A stretch of DNA of 63,652 nucleotides, counting the filler, from Octopus bimaculoides (Eukaryota): the NCBI RefSeq assembly GCF_001194135.2. It is 9 parts of 9 records of this genome, joined end to end, with 100 filler letters (N's around TTAATTAATTAA, not from the genome) between each part and the next. Parts side by side here need not be neighbours in the genome. Positions count along the whole stretch, not along the records: positions 49,153 to 54,457 come from NW_026400370.1; 8 more parts are not named here. The stretch is one strand, 5' to 3'. Of this stretch, positions 1 through 63,652 are shown piece after piece (the first letter of the stretch is position 1; each line of letters starts with the position of its first letter). A program made the position numbers and the translations under genes. The notes under the pieces were generated by a model. That model saw nothing but the letters and a program-made list of their open reading frames with translations. It made no database searches and was not told the DNA's origin.

Positions 1-389
1 CATTACCGTTGGATTTTGGTTTATGCTTAATCTTTCTAAACAAGTTAACATTATCATCATCATTATTATTATTATTATTAGTTTTATAACTACCCTTACT
101 CCTATTATTAACACTATTAATTTTATTAATATTATTAACATCAACATTAGAGGAAGCAGAATCTGGATTAATATAGTATACCTTATCATTATATCCTGCT
201 TCCAACAAAGCAGAGTTATAACACTTTGCCTCATCTTCAAAAACCAGATTATTAGCGGATAGGTTAGACAATCTTAATGGTATACTATGAACTAAATTAT
301 CTATTATTGCTTTTGGATGATTACTACATTTACTAATATACCTAAGGTTAGTTGAAGGTTTATGATACGGCCTATATGAATTATTATTA

Positions 390-584
390 TGACAGTGGTT
401 GAACATAATGATACATGGACACCGCTAAGCGAGCATACGCCCAACTTATGACGTAGGATAAAATAGCGTTCATTCAGTATCATGGGACCGATGTCCAAGG
501 CTAACGAATATGTAGGAGTAAGATGTCCATTTGCGATTTTTTTAAAATCAAGAAAAGAAGAGAAAAGAAACAGAAATGTACTCA

Positions 585-623
<39 letters not shown>

Positions 624-945
624 AATATAACACCAGGACTTGATGGGGCAAGGAATCAATCCACCTATATGTGTGTGTATGTGTGTGTGTATTGAGCGAG
701 TGATTTATATCTGAAGTGCAAGATAAATTATTTACATTCTTCTTTTTTATTGAGTACATTCATGTTTCTTTTCTCTTCTTTTCTTGATTTAAAAAAAATC
801 GCAAATGGGCATCTTACTCCTACATATTCATTACCCTTGGACATCGGTCCCATGATACTGAAGGAGCGCTATTTTAACCTACGTCATAAGTTGGGCGCAT
901 GCTCGCTTAGCGGTGACCATGTGTCATTATGTTCAACCACTGTCA
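390..945. repeat. Long inverted repeat, two 200-bp arms (390-589 / 746-945) around a 156-bp spacer; MITE/foldback-like
   Basis: Manual alignment of arm 1 against the reverse complement of arm 2 gives about 12 mismatches in 200 bp. The ORF track shows the same peptide on opposite strands (304..759 -, 750..1106 +). No TSD seen. Confidence 0.9.
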
Positions 946-2668
946 ATATTTTCCAGAAAGGGGGAGAGATGTATAGACTGAGACAAAAATACAATTACCT
1001 CTTAAAGAACGGAGTGGTTACTTTATTTCCTCAAAATACTTGGATGGATGGCATGTATTCGAACTGCAATGGCAGGGGATTGAATCGTATGGCGAAAGTG
1101 AACTGACCTAAACCTCTATGAATTCGGTCAATTCACCGCCATAGCTTCCATTACATCACAGCACACACAGAGACACAGACACAGACACACAAACACATAC
1201 GCACACAGAAACACACACATACACACGCACACACATACACACGCACACACATACACACGCACACACATACATGATGGAATAATTATTATAATGCATGATT
1301 CTATCTATAAATTGCGAAATGATTAATTTTAATGATAGATATCAAGTTACGCATAGTTAACACATATTATATTTAAGAGAAGTATAATTTTATTTGTACT
1401 AATTTTCTCCAATTAAACAAGCATTAATTATATTGACATGTCAGGAATGTGAGCTTAATCTAACATTAGTGTCAATTCAGTCAATAAACACCGATATACG
1501 AAACTGTGTTCGGTAATCATTATAGCTGTTACTGCATGGCTTCGGCCATTTCATCTTAATCACCGGAAAATATTTCGTTACACGTTATTCTGGAGTTAAT
1601 AAACAAATTCAATCAGCAGTTTGAAAGGAATTAGACCTTTAGAATAACCAGGTTAAAGTAAGTTCCTAATTTCAAACAGAAATGTGTTTGGTATTTGTAT
1701 GAAATATTGTTTTTAGGGCTGAATTATACCCTTCTTTCCTAAAAATAGATCCAATTTGGACGAGGAGGAACTAATTATATATTAAATAGATGAGATTTCT
1801 TTCCAAATTAATCAGTGTTGTTCTTTGTATGAAATTCTTTAAAACAGGCAACAGGGGATGTCTGAGACATATTTAGCTTTATGTTGCTCAGCCACTTATG
1901 TATATACTTCAGACTGGATTTAGTACAAAGCTAGAGGTGAAAAGTTTACACGGTTGATGAAGGTCGAGAGGATAGAATTATGTAACTAGGAAAAATATTT
2001 TTTTATTAAATGAAAGCCACAGAAATGTGATCTGAACACAAAGAGGTCGTAAGAGGATTTGTCTGGCAGCCTATTGTTTCATTATAATTTTTGTCTCCAT
2101 TTTGAGATAGAGAGAAAAAAAAAGAAGATATTTGAATGAATTATTCACATCATACAACTGGAAATTATTGAAAGAAAACAAACCTGTCGTATATGAACCA
2201 AAAGGCATGCCGGTAAAATTAAAAAAAATAGTAAATAAAAACATTTTAAAACTTAAAACAGATCAATCTTTTTCAGGTAATATTTAACATTATCTTCTTC
2301 CTGAAAAACTGAAGTTGAATTATTTTAAGTTTATTGACAGGAAAAAATTACTAATATTAACCATGGAATATACGAAAATGTAAACAAATGCAAAGAATGT
2401 TGATGCGTTAATAATAGCGTAACGTTCAAGAATAAGCATTCTCGATGATGAATATTCGAAAACATTCTCAAACACTTACGGCTACTTCACTTTCCAACTC
2501 TCGAGTAGTGCACTTTACATAAGCCAGCTATGAGAGTGACTACATGACTTCTGGCTGCTTAAATATTTGCATGATATTTCTGTCGAGTCAATATCGCATT
2601 TCACCTACTTTTGAATGACTAAGTATAGCAAGTTGTCTTCTCCACAATCAGCACATGTAAGTCTTCTG

Positions 2669-2732
<64 letters not shown>

Positions 2733-3765
2733 TATATATTCAACCTATCTATATATATATATATCTATACATATCTGTATATATATATTCAGCATATTTA
2801 TATGTTTATTGATATACGATCCCACATTTAATGTAGACTGCATATATGTATGTATACAAGCGAGTATATATTGAACTGGCTTTAGAATGATTATCAAGGT
2901 ATGCATTGGATAGGTTGAAGAATTTGGTAGTCATAAGGTTTCTCTTGTGTCAAGTCAGCAAATCTTTCATGGTTATATCAATAGTTACAAAAATATCAAC
3001 AACAAACAAAAGAATAATTGTTATATTGGAACATTATTAGCAATTACCATTTTCGGGTGGTGCATTTGTAAAAACAGAGAGTCGGAAGAAATGTACAGTG
3101 TTTGTTACGTCTCTTGATATTCTGTGTTCAAGTCCTGCAGACGTAGCTTTGCCTATCCTCCTTTCCTGTGGTCGATCATAGGAACGGCCTGAGTGCTGGA
3201 ATAGTCAACCCCTAAAGTCTAACCCACTCCAAAAGATTCCAGGCCTTGTTCTTAAATCAGAATCCGCTACTTTTATGAGATAGACATTTTCAATCGCTTG
3301 ACCGACTGATTAAAGCACTTTGCAATAATTTGTTCCGATTTTTATCATAATCCGAGTTCAAACTCCGCTGAGATCAACTTTGCCTTTTATCGTTTCGGAG
3401 TCGATTAAATAAAATAACTTAAAACAGAGCTAAACAGCAGGAAATCTATACGTACACCAAGAGCGAGATGGTTGGAGGATCGCCAGAAGCTCAGTTCGTA
3501 CAAGTGAAAATGTTTGCTTAGAACTGTGCCAAAAGGACGCTTCCAGAAATAGTGAGCGAGGATGGATGAATGCATTGACCAACCAAGTATTGAGTCAATA
3601 TGGTATCGACCTAATCGCCTTCCCCAAACTGCTGGTCGTGTGCATAAATCAGAATCCATTATCATTCTTCCTTTTCTTTTTAAAACATTTCGACATGTGA
3701 CTACATGACTACATTTTGTATATGCAGTCCTGTACTATCCCAAGTATTTCTGTGAACCCTTAGTG

Positions 3766-3778
3766 GCTGCTGCTGCTG

Positions 3779-3843
<65 letters not shown>

Positions 3844-3891
3844 GCCGCCGCCGCCGCCATCATCATCATCATCATCATCATTATTATTATT
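3766..3891. repeat. Compound trinucleotide microsatellite (GCT)5(ACT)21(GCC)5(ATC)7(ATT)4
   Basis: Read directly. It explains the homopolymer ORFs at 3735-4002. Confidence 0.95.
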
Positions 3892-6119
3892 ACCTTCCAT
3901 CTCTTCAGGTTCGATAAAATTATGTTCAAAACAAGTAATGCGGACGACGGTACCCACCAACGTCATTACCACAAAATTGCTGGTATTGAGGTCAGATTAT
4001 AAAATTTTCTCTGCATTATTATATTTTCTTTAGTTCTACAAGAAATGTAGTAAAATTGACAAAAAATCGTAAAGCATTAATGATTATATCAATAATAATT
4101 ATTATTATTTCAAATAGGAAGAGTCATGTTTGAAAATACATTAGGTGATGTGAAAGTTATTGCATGATATGCAGTGACCGTTTGATTACTCAGTGAAGTG
4201 AAGGGGAAATGACATCAATCAAAGCAGTTGCGAGCGGTAAATGTTTGGATCTTCCTATCACACTATCACGTCAGCCGTAACTTCTTCCGTATTTTTAAAT
4301 CCATTCATATATTCAACTACGCATCAGTTATCAAGGGCGACCAGTAAAAATAGTCAGCACACAGAAAAGTAATACATAGCTGGTTAAAAACAGAAATCAT
4401 AAGAATGTTAACAAATTTGCGTTGTGTATTCAGTTAACAAGTATTAAAATTAATGTCGTAAAATCAAACAGAGATGAGTCAAAAGTATAGACTGCACGCA
4501 GTCATTCAGATATAACGTGCAACGACATAGACCTTCCATATATAAGCGGTCTTACCGAATAAAGAAAAATACACTGGACAATGTGTTACTTGATACACTG
4601 TGTTATGCGATCGAGTTGCCAATGGTGAAAGAATTTTGGTAAGAGAATTTTTAGTCAGAGCTTATCTGGAATAAACATATTCCAACCAGCATAAAATACT
4701 AATGCTCGAAGTTTTAGTTACGCGTCTGGCGATCAGATCTAACTCATTATGTATGAATTTTGTAATACACTACAAACAGATGAAATGAAACTACTTTTAA
4801 GCATCTATTTACATGTTTTAACTCACATTGCCATTCCATTAACAAAGATGTGTTGCTCGGAATCTTTGAACACATGAGACCGTCACATTCCATCTTGAAC
4901 AAAAATGCCACTCATTATAACATCTAGTGTAGTCTTATCCACAAGTCTAAATAAATTTCTTTTACAAGTATTCCTAATTGTACACGTTTTTCAGTATTTC
5001 GAAGCGAACAGAATCTACTCAATATCTAGTTACCATTCTGGTTCATAGAATCAGGAAATTTCGACAAAAATAAATTTCGTAAAACTGTGTCTAATTTAGT
5101 AACAATGCCAGAAATATTGTGGCTGTGGTAAATCGATGTAATCGACTTGAGTACTTGAACAGAACTATATATTATCGAAGCTGAAAGGATGGAAAAAAAA
5201 TTGGTGACCTTAGCAGACTTGAACTCAAATTATCAAGAACCGCAACAAATAATGAACGTTTTCCGATGCAATAACGATTCTGCTAATCCATTTCCCCAGC
5301 AGCGCAAATGAGAATGAATCTTTCAATATCATAAGTATTGTGCCACTAGAATCTTCAAAGTAGTACTAACGGATTCTTAAAACTTTGCTTGAGGTAAATC
5401 TCTCCCGATAAATCGATTACAATTTGAAGAATTAAACTTCTTTTGATGAAGTATAATCTACAACAATGGCAATGTGGATATGTATTATATCACATCCAAT
5501 TTGTGTAGATCATAGGGGCAAGTAATTGGTATATAAAGGAGAATCTTAAAAACTATGCAAATAATGAAAAGTAGTTGACCTACGACTAAATTGTTGATTG
5601 CATTTCTGTCTCTGTGACGTAACGTCTGTTTTGATATGTGAAAATTCCAAATTTAACAAATAACGTGTTTGTATCATATAGGTATTATAACATGTTTGCA
5701 TTATATTCAAATAAAGCAAAATACGTCGCAATAAAAGAAATGCTTAAAAAATAAGAGTTATTTTTAAACAAGAATTTGGTATGTTGATAAAATATCTTTA
5801 GTGTTTCGGCTCCAAGGGTTAAGGTATCAATAATACGGATTACGGTAGATGTTAGTTTATATACCTATGACGTTTTGTAATACCAGTGGAAGTGTAGAGT
5901 GGCAGGAATAATATAGCACGTCATTATATGAAAGTTGAAAACGTGTTGGCGAGACTTAATTGCAAAGACTCCATCGGTATACTATGTGATGTTATAGAAT
6001 ATCATATATGTATAGCAGTTGGTACAGTAAATATAGATCAGGAATACCTACACAGACGTCTGTTTGTAATTATTCAGGAAAAAGAAAAAAATCGCAATGC
6101 TAAATAAAAAATGAATGTT

Positions 6120-6154
<35 letters not shown>

Positions 6155-6790
6155 TGGTTCTTTGATCAAGTAATAATCTTCTATGAATCGATGGTATATT
6201 AATGAAAACAAATGGTATCATTGTACATTCAAAAATAATTAGCGGCAAATTACTGAAACAAATATTAGTGAACGTATGAGATATGTGAAGTCAAGTAAAG
6301 AATTGATATTTAAAGATTCATGAAATGAAGTGGAATTGATGGGGTTAATTAAGACAAAACAAGATATTTTCTCGTTTGCAATTAATAGACATGTTTCGTC
6401 TGTTAATGCAGTGTTACTAGTACAATGGATAATGACAATGGAAGCAACGCAAACGAAAACAGTAAGAAGTCTACGCTAAGTGCTTTGCTTTCAGCAATTG
6501 TAGAATAGATTGCATTAATTGTTAATGTTTAAGATATTGAAATGTAGAGGATCTGTAAATATGTAGAACTACAGCTAAATGCATTGTTGTCGTCGGGTCA
6601 TTATTGAAATCATTCGTACTCACATGATCACAGCCCGCATCTCAGTCAGATGCATTCATATACACAGATATCAAACATACACACATATATACATACGTAG
6701 ATACATACAGTCATACATATATAGGTGTGTTTATGTGTATGTGTGTGAGTGCATGTATATATTTATCTGTGTATATATGCATGTATGTAA

Positions 6791-6847
<57 letters not shown>

Positions 6848-6919
6848 TGTGTGTGTATGTACACACACACACACACACGCACACACACACACATACACAC
6901 ACACACACATATATATATA

Positions 6920-7400
6920 CGAGGCATACCCAAATGTAACCAGAAACGTTCTCTGTGCGACGATCAGGCATCAGTTAGTCAACCGGCGTCGTCGGGTGAA
7001 GTCGTACTGTCAAGTGGTGCGTTTAGTTTTGCAGTGCTTCTTCCCTGCTCGTCGATTTTTACGACATTCGAAGTGAAGAAACAACGCGCTTCCTTGAAAT
7101 TATTTTTGCTGTTGAGGAACACGGCGCGCAAAACAGTTGCCATGCTTCCAACAGCTTACTAGGATGTTGCTCTGAGTAAAACGCAAGTTCACGAGTGGTT
7201 TCTACGCTTTAGGAATAGTCACTTGTCGCTTGAAGACTAACCTCGTTTAGGACGACTCTCGGCTTCCGTAGGAATGAAAATAGGAAAATTCATGAGCTGA
7301 TATTCAAGGACAGTCAGCGAGCAATTGACGAACGTATTCATATGACAGGTGTGCAGTAAAATTTGTGCCTCACTTGCTCTTAGAAGATCAAAAGCAGTCA
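6920..7400 (+). mobile_element. Mariner transposon 5' fragment (decayed transposase N-terminus)
   Basis: Begins TA|CGAGG. Translation KQRASLKLFLLLRNTARKTVAMLPTAY*DVALSKTQVHEWFLRFRN...PRLGR resembles the mariner HTH region. It contains stops. Confidence 0.8.
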
Positions 7401-7484
7401 CAACAGTAGAAGTAGATCAATACCTTTTTTTTTTAAGTTCATCATCGGAATTTGCAGATGTGGCAGAGTTGGAGAGAAAAACGA

Positions 7485-7755
7485 CGGTGGTGTTACAAGG
7501 AAACACTCCGTAAGAGCTTCAGCTCTGCTCCGAATAGTAGAAAACATCTTGTCAGTGGATTTGGTAGACGGAAAATGAAAGAAGCCCATCGTATATATAT
7601 ATGCTTCTGTGTCTGTGTTTCCCACCACATCATTTGACAACCGATGTTGGTGCGTTTCCAACGGCGTAACGTAGCTGTTCGGTAAAAAAGATCGATAAAG
7701 TGAGTACTGGGTTGCTCCAGCGTCGCTGCAGTCAAGTGACTGAAACAAACGAATT
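7485..7755 (+). mobile_element. SINE family A, degraded copy
   Basis: Contains gtggatttggtagacggaaa.tgaaagaagccc and a ...gcagtcaagtgactgaaaca tail, shared with the copy at 62679-63095. Confidence 0.75.
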
Positions 7756-7756
7756 A

Positions 7757-7800
<44 letters not shown>

Positions 7801-7900
7801 NNNNNNNNNNNNNNNNNNNNNNNNNNNNNNNNNNNNNNNNNNNNTTAATTAATTAANNNNNNNNNNNNNNNNNNNNNNNNNNNNNNNNNNNNNNNNNNNN

Positions 7901-8052
7901 GGAGTGGTTGGCGTTGGGAAGGGCATCCAGCTGTAGAAACTCTGCCAAATCAGATTGGAGCCTGATGTAGCCACCTGGTTCACCAATCCTCAGTCAAATC
8001 GTCCAACCCATGCTAGCATGGAAAGCGGACGTTAAACGACGATGATGCTGAT
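7901..8052 (+). mobile_element. RTE-type LINE/SINE 3' tail
   Basis: ggaagggcatccagctgtagaaac...aacccatgctagcatggaaagcggacgttaaacga(tga)n. Related to the minus-strand tail at 9740-9880, which is attached to an RTE C-terminal peptide. Confidence 0.7.
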
Positions 8053-8683
8053 GTATATATGTATGTAAGGAACGACCGTGCAAACTCAAAAAGGAGAAAT
8101 GGTGACGAATGGAAAAACAGAGAACTTCTTTTATTTAAACGCGTCGCACGGTCGAACACAAAATAATATATCAAAGATGATATACATGATATGTTATGCG
8201 ACGATAACATAGATGACCAGTAATGAAAGACCACAACCGTATAAGATGAATAACAGAGATATTTATTATGGCGTTAAAGATGTATGTATGTTTGTGAGTG
8301 TGAAATGCGACATATAAGAACATAATCAAAGACAGGCCGTCATACAAAGAAAAGTGTGTATGTGAGTGATACATGTATGTGTATGTGAGTTATTACAACA
8401 AATAGAAAGAGTCAATAACACGTGAGCANNNNNNNNNNNNNNNNNNNNNNNNNNNNNNNNNNNNNNNNNNNNNNNNNNNNNNNNNNNNNNNNNNNNNNNN
8501 NNNNNNNNNNNNNNNNNNNNNNNNNNNNNNNNNNNNNNNNNNNNNNNNNNNNNNNNNNNNNNNNNNNNNNNNNNNNNNNNNNNNNNNNNNNNNNNNNNNN
8601 NNNNNNNNNNNNNNNNNNNNNNNNNNNNNNNNNNNNNNNNNNNNNNNNNNNNNNNNNTGGCATCGATGCCAGGCCGTGATTCT

Positions 8684-9295
8684 TGTTATACAGATGTTCG
8701 TCGCTGGCTGAGAACTCTCGTCTGTTTATTTATCGTGGTGAAGCTGAGTCACCTAACAGAATCGAAGAGAGAGATGTGCCGCGGAGGTTTGGTTTGGTGT
8801 ACATAGTAAGTCGTGTTGACGCTGGTGGTGATTGAGGCTGCTTGGTAGTAGTCGTAGAAACGTGTTGCTGATATGGCGACGGCGGTGGTCATCGTTGGCT
8901 GGACGAAGCTGTTGAAGTGGTCGCTGGCTGATTGTTGCTGCTGCTGTCGTGTGGTACACCGAACAGTCTCTATAGAGAAACTGGACAGAGACCAATTTGT
9001 TGGGTATGAGTTAAAGCTATTTATAACAAACTATCGGCTCCCGAAGGCTTCAGTTTAATACTCTATCACGTGACCTTATGAGGGGCCGTGATTGGTCAGT
9101 TTGCGTTCTGGCGGGAACGGTTCGAAGAATTTGCCGCTTCAAATAATAATCAGTCACGTGATGACAAGGTTGATGTTTTCCGCTACGTCCGCATTTGTTT
9201 ATATTTAAATGAGAAGAATGGTGATAGCAGTTTTGTATCTAATGGCGGTAGCTAGTTTTGTATATAATGGCGATCGAGGTGTTAGTTTCACTACA
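8684..9295 (-). mobile_element. LTR-like segment with Pol II promoter architecture
   Basis: The minus strand starts TGTAGTG, as does the Gypsy LTR at 48037, and ends TAACA. It contains short tandem repeats (9219-9275), two TCACGTGA E-boxes, CCAAT (9091-9095), TATAAATAG (9025-9017) and AATAAA about 35-40 nt before the end. No TSD found. Confidence 0.55.
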
Positions 9296-9739
9296 TGTAT
9301 GTATATCTATGTGTTTGGGTATGTGTGAGTGTGTGTGTGTGTTTGTGTCTCTGTGTGTCCCCCACGACCCCTTAACAATGAGTATTGGTTTGATTATGTC
9401 CTGTAACTAAACAAATCAATAGAATAAATGCCAAACTTAACAGAAAAAGAAATAATGGGGACAACTTGTTAAACTAAAACCCTTTAATGTGGTATTCCAG
9501 CAAGGCCACTGTTCAGTGACTGGAACAAAGTAAAAAGATAAAATGATATAAAATTGAGAATTTTGTATTTATATATATGTATTTTTTTTTATCTTGCCAT
9601 GTGAAAATGATGTGCTGCCATTTTAAACCCAGTGATAAATATCTAGGGTAGATTGGAGTTTCAGAGATATATTAACTAATTAGAGTATATTTAAAAAGAC
9701 CGAGAAGAAACAAATGTTCATGATGATGATGATGATAAT

Positions 9740-10040
9740 CATCCATCATCATTTAGTATCTATTTTCCATGCTGGAATGGGTTAGATGGTTTGACTGAAA
9801 ACTGGTAAGCTGGAGAATTGTACCAGGCTCCAATCTGATTTGGCTTGGTTTCTACAGCTGGATGCCATTCCTAATTCCAACCACTCCAAGAGTGGGTGCC
9901 TTTTACATGTCACCAGTACTAGCCTTGACCACAATTTCACTTGGCTATGTGTCTTCTCAAGTACAGTTAATCGCCAGAGGTCTCGATCACTTGTCATTGC
10001 TCCCATGAGACCCAACATCTGAAGCAAAGAGGACATTGAC
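9740..10040 (-). mobile_element. RTE-clade LINE 3' end
   Basis: ORF 9782..10036 - contains LQMLGLMGAMTSDRDLWRLTVLEKT (RTE C-terminus), followed by the RTE-type 3' UTR and a (GAT)n tail. Confidence 0.75.
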
Positions 10041-11519
10041 TTCCATTGCTAATCCCTTGGTCTAACAAAGTGAGAGTGTATAGACAGAAGTTACTCTTGA
10101 AAAGTTAGTTACTCCTCCCTACATGAAGATTAATGTTTCCTTCTCCACATAGCTAGGTCACTATTCTCCTTGCTGTAAGGTCACCATCATCTTCTCACTA
10201 CACCCAATAAAATGTTACTCAGCATTTTCTAATAATGATAATGAAGGAAAGGGGTGAATATGTGGGCAATAGTTACAGTGAAGTTGTCAACGTATTGATG
10301 TTAAAATGATGGTGATTTAGTTGATTTTATTAAATGGAGACCAGAGAGAGAGAATAAGTATTAGACTATCACACAATTTAAACACTGTTAGTTTATATAA
10401 TGAGACAATTTTATGGCCCTTTACATTGATTACCTTGATTACTTATTGATTATTTATCATCTGATTTTTTTTATTTGTTTTCCTGGATATTTTATTTTTT
10501 TATTCAGGAAAATAAGCTTTTTTGTTGATCATGATCAAACATGTATTTTCCTGATTGCTAACTCTTTGTCTATGCATGTGTATGTCTGTATACATATATA
10601 ATACCAATCTACCATATACATATATGTGTATATATATACATATGTGTATCTATATCTATATATATATATATATATGTACACATGCACATATACATGTATA
10701 AATATATATATATATGTGTGTGTGTATATATGTATATTTACATATATATGTGTCTATTAGTGTGTATGTGCATGTGTGTGTGTTATATGTATGTAGGTTT
10801 GTGTGCATATGTATGTGCATGCATATATGTATGTGTATTTTTGCATGTATGAATGAATCAGTATAGCACAGCACTATTCATGCACTCATAAATCATTTAA
10901 TTGTCCTGTTGTATGATTGATCAGTGAACAAACTAACATGATTGTTTTCAAAGATGATATTAGTTAGTTGCTTATATCAAACTGTTTAATGTCGATGCAC
11001 CAACAAACAATGGCTGCCAGATTTGATTTTTCTCTTGAAAGGAAATACAAATATAACTGCTTCTAATTTAACACTAGTAAGGAGGGAGTGCTACATCTAC
11101 CATACCCCCCCCCCCCATTACATACACCACACATTAAGTTGTGCAATCACAACTGATCTTAACACATGCTTCAACATGTCCAACAATCAGTTTTCCAGCT
11201 GTTGTCAGCACTTCCTTTTATTTTTGCTCAAATCCATTTCCAAGTCATAAACCCTAAATTGTTGGATAAAACTTATATAAAATATCCAAACTGAACAACT
11301 TCATTCCCAATTATTTAACATAATTAGTGCAATGTATATTTATAATGAATTTTCATTGAAACAATGTTTTTCAACGGTATGAGAGTTGCACTGAAAGTAA
11401 TGCAAAAGTAGGCATATCATTTTTATTAACTGGCATAAGCTGTAAAAACTGAACATGCAAATAAAACATTTCTTCTTCTTTAGTACCTCTTTTCCCTGTT
11501 TTATTTCATTGCAGGCTGA

Positions 11520-12430
11520 TAATGGGTTCCAAGCTGAAGCAACATACTGTTATTGAGTTCTTGCCAAAGGAGAGATGCATGCTGTTGGACATCCACAAAA
11601 GTTTGTTTCCAGAGATGACACCATTGACAATAACAATATGCAAAGATTGATGATGAAGTTTAAAGAAGGAAAATCAGCACTGACGACAAACTATGTGGTG
11701 GGAAACCATCAACTGCAATCACTCACATGAATCACCAGCAAGTGGACAAATTGATTTGTGCAGAAAGCTGAGTCACAACTGCTCCACAGCTGGTTGCACA
11801 ACTGATCTGTGGTTACAATGCATGACAGGAAATAATAGAAGGCTTTGGGTATTGGAAAGTGTGGACAAAGTGAGTGCCTCAGCAGCTGTGCCCCAATTTA
11901 AAAGTTGGAAGTCTACTCTGATCTGCTGGGAGCATTTGAAGCCAACAAAAACATTTTTTTTTTCTGATCTGGTAATAACTAATGAAATGTAGCTATATCT
12001 TTATGATTGGGAAATGAAGGCTCTGTCCATAGAATGGAATCACCTCTTCTTCAAGACCTAAGAAGTTCAAGAGCTAGACATCAGCTCAGAAAGTCATGGT
12101 GACTTATGTGGGATGACAAGGGCTTCTTTCTCTTTGATTTTCTGGAAGGTGACTATCTTGAACAGTGAGTGGTACATAAAAACAGAGACATTGAAATAGT
12201 TTGGAAGAGACCAAACAAGAACCCAGAAACAATTCACATTCACCATGACAATACATGACTACACATCTTTGACAACAAATCAGGCAATTGGCAAATTGTG
12301 CTGGTCAGCGTTTCCTCCCTCCACTCTACAACTTGGACCTGGTGCCCTCTAATTTTTACCTGTTTGGTCTAATGGAGGACAGTTTTCAAGGACAATGATT
12401 TGATGACATTGACAAGTTGATACCTGCCAT
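11520..12430 (+). mobile_element. Decayed mariner transposase
   Basis: Frame-broken motifs: KQHTVIEFL, KFKEGK.STDDK..GGKPSTA, HHDN(A), and DLVPSNFYLFGLM (the YSPDLAPSDF.LF equivalent). Confidence 0.75.
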
Positions 12431-15400
12431 TATGCCTCTAAGCCTTTCATGTCCTTGCTGCAGTCACCCACTGTTCCTCCAATTCCTCTCTCCCTCCTCA
12501 CTACTACCCATCTAGGGTGCTTTTGCAGCATTCACACTCTTCTCTTCTTCCTTCTACCCCCATGACACCCTCCAGTGTCTCCTTCTTGCACCTTGCCCTG
12601 TCTTTTTGTCTCTTACTCCTATCTCCTTCATGGCTTCTCTGCCTCCTCAACTCCCTTCTCATTTTCTATCCCTGATGTACTCCAATGAACTCCCATATCT
12701 CTCTTTCCTTCAATGGTTGACTTAAGATTCTTCATCACCCTAGTCCATTACTCCCTTCCTTCCCCCTTTCACTCACACTTCCTATCCATACTTGATACTT
12801 ATGGTATTGGATAACCCTAGAACCATCTCCTTACAAAACCCACTCTGTTACATTTTAACTCCATCCCTTCTCAATAACAGCCGTTAATAATTCCTTCCTT
12901 TGCTCCTTTTCCCTGCCACACTTCTCCATCCTCTCCTCTTTCTTACCATCCCACATTCCTCGGTTATAGGGGTTACTTTAGGCCCTTACATCTTGCAAAA
13001 TATAAGGCTGTCATCACTAGTGCTAATAAAAAAGCACCCAGCACACTCTGTAAAGTGATTGGTGTTAGGAAGGGCATGAAGCCATAGAAGCATTGCTGAC
13101 ACTTTGACTCACTAGAACCTGTCAAACTGTCCAACTCATGGAAAAAATCAACCCAGTATTTTTTTAAAAGTCTGGTACTTATTCCATTGCATTTTCCACC
13201 AAACTGCTAAGTTATGTGCACATAAATAAACCAGTACCACTTGTCAAGCAATGGTAGGGAACAAACACAAAGATGTTCGCAAATACATACATATGCACAT
13301 ATCATCATCTTAATGGAAAAGTGAATGTTAAAATGATGATGATGATGATGATATATGGCCTTCCATTCAATCTCCATCTACCAGATCTACTCAGAGGGTA
13401 TTTGTCAGCTTGAGACTATAATAGATGATTTTTATGTTACACACTGTATTGTACACGGGACAATACACTCTACACTGTATACTACATACTGTATTATACA
13501 GTGCTATTCATTATATTATGCACACTACAATACACTATTATACTCTACTGTATAAGATTCCTAAGCTTAGTCCATTTGGCTCTAAATAGGAACCATAAGT
13601 AGATATATGTTACCAGTGTAAACAATAGGAACACTAATTCTGAAGAGATGCGATTAAAAACTTAAAGGTTTTATGTTATAAAAAAATATGAAAAAACGTA
13701 CAGTATATATGATAAGTTACTTGAGAATTTTTATAATTTATTAATTTGTATGGTAAAAGATGGTTTTAAAATATTGATATTGGTTTCAAATTTTGGCACT
13801 AGTCTATTATTTTCTGGGGAGCAGATAAGTCAATTATATTGCATTAGTGTCAAATTAATAACACAATTAATTACCTACCTACCTACCCAGCCACCCACAT
13901 ACATACATAGTATCTGAATGGAATAACAGGTAGGCAACGATAAAATCTGTATAGTCATAATGTCTGTACACAGTAATAATATTTATGTATACAATGATAA
14001 CATCTGTATACAATGATTATAGCTGTAGAGAATGATGTTGCTGAGAAGAGTAATCTGTATATGATGGTTATATATATAATGGTAATATATTCAATTCTAA
14101 TAAGGGTAAATATTGTTGATGTTATGATCCCGTTTCTTAGGAATCGAACCAGTTTTTGATTCTCAACAGAAATGTTTAATCTCATCTCTCATTATTGATG
14201 TTGTTGGGTAAAACATAATCTTGTGAGGACAAACGGTACAATTACTTCAGCCAGACTAAATCAAAAAAAAAAAAAAAGTTTCTCCCTTCAAAACTTCCAA
14301 GCTTTGTATTAATGTCTTCACAAACATTGACTAAAAGCTTTTCCCAATTTCAGTTACAAAAGTATCTTCTGATATTTTTTACTTTCCTCCAGTTCAAGAT
14401 GTTCTCAGCTATCTGACCGATGATGGGTTTTATCTCAGTAGTATAAGAGTTGTCTCCCTTACATTAGCTTACTCGGCCGTAATCTGACGTATTTGAAGCG
14501 AGTGTGACAGATAGTGGAATAGTTGAAAATAACTCGGTGACAGATCAGCTACGATATCAACCACCACTATGCATTTGTCATACACTCTCCTTACACTCTT
14601 CCTCCCTCTTCAACCATTTAGCTGCAACGCTTCCAACAAATCTTCCTCAACTATCCCGGTTAAGAGAGTACTGGATAAAAAATAAAAAAATAATTATTTA
14701 AAATCACACATATACATACATGAGGATGTACAAGTTGTCAGAGAGGGTCAGAGCCTTGCCAATTTCTTTTTAAGACAACTTAACTCTCAGTGGCTCTCCT
14801 TTAGTATCCAGTTCTCATTTGTGGCTCCATGGCCTGCATGTTGTTGTGTGTTACCGTCTGGACTATGGCATTAGCATTCTAGCAAAATCCAGCTTGCCAA
14901 CTGAGGGTAGTTGAGGAGTCAAACTCTTGGTAAAATTTTTTAAGGGCTTGTCACTCCATGCATGTGAAGACTGAATTTCCAACAGATTATCTGGAGGAAA
15001 CCCAACTTTCAGCCGTTGATATCCAGTAATATCATCACTGTGGGATGTATACCACAGAGCATGCTGAAATGTGTAGATCAATTAATACTACTGCATCCCA
15101 GGGATACTTACAGTGCATCTGTTAACAATATTGCAAGCCCTTCGAAATAATTCCATGTCTATCAGTATAACTGAGCTGTTTGAAGTAGCTCTGCTATATT
15201 TACTAGTGGTTCTGGTATTGGTGGTGTTGTTACTACCCTTCACTGCTATGGAAGCAGTTGTAGCAAGACTCATTTCTGTTCTGGCTTTTTATGTTCAGCT
15301 AACCATAAATAGACTCCACACGTTAATCTTGATTGTCTGACCTACCACATGAGTTTTGAACATTTGGTTGAGTCTTGTATTTTGATTGTTTGAGTATAGC

Positions 15401-16899
15401 ACGGGATATGGATCTCAGATCCAGTCATGTTGAGCATAATACATCCTTAAACAATTTTTTTCTGAGCCCTTTTTTGCCTATAAATAGCTTTATCAAATCA
15501 TTTTTGGGCAGTGAGGTGAGAGATTTTCCTGAAGCATGTCATATTTTCCTGCTGTTATAATGAAGCACTTGCAACCAACGATGGCCAGAGTTGAATTATC
15601 CTAACAATGGATAATCTATACAACCAACAGAATCCATTTAGTCCATTGTATAATGTAGCAGAGGAATAAAGTCTTGCTGTTATTTTAAAGTTTGTTTCTT
15701 GTCTTATTTCCATGTTATGTAATGGTATTCAACATTCCATAGTTAACCAAGAGAGATTTTATGACTTCACAACTAAACAGTTTATGTAGTAGTTGTAATG
15801 GTGGTTGTAATGGAGCAGTCCACATAAGTCTCTAATACACTACTCTGGCTACCCTTGTTGACTGTGTTGCCAATGTTACTAATTTGACTTAAGTGTCTAA
15901 CCTAGGAAAGGATTTGAAGTTGAATAAACTCCCATTAATCTTGTCACTCCCTCTTGTTGTCCTTGTTGCTGCTGTTGTAATTGATTTTACTGATGTGATT
16001 TTTACCTTCGGTATCAGTCACTTGGTTTGAAGTAGATGACAATGACTTCTTTCTCTCCTCTCTGGCACTATTTCATTGCATTCTTTGTATAAATTAAACA
16101 CTCTTTCACTCTCTGTGTTATATTCATCCTCAGTCAATATCATTTTTTCCAAAGAGATTTATTTAATTTTTTTGGAAAACTGACAATTTTGCAAAATAAA
16201 ATTTTGAATCCATCAAATTCCTCCTTCAAGAGGGTTGATGAAGCAAAACAGAAAAACTTACCCAAAGAAGAGAGACAGTTTCCCTATATAAGTGACAACA
16301 TTTTTTAACCAAATGCATCCTAATGTAATTGAAAAATATGAAAACTTTGGTAATTTTACAAAGTTGAAATTGAGTATGCCTTTCCTGTCAGTGTTATTTA
16401 CAACAACAACAGCAGCAGTAGCAACAACAACAACAACAACAACAATAATAAAGGGCAGATGAACTCAGAGTCAATAGCCATCCAACTATATGTCAGGTCA
16501 CTCATTGTGCTATTGGCAAAATGTAATTCAATACAATCTATTTTATGGTCAGGCCAGTAGCAATTAAATTGGCAGCCCTACCAAGCACTTGCCTGGTAAG
16601 GAGGGCGGATTTTGTTGGATGAATAACACAACCTGTAAAAGTGTGGATGATATCAATAGATTCAATGGCCATCCAACTATATGAGTGATAGATAGTGGAA
16701 GTAGCGATCAGTGCATGATAACCAGCTTGAATGAGGGCAGACAGGCCTCTCAAAAATCTTGGCCTACAACCTGTCTAGTGATGGTAACACGATATAATTA
16801 CTGGCTGGTGGTAACCTTAAACACATCAATTAAGAGAGAAATGTTAATAATGTGAAGTAATCCTAATGGTGTCAACGAGGCTGGAGCTTTTAGCAAAGG

Positions 16900-17575
16900 T
16901 GTTGCATCCAGCAGGTGTCCTGTGGAAAAGCATCCCAGGCCTTGTAATCAACAGCGAATGAGATTAAAATGGAGGAAGAACAACAAATTGTTGTTTGAAT
17001 GTTACAATAGAAGTGAATCAAAGAAAAGGGGCTATAGGAAAAGGTTATTAGAGCTCTGGAAAAATATTACCAATATGAAGAGCTGAAGGATGTGAGTGAA
17101 CAAAGATTAGCTGATCTGATTAGACAAATTTCAAATTTTGGCACAAAGCCAATTTCGGGGGAGAGGTAAAGTCAGCTGTATCGACCCCAATACTCAACTG
17201 GTACTTATTTTATTGAATTAAGATGAAAGGCAAAGTCAATCTCGGCAGAATTTGAACTCAGAATGTGAAGCCAGACGAAATACCACTAAGCATTTCACTC
17301 AGTGTGCTAACGCTTCTGCCAGCTTGTCACCTTAATCAGATTAGACAAATTAAGACCAAAGTGTGGTCACAGAAGATGGAACAAGAGAAGATTAGAATGG
17401 AAGTGATAAAGGGACTGCAGAGGACTACTGGTCCAAAAGAAATGCAGGTACAACTGGAAAATCAACAAAGCTGGCGTATGGGGGGAGGTGGATATCAACA
17501 ATATATAGAAGACATTAGTGCACCTCCAACTAGAAAGTCACTGGAAAAAATTAGTCCAGAACTAGCAACTCTGTA
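16900..17575 (+). mobile_element. Dong/R4-like non-LTR retrotransposon N-terminal fragment, interrupted by a SINE
   Basis: RLKWRKNNKLLFECYNRSESKKRGYRKRLLELW...VSEQRLADLIRQ|IKTKVWSQKMEQEKIR resembles the N-terminal domain of Dong/R4 ORFs. Confidence 0.65.
17131..17338 (-). mobile_element. SINE family B with 13-bp target-site duplication
   Basis: GATTAGACAAATT at 17118-17130 and at 17339-17351 flanks the SINE body. Confidence 0.9.
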
Positions 17576-18033
17576 ACAGAGTTCTGGAAGAAATATTATT
17601 TGAGTAAAGGAAAAGGTTACCATCATTGTACTTCTTTCTCAATGCACACCAGCATTACACATCTAGCAAAGTATACTTGTTTCATTTCTTCCTAGTTTTC
17701 TCAAATTCTTCCTATTCAAGGCTCATGTTTTGTTGACCTGCAGTATTACTTTTCACATGCAAGAATCACGCAATCAGCACTCTGAAGGAGGAGCCTTTTT
17801 TTTTGTACTAGCAAAGGTAATGGCTCCTTGAGCTTTTTCCAATCCATCTTTATACTGGTTATTATGCTTTCTAAGTAGCCATCTCCATTAAGATAACAGA
17901 AACTGTCGACTATTTCCTAGAGGTTGTCAAATTTAAGGGAATTTATTTCCCTATATGCTCTTAGTGTTTATAAGCACTATAACCTGCCACATAAAAAAGT
18001 TACTTTAAAAAAAAAACCGGTCTGTGTTTCTAC

Positions 18034-18636
18034 TACATCTGTTGTACCTCAATTGTCTACACTATGTATACCGTATGGAATTTCTATCGCTTTTATACAT
18101 ATTGAACATGGCCATTTCCTTAATGGTAGCAAGGACATCTCCCTTTTGGGGTCGGTAAGTACCAGTTAAACATTAGGTCGATGTAATCGACTAGTTCCCT
18201 CCCCCAAATTTCAAACCTTGTGCCTATAGTAGAAAGAATTATTATTATTTTAAGGCAGCGAACTGGCAGAATCGTTAGCACGCCGGGCGAAATGCTTAAC
18301 GATATTTCGTTTGACGTTACGTTTTGAGTTCAAATTCCGCCGAGGTCGACTTTGTCTTTCATCCTTTCAGGGTTGATAAATTAAGTACCAGTGAAACACT
18401 GGAGTCGATGAACAATGGAGGTACATCTGTTGTACCTCCATTGTTTACACTATGCATACCGTATGGAATTTCTATCGCTTTTATACATATTGAACATGGC
18501 CATTTCCTTAATGGTAGCAGGGACATCTCCCTTTTGGGGTCGGTAAGTACCAGTTAAACATTAGGTCGATGTAATCGACTAGTCCCCTCCCCCAAATTTC
18601 AGGCCTTGTGCCTATAGTAGAAAGAATTATTATTAT
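18034..18636 (+). repeat. About 215-bp direct repeat (18034-18248 / 18422-18636) separated by a SINE B 5' part
   Basis: Near-identical sequence. The ORFs at 17924 and 18324 share IPYGISIAFIHIEHGHFLNGS.DISLLGSVSTS. Confidence 0.9.
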
Positions 18637-19020
18637 TGTTATTAGCAAGGCAGCAAGCTGGCAGAATCGTTAGCACACCGGGCAAAATGCTTAGTGTGAT
18701 TTTACGTTCTGAGTTCAAATTCTACCAAGGTTGACTTTGCCTTTCAATCTTATGGGGTCAATAAAATAAGTATCAGTGGAGCAGTAGGGTTGATGTATTC
18801 AACTTACCCCTCCCCCCAAATTGCTGGTTTTGTGCTAAAATTTGAAAATATTAATATCATTAGTAGTAGTAAGGTAGCAAGCTGGGCAAAATGCTTATTA
18901 GTATTCCATCTGCCTTTAAATTTTGAGTTCAAATTCTGCCTGGTTCGACTTTGCCTTTCATTCTTTCAGGAATTGATAAAAAGAATATCAGTCAAGTACT
19001 GGGTCGATGTAAAGTTGATT
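18252..19020 (+). mobile_element. Tandem cluster of SINE family B copies
   Basis: Repeated aaggc.gc.a.ctggcagaatcgttagcac.ccggg heads and gagttcaaattc.gccgaggtcgactttg bodies, with (ATT)n tails. Confidence 0.85.
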
Positions 19021-19748
19021 GGTATGTATAGAACCGGTGTATAGATGCTGGCTACATTGACACAGGTTAGATAAAAAATAAATCAATATCAGTTTATTTC
19101 GACTCTTGTAAGAATGTAATCAGTGATATTTGAATATATCTCTGATAATTATACAGAAGGAAGTAGAATCATAATTAACAACATAAAGATGGAATCATAA
19201 AGGAAGTTAAAAATTATGTAGTTAAGTTATACTTTTAATAGGTCAACTATTTTCCAGTGACACCGCATAGAGCATATCAACTACGTTGCAGTGACTGGAA
19301 AAAAATTATTTCTAAACAAAGCTATTTAAAAAATATTTCGGATCTACGAAGCCATAAAGTCTCCAAACAATAATTTACACTTTAAATTAGATTACATTTC
19401 AATTATAATGAAATATATGATATAGTTTGAGTAATTCTGAATCTGTGCAATTATATAACATTACGTAACGAAAACAAAGGGAGGATATATAAATATATAC
19501 ATATATTATATATATGTATATTTTCTCTACTTCCGTCACAAAAACGAGATCGTACGAAAATATAAAATATGTTGATTAAATAAAAAAAACTTAGTGTAAA
19601 CTTCATCATTTAAATGAATTTGTCATTTATTAATTTTCGAGACGTTATTAAAATATCATAAAGCAAATCACACCTAGTTTATTTTGAATTTGAAAAAGGC
19701 CAACTGCTAATGAAATATATAGATATTATAAGCAGCGTCCGCTAAGCA

Positions 19749-19820
19749 GGTCTCATGGTGTAATGGTTAGCACTCTGGACTTTGAATCCAGCGATCCGAG
19801 TTCAAATCTCGGTGAGACCT
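19749..19820 (+). tRNA. trnQ-TTG: tRNA-Gln (TTG)
   Basis: GGTCTCA...TGAGACC acceptor stem, CTGGA-CTTTGAA-TCCAG anticodon arm, CCGAG-TTCAAAT-CTCGG T arm, and downstream T-runs at 19825-19834. Confidence 0.97.
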
Positions 19821-20182
19821 TAAATTTTCTTTTTGCTCTAAACAAAGAAGAATTTTTCAAGTAAATTATCATTCAATGTATTTTAATTTCTTCTCTGATT
19901 ATTGATTATAAATCTGTGTTAGATTAAGTGATATTGGTATTAATAACTGCATTAGTCATGTAATTATCAATGTCAGTTCTGGCTATAGAGCAGGCTTTGA
20001 TTACTCAAAATTGTATTCCAAATATAATTTAATTTTCTCTCACGGTCTATAACGCTAGCAAAAGAAATGAACATCACAATTACGAACTCGCATTTCGTAA
20101 ATCTGTGACTTCGAACTGAAATATTCAAAATCATACAAATAAATTCAAACAATAAAAACACCATAAAAAAAAATTCTCCTGT

Positions 20183-20254
20183 CTCCCCGGCGGGGAATCG
20201 AACTCCGGTCTCCCGCGTGACAGGCGGGGATACTTACCACTATACTACCGAGGA
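20183..20254 (-). tRNA. trnD-GTC: tRNA-Asp (GTC), with an A52:C62 T-stem mismatch
   Basis: Minus strand reads TCCTCGGTAGTATAGTGGTAAGTATCCCCGCCTGTCACGCGGGAGACCGGAGTTCGATTCCCCGCCGGGGAG. A T9 terminator lies 10 nt downstream. Confidence 0.93.
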
Positions 20255-21014
20255 ACAGACGCTTATTAAGGGTCATTATTAATGTATTTATTACGTGTTC
20301 CATCACGCACTTGTTCTTTGAAGTAGTTGACTAAAAAGTGAGGCAAGGAGAATTGTAATTACGGAAAGATTCAAATTTTTACCGAGCTGGATAATATTAG
20401 CAAAAACCTGAAATTTTCTCTTCGTTTTCAATAAACAGCGCAGTTGTGTTCGATGCAAATATAAATACACTTCATCGATTCAGTTAATTTCTGTTAGTTT
20501 ATTTAGGCGATTTAGGTTTAGCTATTAAGCCAAAGAAAAAGCGACATTAGGTATCTAGACCTCTAAATTAAAATTTAATTTGTTTGATAAACGTTAACTA
20601 TTGCCTGTTAAAACAAGAGTTACAAGAAGCCTGTCTTCACTAGTATTTTTATGATTGAGAAATTTGCTTTCCGTCACTAAATTCAACATTTGTCAGAAAA
20701 ATAATAAATCCGAGATATTTATTTTCTTTCATTTTTGGAACAAAGCTCGAAATCTGTTTGTACAAAATTTGATCTTTGTGGCTATGATCACTGTCTACAA
20801 TTTTGTTCCAGTTGTTTTCAAATTTGGTAGATGGATTAAGTTTTGTATACTAATTATGAAAATGAAATACATTCTCCCTATAAATTCATAATTAGAAAGT
20901 TATTAGCCTTTAACATTTTCAAAATTTGGGTATTTTAGCCAATCAGAAGCAAGTAGTTTACACAGTACCGTAAAGTTCTGTTAGCATAGTAAGCAAAGAA
21001 ACATCATTTGTTCC

Positions 21015-21420
21015 ATGGCTGATTGCGAAGAACTCTGTTTCATAGTAACCAAAGATGCTGCGCATGCGCACAACGACCAAATAGAGTGTAATCAACAAAT
21101 TGAGAGTACCTGGGCATCTTTAAAGCTTAGTAGCAAACGTGGGACACACTTCTCTATGGTTGATTCTTATCTTTGTGAATTTATGTGGAGAAGGAAATAT
21201 GAAGATGAAGAAGATAATTTATTTTATAAAACCCTAGAGTGTATTGCAAACTTTCGTTCTTTAATTCTAACTAATAAATGTCTGCTTTAAGCAATGTTTT
21301 GACTGTTAATTCTAGCAACTTCTGTTGGTTTGCTCGGAGCTTTCAAATATTCAATTTGCTCGCGAATCTTTTAATGTTTTTCACTGTTTACTGTAGCTAG
21401 TTTAATGTTTTGACATGCCG
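21015..21420 (+). mobile_element. Merlin (IS1016/ISXO2-like) transposase C-terminal fragment
   Basis: ORF 21015..21290 contains QIESTWASLKLSSKRGTHFSMVDSYLCEFMWRRKY, the characteristic Merlin C-terminal motif. The right end is uncertain. Confidence 0.7.
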
Positions 21421-21944
21421 GTGCCTCCCTTCCCACCGAATTTATTCCTATATATGTCTTGTATTTCATCAACACTAGAGAGAAAGATTTTAGGGACGGA
21501 AGAAAATTCCGTAATTGTCTTTATTCTGGTGCTTAACCACTTCTATAAACTGGATGGTTGACTCATAATAGATTTAATATATGTATGTGTCTACATACAG
21601 CCCCAAACACACGTACGCACATATANNNNNNNNNNNNNNNNNNNNNNNNNNNNNNNNNNNNNNNNNNNNTTAATTAATTAANNNNNNNNNNNNNNNNNNN
21701 NNNNNNNNNNNNNNNNNNNNNNNNNATATTCGTTTTAAAGAATATGGCTACGAACGAGGAAGATATGTTTGAATTTTTGGAAATAAGGCTCTAAATAGAG
21801 CTATTTCCGATTTGAAAAATATATGTTCACGAAGTATTTTGTGTTATACACAACTTATACAAAATTTTAAAACAAAATAGGTCTTTTAAGAGGTGAAAAA
21901 TGCAACTTACATGGGAGCCGATGTGTCTACCGTCCGTCCATGAT

Positions 21945-21945
<1 letters not shown>

Positions 21946-21977
<32 letters not shown>

Positions 21978-21978
21978 G

Positions 21979-22020
<42 letters not shown>

Positions 22021-22021
22021 T
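21946..22021. repeat. (GATA)n tetranucleotide microsatellite
   Basis: Read directly. Confidence 0.95.
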
Positions 22022-22356
22022 GCACATATTCATCTCGACTTACATTTAAATGTCATACTCGCATACTCAATGGGTTAGATTTAAACTTTGTAAGCATATT
22101 CGTATTACGTTCCATTTAAACATATTTCTCATACACATATCTGCTTTCATTTAATCATCATATATTTTGACATATTAGTGTACATTTAAATATCGTAACA
22201 TCTACGCATTAGGTTACTTTGAAACTTCATTCATATATATATTGACCCCATTTATATATTATGCACATATGTATAATGGCTTAGATGTAAAACCTCACAC
22301 AGATATACACATTGACTTACGTTTTAACATCGCAAACATGCACATATATAAATATA

Positions 22357-22789
22357 GGAGGGTGAGTCAAAAAGTAATGCCATTTCGTTTAGGACAGGTA
22401 TAATTACCAATACAAGAACATCTATCATGCATCAAAATGAGGTTGTAGATACAGTTTTCACTTCCTCGTCACTGGAATAATGTTTGCCTCTCAAACCCTG
22501 TTTCCTTGGGCCGAAGAGCTGATAGTCCCGCGATGATGATAGTCCAGTGACGAGGAAGTGAAAACTGTAATGAAGTGGCTCAAAGGGCAGTCAACAGAAT
22601 TTTACGGGGCAGGGATGCATGCTCTCATTTGAAGGTGGAACACTACTATTGAGAGAAACGGTGACTATGTTGAGAAGTAGGGCTGTGATCCACAGAGGAC
22701 CAGCTTCATTTTGATGTATGATACATGTTCTTCTGTTGGTAATTATACCTCTCCTAAACAAAATGGCATTACTTTTTCACTCACCTTTG
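22357..22789 (+). mobile_element. Internally deleted mariner derivative (MITE) with about 85-bp TIRs and TA flanks
   Basis: TA|GGAGGGTGAGTCAAAAAGTAATGCCATTT ... AAATGGCATTACTTTTTCACTCACCTTTG|TA. The interior retains DEEVKTVMKWLKGQSTEFYGAGMHALI*RWNTTIERNGDYVEK*. Confidence 0.9.
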
Positions 22790-24961
22790 TATATATAACG
22801 TTACATTTAACAATCATAGGAAAAATATATATCAGTTTGAATTTTAACATCATGCACATGAACATATTGGCTAACATTTTAACATCAATAGCGAGACAGT
22901 CCATTGTTTGTTTTTTCTTTTTGGAAGACTCAACTCGTTGAACTGGGAAAATGTGCATAACAAGGCTATAAGCTATACTGTAGGATTTGAGCTGAGATTT
23001 ACGAGTCAACGAAGCAGATTCGTAAATTATGCTTTTCTGCGGCTGTTCGCAGCAGTTAGCTACGTCATGACATCAATTAGTAAATAGACGAACTCTATCA
23101 ACATGGCAGGATTGTATGTATCTGTGTATGTATGCATGTATGCATACGGGTTTTATGTAACTTTACCTGTCTACTTCTCGCTATATCTCCTCTCTCTCTT
23201 TCTCTCTCTCTGTTTGTCTCTCCCTCTCTCTCTTTCTCTATTTATATGTGTGTGTGTGCAAATAAATAAATAAATAAATACTATTTAGGTAAAGTAAAAT
23301 CTAAGCTGTGTATTCTTGAAGCACATCTACTTATTCCAGTATTCCAAATATTGTTGTGTATATATGTGAGGTATATATAAAAGTTAAAGATTCTGGAAAT
23401 ACTGTTTGTAGAGTGGTTATATATCAAAACAGAAAGCTGAAAAAGTTTCCGATATGAATTACACATGAAATTACACATGAAATTCTTCAGACTTGAGAAT
23501 AAAATCTTGTAATAGTTCTGCTTGTTCTTCCGTTAGTTAACCCGTCTGTAACGATTCCACGTGATTAGTTGAAGGAGGAGAGGAGCGATGGGAGAGATGG
23601 GAGAGGGAGTGGTGGGAGGAGGAAAGGTGAGAAGAAGGGGAGAAGAGATAGTGGAGGGAGAGGTGATTGTGAATGAAATGTGCAATTTTTTAAAATAAGT
23701 TTTTGTCTGTTACTTAGCCCGTCGTCGAAGAGTGAAAGAAAAAGGTGAGAGAAAAAGAGGGTAAGGCGAAAAGTGAGAGAGAAAGAGGGAGAGTGCTGTG
23801 TATTAAGTCTATAAAATTGCGCATAAAGTATATCAATCGTATATATAAAGTGTATTAAGTAATCGTCGTATTCCGACTTCTTTCACTTATCAATGATTAG
23901 CAGATAAGCGACTATCTTTTCATGCAGACCAGATCAGGGCTTTGGGTAAAGTTTTCAGAAGAAAAAAACCGATAAGTTTACGATTAACTCCTTGAAATAT
24001 TCACCGGTCCCGCTAGTTATAAATATTATTTGATTCCTTGTCTGAAGGGTTTCTAACAGTAAATTCTCTATGTTTATCTACCATGTACGCCTTTCCAATT
24101 TCTATTAACATACAAAACATGCTTAATAATGAATAAATAGCACCAAAAAGTTTTTCGAACTTCTTCTTTCGATCTAGCAATCCATCTGTCTATCTCTCTA
24201 TCAATCTATCTATCAATCTATATGTATATATATATATATATATATATNNNNNNNNNNNTCTATCAATCTATATGTATATATAAGTAACAAGACTGTGTGT
24301 GAGGAAGAGAGAGAGAGTATGTATATGTGTGTATTTGTCTACGTGTGTCTCTGTGTGTGTAGATATGTATGTTTTTGTGTGTGTGTATACATTCATACAC
24401 ACCGCATATAATTTTGACTTTTGTAAAGAATGCAATTTATGCAATGCACTTTAATTTTACATTTGAAAACAAGATTAAATTATTACTCATTTTTAAATAA
24501 AAGAGTAAAACTATGCAGTCATATTATGTCACCATTTAGAAACGTGTATTTTAGCTATGCTTTAAAGTTAATCCATATGCTCTATGGTGTTTCAAACACT
24601 ACTTGTGGTACAAATATTACCAATTCAACATCGCTAGAGTATTAATTGCGGATATTGAATTATATAAAAACCATGTGACAAAAAAAAAAAAAAGTATGTG
24701 TTTTTTTCATTAATTAAACGGGAGCAAAAAAAAAATTAAAGCAGAACACATTAGTTGGGAATGTTGATCCTTTGAGGTTCCAAAACTCATACACGATCTA
24801 AGAATTAGAATCGCGAATCGCAAATGCCTTCCTTTCTCTTCTTCACCGTATACTTCTCTCTCTCTCTCCGATAGCAGAAAGAGAGAGAGTACAAACGTGA
24901 ACGAAAATACTCAATACATGAATTAGAGTATATATGTGTGTATATATACATNNNNNNNNNN

Positions 24962-24994
<33 letters not shown>

Positions 24995-27340
24995 GAGTGG
25001 AAAATTAAAATGAACATCTATATAGATGTTTTGTTCCTATGTGCGTTTCACCATTACAGTGCCTGACCAAAATGGTTCATCAGGAAAAAAATTTGTTACA
25101 GTCTGTTACAGAAATATGATATTTCGTATTAGATATTTGGAACAGAATAAACAAATGTTGCTATATATTTCTGAGATGGAGAAATGTCTATGTTCTGAGT
25201 ATGCCATATTATTTCTTATTGAGTTCTGTATTACAAAGTAAATACTTTAGATGTAAAGTTGTGGCAATACATTATATTCCACTGATTTGCAATCTAAATA
25301 TGATATGATTTTCTCTNNNNNNNNNNNNNNNNNNNNNNNNNNNNNNNNNNNNNNNNNNNNNNNNNNNNNNNNNNNNNNNNNNNNNNNNNNNNNNNNNNNN
25401 NNNNNNNNNNNNNNNNNNNNNNNNNNNNNNNNNNNNNNNNNNNNNNNNNNNNNNNNNNNNNNNNNNNNNNNNNNNNNNNNNNNNNNNNNNNNNNNNNNNN
25501 NNNNNNNNNNNNNNNNNNNNNNNNNNNNNNNNNNNNNNNNNNNNNNNNNNNNNNNNNNNNNNNNNNNNNNNNNNNNNNNNNNNNNNNNNNNNNNNNNNNN
25601 NNNNNNNNNNNNNNNNNNNNNNNNNNNNNNNNNNNNNNNNNNNNNNNNNNNNNNNNNNNNNNNNNNNNNNNNNNNNNNNNNNNNNNNNNNNNNNNNNNNN
25701 NNNNNNNNNNNNNNNNNNNNNNNNNNNNNNNNNNNNNNNNNNNNNNNNNNNNNNNNNNNNNNNNNNNNNNNNNNNNNNNNNNNNNNNNNNNNNNNNNNNN
25801 NNNNNNNNNNNNNNNNNNNNNNNNNNNNNNNNNNNNNNNNNNNNNNNNNNNNNNNNNNNNNNNNNNNNNNNNNNNNNNNNNNNNNNNNNNNNNNNNNNNN
25901 NNNNNNNNNNNNNNNNNNNNNNNNNNNNNNNNNNNNNNNNNNNNNNNNNNNNNNNNNNNNNNNNNNNNNNNNNNNNNNNNNNNNNNNNNNNNNNNNNNNN
26001 NNNNNNNNNNNNNNNNNNNNNNNNNNNNNNNNNNNNNNNNNNNNNNNNNNNNNNNNNNNNNNNNNNNNNNNNNNNNNNNNNNNNNNNNNNNNNNNNNNNN
26101 NNNNNNNNNNNNNNNNNNNNNNNNNNNNNNNNNNNNNNNNNNNNNNNNNNNNNNNNNNNNNNNNNNNNNNNNNNNNNNNNNNNNNNNNNNNNNNNNNNNN
26201 NNNNNNNNNNNNNNNNNNNNNNNNNNNNNNNNNNNNNNNNNNNNNNNNNNNNNNNNNNNNNNNNNNNNNNNNNNTATATATATATATATATACAGAGAGA
26301 TAGATAGATAGATAGATAGATATGTACATACATACATACATACATACATACATACATGCATACATAATACATACAAGCATACATACATACATACATACAT
26401 ACATACATACATACATACATACATACATACATACATACATGCATACATATACATACATTGCGAAAACAAACTTAAGACGAAAAGTTCGGCTATTAGAATG
26501 AGAAAAAAATGGTGGACAGGAAAAGGACGACGAAGCAAGAAAAGAGTGGAGAATTAAAAGTTAGAAAATGTTCGAAGGGGATATCAGGTAGCAAGCTGTT
26601 CGTCCATTAAGTCGGCAGAAATGCAATGTGTTTGGTTTGACACCTTAACATCCATACAACAACAGGCGGTTATGTTCTTACATCATCCTACCTATTTACG
26701 AATATTACGTAGACCTTTTGGATAATGCTGTGAGTACTCTTCTGTGGTATGGTGAGGTGCGGTATGATATGTAAGTGGTAATGTTGTAGTTAGTAAGAGA
26801 ATATAATGACGGGATAAAATTTTCTGACATGGAGGACATTAGTAGTGAGGGAAAGCTAAAGGTGCCAGAGTACTGGCAAAAGAAAACCATAGGAGCGTAC
26901 GCAAATACACAAACACGCACGCACACGTACACACACACACACACACACACGCGCGCGCACACACACACAACCGTACGCACGCGCACACACACACATACGT
27001 ACATACGCACAAGTATAGATTTACACATATCTGTACATATATATACGATTATGCACATATATATATATGTATGTATGTACCTCTCTCTCTCTCTCTTCAT
27101 ANNNNNNNNNNNNNNNNNNNNNNNNNNNNNNNNNNNNNNNNNNNNNNNNNNNNNNNNNNNNNNNNNNNNNNNNNNNNNNNNNNNNNNNNNNNNNNNNNNN
27201 NNNNNNNNNNNNNNNNNNNNNNNNNNNNNNNNNNNNNNNNNNNNNNNNNNNNNNNNNNNNNNNNNNNNNNNNNNNNNNNNNNNNNNNNNNNNNNNNNNNN
27301 NNNNNNNNNNNNNNNNNNNNNNNNNNNNNNNNNNNNNNNN

Positions 27341-27375
<35 letters not shown>

Positions 27376-27779
27376 AATATATATATGTATGTATATATAT
27401 ATATATGCATATACATAAGCAGGCAAAATGCAAAATGTCAGAATGGAGAAAGAGGAAGATATACAAAAACATCGGAAACTAGGTGCGTGTACATAGGTAC
27501 AGAGGAGTGCATAAAAATTTAAATGCAATGAGTGCGTGCGCATGTACAAAAGTGTGAAGGAAGGAGAAAGAACTATGTGTATAGGATTATATATATTCAT
27601 ATATGTACACACACACAAATACACGTACAAGCACACACTTTCATGCGCGCGCGCACACACACACACACGCACGCACACATGTACATATGTATATTTATAT
27701 AAGAAAGTCTCAAACAAGGCGAGAAGCCACTTAGTGTAAGGGAGTATAAAGAAGGAGAAATTAAGGCGAATGGAATAAA

Positions 27780-28640
27780 TTTACTTGAAAGAGGTCCAGG
27801 TCAAAATAAGGAGGAAAACAATGAGATGGAAGAGAGTTCTAATGTCTGACAGCTCGAGTGGGAATCTACGAGTGTAGGAAGACTTCCTTATTCGTGAAAA
27901 ACAACATTTGGGTGAAGACATTGTGAGCTTCGAATCAGGAGAGATGTCACACGGAGGAGATCTGAAACTAAGAAATAAGTTCGTCCGACCATTTCCAGTG
28001 GTAATAACGATAGAAAAAAAAGACTAAGACTGGCAACGTTATTTCGAAGTGACAAGGGCTGCAGCGTTGAAGCAAAAGAGGGGACAACCAATTTAGAGAC
28101 TCATTTCTGAACTCCTTCAAAGAGATCGAAGTGACAGGATAGTGCAGCTACCCAAATATAGCAATAGTATACCATACAAGGACGAATTGTGGACGTGTAA
28201 AGATACAAAATAGCCTCGAGTGCGAAATAGTCCTTTGGTATACAATGACTCAACGTTACTGGAAGCAGACCTACAGTTGACTGTATGTGTGAACCCTAAT
28301 AAGATCGAGTGAGAAATTGAGACCAAGCAATTTCAAAGAGATCCTTTCTTCTAATAGTTGACTGTCTCACCATGTGATGCTTCAGATCAGTAGCTCATGC
28401 AAATGGGAGCAAGATAGGGATCTCGCTTCCTACTGAAAGACATGATTGGGTCTTGCCAAGGTTGAAAGTTGCTAGCAATTTCTCACCCTGTTTCTTAACA
28501 GCCGGCTGTTAGCAGCAAATTACAACCGCTTCAAGGGAGATAGATTTCCAGCAAAACCAGAATAAAGAGTAGTATCAACAGCTTAAATATTGATGAATTG
28601 AAGAACACTAGCAGGAAGATCGGTGATGTGGAGGAGAAAT
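27780..28640 (-). mobile_element. CR1-clade LINE RT/C-terminal fragment (decayed)
   Basis: LQPLSLRNNVASLSLF, ASSNVESLY and LFLLHITDLP...DTTLYS resemble CR1 ORF2 motifs. Multiple frameshifts. Confidence 0.75.
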
Positions 28641-29199
28641 AGAGTTAGACAAAGAATATAACCTTGAGGAACAGAGAATACTCAGTGGTAACAAGATTAA
28701 TTCCCAATACTTTAGCTTAATATTTACATCATTTGGAGTCGGTTTTATAATTCTTAAGTAGTTATAAGTTGAGATGTTTGTAAAGCTTATTTATATTATA
28801 TCACTTGAGCATTGTATACATTATCTAACTAGCATGCGAAAATGTAACTTATAAATTGCGGATGCAAAATATAGAGTACTTGCATACAATACTCAAATAT
28901 TTATCCGAGCTTCTTAATTCACCTATCACGCCATCTTGCTTCCTGAACTATTAGAAATAGCCAAATCTGTCCTTAAATTCTTCCCTTGCCAAATTCATAA
29001 AGAAGAACACCTGATAGATTATCCAGGGGAATAATATATTTCACAAAAATATACCGATCAGTTATACATGAAATACTATTGGTTATGAATTTCTAGACTC
29101 ATTCAAGATTAACTTGCAAATAAACAACTCCAACAACATCAATAAATTATTTCAATTTATTATTATATTTTGCTTCTACATTTTCAAAGTAGTATTGGT

Positions 29200-29635
29200 T
29201 TCAAATTTTGGCACAAAGCCAGCAATTTTAGGGGTGCTGGTAAGCCGATTACATCATCCACAATGTTTAAGTGGTACTTATTTTGTTGATCCCAAAGGAT
29301 TAAAGACATAGCCGGCCATGGCAGCATTTGAACCCAGAACGCAAAGATGAACGAAATGCCGTTAAGCATTTTGTCCGGTGAGTTAATAATTCTTCCAGCT
29401 CACAACCTTAATTTGAAAGTAATAATCATTTCTACTAAAGTCAAAATGCTTAGTGGCATATTTTCTGTCTTTACGTTCAGAGTTCAAATTCTGCCGAGGT
29501 CGACTTTGCTTTCCATCGTTTCGGAGTTGACAAAACTAACACCATTTGGGCACTGGAGTCAATCTAAGCGACTTTCCCCATTCCCCGAGCTTGCTGACCT
29601 TGTACTAAAATTCGAAAGAACTATTATTATTATTG
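29200..29635. mobile_element. Head-to-head pair of SINE B copies (about 29200-29410 minus, about 29440-29635 plus)
   Basis: Both bodies align to SINE B in opposite orientations. Confidence 0.75.
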
Positions 29636-30170
29636 GTGACTTGACTCAGGTTCGTTCTTTTTCCTGGAAGAATTTATGTCGACGCCTAAGATATCCACAA
29701 GCTTTCAATAGACTTTCAAGTGCTTATAATCCTCTTAATAATCTTTCCTGTCGTTAAGAAACAAAGTTTATGCAGAAGATGTCCAGGATAGTCTATCCAA
29801 ATCTCCTTCAACCATTTGTCTATATCTTTACTTCCAGTTCCCAATGCACCAATTATTACAGGCACAACCTTTACAGTTTCTACATTCCAAGTTCTTGCAA
29901 TTTAAAATTTTAAGGGTTTGTATTTTGTATTTTGCTTTTCCTCCTCTTTCTTTACAATCCTGGAGTCAAACAAACACTATAGATCAATCAGTAAGTAACT
30001 TTGCTTTTCTTTCTGAATTATTGTTATGCCTGACCTATTATTTACCAGCTTTTTATCCATTTGAATAGGGAAATCCCACAGAATGTTGCACTTTTCCTAC
30101 TCCAGCACTTGCTTAGGCAAAGCCATACCAATAACCTGGTGTTAGAACTTCTGAACAAAACCTCAGTCGA
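29626..30170 (-). mobile_element. Dong/R4-like 3' end (restriction-like endonuclease domain)
   Basis: EKCNILWDFPIQMDKKL..NR.GI.II...KVVPVIIGALGTGSKDIDKWLKEI, ending at an (AAT)n run. Confidence 0.8.
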
Positions 30171-31330
30171 GTACAATGAAGTTCATATATNNNNNNNNNN
30201 GTACTGTCATTATTTTACGTATGTTTATATTGTATCGACTGTGTATAGATGAAAGACAAGGTGGGTTCGAAAACAGTGAAGAACTGTAATTCAATTCCGC
30301 GTGATATTTGTCCGAGGGGTGTAATTCATTACATTGATCTCGTAATTGACCTGTACTTTATCAATCTCACAAAAAAGTCATAGTTGACTTCAATAGGATT
30401 GGAACTATGTATATTTGAACACTGGCAGATTAATACCTAATTACTGCTAAATAATTTGTTGCTCTACTAATTTTGCCAGTCTTGCTTAATATGTAATATT
30501 AACTCATACGGACAGGAAGTATTTATATAAAGTTAATATATGGATATTAAATTATATTAAAATTAAATTAAATTTGATATAAAATTTCATCAAAACTAAT
30601 TGTTAGGTAATTGGGTATAATTATAAAAATAATTAGAATATTGATTTGTACATGCTCCAATCTATTGACATTTTAAAGTTAATTGTCTTTTAGAAAACTG
30701 AGACAAGGGCAGTGTAAAAAAAATTGTATTGAATTAATTGTGAATGATTTTAAGCAAGCTTTTATCAGCTTATTACTACATTCAAGAAACCAAGAAAAAT
30801 TTTCCACAAACCTTCACAAGTACATTTGGCTTTTAAAAGGAGCAGCATCGGATCTGTTTAAAATTCAGAATTCATTTCTGGGTCACTCTATCATATATAT
30901 ATATATATATCAATTGCAATATTTTGCTCAAAATTAAGTTGCAAAAATTCATGCAACAACCATTTATATCATTTAAAGCAATGAATGTTCTAAACGAACG
31001 ATCAAAGATATTAAGCACATTTAGACACTCCATGAATTTGCAATTATGTACGCCAAATGTGTAACTCATGTAAAAATATATACTACATTGTGTTCAATAT
31101 TCAGAAAATTTTAAATGATATGGTAGTTATCAACTTCGAGTTATAACTTTATCTCCTTTGCAATGTTACACTTTGTAGACATGAAAAGGTTTTTTCTTAA
31201 TCTTTATTACGATTTCACCTAAATACTTATATTTTTACCAAGTCCTTTTGTGTGTTCTTGTACCTCATCGCTTTACACAACTCATCACTAATCTTCTAAC
31301 TTTAACTCTCTTTTTCCTTTTGAATCGACA

Positions 31331-31371
<41 letters not shown>

Positions 31372-31524
31372 NNNNNNNNNNNNNNNNNNNNNNNNNNNNN
31401 NNNNNNNNNNNNNNNTTAATTAATTAANNNNNNNNNNNNNNNNNNNNNNNNNNNNNNNNNNNNNNNNNNNNATACATACATACTTACACACACACACACA
31501 CACACACATACATACATACATACA

Positions 31525-31558
<34 letters not shown>

Positions 31559-31586
31559 CATACATACATACATACATACATACATA

Positions 31587-32060
31587 GGCACTGGCGTGGT
31601 TATGTGGTAAGAAGCTTGCTTTCCAACCACATGCGGGTTCAGTTCCACTACGTGGCACCTTGGGCAAGTGTCTTCTACTATAGCTCNNNNNNNNNNNNNN
31701 NNNNNNNNNNNNNNNNNNNNNNNNNNNNNNNNNNNNNNNNNNNNNNNNNNNNNNNNNNNNNNNNNNNNNNNNNNNNNNNNNNNNNNNNNNNNNNNNNNNN
31801 NNNNNNNNNNNNNNNNNNNNNNNNNNNNNNNNNNNNNNNNNNNNNNNNNNNNNNNNNNNNNNNNNNNNNNNNNNNNNNNNNNNNNNNNNNNNNNNNNNNN
31901 NNNNNNNNNNNNNNNNNNNNNNNNNNNNNNNNNNNNNNNNNNNNNNNNNNNNNNNNNNNNGCGGGTTCAGTTCCACTACGTGGCACCTTGGGCAAGTGTC
32001 TTCTACTATAGCTCCAGGCCGACCAATGTTTTGTGAGCAGATGTCAGTCGTCTGTATGTA
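31587..32060 (+). mobile_element. SINE family A 5' parts on both sides of a gap
   Basis: gcgggttcagttccactacgtggcaccttgggcaagtgtcttctactatagctc occurs at both about 31634 and 31961. This may be an assembly duplication. Confidence 0.7.
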
Positions 32061-32075
32061 TGTGCGTGTTTGTTT

Positions 32076-32113
<38 letters not shown>

Positions 32114-32116
<3 letters not shown>

Positions 32117-32248
32117 TTATATTAAGGGCATTACTATACATAAATGTCTCACGCTATGAGGGACTCTTAAAGTCAAAACTAGTTTTGACTTTTAAGAGTC
32201 CCTCCTAGCATGAGGCATTTATGTATAGTAATGCCCTTAATATAAATA
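32114..32248. repeat. 135-bp near-perfect loopless palindrome
   Basis: Arms of 67 and 68 bp, centred on AAAACT|AGTTTT (32180/32181), with 3 substitutions and a 1-nt indel. Confidence 0.95.
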
Positions 32249-32639
32249 AATATATTTAAAGAGAATGATTAAAATTTTTTCCCTTATGAGGTTTATCACG
32301 CCGACTACTTGATAAATTCTTATAAAGATTTTATCCTATTTTTAAATTGTATATATATTATACACTATATATTATATATAGTAATATGTAAAGGTAAGAT
32401 CCAAGGATCAAAGTGTAGGATGTAAATAAGCTTCGAGCAGTCCGTAGAAGTTATAAAAAACAACTTTCAGAAACAATAATGGTTTATTGACGTAGAAGAT
32501 TGTAAATTTTTTGCATATCAAAGTTCGATAAGCTGAATAAAGTTATTTTATAGGTTATGGGGAGCAGCTTGGGTTGCTGTGTATGCGAATAGAAATCCAT
32601 TCTCTAATTTGGGATATATATGTGTGTCTATGTGTGATT

Positions 32640-32850
32640 TTGTGTCTGTGTTTGTCCCCTACTACCGCTTGACAACCGGTGTTGGTGTGTTTACGTCCCC
32701 GTAACTTAACGGTTTGGCAAAGAGACTGATTGAATAAGCACCAGGCTTAAAGAAAAAGAAAAGAACATAAGTACCGCGGGATCATTCGACTAAAAATTCT
32801 TGAAGGCGGTGCCCCAGCATGGCCACGGTCTAACGACTGAAACAAGTAAA
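32640..32850 (+). mobile_element. SINE family A 3' half
   Basis: cgcttgacaaccggtgttggtgtgtttacgtccccgtaactta ... ggcggtgccccagcatggccacggtc...gactgaaacaagtaaaaga. Confidence 0.85.
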
Positions 32851-33589
32851 AGATAATGGATATATGCACACGCATACACAATACTAATATACACATACAT
32901 ATATATATATAAATGAATAAGCACATCCATACATGCATACACATATATACACATTGCACACACGCACACACATACACACATACACACACACACGCACATA
33001 CGCACACACACATACATATATATTTACGCGTTTGTCTATGTGTCTGTATTCATATATGCATGAATGTAACTACATGTGAATACATGTATACATAAGTGCG
33101 TGTGTTTGTGTGCGCATGTGTGTGTGTGTGTCTGTGTGTGTGTGTGTGTGTGTGCATGTGTGTGTGTGTGCATGTGTGTGCGTGTGTGTGCATGTGTGTG
33201 CGTGTGTGTGNNNNNNNNNNNNNNNNNNNNNNNNNNNNNNNNNNNNNNNNNNNNNNNNNNNNNNNNNNNNNNNNNNNNNNNNNNNNNNNNNNNNNNNNNN
33301 NNNNNNNNNNNNNNNNNNNNNNNNNNNNNNNNNNNNNNNNNNNNNNNNNNNNNNNNNNNNNNNNNNNNNNNNNNNNNNNNNNNNNNNNNNNNNNNNNNNN
33401 NNNNNNNNNNNNNNNNNNNNNNNNNNNNNNNNNNNNNNNNNNNNNNNNNNNNNNNNNNNNNNNNNNNNNNNNNNNNNNNNNNNNNNNNNNNNNNNNNNNN
33501 NNNNTGTGTGTGTGTGTGTGCGTGTGTGTGTGTGTGTGCATGTGTGTGTGTGTATGTGTGTGTGTGTGTGCATGTGTGTGCGTGTGTGT

Positions 33590-33630
<41 letters not shown>

Positions 33631-33842
33631 TGTGTGTACGATAACAAAGCGATATGGCCCACTTTCCTATGAGAATGAGAAACACTGTGCTGTTGAGTCA
33701 CTGAATGCTTTTCTTCTCATTTTATTATTATTATATTATTATTAGAATTTTTTCATACTGAGGCCAGAATATATCAGTGACGTTAACTTGCTGTTTTGTT
33801 TGTTTGCAGCAACAGCAATAGTAGCAATAATACTACTACTGC

Positions 33843-33878
<36 letters not shown>

Positions 33879-34149
33879 ATTTATTTGTAATGATAACCGC
33901 CGTGGTGGTATTTGTGGAAGTTATTGTTCGCATTTATCCGACGTCGGAGGGAAAACACCTATAACCGTTGTCCTACCATCACCACCACTACCATTATCAC
34001 CAACCCAATACCACTGCCAGCAACGGCTGGTGAGGGCAATGCTATTAATATTCACCTTGAAAGTTTGTAGGTTTAGGTCTGATAGTACTGTCACTTCGTC
34101 GGTTGCGATGGCGAGGGTTCCAGTTGATCTGATCAACGGAACAGTCTAC

Positions 34150-34401
34150 TCGTGAAATTGGCGTGCAAGTGGCTGAGCACTCCACAAACACACGTACTCC
34201 TAACATAGTTCTCAGGATGATTCAGCGTGACACAGAATTTGACAAGGTCGACCTTTTGAACTACAAGTACTACTCATTTTTGCCAGCTGAGTGAACTAGA
34301 GTAACGTGAAATAAGGTATCTTACTCAAGGATGCAGCACCACTGGGAATCGAACTCACGACCTTACGATCAGGATCCGATTACCCTAACCGCTAAACTAC
34401 G
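34150..34401 (-). mobile_element. tRNA-derived SINE (family C/D related)
   Basis: tRNA-like head on the minus strand (…gtgagttcgattccc). The tail gtggctgagcactccac is shared with family C. Confidence 0.75.
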
Positions 34402-34409
34402 CAAAGAAA

Positions 34410-35625
34410 CCACCAGTCACATAGGATTAGATATATAAAATCGCTCGAAATGGACGAATGTATAGAAAAACAGACATGGATTTATAATCACTGCAATTTA
34501 CTCGAAGTGCTAAATATTGCTTTCAAGGCATTTCCAAAGCGTTGCTGTTATATTTCAAGAGAGTCCATATACATAATCACTGGTTGTTGATTGGGCATTT
34601 GCAAAACAAATTCAAAGTTAAAAGGTCGATAGGGTTGCATTTCTGAGAAAGAATCAGTGGATTAGATGTTTACGCAGGTACTTAGAGAAGAACGCAGAAT
34701 ATGGTTGTGTCAATCTGAGTCAGAAAATACGAAAGGCCAAGTGAATGACAGACATAGAAATACTCAATCTCAGACGTAACAAATATATTGAGTAACGAGG
34801 GATAAAAAAGAAAGTGAATAGTAAAAATTGGATACTAAGAATACAAGAATTGAATAGTAAAGATCTTATATAAGACTATTAAATCCCAACAAAAACTGTA
34901 ATACTAACCAAACATTCAAAATATGGTGAGTGAAACACTGAGAACTAGCTTTTAGACAGAACTTAATTCGATTTTTTTTTTTTTTTTCGTTTTTAAGAAA
35001 AACGAAGCTGGCAGAAACGTTAGCACGCCGGGCGAAATACTTGGCGGTATTTTGTCTGTCTACGTTCTGGATTCAAATTCCGCCGAGGTCGACTTTGCCT
35101 TTCATTCTTTCGGGGTCGATAAATTAAGTACCAGTTACATACTGGGTCGATCTAATCGACTGGCACTGTCCCCAAAAATTTCGGGCCTTGTGCCCAGAGC
35201 AAAAATAAGAAATTAATTCGTTTTTCTTTTCTTTTTTTATTCTTATCCACGCAAAGTAACACAGACCCAAAGAAAAGCGAAAAAATGAAAAAGAAAAAAA
35301 AGTAGGTGGTGAGCTGGCGAGAATCGTTAGCACACCGGGTAAAATGCTTAGTAGCATTTCGTCCGTCTTTACGTTCTCTATTCAAATTTCGCCGCGGTTG
35401 ACTTCGCCTTTCATCCTTTCGGGGTCGATAAAATAAGTACCCCTTCAGCATTGGGCTCCAGCTAATTGACGTATCCTTCCTTCAAAATTGCTGGCTTGGT
35501 GCAAAAACTTGAAAGCAATATTTAGCACTTCGAGTACATTGCAGTAATTACAAATCCACATGTCTGTTTTTCTATACATTCGTCCATTTCGAGCGATTTT
35601 ATATATCTTATCCAATGACTTGTGG
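34410..35625. repeat. About 118-bp inverted repeat (34410-34527 / 35508-35625) enclosing about 980 bp that includes two SINE B copies
   Basis: gatatataaaatcgctcgaaatggacgaatgtatagaaaaacagacatg...ctcgaagtgctaaatattgctttcaag and its reverse complement. Confidence 0.9.
35003..35515 (+). mobile_element. Two SINE B copies
   Basis: Heads at about 35003 and about 35304, with the standard SINE B body. Confidence 0.85.
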
Positions 35626-37538
35626 CCTTATGCTGGTCACAAATACATTTTCTGAGTTTTTACACCATCTGACGAGTGGTACATTTCTCGAAACAGGACA
35701 TTCTGTGGCACAATATTTGTTACCCGATAAGATCACGTATATTTCTTAAATAGTATGACTCAGAAGTTAATATTTACAGTATATTTCTTTATTACTTAGG
35801 CTCAAGTTTCTGTCAACATTTGCTGGGCTCTCTGGCAAAAAAATATCTTGCTAAGATTAATTATAACGTACCCTATGAAGTATTCATGCGTCTTGTTATC
35901 GAATTTATACATACATATATGTACATACTTACATATATATATATATATATATACATATGCATATAGGGGTACAGGACATCGTAAAAAGTAAACAACATGA
36001 AATACGAAAACATGGAAAACTTTTTTTGCGAACAACGAAAGAAAAAAATGGAAAACAAGACAAGCAACATAAAGAACGACCCTTCATCAGTTGTCGGTTG
36101 TTTATCTACTCCACATTTCGAGCAAGTCTACCTTGACGAGAATAGAACATAGAAAGAGACAACTCAGTATTTCTTGCGAACTGCCACTATTGAATAGAGG
36201 CAAAAATAAATATTAGATACACTAACATCTAAACACTGAAATCACTATGACGTACAAGAGACTGTTTTAGAAATTCATCGACAAATCAAGCACGTATTCC
36301 TAGAACTTACTTCTTGTCCCTAATTCACGGTATATCGATATTACATTATTTATCATTCACTTCTCGTTATACGCAAAATAAAGGCAAAGGTGTCTACTTA
36401 AAAAAAGACACTCAGCTCTCTGATTTCAGTACCACGCTTTCTTTCTCCTCGCTGAGACATGTGACTTACATACACCATTGGGCTTTAAGTGTATAACTCT
36501 AGTAGTTGGTCGTAGCGTGGTTTAATCTAAGGAACATGAACTGTCGGACAGCATTTTGTTTCATGCGGAAGAAATTAACTCCTACAAGTAACTGTTGTGG
36601 TTTATTTGCAAGGCAGCCATAATGGAGCAGACCTGTGATTAAAATATTCCTTCGGTGATAATGCAGTTTTTTTTACAGATATCTATGTGATTATCTAACC
36701 TGCTAAAACTAGCAGTTAAATTCTCTTCAGATATATATGAGAGTGGCGAAACTGATGTGGTTAAATAGATCTACACAAATTGTGTGGTTGAAAACTGACG
36801 GCAAAAACGGAGAGAAAGCACTTACCCCTTTGTATCAGGGTAAAACAAGGTTGTGCTCCAAATCGCTCTATGTAGTTGCTACGCCAATTTAAATTCCCTT
36901 TATTCTTATTATTTCTATCTTCTGTTATATATTATCATTGCAATTTAGTGTTATCTTCTTATTGTTTCCATTGTTAAATTCCAGTTTCCTTTCCGTTGCT
37001 TCCTTTTGAATATTGTTCCCTTATAAACCCTTGTAGTCAATAAAAAGTGACCACCAGCACTAGCATCATCATTATCCTCTTCATCTTCAGAACTGTTGGT
37101 GGAAAATGCTTTTTGAAGATGTATTCAGACTCATGAAGATACTTATGTTCATAATTGAAGTAGAGTCTGTAAAATGAATTGTAAAATGATTGATTGTTGA
37201 AGGATTGTCTATGGCAAGGTAGGGAGGAGGGGTGAGATATTGTCATGTTTAACCATTGGTAATAAATATGAGTTTGAAATATTTTAGAGTCTTGAAGGTT
37301 TTGCTTTTACCCTCTTCTATCCTTCCATTCCAACAAAACGAATTCCTCGGTCTACCAAGACCACACAAATAACCATTCTACACAACTTCACCTACTTTTC
37401 AAATTAACGAGCCAAAAACTATATAAAACCACAAGAAACCCAAATAAAGCACAGTCTGACGAAGGCAAGCAAGCCGAAACTCCAAAGTCACAATCAAATC
37501 AAGTTTTCAGCTGTAAAAGTTTAATACACATATACACA

Positions 37539-37584
<46 letters not shown>

Positions 37585-37622
37585 AACACACGTAAAAGTG
37601 GGGTATCTTATTATTATTATTA

Positions 37623-37656
<34 letters not shown>

Positions 37657-37664
37657 CATTATTA

Positions 37665-37699
<35 letters not shown>

Positions 37700-37703
<4 letters not shown>

Positions 37704-38000
37704 GTTTGACTTTTGCTTTGTATTTGTACAAGTTGACTCCGAGTCTCACCCAGAGACCTCAAGAGACAACAAGTTAGAAGTTCAAGTTGATGCTATGCTC
37801 CGTCATATATTTGGTTTTGCACAAAGTATTGTTCTAGAGAATGTTTAAGAAAACAAGAAAATTATGTTTGTTTTAAAATTTGAGATTACAGAGACAGTAT
37901 TTTACGTAGGATATGGGCAGTTCCTATGAACACCATCTTTTGAATTTCTGCCATTTTGGGATTTCCTAATATCTGAGCCTCTTTTGCAATCATTCTTAGA
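37700..38000 (-). mobile_element. Dong/R4-like 3' end with long (AAT)n tail (37608-37700)
   Basis: Reverse complement of the 3' end at 57739-58110 (ttgtacaagttg..tcc.agtctcacccagagacctcaagagacaacaagttagaagttca). Confidence 0.85.
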
Positions 38001-38009
38001 GTACCTATG

Positions 38010-38484
38010 ACAGCATCATGACTACTCGTCTAATAAGAGTACACCAGGCACATGCATCACAACCATATGTGCGTGACATGGTGATCTCATATCAAGATAA
38101 ACAATGCATGACCTTGAAAGTGGGGCCTAGTTAAAATTTTCTTCAGATCGAGTAGCCCACCCCACTCAAAAGGTCCCTGTTATGGATTGTTTAAGGATGT
38201 TGAACGAAACACCCATGTTTCCAGAAGTGAATTATCCAAACCCCAAGGAATTTTTCTCAACACATGGATGCTCCCCCACTACTTCTACTCGTGACAGAAA
38301 TGCACATATCCCTTTGTGGGTAAGGGATTGCTCAACTGGTTAAGGTCAAACAACTGACAAGCAAATCTGTGGTATTCAGCAGAATATTTGCTGTAGCCTA
38401 TCTTTTATATCAAGACAAAACAATGTACATGATAACACTTCAAATTAGATGAGAAGCCATGAAAGCCACTGCCTGGTACTGCAT
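38010..38484 (-). repeat. About 500-bp interspersed repeat, second copy at 61196-61720 (+)
   Basis: The two copies align, for example at gacaagcaaatctgtggtatt.agcagaatatttgctgtagc and aaacaatgtacatgataacacttc. Both lie next to AAT runs. The family is not identified. Confidence 0.8.
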
Positions 38485-38701
38485 ATTATTATTATTATTA
38501 TTTTATGTTTGGCTTTTGTTTTGCATTTGTACAAGTTGGATCCAAGTCTCACCCAGAGACCTCAAGAGACAACAAGTTAGAAGTTCATGTAGGTGTTATG
38601 CCTAGGGTACCATATATTTGGATTTGTACAGTTTTGTTCAAGTGAATGTTTAAGAAACCATAAGAAAATTATGTGTTTGTTTTAAAATTTGAGATCACAT
38701 A
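38485..38701 (-). mobile_element. Dong/R4-like 3' end, second copy
   Basis: Near-identical reverse complement of 57900-58110. Confidence 0.85.
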
Positions 38702-38726
38702 NNNNNNNNNNNNNNNNNNNNNNNNN

Positions 38727-38791
<65 letters not shown>

Positions 38792-38874
38792 GTTGTTGTT
38801 GTTGTTGTTGTTGTTATTATTATTATTATTCAGTAGTCTTATTTTTATCACGTGCTTTCACAGTACTACCGAGC

Positions 38875-39152
38875 ACAGTTCTGTGGCTGAGCACTCCACA
38901 GACACGTGTACCCTTAACGTAGTTCTCGGGAGATTCAGCGCGACACAGTGTGACAAGGCTGACCCTTTGAATTACGGGTACAACAGAAACAGGAAGAAAG
39001 AGTGAAAGAAAGTTGTGGTGAAAGAGTACAGCAGGGTTCGCCACCATCCCCTGCCGGAGCCAATAAACACTCACAACGCCCGATCTGGGAATAGAAACTG
39101 CGACCCTACGACCGCGAGTACGCTGCCCTAACCACTGGCCCATTGCACCTCC
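38875..39152 (-). mobile_element. SINE family C
   Basis: Reverse complement of 52769-53075, with a tRNA-like head GGAGGTGCAATGGGCCAGTGGTTAGGGCAGCG. Confidence 0.9.
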
Positions 39153-40756
39153 ACACACACACACACACACATATATATGTATATAATGGCGGACATGTAT
39201 TTATATATATATATAAACCTGTCTGCGCGCGCGTTTGTGCGTGTGATTATGTAAACGGTTCGATGAATACGGTGTACTTTTTATAATCTGAGCCATTTAT
39301 GGTAAAATCCAAACAAATATAAATGAAAAGAATCAGTTGTGGTACAATATAATATAATATAATATATTATAATATAATATAATAGCGGTATAATACTTTA
39401 TTCTATGTATGTGTGCGTGTATGTATGAATTCATACATTTATTGTATGTATATGTGTAAGCACGTCGGGTGGGGAAGGAGGTAGGTAGATATGTAGAGTT
39501 GCATGTATGTGTAGATATATAGGCGTTAATGAATATATATACTTGTGAAGATATGTATATATGCATATACACAAACGCCTGTAGATCCATACACAAATAC
39601 AATATATATATATATATATATATAAATATATATATATATATGCATATGCATACAGACACATATAAATATATGNNNNNNNNNNNNNNNNNNNNNNNNNNNN
39701 NNNNNNNNNNNNNNNNNNNNNNNNNNNNNNNNNNNNNNNNNNNNNNNNNNNNNNNNNNNNNNNNNNNNNNNNNNNNNNNNNNNNNNNNNNNNNNNNNNNN
39801 NNNNNNNNNNNNNNNNNNNNNNNNNNNNNNNNNNNNNNNNNNNNNNNNNNNNNNNNNNNNNNNNNNNNNNNNNNNNNNNNNNNNNNNNNNNNNNNNNNNN
39901 NNNNNNNNNNNNNNNNNNNNNNNNNNNNNNNNNNNNNNNNNNNNNNNNNNNNNNNNNNNNNNNNNNNNNNNNNNNNNNNNNNNNNNNNNNNNNNNNNNNN
40001 NNNNNNNNNNNNNNNNNNNNNNNNNNNNNNNNNNNNNNNNNNNNNNNNNNNNNNNNNNNNNNNNNNNNNNNNNNNNNNNNNNNNNNNNNNNNNNNNNNNN
40101 NNNNNNNNNNNNNNNNNNNNNNNNNNNNNNNNNNNNNNNNNNNNNNNNNNNNNNNNNNNNNNNNNNNNNNNNNNNNNNNNNNNNNNNNNNNNNNNNNNNN
40201 NNNNNNNNNNNNNNNNNNNNNNNNNNNNNNNNNNNNNNNNNNNNNNNNNNNNNNNNNNNNNNNNNNNNNNNNNNNNNNNNNNNNNNNNNNNNNNATATAT
40301 AACAGCTATAAACACACACTCACATAAATATGCATAGATTCTTTTTTTTTTTTTTTGAGCGCTTGATTTCAAATTGATGACCCTTCTATTCCAGGCACTG
40401 GTTATATATTAAAAAAGCAATGAAATCCCAAACATTAAGAAACATTTCGTTCTGTATTTATTTACATTCTCGTTCCATATTTATTTTCATTTCGTTCCTT
40501 ATTCATTTGCATTCTCGTCGACTGTTGCCAGTTTTATGCTGTAAACTGTCCGATAACATAAGGTTTTCTCCCGGAGTTCTTCGTTCAATCCTCCTGTTTG
40601 GCAAACTCTCATCAATGTATGCCTTTACAATACCATCGTAACATGGTGACGGTGGTGGGATCATCTAGCTCTTGAAAGCTTTGCATGATAGATTATCGCA
40701 GTAAGCTCAAGTAAATGAGACTAATCATATCACTGTCCAAAAAGAATGTTCTTATT

Positions 40757-41024
40757 CAGTGGTTCTCAACCGAGGTCCATATGGCTCTTAGGGGGTCCAT
40801 ATAGCCCTTAGGGGTCTATGTAAGATTTTTCTGTTAACATTTATGTGAAATAAATTGGTAACACTTCTTCAGTGCACAAAATATTTTTAATACAATTTCT
40901 AATAATATTTAATTAGAAAAAATATAATAGGATTTTTAAGCATCGAATGGTTAAGGTGGGAAGGCATTAGAGTAAAATAGGGAACAAAGGGACCCGTAGG
41001 TAAAATAATTGTTGAGAAACACTG
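40757..41024. mobile_element. hAT-like MITE
   Basis: Termini CAGTGGTTCTCAAC ... GTTGAGAAACACTG. No intact 8-bp TSD. Confidence 0.75.
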
Positions 41025-41032
41025 CTCCAATT

Positions 41033-41719
41033 GATCCTACTGTAACTCCTGGTAAATTAAACATGATGTCCCTTTGTATTATGTGGTTTTCAGGCCCCCA
41101 ATAAAGGTAATTGTGGCGGTTAATTAAGCTATATAATTTAAATGTAGCCTCATCACTCCAAACAGTCTTTGTTGAAAAGTATGCATGTATTGCTAAGTAC
41201 CACTCGCAAAACTTACGTCCTCAATCCGGATCTTCATATGAGTTAATCACATAAGTAGATCATCTCGTAAATGAGAACATGGACTATTTTGGGGATGTAT
41301 TTTCCCAATGACAGCGCTTCAAAATGCGATGCTTGATTTTGAAATTCCTTTCTCATGAATCACTAATCGTAAAGATTTCCTTTAACTCTGGTAATATGTT
41401 TCTTACTTTGAGGTACTCGACGATGACTACTGTCTTCCGAAATGCTTCTTGTGACCATTCTGAACAGTTCCATATAGATTCAAATTTATCTCTAATTTCA
41501 GTAATGGTAACTTGCGTAAGTAGATCTGTTTGAAATTCTCTCCTAAATTTTCTTAGCACTTGGATTGCATTTTCAAACTGCTCTTACTACTTTAGGATAA
41601 ATTTTGTTTGTTCAAAGCTTAGTCAGATTCCTTACCATTTCTATTTGATTAAATCTAAAGAGAAATGGAAAGTGAGTAATCAACTTTTAAAATGTGCATA
41701 CATTTTTGGGACACACTAT
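41033..41719 (-). mobile_element. Tc1/mariner superfamily transposon 5' fragment (decayed)
   Basis: KFRREFQTD...ITEIRDKFE, KYIPKIVHVL and VWSDEATFKL..INRHN.LYW motifs. The terminus tttttgggacacacTA resembles Tc1-type TIRs. Confidence 0.8.
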
Positions 41720-41892
41720 ATATATATATATACATTAATTTTTAGGAACATGTATTTCTTCTTTGAATATATTCAACATAAAAGGTGTCAAAAAGAAGAA
41801 CACGTTTATGCATTGACAAATACAAACACACGTACGAGCGCATATACATTCATACATACACACATGTATATATCACCAGATATATATACGTA

Positions 41893-41953
<61 letters not shown>

Positions 41954-42415
41954 TCACACACGCGTGTACATACATATATATACACATATACACACACATA
42001 TGAATATATATCTATGTATATACATACATACATACATGTACATACATTTATATATATATATATATACATTATGTAAGTAGGGGTAACAGAAAAATAGAGA
42101 TAATAAAGAAAAGCTATTGAACAAAGCGCAAAAAGAAATCACCACTCCCTTCGTTTAAACTTATTATTAGGCCCAGAGCTACACAATTCACATTGCATAA
42201 TCCGGTTGGGAAGGTAATATATGAGTGTGTGTGTATACATGTGTACCTGTGCATACCTGCATGAGTGTATGATGTATGTATGTTTGTAAAGTATGTGTGT
42301 ATGTATGTAATGTATGTTTGTATGTATGTAATGTATGTATATCTATCTATGTGTATGATAAGGGAAGGTAACATAGTATGTAGTATAATTCAGTTCAGCT
42401 TATCTCATGTGTGTG

Positions 42416-42463
<48 letters not shown>

Positions 42464-43649
42464 ATATGNNNNNNNNNNNNNNNNNNNNNNNNNNNNNNNN
42501 NNNNNNNNNNNNNNNNNNNNNNNNNNNNNNNNNNNNNNNNNNNNNNNNNNNNNNNNNNNNNNNNNNNNNNNNNNNNNNNNNNNNNNNNNNNNNNNNNNNN
42601 NNNNNNNNNNNNNNNNNNNNNNNNNNNNNNNNNNNNNNNNNNNNNNNNNNNNNNNNNNNNNNNNNNNNNNNNNNNNNNNNNNNNNNNNNNNNNNNNNNNN
42701 NNNNNNNNNNNNNNNNNNNNNNNNNNNNNNNNNNNNNNNNNNNNNNNNNNNNNNNNNNNNNNNNNNNNNNNNNNNNNNNNNNNNNNNNNNNNNNNNNNNN
42801 NNNNNNNNNNNNNNNNNNNNNNNNNNNNNNNNNNNNNNNNNNNNNNNNNNNNNNNNNNNNNNNNNNNNNNNNNNNNNNNNNNNNNNNNNNNNNNNNNNNN
42901 NNNNNNNNNNNNNNNNNNNNNNNNNNNNNNNNNNNNNNNNNNNNNNNNNNNNNNNNNNNNNNNNNNNNNNNNNNNNNNNNNNNNNNNNNNNNNNNNNNNN
43001 NNNNNNNNNNNNNNNNNNNNNNNNNNNNNNNNNNNNNNNNNNNNNNNNNNNNNNNNNNNNNNNNNNNNNNNNNNNNNNNNNNNNNNNNNNNNNNNNNNNN
43101 NNNNNNNNNNNNNNNNNNNNNNNNNNNNNNNNNNNNNNNNNNNNNNNNNNNNNNNNNNNNNNNNNNNNNNNNNNNNNNNNNNNNNNNNNNNNNNNNNNNN
43201 NNNNNNNNNNNNNNNNNNNNNNNNNNNNNNNNNNNNNNNNNNNNNNNNNNNNNNNNNNNNNNNNNNNNNNNNNNNNNNNNNNNNNNNNNNNNNNNNNNNN
43301 NNNNNNNNNNNNNNNNNNNNNNNNNNNNNNNNNNNNNNNNNNNNNNNNNNNNNNNNNNNNNNNNNNNNNNNNNNNNNNNNNNNNNNNNNNNNNNNNNNNN
43401 NNNNNNNNNNNNNNNNNNNNNNNNNNNNNNNNNNNNNNNNNNNNNNNNNNNNNNNNNNNNNNNNTGCTTGATAATTTGCATAAAAGAGCGAATGTTTTCC
43501 TAGTTAAGGAGAGAAACTAATACCGTTTAATCATGTCAATATTTTCTGAGCGAGGCTAAAAGTGTTTACTACAAAATACGCACTTCTTAATTTATCTTGT
43601 ATTTCTGCTAAGCACCGCGTATTACTACTTTTATTGTGTATGTATGTGC

Positions 43650-43699
<50 letters not shown>

Positions 43700-44611
43700 A
43701 AGAGAGAGAAAGAATAGTCAACGTCATCACCATTATTTTTTTGCCTTATCCCTTGCGCTTCGCCATTCCATCAAGTGTCGTACGACCTTCAGGGTAGATG
43801 CGTAACGCACCAAATCGGACAACGTTTTCATCTTGTCCTGTATAGTATATACTTCTTTCGACGGAACAGATAATATTCAATATATCAAATATGGTTGCTT
43901 GCAATTGCTCTTTCAAGAGCATGACAGACGCTTTTTGAGATAAAGAGATATACTATTTTTCTACATTTTTTCGTTTACAGGAAAAGGACTGGGCTTATAG
44001 ATACGCGTTTTCTTGTCACATAGCTCTGCAAGGCATACCTTTTCTTCACCAGCTATTTTTAGATCCTGATTACTCAAGGTCGCATCGGTGAACGAAGGAA
44101 GGCTGGAAACGCTTTTCCTATCTTCGATTCAAACTCACTATTCATTCCTTCGTATGAATAAATATGTGAGCGTATTTCATTTCAGCTATTGTTATTATCA
44201 GTAATTCTGTCGTTGAAATTGTTCAGAACATGTTGATGTCTTCTATATTTTTTTTAAAGTTGTGAAATAAGTCTACAATGCTGGGAAAAATGTTTCTGTT
44301 TACTGTCTGACAAAAATGCTGGTTTCAGTTGTCTTCGTTTGTTTACTTGTTTGTTTGTTGTACGAGTGTGCATTTGCATATTGTAGCCATTTTATCAGCC
44401 AATGAGGTGAATAAAGAAATTTTTTCGTCGGAAATTAAAGTTGTTTTTTCCTGCAAACGTTGAAAATAATGTAAACAATAAGATTCTCATATTTCTCTGT
44501 CATTGAAAGATATTTTTCCACGTGAAAATGGACGAAATGGGTCGAAACACGTCTGACGATTTCAAATTCGATAACAGCAACAACGACGACAACAACAACG
44601 ACAACAACAAT

Positions 44612-44814
44612 AATTCTTTCTACTAAAGACTCAAGGTATGAAATTGGGTGGGAGGGGACGAGTCGAATGCATTGACTCCAGTGTGTAACTGGTACTTAAT
44701 TTGAAAGGCAAATTCGATCTCGGCGGAGTTTGAACTCAGAACGTAAAGACAGACGAAATGCTGCTAAGCATTTTGCCTGGCGCGCTAACAATTCTGCCAA
44801 CTCGCCGCCTTAGC

Positions 44815-44850
<36 letters not shown>

Positions 44851-44860
44851 NNNNNNNNNN

Positions 44861-44899
<39 letters not shown>

Positions 44900-45314
44900 C
44901 AATAATAACCCTTTCTGCTAAAGGCACATGACCTGAAATCTGGTGGGGAGGGGATTAATCGATTATCGACCCTAGTATCTCACTGGTACTTAATTTATCG
45001 ACCCCGAAAGGATGAAAAGCAAAGTCAACCTCAGCGGAATATAAACTCAGAACGTAAAGAATAGACGAAATGCCGTTAAGCATGTCACCCATCGTACTAA
45101 TTAATCCTTTCTACTAAAGGCCCAAGGCCTCAGATTTGTAGTGTGGGGACTAATCGATTATATCGACCCCAGTGTTTCACTAGTAATTAATTTATCGACC
45201 CCGAAAGGAGGAAAGGCAAAGTCGACCTCGGCGGAATTTGAACTCGGAACGTAGCGACGGGCGAAATACCGCTAAGTATCCAGCGCGCAAACGATTCTGC
45301 TAACTCACCGCCTT
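44612..45314 (-). mobile_element. Three tandem SINE B copies separated by (AAT)n runs
   Basis: Heads (…ctcgccgcctt and …ctcaccgcctt) at 44811 and 45314, with three bodies. Confidence 0.85.
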
Positions 45315-45330
45315 AATAACAACTACAACT

Positions 45331-45420
<90 letters not shown>

Positions 45421-46681
45421 TTTAAAAAAAGGATTGACGTAACTCTTCACGAAGGTAAATAGTCAAAACGAAGAGCGCGATTTTAGATGTTTTATTTTTT
45501 TNNNNNNNNNNNNNNNNNNNNNNNNNNNNNNNNNNNNNNNNNNNNTTAATTAATTAANNNNNNNNNNNNNNNNNNNNNNNNNNNNNNNNNNNNNNNNNNN
45601 NAAAAAAAAAAAAAAAATTCTGGGAAAAGTGAAAGATAGGGAGGGGCTAACTGAAAATTTGAAAATGCGATGCTTTGAAAATTATTTTTTCAGAATCGGA
45701 TCCTCCATAACCCAAAATGTGGGATTCTGTAAGAAAAGATCAATATATATCAATTTTACCGGAAGTTATGTCAGAAAAATCTGATCTTGTGAATTTTCTG
45801 AAAGTTCCCTCCCCACCCCCAGAGTTGTTGGCACGCATTTTTTTCATATTCCTTTTCCACATACTTGTTAACCCCCACCAACTGGTTAATTTTTCTTGTT
45901 CCCAGGTGGGGATCTTTATATTGACTGTCATTGATGTCGAAAATATGCGGTTTTGAATTCCGTATAACCTGGCATTGTGTAGTGGCTTCAAGTGATGCAG
46001 TATTGAAGTTGGTTACACACACATCCGTTTTAAGTTGGCTCTATGTTTATGGTCTTAGCAGGTTGGTATGGTTTACCGGTATTTCTTACCTGAAATGAAC
46101 AATGGTATGAATCCTCTACTGAACAAAAGCTCTGTAAACGCAGTTTTTACGGAATTATTGAATTTATAAGTTTACTGTGTTAAAGGTTGAGTAATATACT
46201 AAAACATCTCTGTAGGTAAGGTTTTGGGCTAACAAACTCTTGTAAATTCATATCTGCTGCAGGCAGGATATCCATTCTGTGTGTTTCACTTCCTTCTGAT
46301 GGAATCTTGTGTTGAGAAAAAAACTCGCCTCTTGTTCAGAATTGCAATACAATTTGGAGCTTAGCTTTTTTGGAAATATTTCTCATATTATTTTGGGATG
46401 TCATAGCATTGCCGAAAAGTGTATGCAATTTTCATAGATTTTAACCATTGTTCACCCCTGCCCCACTTTAGTTACACAACAATTTTGAAAATAACAAAAG
46501 TTTCAAGGAATGTAAGAAGCATATCCAATATATCTTTAAGAGCACTTTTAGTTGTGTCACCTTCAATAATTCCAATGGTATCTATTGGCAGAGAAATAGG
46601 AACTACTATATACTTTAAGAAATCAATCTATTTAGTTTTCTTTCAGGTTATAGCAGTCCTCTGCTGGCTGAGGGGGATTAG

Positions 46682-47274
46682 TGTGGAAGCTACATTTTAT
46701 TTTCCTGGCTGAGATTTGAAACTGAATCTAAGGATTCACACTCGCCCGATCCACCACTATTGGCTGACGAGGTGCGAAAAATTTCTTTGTCCTGTCAAAA
46801 AGTGATGGAGAAGTTTCCACTCAACCTCTGACCTGGGCTGTGTCATGGAAAGTTCAGATGGTATATCCATCCTTCTAGCTAGAAGAGGCCATTATAAATA
46901 TGGATCCCGTAGACACACACCAGTTAACCAGCAACTGGCAAACAGTGACCAGCCAACAATTAGTCAGTGACACACAGCAGTTAGCAGTTGCAAACGAGAT
47001 AGAAAACCAGCACAACACAGCCAAATGACAAACGTATACACACACACACAAAATATGTTTTGTACTATCTTTTCCTATCAACATTCTCTTTCTTCCATTT
47101 TTACTTTGCTGACTCGTAGTTGGCTGTTTTATGTAGCGGCATATTTGTTTCGAGTATTTGACAAGTAAATACAACTGTGACCGAATAAATAATGAAAACT
47201 GTATTCCTATTCTTCATTTTTGTTTTCCTTAAATGCTGGTCAAACATGCCTAGCATAATCTGCTACACTTAACA
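46682..47274 (+). mobile_element. LTR-like segment preceded by a polypurine tract
   Basis: GAGGGGGATTAG|TGTGG start, TATAAATA at about 46889, AATAAA at about 47185, ends TTAACA. Confidence 0.5.
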
Positions 47275-47392
47275 ACTTACATTGATTCATCAACAACACA
47301 TTTCGCTACACATCCCACTACACTCTGCTGGACATATCCCTCTTCAGCCTTTTTCCTGTCCATTGCCCTTGTAGTTCAAACCAGTCCTGGAT

Positions 47393-47649
47393 GAGGGTTG
47401 GCTGAAAGTTCATAGGCTGACTAGGATCCTGTCATAAAATGTGACCAAATGAGGTTTATTTTCAATATAGTCTCCCTTGTGGTCCACACGCTTCTTCCAT
47501 TGGTGTTGCAGTGCTTGGATCCCATTGGTGAAGAAGCTTTCATCCTGTTGGTCAAAAACGTTATCAACAGCAGATATAACGATATTACTGTGATATTTGT
47601 TCCCAGCCAAGTGTTTTTTCATGTTGGGGAACAAATGATAGTCAGATGG
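47393..47649 (-). mobile_element. Mariner transposase 3' end with TIR
   Basis: ORF 47410..47634 -: FPNMKKHLAG...DESFFTNGIQALQHQWKKRVDHKGDYIE. Confidence 0.85.
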
Positions 47650-49052
47650 GGTTTTAGGAGAGTGGGTTATATATCTTTAGATATACGCCTAACTTTCCTA
47701 CATTAAATTGGAAGAGAACTGAACGCAGAAACTCCAAACTGATCAACAACAACAAATATTTATTGTTCGGTGGAAAATAAAACAGCTTCTAATTGTCCGG
47801 TTTTAGAGTAGCCTGAAATGTAGATGTACGGTTCTTCAAGCTGGTGTCGTTATAGAGACAACTTGGTTCAACCACACTCAAATGGGAGAGCTTGCTTAGA
47901 CGTCTTGCTTGGTCGCTGTCTGGCTTTGTAAGAGACAGTCTAATAGCGGGAACGCTTCGATGTTTTAAACCCACGCATGCGTGGTTAAGGATTCAGCAAT
48001 GGCGTCGGCCTTTTGGCGCCAATATGACGTCACTACAATGGCTCCCNNNNNNNNNNNNNNNNNNNNNNNNNNNNNNNNNNNNNNNNNNNNNNNNNNNNNN
48101 NNNNNNNNNNNNNNNNNNNNNNNNNNNNNNNNNNNNNNNNNNNNNNNNNNNNNNNNNNNNNNNNNNNNNNNNNNNNNNNNNNNNNNNNNNNNNNNNNNNN
48201 NNNNNNNNNNNNNNNNNNNNNNNNNNNNNNNNNNNNNNNNNNNNNNNNNNNNNNNNNNNNNNNNNNNNNNNNNNNNNNNNNNNNNNNNNNNNNNNNNNNN
48301 NNNNNNNNNNNNNNNNNNNNNNNNNNNNNNNNNNNNNNNNNNNNNNNNNNNNNNNNNNNNNNNNNNNNNNNNNNNNNNNNNNNNNNNNNNNNNNNNNNCC
48401 TTGTGTAACTTTTTACGAACCGGATACATAGTTTTTTTTTCTGAATGGAAGAAAAATGTTCAATAAAAATTTTAAAAAACTGAAATTGTCCAGTAAAAAA
48501 CACAATAAATCAAACGTAAATAATTTTTTCTAATTTCTTGGGCCAATGCACCGTCCTGCCAAACCTAGTGACATAAGGTTCGCTAGGGTTCCTTTGCAAC
48601 AACGAAGGTGGTGTAATCGTTGGTGTGTGTGATTGTGATGGTGCTGATGTTGGTGTATGCATTGGTAAAGGCGTTGACAATGTATGTGGTGATAGTGGTG
48701 TGTGCGGCATTTGAAACATGGGCATGTCGTCCACGGGAGTTGAAGGTTTGTCAAGGTACGCTTTTTTCAGATGGTCGACAGACACAATTTCTGTACAACC
48801 ATTAGCGTCAACCTTGAAAAACTTTGGAGTGCGAGAAAGCACACGATAGGATCCTTTGTAAGGAGAAACAAGGGGTCCTTTGACAGAATCATCCCTAATA
48901 AACACATGAGACCAAGACTCAATGTCTGCTGGCACTCTAAAGGGAGGTGACTGTTGTCTGGGGCCCATAGATGGAAGATTGGAGAAATACTCTCGCAACC
49001 GAGTAACATAGGACTCTGGGTGTGGTGGTTGTGATGAGTCTGGTACCACCAT
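47647..49052 (-). mobile_element. Ty3/Gypsy retrotransposon 3' end: integrase C-terminus (48510-49052), PPT remnant and 3' LTR (about 47647-48037)
   Basis: HVFIRDDSVKGPLVSPYKGSYRVLSRTPKFFKVD is a GPY/F-type motif. The minus strand reads GGGAGCCAT|TGTAGTGACG at the LTR start, with AATAAA near the LTR end. Confidence 0.85.
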
Positions 49053-50189
49053 NNNNNNNNNNNNNNNNNNNNNNNNNNNNNNNNNNNNNNNNNNNNTTAA
49101 TTAATTAANNNNNNNNNNNNNNNNNNNNNNNNNNNNNNNNNNNNNNNNNNNNAACCATGTGGTTGGTAAGCAAGCTACTTACCACACAGCCACTCCTGCC
49201 TCTACGGTGATGAAAATGATAATGCTGATGATGAGGATAATGGTGCTAACAATCATAAAAATCATTATCATCACCAAGAAGATGTTGAAGAGGACGATGT
49301 TCATGATGCAGTTGACGATGATGATGAAGTTCGTGATGATACTGATGATGACGATGAAGACGTTGATGACGATTATAATGATGACGTTGACGGCGATGAT
49401 AAAGTTCGTGTTGATGATAATGATGATGATATAAATGATGGCGATGATCATGATGATGATCATGGTAATGATATTAATGATGAGGTTATGATTATGATGA
49501 TGACAATGATAATGTTGAAGAAGATGAGTAAGATCGTGATGATGATGATGATGATCATCATCATCATAGTGATGATAAACAGGATGATGACGATAATAAT
49601 AATGCGGATGATAAAGATGGAAATGATGATGATGATGATGATGATAATGATGATGAAGATGAAAATAATGAAGATGGTGCAAATGATGAAGATAAGCCGA
49701 TGATGACGATGATGAGGCTTATGATGAGGATTATGACGAAGATTATGTTGATAATGATGAAGATGATGATCATAGACATGACCATGATAATGATAATGAT
49801 GATGATGATGAAATGCTAATGCTGATCATGACAATCATGATAATGATTATGGTAATGAAGTTGATGATGATGATTGTATTATTGTGATAAACATCAAATA
49901 AAGAAGAATCTGAAAAAGGTGAAGAAGAAGAAGAAGGGAAAGAAGAATAGGAAGGAGGAGGAGCGAAGGAAGAAGACGAAGAAAAAGAAGAAGAAAAATA
50001 ATAAAGAATGTGAAGGAGGAGAAAAAGGAGTTGGAGAAAAAGAAGCTGGAGAAGAAGAAAAAAGAAAAAAAGAAGAAGAAGGAGGAGGAGCGAAGGAAGA
50101 AGAAGAAAATAATAAAGAATGTGAAGGAGAAGAAAAAGGAGTTGGAGAAAAAGAAGCTGGAGAAGAAGAATGAAAGCAAGAAGAAAGCT

Positions 50190-50350
50190 GATTATAAATG
50201 TCTTATTTATATGAATGAGAAAAATTGGCAAATGATTTAATATTAAACATTGAGAATTATATCGTGAGTGAAAGAGTCTGAAGAAAACAGAAGAGGCAAC
50301 TTACAATAATATGGAATAATAATATGGAATAGTTTCATAGATACAATATT
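50190..50350 (-). pseudogene. Array unit with the LRR exon body and acceptor deleted
   Basis: The donor GTAAGT (forward acttac, 50299-50304) and its flank are intact. Only AAT of the exon remains before the sequence jumps to the distal acceptor flank (gaatagtttc). Confidence 0.75.
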
Positions 50351-50554
50351 CAAGAAGATGAAGAAGAAAGAAGGGGAGGAGCGATGGAACAAGAAGAAAA
50401 AGAGTAGTAGAAGAAGAAGAAGAAGAAGAAGAAAGCAGATTACATATGTCATGTCTTACTAATATGAATGCAAAAAATCGGCAAATTATTTAATATTAAA
50501 CATTGAGAATTATATCGTGAGTGAAAGAGTCTGAAGAAAACAGAGGCAACTTAC

Positions 50555-50626
50555 AATTCTTTTAAATTGTAGAGATTTGCAAACCATCCAACTTTGATCT
50601 CCGTAATTCGATTCCGGTTAAGTTTT
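50555..50626 (-). CDS. 72-nt LRR exon E4: (L)KLNRNRITEIKVGWFANLYNLKE(L)
   Basis: tttttataatgcAG|A AAA CTT AAC ... AAA GAA TT|GTAAGT. Phase 2 at both ends, open frame. Confidence 0.88.
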
Positions 50627-51550
50627 CTGCATTATAAAAAGGAGAAGTTTAGAAATAATACGGAATAGTTTCGTGATACAATGTTCAATACTGAGTGATA
50701 AGAGTGAGTGGAAAATGGAGAATAATTAGGAGGATGAGGAAGAACGGAATATGAAGATGGTGATGATAATGGGATTCTGATGATGATATTGGTGAAGCTG
50801 GTTGTGTTGGTGAACATCATGTTGGTAAGGATGATGATGATGAAAGAAGAAGAAGAAGAAGAAGAAGTGAAGGAAAAACAAAAAGAAAGAATATGATGAA
50901 GAAAAATGAGTAGTAGAATAATAAGAAGGTATAGGAGAAAGAGAAAAAGAAGAAGAAAGAAGAACGAGAAGAAGAAGCGAAGGAAAAACAAAAAAAGAAT
51001 ATGATGAAGAAAAATGAGTAGTAGAATAATAAGAAGGTATAGGAGAAAGAGAAGAAGAAAGAAGAATGAGAAGAAGAAGAAGAAGAAGAAAGAAGAACGA
51101 GAAGAATGGGAGAAAAAGAAGAAGAAAAAGAAGGAAAAACAAAAAGAATATGATGAAGAAAAATGAGTAGTAGTATAATAAGAAGGTATAGGAGAAAGAG
51201 AAGAAGAAGAAGAAGAAAGAAGAACGAGAAGAAGAAGAAGCGAAGGAAAAACAAAAAAAGAATATGATGAAGAAAAAAGATTAGTAGTATAATAAGAAGG
51301 TATAGGAGAAAAAGAAGAAGAAGGAAAAACAAAAAGAAAGAATATGATGAAGAAAAAAGAGTAGTAGTATAATAAGAAGGTATAGGAGAAAGAGAAGAAG
51401 AAGAAGAAGAATGAAAGCAAGAAGAAAGCAGATTACATATGTGTTACTAATGTGAATGAGACAAATTGGCAAATGATTTAATATTAAACATTTAAACATT
51501 GAGAATTATATCGTGAGTGAAAGAGTCTGAAGAAAACAGAGGCAACTTAC

Positions 51551-51622
51551 AATTTTTCTAAACTGTAGAGATTTGCAAACGATACATCACTGATGTCTTG
51601 AATTTGATTGCCGTAAAGATAT
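51551..51622 (-). CDS. 72-nt LRR exon E3: (L)YLYGNQIQDISDVSFANLYSLEK(L)
   Basis: ccttttgtaatgcAG|A TAT CTT TAC ... GAA AAA TT|GTAAGT. Phase 2 at both ends, open frame. Confidence 0.88.
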
Positions 51623-52768
51623 CTGCATTACAAAAGGGGCACGTTTGGAAATAATATATGATGTGGCTGATGCCTCAGATGAAAATGATGCTGGAGATGA
51701 TGATGAAGATCGTGATGATTCTGCTGATAACGATGATAACGATGTAGATGATGAAAAATATGGTGATGATCGTGATGATTATGATGAGGATGATGGTAAT
51801 GATGATGATGATGAAGCTGATGTTGACGATCAGGATGGTGATTATGATGTTGATGGATGAAGATAGAGTCTATGTTAATGATGGCTATGATGATAACGAT
51901 GATAAAAGTTGATAAAGATGAATAAGACCATGATGATAATGTTGAATGCTCATGATGAAGATGATGATAATGATGACGCTCATGTCGATGATGATAAAGA
52001 TGCAAATGATGATGATGAAAATCCCGATGATGATAATGATTAGGATAAAATAATGATTATACTGATGAAGAAAAAGCCGATGATGGAGATAATAATGATG
52101 AGGAGTAGGGGGGATTATGATGAAGATGATGATGATAGACATGGTCATGATGATGACAATGATGATGAGGAAACAATTGCAACGCTGATCAGGACAACAA
52201 TGAAGATGATGATGGGAATGGAGACGACACTAATGATTATAATATTATGATAAATGACGAATGAAGGAGAATCGAAAAAAAGGTGAAGAATAAGAAAAAA
52301 GGACAGAAGAAGAAGAAGAAGAAGGTTAAAAGGAAGAGGATGGAGGAGAAGAAGGAGGAGCTATGGAAGAAGAAGAAAAAGAAGAAGAACGAGAAGAAGA
52401 AGAAGGAGAAGAATAATAATAAGAAGAAGACTAAAAGGAAGAAGGAGGAGCTATGGAAGAAGAAGAAGAAGAACGAGAATAATAATAAAAAGAAGAAGAC
52501 TAAAAGGAAGAAGGAGGAGCTATGGAAGAAGAAGAAGAAGANNNNNNNNNNNNNNNNNNNNNNNNNNNNNNNNNNNNNNNNNNNNNNNNNNNNNNNNNNN
52601 NNNNNNNNNNNNNNNNNNNNNNNNNNNNNNNNNNNNNNNNNNNNNNNNNNNNNNNNNNNNNNNNNNNNNNNNNNNNNNNNNNNNNNNNNNNNNNNNNNNN
52701 NNNNNNNNNNNNNNNAATATGAAGATGGTAATGATGAAGCATATTCTGATGAATATTATGCTGCTGAA

Positions 52769-53078
52769 GTGGAGGCGCAATGGCCCAGTGGTTAGCGCAG
52801 CGGACTCGCGGTCATAGGATCGCGGTTTCGATTCCCAGACCGGGCGTTGCGAGTGTTTATTGAGCGAAAACACCTAAAGCTCCTCGAGGCTCTGGCAGGG
52901 GATGGTGGCGAACCCTGCTGTACTCTTTCACCACAATTTTCTCTCACTCTTTCTTCCTGTTTCTGTTGTGCCTGTAATTCAAAGGGTCAGCCTTGTCACA
53001 CTGTGTCACGCTGAATATCCCTGAGAACTACGTTAAGGGTACACGTGTCTGTGGAGTGCTCAGCCACTTGCATGTTAA
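52769..53078 (+). mobile_element. SINE family C inserted in the LRR array intron
   Basis: tRNA-like head GGAGGCGCAATGGCCCAGTGGTTAGCGCAGCGGACTCGCGG...GGTTTCGATTCCC. The body matches 38875-39152. Confidence 0.9.
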
Positions 53079-53126
53079 TTATATCGTGAGTGAAAGAGTG
53101 TGAAGAAAACAGAAGAGGCAACTTAC

Positions 53127-53198
53127 AATGTTGTCAAATTGTAGAGATTTGCAAACGCTCCATCACTGATGTCTGTAATTTGATTCCCGGCAAGATTT
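53127..53198 (-). CDS. 72-nt LRR exon E2: (L)NLAGNQITDISDGAFANLYNLTT(L)
   Basis: ccttttataatgcAG|A AAT CTT GCC ... ACA ACA TT|GTAAGT. Phase 2 at both ends, open frame. Confidence 0.9.
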
Positions 53199-54243
53199 CT
53201 GCATTATAAAAGGGAAAAGATTAGAAATGATATAGAATAGTTTCGTGATACAATATTCAATATTGAGTGATAAGAGTTAGAGGAATATGGAGATTAATTA
53301 GGAGGATGAGGAAGAACGGAATATGAAGATGGTGATGATGAAGAAGATTCTGAAGAAGATTATGCTGATGATGATGATTATGACGGTGATCTTGATGATG
53401 GTAATGGTGACAATGATGACCATGATGATGGTGACAATGATGGTGTTGATGAAGATGTAGTTGATGATGAGAATGATTATGATGTTGAGGACGTTGATGA
53501 TTATGATAATCTGTTCGTTTTGATGAGAGTGTTGCTTATGATGAAAGTGGTGGTGGAAATGGTGAGGATAATGATGATGATGATAATGATAATGATGATG
53601 AAGTTCGTATTGATGATAATAATGATGACGATGATTATGTTTTAGATGATGAAACTGACGTGGATGATGAAGATCGTGATCATTAAGATGATGATGATGA
53701 TGATGATAATGATGAAGTTGATGAAGATGAGTGAGCTCGTGACGATGATGATGTTGATCTTGGTTACTATGGTGATGATAAACACGATGACAATGATACT
53801 GATGACAAAGATACAAATGATGATGACGATGATGATGATAATGATGCCGATCATGACGAAGATCGTCATGATGATAATAATAATGATGATGATGAGGATT
53901 ATGACGAAGATTATGATGATAATGATTAAAATGATGATGATCATAGACATGGTCATGATAATGAGAATGCTGCTTCTGATTATAATGATGATGAAATGTT
54001 AATGCTGATTATGACAATCAAGAAGATGATGATGGTAGTGAAGATGATGATGATCATAATATTGTGATAAATATCAAGTGAAGAAGAAGAAAGGAGAGAA
54101 GAAAAAGAAGAAGAAGAAGAAGAAAGCTGATTACATATGTCTTATTTACGTGAATGAGACAAATCGGTAAATGATTTAATATTAAACATTGAGAATTATA
54201 TCGTGAGTGAAAGAGTCTGAAGAAAACAGAAGAGGCAACTTAC

Positions 54244-54315
54244 AATCTTTCTAAACTGTAGAGATTTGCAAACGATCCATCTTTGATGTCGGTAATTTGA
54301 TTGTAGGAAAGAGAT
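54244..54315 (-). CDS. 72-nt LRR exon E1: (L)SLSYNQITDIKDGSFANLYSLER(L)
   Basis: ttctaatcttctcccttttataatgcAG|A TCT CTT TCC ... GAA AGA TT|GTAAGT. Has a CTAAT branch-like motif. Phase 2 at both ends, open frame. Confidence 0.9.
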
Positions 54316-54557
54316 CTGCATTATAAAAGGGAGAAGATTAGAAATAATATAGAATAGTTTCGTGATACGATATTCAATATTGAGTGATAAGAGTTAGAGG
54401 AATATGGAGAATAATTAGGAGGATGAGGAAGAACGGAATATGAAGATGGTGATGATGNNNNNNNNNNNNNNNNNNNNNNNNNNNNNNNNNNNNNNNNNNN
54501 NTTAATTAATTAANNNNNNNNNNNNNNNNNNNNNNNNNNNNNNNNNNNNNNNNNNNN

Positions 54558-54947
54558 GTTGTATGATGCTATATCCCCTTCTATTTCATCAAATGCTTCA
54601 AGTAACTTGTCTCTAAGTCTCTGTCCATTTGCAGGGTCTTTAAGCTTCCATACTCTTCTCCTCCAAGCCGGTCTACTTCTGGGCACCCATATTACCTTGA
54701 TCTCGAAGTCGCTGACTACTAATCTGTGTTGGGGTGTACATTCTTCGCCAGGGAGGGTTTTGGCATTTATAAGCCTCCCTCTTTCTCTATTTCTGGCGAG
54801 GATGTAGTCGATTTGGCTAGAGTGTCTGCCGGATCGGTAGGAGACTAGGTGACAGGCAGGTTTCCTGAAGTTGGTGTTGCAAACCATAAGATCGGTTGCA
54901 TCACAGAACTCCAGCAGTCTGGTTCCCTCCTCATTGCGGGAACCGAA
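54558..54947 (-). mobile_element. RTE-clade LINE, APE endonuclease fragment (5'-truncated)
   Basis: FGSRNEEGTRLLEFCDATDLMVCNTNFRKP..HLVSYRSGRHSSQIDYIL...QHRLVVSD. Confidence 0.9.
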
Positions 54948-54990
54948 AATAATAATAATCTTTATAATAATAACCTTAATAATAATAATA

Positions 54991-55173
54991 TTTTCTAAAC
55001 AAGGCACAAAGCCTGAAATTTTGAGAGTGGGGTGGGCTAGTCAATTACTTCAGCCCCAGTGCTCAGCTGGTATTTATTTTATCAACCCTGTTTGAACTCA
55101 GAATGTAAAGCCAGAAGAAATGTTGTGAAGCATTTTGTCCAGCATGCTAAGAATTCTGCCAGTTCACTGCCTT
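54991..55173 (-). mobile_element. SINE family B
   Basis: Reverse-complement SINE B with an internal deletion. Confidence 0.8.
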
Positions 55174-56639
55174 AATAATTTCAATTCCTGGACCAGGTGA
55201 CACATAGTGTTCTGGAGCAAAACACTTCATTTCACGTTGCTCCAGTCCACTCAGCTGGCAAAAATGAGTAATCCTGCAACGGACCAGCATCCCATCCAGG
55301 TGAGGAACATATACGCCATTGAAACCAGGAAACTGGTCCTCATGAGCCTGGCATGGCTCGAGAAGAAAACTACCTTAGTAAGAATAAATAATGGATGTCA
55401 GTAGTTGGTGGCCCTAAAAGGAGGTGAGAGAACGATGACTGTAAATATATGAAGGATAATATTGCTCATATATATGGTGTGGTGCTTTCATTCATCGATC
55501 TGTCAACTAAATTTCATCTGGGATAAGGATAAATCTATCTGCTTGATAAGCTAACAGACACTCCATGATATTTTCTTTCAGTTGCATCTCCGTAATCAGG
55601 CCATACCCCTCCATCTTGCTGGTACTACTACTGCTGCTGCTGTTTTTGTTATTGCTGTTGTTGTTTGTTATAATCTGTACTCATTGCCGACTACTACCAC
55701 CACCACTGAAAGATATAAAAAAATATGTTTGTGTTTAATTACACCTCTGATAATCTCTAGTTCACCCTTTCATCTTTATCTTTGAATATTTTGTCTGCTT
55801 GTTAAGCTTAGGTAAACTCCCCAAAACTCTCGACAATATCTCTATGATCAAGCCATACTGTGTCACTACTCCTTTACTCTTACATCTTCCACTGTAATAT
55901 ATATACAGTTTGTATTCCTTCCTCTTTTAAATCCTCAGCACAACCCTTCTTTCCAATAAATCCACTGCAAAAATATTCCCCACTCTCTTTCTCATTTGCC
56001 CTCACTTTCTCTCCCTCTATCACTTTCTCTCTTCCACCTTATTCAATCTCCCTTTTTCCCTACCACTCTCTTTTCATTTATTTCTCTTCTGCAATTCATC
56101 AAACAACAAACCACATCTAATATTTAATTCTAATCACTGTTGCCATTCTTTTTGTTCCTCCAATTTTCCAGAAAACCGAAAAAAAACAAAAAAAGCATAG
56201 ATATTCTATCTCAACTGATGACTGACAAATAAAGATTGTTGGTTACCCTATCAGAAATAGCAAGCAAATCTCACTCAAATTACACTCTTTTAGTTTTAAA
56301 GGAGAATGAGATATTCGTATATTGTATTTGATACACTGTACCTTAAAAAATATAGGAAGATCATAAATGGAACACTTTTTATCACAGGTTTTCTCAAACA
56401 AGACTGACATGGCACTGAACATCAACAACAACAGTTATATGTTTAACAATGTCTTTCATATATTCTATCGAATTTGGGTTCAAATAAGTTAATACTCCCT
56501 GTCTATTCCACTATTCCACAATAAAATGTTTATCTCATCCCTACAATAATGGAAAGAATATATTAGAAAGCATTATTAAATGTTTCTGTGTGTGTGTGTG
56601 TGTGTCCCCTTGGTTGTATGTGTGTGTCTGTCCATGGTT

Positions 56640-56677
<38 letters not shown>

Positions 56678-57556
56678 CTTGGTTGTATGTGTGTGTCTGT
56701 CCNNNNNNNNNNNNNNNNNNNNNNNNNNNNNNNNNNNNNNNNNNNNNNNNNNNNNNNNNNNNNNNNNNNNNNNNNNNNNNNNNNNNNNNNNNNNNNNNNN
56801 NNNNNNNNNNNNNNNNNNNNNNNNNNNNNNNNNNNNNNNNNNNNNNNNNNNNNNNNNNNNNNNNNNNNNNNNNNNNNNNNNNNNNNNNNNNNNNNNNNNN
56901 NNNNNNNNNNNNNNNNNNNNNNNNNNNACCACCGACCTTCACTTTCCACAAGCACTCATTCTCTTATAACTCTCTTTCCACCCCCACCCCTTACACACAT
57001 TTCTTGTCCTCTCAACAACAAAAAAAAAACACAAAGCCAAAGAAAAGCAAAAAAAAAAAAACAAAGCAAAACAAATCAACAAAATTCAATCATGAAATAT
57101 CGATAATTAAATGCATCAATACACATACTGTACCTATTTTAGTGCAGTTGCAATATTAGCTGCAATCTAAGGATGCAGCAGCAGATATTTCAAACATTTG
57201 ACCATTAATGGAATATCAGTAAATATTCCAAACAACATGTCTGCATATTGGAAGCAGAGTGGGTGAGAAAGAATTTTGATGTGAAAACCAGCACAACAAG
57301 ATTTGATTTGTGCTGCTAATAATAATAACGGCTAGAGCCATCTCTTCAGGTCATAGGAAATAGTTGAATGATTTATGTCATTTGTGTCTGCTCTCTGTAG
57401 AGGCTGCGAGTGTTAGCTTTGATTTCTTTTACTTGTCTCAGTTATTGGACAGCAGCCATGCTGGAACAATATGTCTTGAGGGCTTTTAGTCAAACAAATC
57501 AACCCCAGAACTTATATATATACATACATACATACATATGTATAAATACATATTTA

Positions 57557-57589
<33 letters not shown>

Positions 57590-57594
57590 ATACA

Positions 57595-57638
<44 letters not shown>

Positions 57639-57738
57639 NNNNNNNNNNNNNNNNNNNNNNNNNNNNNNNNNNNNNNNNNNNNTTAATTAATTAANNNNNN
57701 NNNNNNNNNNNNNNNNNNNNNNNNNNNNNNNNNNNNNN

Positions 57739-58113
57739 GAATCTGAAGACGAAAACAATACCTATTGTCATAGGTGCCCTGGGAATGACAGCGAAACGGG
57801 CTGATTACTACCTAGATCAGATTCCAGGAAACCCCAAAATGGCTGAAGTTCAAAAGATAGTACTCATGGGAACTGCCCATATCCTACGTAAAATACTGTC
57901 TATGTGATCTCAAATTTTAAAGCAAACACATAATTTTCTTATGGTTTCTTAAACATTCACTTGAACAAAACTGTACAAATCCAAATATATGGTACCCTAG
58001 GCATAACACCTACATGAACTTCTAACTTGTTGTCTCTTGAGGTCTCTGGGTGAGACTTGGATCCAACTTGTACAAATGCAAAACAAAAGTCATATATAAA
58101 ATAATAATAATAA
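57739..58113 (+). mobile_element. Dong/R4-like 3' end: RLE C-terminus, 3' UTR and (AAT)n tail
   Basis: NLKTKTIPIVIGALGMTAKRADYYLDQIPGNPKMAEVQKIVLMGTAHILRKILSM*, with the stop at 57905-57907. Confidence 0.88.
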
Positions 58114-58115
58114 AA

Positions 58116-59910
58116 AGACCCTAAAGAAAAAGGAGAAGATAATGACCCTAGGGAAAACAGCCAAGAAAATGATGTCGAAACAGAATTTGAAGACCACATA
58201 TTTGCTGAACAACACAGAAAATATTTCATTGAAATGAAGCAGGAAGTTCTGAATGAGCTTGCAGTTGTAGGGCATACAAATATGAATTAAAGGGAACCAC
58301 TCCATAAACTCCCAAATGCACACCAACATAAAACGCAAATAACAATTGGCAACTGTGTTACACAAGAGATCATACAACAACTAAAACCCGACCTTAATAA
58401 ATTAAATAAAAATATTTACTCTGTTGCTAAGGTAATTGAAAGACGCTGTTTAACACCCAAAAAACCAACAATACCAAATTCGAAACGAAAATCAAACTGG
58501 AGTAGAATTGAAACTGAGATTGAATCGTTGCGAAGGGAGATATCAATATTAACTGAGCTAATCTCTGGAAATGATATAAGATCAAGAAAAAGCAGGAAGA
58601 TCGTGAGAAAATATGGTCTCTCAACAAGAGAAGAACTAATGTCAGCGAATGAAACACTGAAACAGAAAGTTCAAGCGAAGGCTCAGAGAATACGCAGATT
58701 TGAGAAAAGAATCAGATTCTACAGGCAAAATAAGATGTTCAAATCCAATGCCAAATCATTTTACAGGGAAATAGGGAAAGAAAAAATAACCATTGGAAAC
58801 CCACCCCCAATGGAAGAAGTTGAAAACTTTTGGAAAGGGATCTGGTGTGATGAGAAACCATACAATGAAAATACAGACTGGATCAAACGCACCCAAGATG
58901 CCTACAAAAATCTACAAGAACAGGTATGGGAAGACATCTCAATCGCTGACCTAAGGAGGACACTAACGAAGGCTCATAAGTGAAAATCCCCTGGTACTGA
59001 TAGAGTACCAAATTTCTGGCTCTCATCACTCTCGTCCGCACACAAAATCTTAGTAATACTATTTAATAGTATTATGAAAGACCCAGAAAAAACTCCCGAT
59101 TGGATGGCAAATGGTATTACTTACCTCCTCCCGAAAAATAACGAAACTAAAGATCTAAAAAACTACCGGCCTATAACATGTTTGTCTACTACCTATAAGA
59201 TTTTGACATCTATTCTAGTGGAGAAAACATATACGTTTATGGAAGAGAATAACCTCTTTCCCACTGAACAAAAAGGATGCAGACGAGCCTCATACGGATG
59301 CAAAGATCAGCTATTAATTAATCGCATGATCCTTGAGAACTGTCATAACAAGCGCAGAAATCTCAGCTCTTCATGGATTGATTATAAAAAAGCCTTTTGA
59401 CGGCATACCACATTCGTGGATTCTGAAATCGCTGGACATTTTCAAAATTTCTCCTGTGATTTCAGATTTTTTAAAGTATAATACGTCACTATGGAACACG
59501 AAGCTGCAATTATGTCATTCTAATGGAGTATTGCACTCAAACAATGTTAACATAAACTGTGGCATTTTCCAAGGTGACTCGCTTTTACCATTAATTTTCT
59601 GCATAGCACTAATACCACTCTCAAGTGAACTGAATAGAACAGGGTATGGCTACAAAATTGACAACAGGAAAATAAGCCATCTATTTTATATGGATGATTT
59701 AAAGCTTTATGGCAAAGATGATGAAGAGCTTCAAGGACTATTACATACTGTGAAAGGATTCAGTGATGATATCGGGATGGAGTTTGACCTTCAAAAGTGT
59801 GCCAAAGCCACTTTTAAGAAAGGGAAACTGGTAAAGTCAAGTTCAATAGAATTAGATGTCGAAACAATAATAAAAGAACTTGAGCAGGAATAAACCTATA
59901 AATACCTAGG
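58116..59910 (+). mobile_element. Dong/R4-like non-LTR retrotransposon, 5'-truncated, RT domain (pseudogenised)
   Basis: NYRPITCLSTTYKIL, EQKGCRRASYGCKDQLLIN, WIDYKKAF/DGIPHSW, GIFQGDSL.PL.F, HLFYMDDLKLY and KYLG. Stops at 58288, 58981 and 59891, and a frameshift near 59398. Confidence 0.93.
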
Positions 59911-60289
59911 NNNNNNNNNNNNNNNNNNNNNNNNNNNNNNNNNNNNNNNNNNNNTTAATTAATTAANNNNNNNNNNNNNNNNNNNNNNNNNNNNNNNNNN
60001 NNNNNNNNNNATGTATGTATGTATGTATGTGTATGTATGCATGTATGTATGTGTGCTTGTATGTATGTATGTATGTGTGCATGTATGTATGTATGTATGT
60101 ATGTATGTGTATGTATGTGTATGTATGTATGTGTGTGTGTATGTATGTGTATGTATGTATGTGTGTGTGTATGTATGTATGTATGTATGTGCAGATTTGT
60201 ATGTTTTGTCTTATGTATGTATTCTCATGCATATAGTTATATGTATGTATGTGTGTATGTATGTATGTATGTATATTTACGTATGTGTG

Positions 60290-60507
60290 TCTTCGTGGTT
60301 TGTGTTTGTCCTTCACCACCGCTTGACAACTGGTGCTTGTGTGTTTACGTCCCCGTTAACTAGCAGTTCAGCGAAAAGAAACCGATGAAATAAATACCAG
60401 ACTTAAAAAAGGATAAGTACGGGAGTCGATTCATTCGACTAAGAATAATTCTCCAAGACAGTGCTCCAGCATGACCGTAGTCTGATGACTGAAACAAGTA
60501 AAAGATA

Positions 60508-60510
<3 letters not shown>
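60290..60510 (+). mobile_element. SINE family A 3' half
   Basis: cgcttgacaac...tgtgtttacgtcccc...gctccagcatgacc...gactgaaacaagtaaaaga. Confidence 0.85.
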
Positions 60511-60553
<43 letters not shown>

Positions 60554-60786
60554 NNNNNNNNNNNNNNNNNNNNNNNNNNNNNNNNNNNNNNNNNNNNNNN
60601 NNNNNNNNNNNNNNNNNNNNNNNNNNNNNNNNNNATATATATGTATATATATATATATACGGTTAATGAGAAACGGAAGATTGAAGATACGAGAGTTTTT
60701 ATTAATCTCATTAACCAAATGCACAAAGAAACAATGCGAAAGTGATCGTGGTTTACTACCAGGCATAAACCATTCGTTTTATTATC

Positions 60787-60840
<54 letters not shown>

Positions 60841-62113
60841 CAACAAGAGCACTCAGAGCGCACAAACCTCCGCCCAGGCAACACCAACGTCTTCTCAACG
60901 ATTAGCCGGAGTTGATTTTTGAAATGATAATATCTGAAATAATCTCAACTGCTCTCACAAACAAGAATACTAAAAATGAACCTGCCCACTCTCAAAAATT
61001 AAGTAAAAAAACCGAAAAAACCATCCAGAAATCTAATCCGTTTGTGCCAGTTACGAGGCCAACCAACCCTGAAAGTTTCATACGAGGCCAACCAAACCCT
61101 GAAAATTTCATCCAGTGGTTCTTGAAACAAACAAAGACGACTGAAAAACGACACCTCCGCCTTCTCTAAGAATAGTAATAATAATAATAATGATAGGCTT
61201 TCGATCTTAACTGATTGGAAGTGTTATCATGTACATTGTTTTGTCTTGGTATAAAAGATGCGCTACAGCAAATATTCTGCTCAATACCACAGATTTGCTT
61301 GTCAGTATCTTGCCCTTAACAAGTTGAGCATGTTCCTTGACGGCTGACGTTATGGGAATTTCTGATCGCTAGCAGAAGTAGTGGGAGAGCATCATAGCCT
61401 TGTGTTGAGAGGAATTCTTTGGTGTTTGAATAATACACCTCTGGAAACTTGGGTCTTTTGTTCATCCTTAAACAAACATTATTCAGGGACCTTTTTAGCA
61501 GGATGGGGTACTCAATCTGAAGAAAATTCTAACTGGGTCCCACCTGCAAGTTCATACGCCGTTTATCTTGATATGAGATCAACATATCGCGCACTTATGT
61601 TTGTGATGCATGTGCCTGGTGTACCCTTATCAGACGGGTAGTCATGATGGGTATATTGGGCTTCGTATATTTTTACCCCAGCGTCACTTAGATGGCATGC
61701 ACTGCTCTCTCACTCAATAATAGTAATAATATATAAATCGCAGAATAATAAAAAGAAACTTCTTGGTACACTATTATCAGGTCATCCCATAAGTTCTGTC
61801 CGATTTTACCTTTTTTAAAATTGAATGAAATTTAATAGTATTTTAATAGGATAAATGAAATGTTCCGTAATGTATAAATACGCATGCGTGCTGGAGATAG
61901 CAAAAGAGAAAGAGAGTGTCGTATGCACAGCCATATATTATACAGTGTCGTAGAAGAAGAGATATCGTCGGATTACGTGTTGGTGATTTGAAGAGATGGT
62001 GAATGAATATACAATAAGTCCGCAACTACATTAAAACATCATAACACAAACCCATTTATTCTTTCTTAATCTGCTCTCTATTCCCGCTATCTTCTTTCGC
62101 TCTCTCTCTTCTT

Positions 62114-62168
<55 letters not shown>

Positions 62169-62229
62169 CCTCCATTTCTCTGTCTCTCTCCCCCTTTCTC
62201 TCTCTGTGTTGTCTCACCCAATAAAATTG

Positions 62230-63300
62230 CCCAAAAGCAACGACAGCTCTGGCATTCAGAAACACCACGGCATCCCACGACCAGAGGATCTCCGTCCATA
62301 CGGCCAACTACCTTAACATGGCCAAGCGTTACTCATTTTGTAACTGACCAGGCTACACGGCAACGACTGAAGTGCAAGTAGTCCAGGGTGTCCTAATTGA
62401 GGGAGCTCTCAAGAGTTTGTAAGGTTTTATAATAATAGGGAGGGAGGTCACAGGATTTCACAGTTTTTGGGTGCCTGCCTTCTCATCCCGTAGTACGTGT
62501 AGCTAAAATCCACGTGTACCTTACGACTTATAGTAGACTCTATCATAATGAACTGCTCATCGGTAGCACTAATCCACACCCTGGGATTATCATCAATGAT
62601 GTCCCAGATCAACTGAACGAGCTCAGCTGTCGCGTGAGACCGAGGATTGGCGAATATATCTTTGTCTTTTGGCCACAGACGTAGGAGTGGCTGTGTGGTA
62701 AGTAGCTTGCTTACCAACCACATGGTTCCGGGTTCAGTCCCACTGCGTGGCACCTTGGGCAAGTGTCTTCTACTATAGCCTCGGGCCGACCAAAGCCTTG
62801 TGAGTGGATTTGGTAGACGGAAACTGAAAGAAGCCCGTCGTATATATGTATATATATATATGTATGTGTGTATATGTTGTGTATCTGTGTTTGTCCCCCC
62901 CCCCAACATTGCTTGACAACCGATGCTGGTGTGTTTAGGTCTTCGTGACTTAGCGGTTCGGCAAAAAGAGACCGATAGAATAAGTACTAGGCTTACAAAG
63001 AATAAGTCCTGGGGTCGATTTGATTCGACTAAAGGCGGTGCTCCAGCATGGCCGCAGTCAAATGACTGAAACAAGTAAAAGAATAAAAGAAAAAAGAAAG
63101 ACGACATGCCCTCACCATAAACCTCTAGCTTTTTCTTGATGTTGAACCACTTTCAACAAACTTGGCGTTCTGCAAGTGGCGGTAAGTGTCATGGTTATAG
63201 TATGTCTTTTAATTTCCTGTATCAGATCGGTAGCTGCCGCGCCGATGCTGTCAAAATATCTGGTAGGAACATGAGAAAGTTAAGATTTGGTGCATACCAT
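62230..63300 (-). mobile_element. Decayed Tc1/mariner-family transposase interrupted by a full-length SINE A
   Basis: EIKRHTI (N-terminus) and IIDDNPRVWI...RKVHVDFSYTYYGMRR resemble the Tc1-type HTH region. Confidence 0.5.
62679..63095 (+). mobile_element. Full-length tRNA-derived SINE family A
   Basis: Head GGAGTGGCTGTGTGGTAAG (A box) ... GGTTCAGTCCC (B box), central body, (TA)/(TG) linker and 3' tail ...gactgaaacaagtaaaaga. Confidence 0.92.
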
Positions 63301-63652
63301 GTAACAAAACTTTAACACATCTCTCATTTATGGTTGGTTAAATTTTGTCGACTTATAACAAACGTATCCGGTATATGTCTGTTGGACTGTGGGAGTAGTA
63401 TGTGTGGTGTATCTGTTTAAGCGCGCGCACGAACACACATACATACACACATATAAACATACGCACACACATACACATGCATGCATACCCACATGCACAC
63501 ACGTGCACACACATACACATACATACGCACACACACATACACACACACGCACGCACAAACGCATGCACACACAGACATACTCATACATACGCACACACAC
63601 ACGCCACGCATGCACGCGCCCACACACACACACATACACACACACACACACA

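What the first reader, a model, noticed from the sequence alone, without database searches (positions are those of the whole stretch)
50555..54315. Cassette variation concentrates on the predicted ligand-binding (concave) face
Seen in sequence: 9 of 23 codons are identical in all four exons, including TTT GCA AAT CTC TAC, and the donor flanks are almost identical. Purely synonymous differences occur at only 3 codon positions, while 13 positions vary in amino acid. Five of the six sites with 3 or more residue states are x positions of LxxLxLxxN: S/N/Y/K, S/A/Y/N, Y/G/G/R, E/T/E/K and R/T/K/E. All 11 nucleotide differences between E1 and E3 fall in codons that change the amino acid. Established: these x positions line the concave beta-sheet and are the hypervariable sites of VLRs and plant NLR LRRs. 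Inference: diversifying selection on a recognition surface, pointing to an immune or allorecognition receptor. The sample is only four exons.
Basis: partly seen in the sequence, partly recalled or inferred. Interest (0 to 1): 0.85.

Follow-up and report, generated by a model that had tools for sequence, protein, structure and literature searches.

The report
Young LRR exon array, variable concave face
Four recently duplicated 72-base exons each encode one turn of a leucine-rich-repeat protein, and they differ almost only at the five residues per turn that line the binding surface; this pattern is real and already known from other LRR exon arrays, but nothing here shows an immune role.

Summary
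On the minus strand lie four 72-nt exons, E1 54315-54244, E2 53198-53127, E3 51622-51551 and E4 50626-50555. Each is bounded by AG and GTAAGT, sits between phase-2 introns, and encodes one 24-residue 'typical' LRR (Pfam LRR_8, E=8e-45). They belong to at least six tandem exon+intron units of about 1 kb. Four are intact, one has lost its exon, and one is probably hidden in the assembly gap. The gap lies in an intron and breaks no exon.

Variation is concentrated on the five x codons of LxxLxLxxN: 12 of 15 nucleotide columns vary, against 13 of 57 in the rest of the exon (p=8e-5). Non-synonymous difference there is about 0.60, against 0.04-0.13 in exon-proximal introns and 0.14-0.26 in deep intron. 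The rest of the exon diverges no faster than the introns.

The selection signal is therefore real, but it rests on 4 exons and 5 codons. It is also confounded, because the units exchange sequence: the flanks are mosaic, and a 51-54-nt donor flank is identical in four units. Within-exon dN versus dS is not significant on its own. The immune or allorecognition reading is untested. Brown-algal ROCO 72-nt LRR exon arrays already show this pattern.

The parts
54244..54315 (-). E1, a 72-nt one-LRR exon, translated (L)SLSYNQITDIKDGSFANLYSLER
   Evidence: Searches give the AG/GTAAGT bounds, the open frame and the split Leu codon TT|A. One search matches the spliced four-exon protein to Pfam LRR_8 at E=8e-45.
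53127..53198 (-). E2, a 72-nt one-LRR exon, translated NLAGNQITDISDGAFANLYNLTT. It carries the only N-x-T sequon (NLT).
51551..51622 (-). E3, a 72-nt one-LRR exon, translated YLYGNQIQDISDVSFANLYSLEK
50555..50626 (-). E4, a 72-nt one-LRR exon, translated KLNRNRITEIKVGWFANLYNLKE. It is the most divergent copy.
54114..54243 (-). Donor-side intron flank of E1. The proximal 54 nt (54190-54243) are identical to those of E3, E4 and the exon-less unit. The homologous flanks lie at about 53077-53126 (E2, cut short by the insert), 51420-51550 (E3), 50425-50554 (E4) and 50175-50304 (U5).
   Evidence: There are 0 differences over 51-54 nt among E1, E3, E4 and U5, then 11-16% divergence over +61..+130 (p=5e-4).
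54316..54457 (-). Acceptor-side intron flank of E1, cut by the edge of the piece. Homologues lie at 53199-53340 (E2), 50627-50768 (E4) and 51623-51658 (E3; only about 36 nt are homologous).
   Evidence: E1 and E2 differ at 4 of 129 positions; E1 or E2 against E4 differ at 10-12 of 129.
50170..50352 (-). U5, an exon-less unit. The donor flank is intact, but the 72-nt exon and about 26 nt of acceptor are replaced by a 13-nt duplication (ATTCCATATTATT on the minus strand), leaving an orphan GTAAGT.
52542..52772 (-). The assembly gap (52542-52715) plus the 57 nt after it, which are the distal tail of an acceptor flank. This is the probable site of a hidden further unit.
   Evidence: One search aligns the tail to E2's flank from +122 onward. 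One search shows a 69-nt-period GAA-rich minisatellite with 96% matches running up to the gap.
52773..53076 (+). A G+C-rich (about 50%) insert of about 300 nt in the intron upstream of E2's donor flank. It looks like a SINE, with a tRNA-like head and A-box/B-box-like motifs, and lies antisense to the gene. In this unit it replaces the distal donor flank and the trinucleotide arrays.
   Evidence: Searches give the sequence and composition. One search shows an outer 7-bp acceptor-like stem. ARAGORN and Rfam do not recognise it, so the SINE reading is an inference.
49281..50185 (.). Example of the intron body: a decayed (GAT)n array (49281-49874) followed by a decayed (GAA)n array (49921-50185). 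The same pair recurs at 51685-52168 / 52285-52541 and 53323-54054. E3's intron has a 580-nt GAA-rich minisatellite at 50844-51426.
   Evidence: GC skew up to +0.88. The GAT/GAA junctions of three units align at 14-26% divergence.

Best explanation
The piece is an internal segment of a minus-strand eukaryotic gene for a 'typical' 24-residue, extracellular-type leucine-rich-repeat solenoid.

Each turn of the solenoid is encoded by its own 72-nt exon, flanked by phase-2 introns. Exon and intron were amplified together as a tandem unit of about 1 kb. At least six units are visible: four intact, one hidden in the gap and one that has lost its exon. The units are young and still exchange sequence. 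Scaffold residues, the convex face, most synonymous sites and the exon-proximal introns are nearly identical between them.

Against that background, the five solvent-exposed positions of the beta-strand (the x's of LxxLxLxxN) have been replaced almost to saturation in every repeat. I infer that selection favours different residues on the concave ligand-binding face as turns are added, so the array builds and retunes a binding surface.

Shown here: the exon structure, LRR identity, tandem-unit homology, site-specific excess of replacement, and mosaicism of the flanks.

Inferred: that the excess is adaptive, that the concave face binds a ligand, and that all four exons are spliced into one mRNA.

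Not shown: any immune or allorecognition function.
For: Exon structure and LRR identity:
- The exon anatomy and frame are identical in four copies. Only the minus strand is open; plus-strand ORFs are translations of low-complexity sequence.
- Pfam LRR_8 matches at E=8e-45.
- The best solved-structure matches are animal ectodomain LRRs: IGFALS, LGR5/LGR4, LRRC15, LRIG1 and TLR13/TLR3.

Unit homology:
- It covers exon, both flanks and deep intron.

Site pattern (NG86):
- Concave codons have mean pN 0.60, other x codons 0.23 and scaffold codons 0. Exon-wide pS is 0.035-0.16.
- Concave codons have 12/15 variable columns against 13/57 in the rest of the exon (p=8e-5).
- Concave pN exceeds the pooled proximal flanks plus synonymous sites in all six pairs (p=6e-3 to 8e-9). 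It exceeds the harshest proxy, deep intron at 0.26, in three of six pairs.
- P(12 or more of 15 columns variable) is 2e-3 or lower even at a neutral per-column variability of 0.40.
- Non-concave exon sites vary no more than the flanks.

Recent shared ancestry rather than ancient repeats:
- Scaffold codons interleaved at 3-nt spacing with the variable ones are identical down to the third base (CTT x4, AAT x4, CTC x4, TT|A x4). Conversion tracts could hardly produce that pattern.
- Old arrays do not show the concave-versus-convex contrast.
Against: - The sample is four exons and five codons, and the pairwise comparisons are not independent.
- Whole-exon dN versus dS is not significant. At the 7 fourfold-degenerate sites there are already 3 changes (read from the codons), so the synonymous rate may be higher than the flanks suggest.
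- The flanks are not a neutral clock. The donor-proximal 51-54 nt are perfectly conserved even in the exon-less unit, and the distal flank shows all three incompatible 2:2 splits. Intron similarity therefore partly reflects homogenisation.
- Deep intron divergence (14-26%) equals whole-exon divergence.
- There are no transcript data, no orthologue, no allele, and none of the rest of the gene.
Confidence: 0.55

Rival explanations
1. Concerted evolution plus purifying selection. The repeats are old and each has its own functionally fixed concave residues. Gene conversion or unequal crossing-over between units keeps erasing differences in the introns and the rest of the exon. Selection rejects any exchange that would overwrite the concave codons. 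The contrast then reflects homogenised surroundings, not accelerated change.
For: - The flanks are mosaic. In the donor flank, columns 367-409 plus the TCT indel support E1U5|E3E4, E1E3|E4U5 and E1E4|E3U5.
- The acceptor flank groups E1 with E2 (3% divergence), whereas the exon's 3' end groups E1 with E3.
- The orphan donor flank of exon-less U5 is identical to E1's over 54 nt, and shares the TCT state with E1 and E2 rather than with its neighbours E3 and E4.
- Proximal flanks are much more similar than deep intron.
- Differences in concave codons are often 2-3 nt per codon, close to saturation.
- A precedent for repeats with concerted evolution plus hypervariable interaction sites is the Podospora WD40 non-self recognition genes (PMC1805685, found; abstract only read).
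Against: - Variable and invariant codons alternate at 3-nt spacing (codons 0-5, 21-23). Third bases of the invariant ones are identical in all four copies. Normal conversion tracts could not homogenise codon 2 without overwriting codons 1 and 3.
- Exon-wide pS (0.035-0.16) matches the flanks, which suggests the whole exon shares the flanks' recent ancestry.
Confidence: 0.25
2. Alternatively spliced cassette array. Every exon is 72 nt, symmetric in phase (2/2) and carries the same splice sites, so any subset can be joined in frame. The invariant 51-54-nt intron segment after each exon is a splicing control element. The gene would then produce many LRR surfaces from one locus, as reported for brown-algal ROCO genes, or Dscam-like. 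This reading can coexist with either explanation above.
For: - Exon symmetry and identical splice sites in all four copies.
- The donor-proximal intron has 0/51 variable columns, against 12/63 just beyond (p=5e-4).
- Alternative splicing of one-LRR 72-bp exon arrays is reported in Ectocarpus ROCO genes (PMC11378527).
Against: - No transcript evidence.
- There is no docking/selector-type complementarity. No inverted repeat links the flanks, and the E1 unit folds no better than shuffles (z=-0.14).
- The invariant flank is also kept by the exon-less unit, where it has no exon to regulate. That fits homogenisation better than function.
Confidence: 0.12
3. Decaying or non-functional array. The units are relics, and the exon differences are relaxed-constraint drift.
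For: - One unit has lost its exon.
- A SINE-like insert and large unstable trinucleotide arrays fill the introns.
- No annotated protein containing these exons was found among 5.8 billion proteins.
Against: - There are no non-synonymous changes at 8 scaffold codons in four copies, while adjacent codons are near saturation.
- All four frames and all eight splice sites are intact.
- Drift cannot make concave codons change faster than intron.
Confidence: 0.05
4. VLR-like donor cassettes used for somatic assembly of a receptor gene.
For: The only support is the general resemblance: LRR modules in tandem with hypervariable concave positions.
Against: - Each module is a complete 24-residue repeat bounded exactly by a canonical acceptor and a GTAAGT donor, all in the same phase. 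These are ordinary exons.
- No reverse-strand or partial cassettes occur in the piece.
Confidence: 0.02

Closest known systems
Brown-algal (Ectocarpus, Saccharina) ROCO 'type I' LRR exon arrays (Zambounis et al. 2012, PMC3341825; PMC11378527)
   Same: One LRR per 72-nt exon in uniform phase. Tandem exon amplification ('exon shuffling'). Inactivated exons left in the introns. Positively selected or hypervariable sites on the concave face. In-frame alternative splicing is possible.
   Different: - The repeat class differs. Ectocarpus has GxxPxxLxxxxxLxxLxLxxNxLx; this array has LxLxxNxIxxIxxxxFxxLxxLxx with no GxxP.
- The split codon appears to sit differently. The brown-algal paper describes nucleotides 3-71 as coding; here nucleotides 2-70 are.
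- No reverse-strand cassettes are seen here.
- The composition (33% G+C) and the SINE-like inserts do not suggest a brown alga; this is my inference.
- A ROC-COR domain cannot be checked from this piece.
Tetrahymena 90-bp LRR exon arrays (PMC6564038)
   Same: Tandem arrays of exons of exactly equal length, separated by phase-2 introns. The first base of each exon completes a 'junction' codon begun by the last two bases of the previous exon. The arrays are young and rapidly expanding, and ectopic recombination is invoked.
   Different: The exons there are 90 bp, not 72 bp, the organism is a ciliate, and there are thousands of genes. No concave-site analysis was compared here.
Vertebrate LGR4/5/6 and glycoprotein-hormone receptor ectodomains
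   Same: They are among the best solved-structure matches (LGR5 E=6e-44, LGR4). They have 24-residue typical LRRs. Their LRR exons are of similar size and all in phase 2 (stated for the gonadotrophin receptors in PMC11378527 citing Koo et al. 1991). That LGR4-6 have 72-bp exons is from my own knowledge.
   Different: Their repeats are ancient: all x positions are equally diverged, and the introns are not similar to each other. A 7TM domain cannot be checked here. LRR sequence similarity is mostly shared consensus, so the match does not establish orthology.
Lamprey/hagfish VLR cassettes and plant NLR/RLP LRR domains
   Same: Hypervariability falls at the solvent-exposed x positions of the beta-strand on the concave face (established knowledge; restated in PMC3341825).
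   Different: VLR cassettes are assembled somatically and lack splice sites. Plant LRR domains are mostly not split one repeat per exon, and their diversity is between alleles or paralogues. Here the comparison is between repeats of one gene, and the exons have canonical splice sites.
Podospora HNWD/HET WD40 repeats (PMC1805685)
   Same: Repeats within a gene are kept highly similar by concerted evolution, while a few interaction-surface positions are hypervariable. This is the model for the main rival explanation.
   Different: The fold is WD40, not LRR, and there is no exon-per-repeat structure. I read only the abstract.

Membership tests
Leucine-rich repeat, 'typical' 24-residue class | Repeat LxxLxLxxNxLxxLxxxxFxxLxx of 24 residues, recognised by LRR profile models | tested here: met
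   All four repeats fit L.L..N.I..I....F..L..L with a period of exactly 24. Pfam LRR_8 E=8e-45 and LRR_4 E=5e-31.
Leucine-rich repeat, 'typical' 24-residue class | Solenoid with x positions of LxxLxLxxN on the concave beta-sheet | not testable with these tools
   Structure prediction accepts only contiguous window translations of 30 aa or more. The assignment rests on gap-free alignment to the solved LGR5 and IGFALS structures and on established LRR geometry.
One-LRR-per-exon amplified arrays (Ectocarpus ROCO type) | Each LRR on its own 72-nt exon, in uniform intron phase | tested here: met
   Four exons of exactly 72 nt. All introns fall after the second base of a Leu codon.
One-LRR-per-exon amplified arrays (Ectocarpus ROCO type) | Type I motif GxxPxxLxxxxxLxxLxLxxNxLx | tested here: not met
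   There is no GxxP. Phe at position 15 and the NQITDI core indicate a different LRR class (compared).
One-LRR-per-exon amplified arrays (Ectocarpus ROCO type) | Excess replacement at concave-face sites | tested here: inconclusive
   The excess is strong relative to the flanks. However, within-exon dN versus dS is not significant, there are only 4 exons, and no site-model test was possible.
One-LRR-per-exon amplified arrays (Ectocarpus ROCO type) | Inactivated cassettes in the introns, some on the reverse strand | tested here: inconclusive
   One same-strand unit has lost its exon. No reverse-strand copy occurs within 3 mismatches.
One-LRR-per-exon amplified arrays (Ectocarpus ROCO type) | ROC-COR GTPase domain downstream of the LRRs | not testable with these tools
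   The piece ends inside the array on both sides.
LGR / glycoprotein-hormone receptor | Rhodopsin-type 7TM domain after the LRR ectodomain, plus LRRNT/hinge | not testable with these tools
   This lies outside the 5.3-kb piece. No related annotated protein was retrieved.
VLR-type somatic assembly cassettes | Cassettes without splice signals, often partial modules, flanking an incomplete germline gene | tested here: not met
   All cassettes are whole modules bounded by AG and GTAAGT.
Dscam-type mutually exclusive exon cluster | Docking-site/selector RNA complementarity in the flanking introns | tested here: not met
   No inverted repeats link the flanks. The unit folds no better than shuffles. 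A docking site outside the piece cannot be excluded.
Immune or allorecognition receptor | Polymorphism or paralogue diversity under diversifying selection, immune-cell expression, signalling domain | not testable with these tools
   No alleles, paralogues, transcripts or other domains are available. Metagenome scans found no related DNA.

The most novel reading that the evidence does not exclude
An animal gene, possibly from a cephalopod (an untested lead), carries a germline array of interchangeable, phase-symmetric one-LRR cassettes with invariant splice-site flanks and hypervariable concave residues. It uses them combinatorially by alternative splicing, and renews them by unit turnover, to make a repertoire of LRR binding surfaces. 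That would be an LRR counterpart of Dscam and of the brown-algal ROCO system, acting in invertebrate recognition.
Probability: 0.1. Interest if true: 0.8.

Novelty: new member of a known kind. Interest (0 to 1): 0.42.

Why it matters
If the signal holds in the full locus, this would be an animal example of a mechanism described so far in brown algae and ciliates. In that mechanism a binding surface grows and is retuned by amplifying one-repeat exons, with change focused on the ligand face. It would give a concrete candidate for a fast-evolving recognition protein in a lineage whose recognition repertoire is poorly known.

The locus is also a clean natural test case for separating positive selection from concerted evolution within a repeat protein. 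Introns, synonymous sites, scaffold codons and surface codons can all be compared inside one locus.

As it stands, this is a fragment with four exons and no functional context.

Tried and rejected
- Protein database search with the spliced 97-aa product. It gave only three weak bacterial LRR hits and no source-gene or close eukaryotic relative, so no paralogous cassettes could be collected.
- Exhaustive representative search. A single exon gives at most 26 aa of open frame, so structure prediction was not possible either.
- Two metagenome scans, one for the donor-flank 28-mer and one for the SINE-like 25-mer.
- RNA-structure or docking-site idea for the invariant flank. There are no inverted repeats between flanks (one search failed on a strand parameter), and the fold z-score is -0.14. 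Rejected within this piece.
- tRNA or Rfam identification of the G+C-rich insert. Nothing was found. Only an acceptor-like outer stem appears.
- Plus-strand coding. ORFs of 50-262 aa are translations of the GAT/GAA arrays (poly-D/E/K/M/I) broken by stops. Rejected.
- Literature search for sequence strings of the two SINE-like elements, to fix the taxon. It returned 0 papers. Cephalopod LRR searches found nothing specific.
- The bacterial promoter/terminator scan is irrelevant here.


Full report
**What is there**

The piece (49153-54457) is A+T-rich at about 33% G+C, and its plus strand is strongly purine-rich. On the minus strand the same short module occurs four times. It reads ...TTTTATAATGCAG | 72 nt | GTAAGTTGCC.... 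The exons are E1 54315-54244, E2 53198-53127, E3 51622-51551 and E4 50626-50555.

In each copy the first base completes a Leu codon begun by the last two bases of the previous exon (TT|A). All introns are therefore phase 2, and any exon can follow any other in frame. Only this strand and frame are open. Plus-strand ORFs are translations of trinucleotide arrays.

Spliced together, the four exons give LSLSYNQITDIKDGSFANLYSLER LNLAGNQITDISDGAFANLYNLTT LYLYGNQIQDISDVSFANLYSLEK LKLNRNRITEIKVGWFANLYNLKE. That is four exact 24-residue 'typical' LRRs. Pfam LRR_8 matches at E=8e-45. The best solved-structure matches are animal ectodomain LRRs: IGFALS, LGR5/LGR4, LRRC15, LRIG1 and TLR13/TLR3.

Every count reproduces:
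- Nine invariant codons.
- Thirteen amino-acid-variable positions.
- Synonymous differences at three positions.
- Six positions with 3 or more residue states, five of which are the x's of LxxLxLxxN (S/N/Y/K, S/A/Y/N, Y/G/G/R, E/T/E/K, R/T/K/E).
- Eleven E1-E3 differences, all in codons that change the amino acid.

The donor flanks are indeed almost identical.

**The gap**

The N run 52542-52715 sits in the intron between E2 and E3. It is 920 nt from E3 and 411 nt from E2, so it breaks no exon or frame.

It is not innocuous, though. On the plus strand every unit reads (GAT)n - (GAA)n - donor flank - exon - acceptor flank. The sequence left of the gap is a (GAA)-rich minisatellite with a 69-nt period and 96% matches. 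The 57 nt right of the gap align to the distal part of the acceptor flank, from +122 onward.

A whole unit, with or without its exon, is therefore most likely hidden there. It would need more than the 174 N written. Four exons is a lower bound, and E2-E3 adjacency is unproven.

**The array**

Units are homologous over exon, both flanks and deep intron. A further unit, U5 (about 50170-50352), keeps a perfect donor flank. It has lost the exon and about 26 nt of acceptor, which are replaced by a 13-nt duplication.

E2's unit carries a G+C-rich SINE-like insert of about 300 nt (52773-53076) in place of the distal donor flank. ARAGORN and Rfam do not call it a tRNA. It has an acceptor-like outer stem.

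At least six units are visible, and the piece ends inside the array on both sides.

**Is the variation concentrated, and is it faster than neutral?**

I took the five concave codons as an a-priori class.

Concentration within the exon:
- Twelve of 15 nucleotide columns vary there, against 13 of 57 in the rest of the exon (Fisher p=8e-5).
- Nei-Gojobori pN averages 0.60 at the concave codons, 0.23 at the other x codons and 0 at the eight scaffold codons. Exon-wide pS is 0.035-0.16.

Exon against intron:
- For E1, E2 and E4 the exon has 22/72 variable columns against 13/129 in the acceptor flank (p=4e-4).
- For E1, E3 and E4 the exon has 22/72 against 12/114 in the donor flank (p=8e-4).
- The non-concave part of the exon is no more variable than the flanks.
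- Pair by pair, concave pN exceeds the pooled proximal flanks plus synonymous sites in all six pairs (p=6e-3 to 8e-9).

The pattern is also not the trivial consequence of 'x means variable'. In four consecutive repeats of IGFALS and LGR5, taken from the alignments, concave and other x positions have about the same number of states (3.4-3.8 against 3.1-3.2). Here the figures are 3.6 against 1.8. The concave sites are as diverged as in ancient arrays, while everything else looks young.

**Why the inference is still only partly secured**

1. Within the exon alone, dN versus dS is not significant in any pair (one-sided p 0.09-0.46). There are only about 15 synonymous sites, and 3 changes already sit on the 7 fourfold-degenerate sites (read from the codons).
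2. The flanks are not a clean clock. The first 51-54 nt of the intron after each exon have 0 differences among E1, E3, E4 and the exon-less U5, while the next 63 nt have 12 variable columns (p=5e-4).
3. Deep-intron junctions of three units differ by 14-26%. That is as much as the whole exon (15-25%). Against that harshest proxy, only three of six pairs remain significant for the concave codons. P(12 or more of 15 variable columns) is still 2e-3 or lower at a per-column variability of 0.40.
4. The units exchange sequence. In the distal donor flank, all three possible 2:2 splits of E1, E3, E4 and U5 occur within about 45 nt. U5 shares the TCT indel state with E1 and E2 rather than with its neighbours. 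The acceptor flank pairs E1 with E2, while the exon's 3' end pairs E1 with E3.

Part of the intron similarity is therefore homogenisation. The main rival explanation is concerted evolution with selective retention of old, repeat-specific concave residues.

I favour recent duplication with accelerated replacement. Invariant scaffold codons are interleaved with the variable ones at 3-nt spacing and are identical to the third base in all copies (CTT, AAT, CTC, TT|A). Conversion tracts could hardly achieve that without overwriting the neighbouring codons. Both readings require selection for repeat-to-repeat difference on the concave face.

Neither reading shows diversifying selection between alleles or paralogues, which is what an immune or allorecognition claim needs.

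**The invariant donor flank**

Its conservation could mean a splicing element, and the symmetric exons could be used as alternative cassettes. I found no complementarity between flanks, and the unit folds no better than shuffled sequence (z=-0.14). The exon-less unit also keeps the element, which fits homogenisation better than function. This remains open without transcripts.

**Comparison with what is known**

- The closest described system is the brown-algal ROCO 'type I' LRR exon array. It has 72-nt one-LRR exons in uniform phase, exon amplification, inactivated exons in the introns, positively selected sites on the concave face and alternative splicing (PMC3341825, PMC11378527).
- Tetrahymena has 90-bp LRR exon arrays with the same phase-2 'junction codon' arrangement (PMC6564038).
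- Gonadotrophin-receptor LRR exons are also all phase 2.

This array is not a member of the ROCO type I class, because its motif differs. Whether it belongs to an LGR, TLR, LRIG or other architecture cannot be told from the piece. VLR-type cassettes are excluded by the canonical splice sites.

The source organism is not established. That is only a lead, and a text search for the string found nothing.

**Verdict**

The feature is real and accurately described, and the site-specific excess of change on the predicted binding face is statistically supported. It belongs to a kind of system already described elsewhere. The sample is very small and is confounded by exchange between units. The functional label (immune or allorecognition) is unsupported.

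Noticed in passing
window 52542-52772: The assembly gap probably hides a whole further exon+intron unit. Before it lies a GAA-rich minisatellite (69-nt period, 96% matches); after it lies the distal tail of an acceptor flank. The 174 N are too few for the roughly 230-330 nt that are missing.
   Followed up: yes
window 50170-50352: An exon-less unit. Its donor flank is perfect (identical to E1's over 54 nt), but the exon and about 26 nt of acceptor are replaced by a 13-nt tandem duplication, leaving an orphan GTAAGT in the intron downstream of E4.
   Followed up: yes
window 54190-54243, 51500-51550, 50504-50554, 50251-50304: The first 51-54 nt of the intron after each exon are identical in four units apart from one 3-nt indel. 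The next 63 nt differ by 11-16% and deep intron by 14-26%. This could be a splicing element or a recent conversion tract; which one is undecided.
   Followed up: partly
window 52773-53076 (+): An insert of about 300 nt at about 50% G+C. Its head resembles a tRNA, with A-box-like TGGCCCAGTGG, B-box-like GGTTTCGATTCCC and a 7-bp outer stem. It is probably a SINE, lies antisense to the gene, and truncates E2's donor flank. ARAGORN and Rfam do not recognise it.
   Followed up: partly
window 49153-49205: The left edge of the piece is non-repetitive sequence. On the minus strand it reads ...GGCTGTGTGGTAAGTAGCTTGCTTACCAACCACATGGTT. I recall this as the head of an abundant octopus SINE. That is from memory only: a literature string search found nothing, so the taxon is untested.
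   Followed up: partly
window 49281-50185, 50844-51426, 51685-52541, 53323-54054: The introns consist almost wholly of decayed (GAT)n and (GAA)n arrays, with higher-order minisatellites of 69-263 nt. This gives extreme strand asymmetry (GC skew up to +0.88), so the transcript would carry long (AUC)n and (UUC)n tracts. Long GAA/TTC tracts are known to be unstable, which may explain the gap and the unit turnover (inference).
   Followed up: no
proteins P0002 and P0003 (Microcoleus LRR proteins): The nearest database hits are cyanobacterial 22-residue LRR arrays. They show the same picture: near-identical repeats (NQITDISFLGSLTNLTTL) that differ mainly at the x positions of LxLxxN. Young LRR arrays seem to look like this in very different organisms.
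   Followed up: partly
window 53127-53198 (E2): Only E2 carries an N-x-T glycosylation sequon (NLT, positions 20-22). It is created by one of the variable concave-side residues.
   Followed up: no
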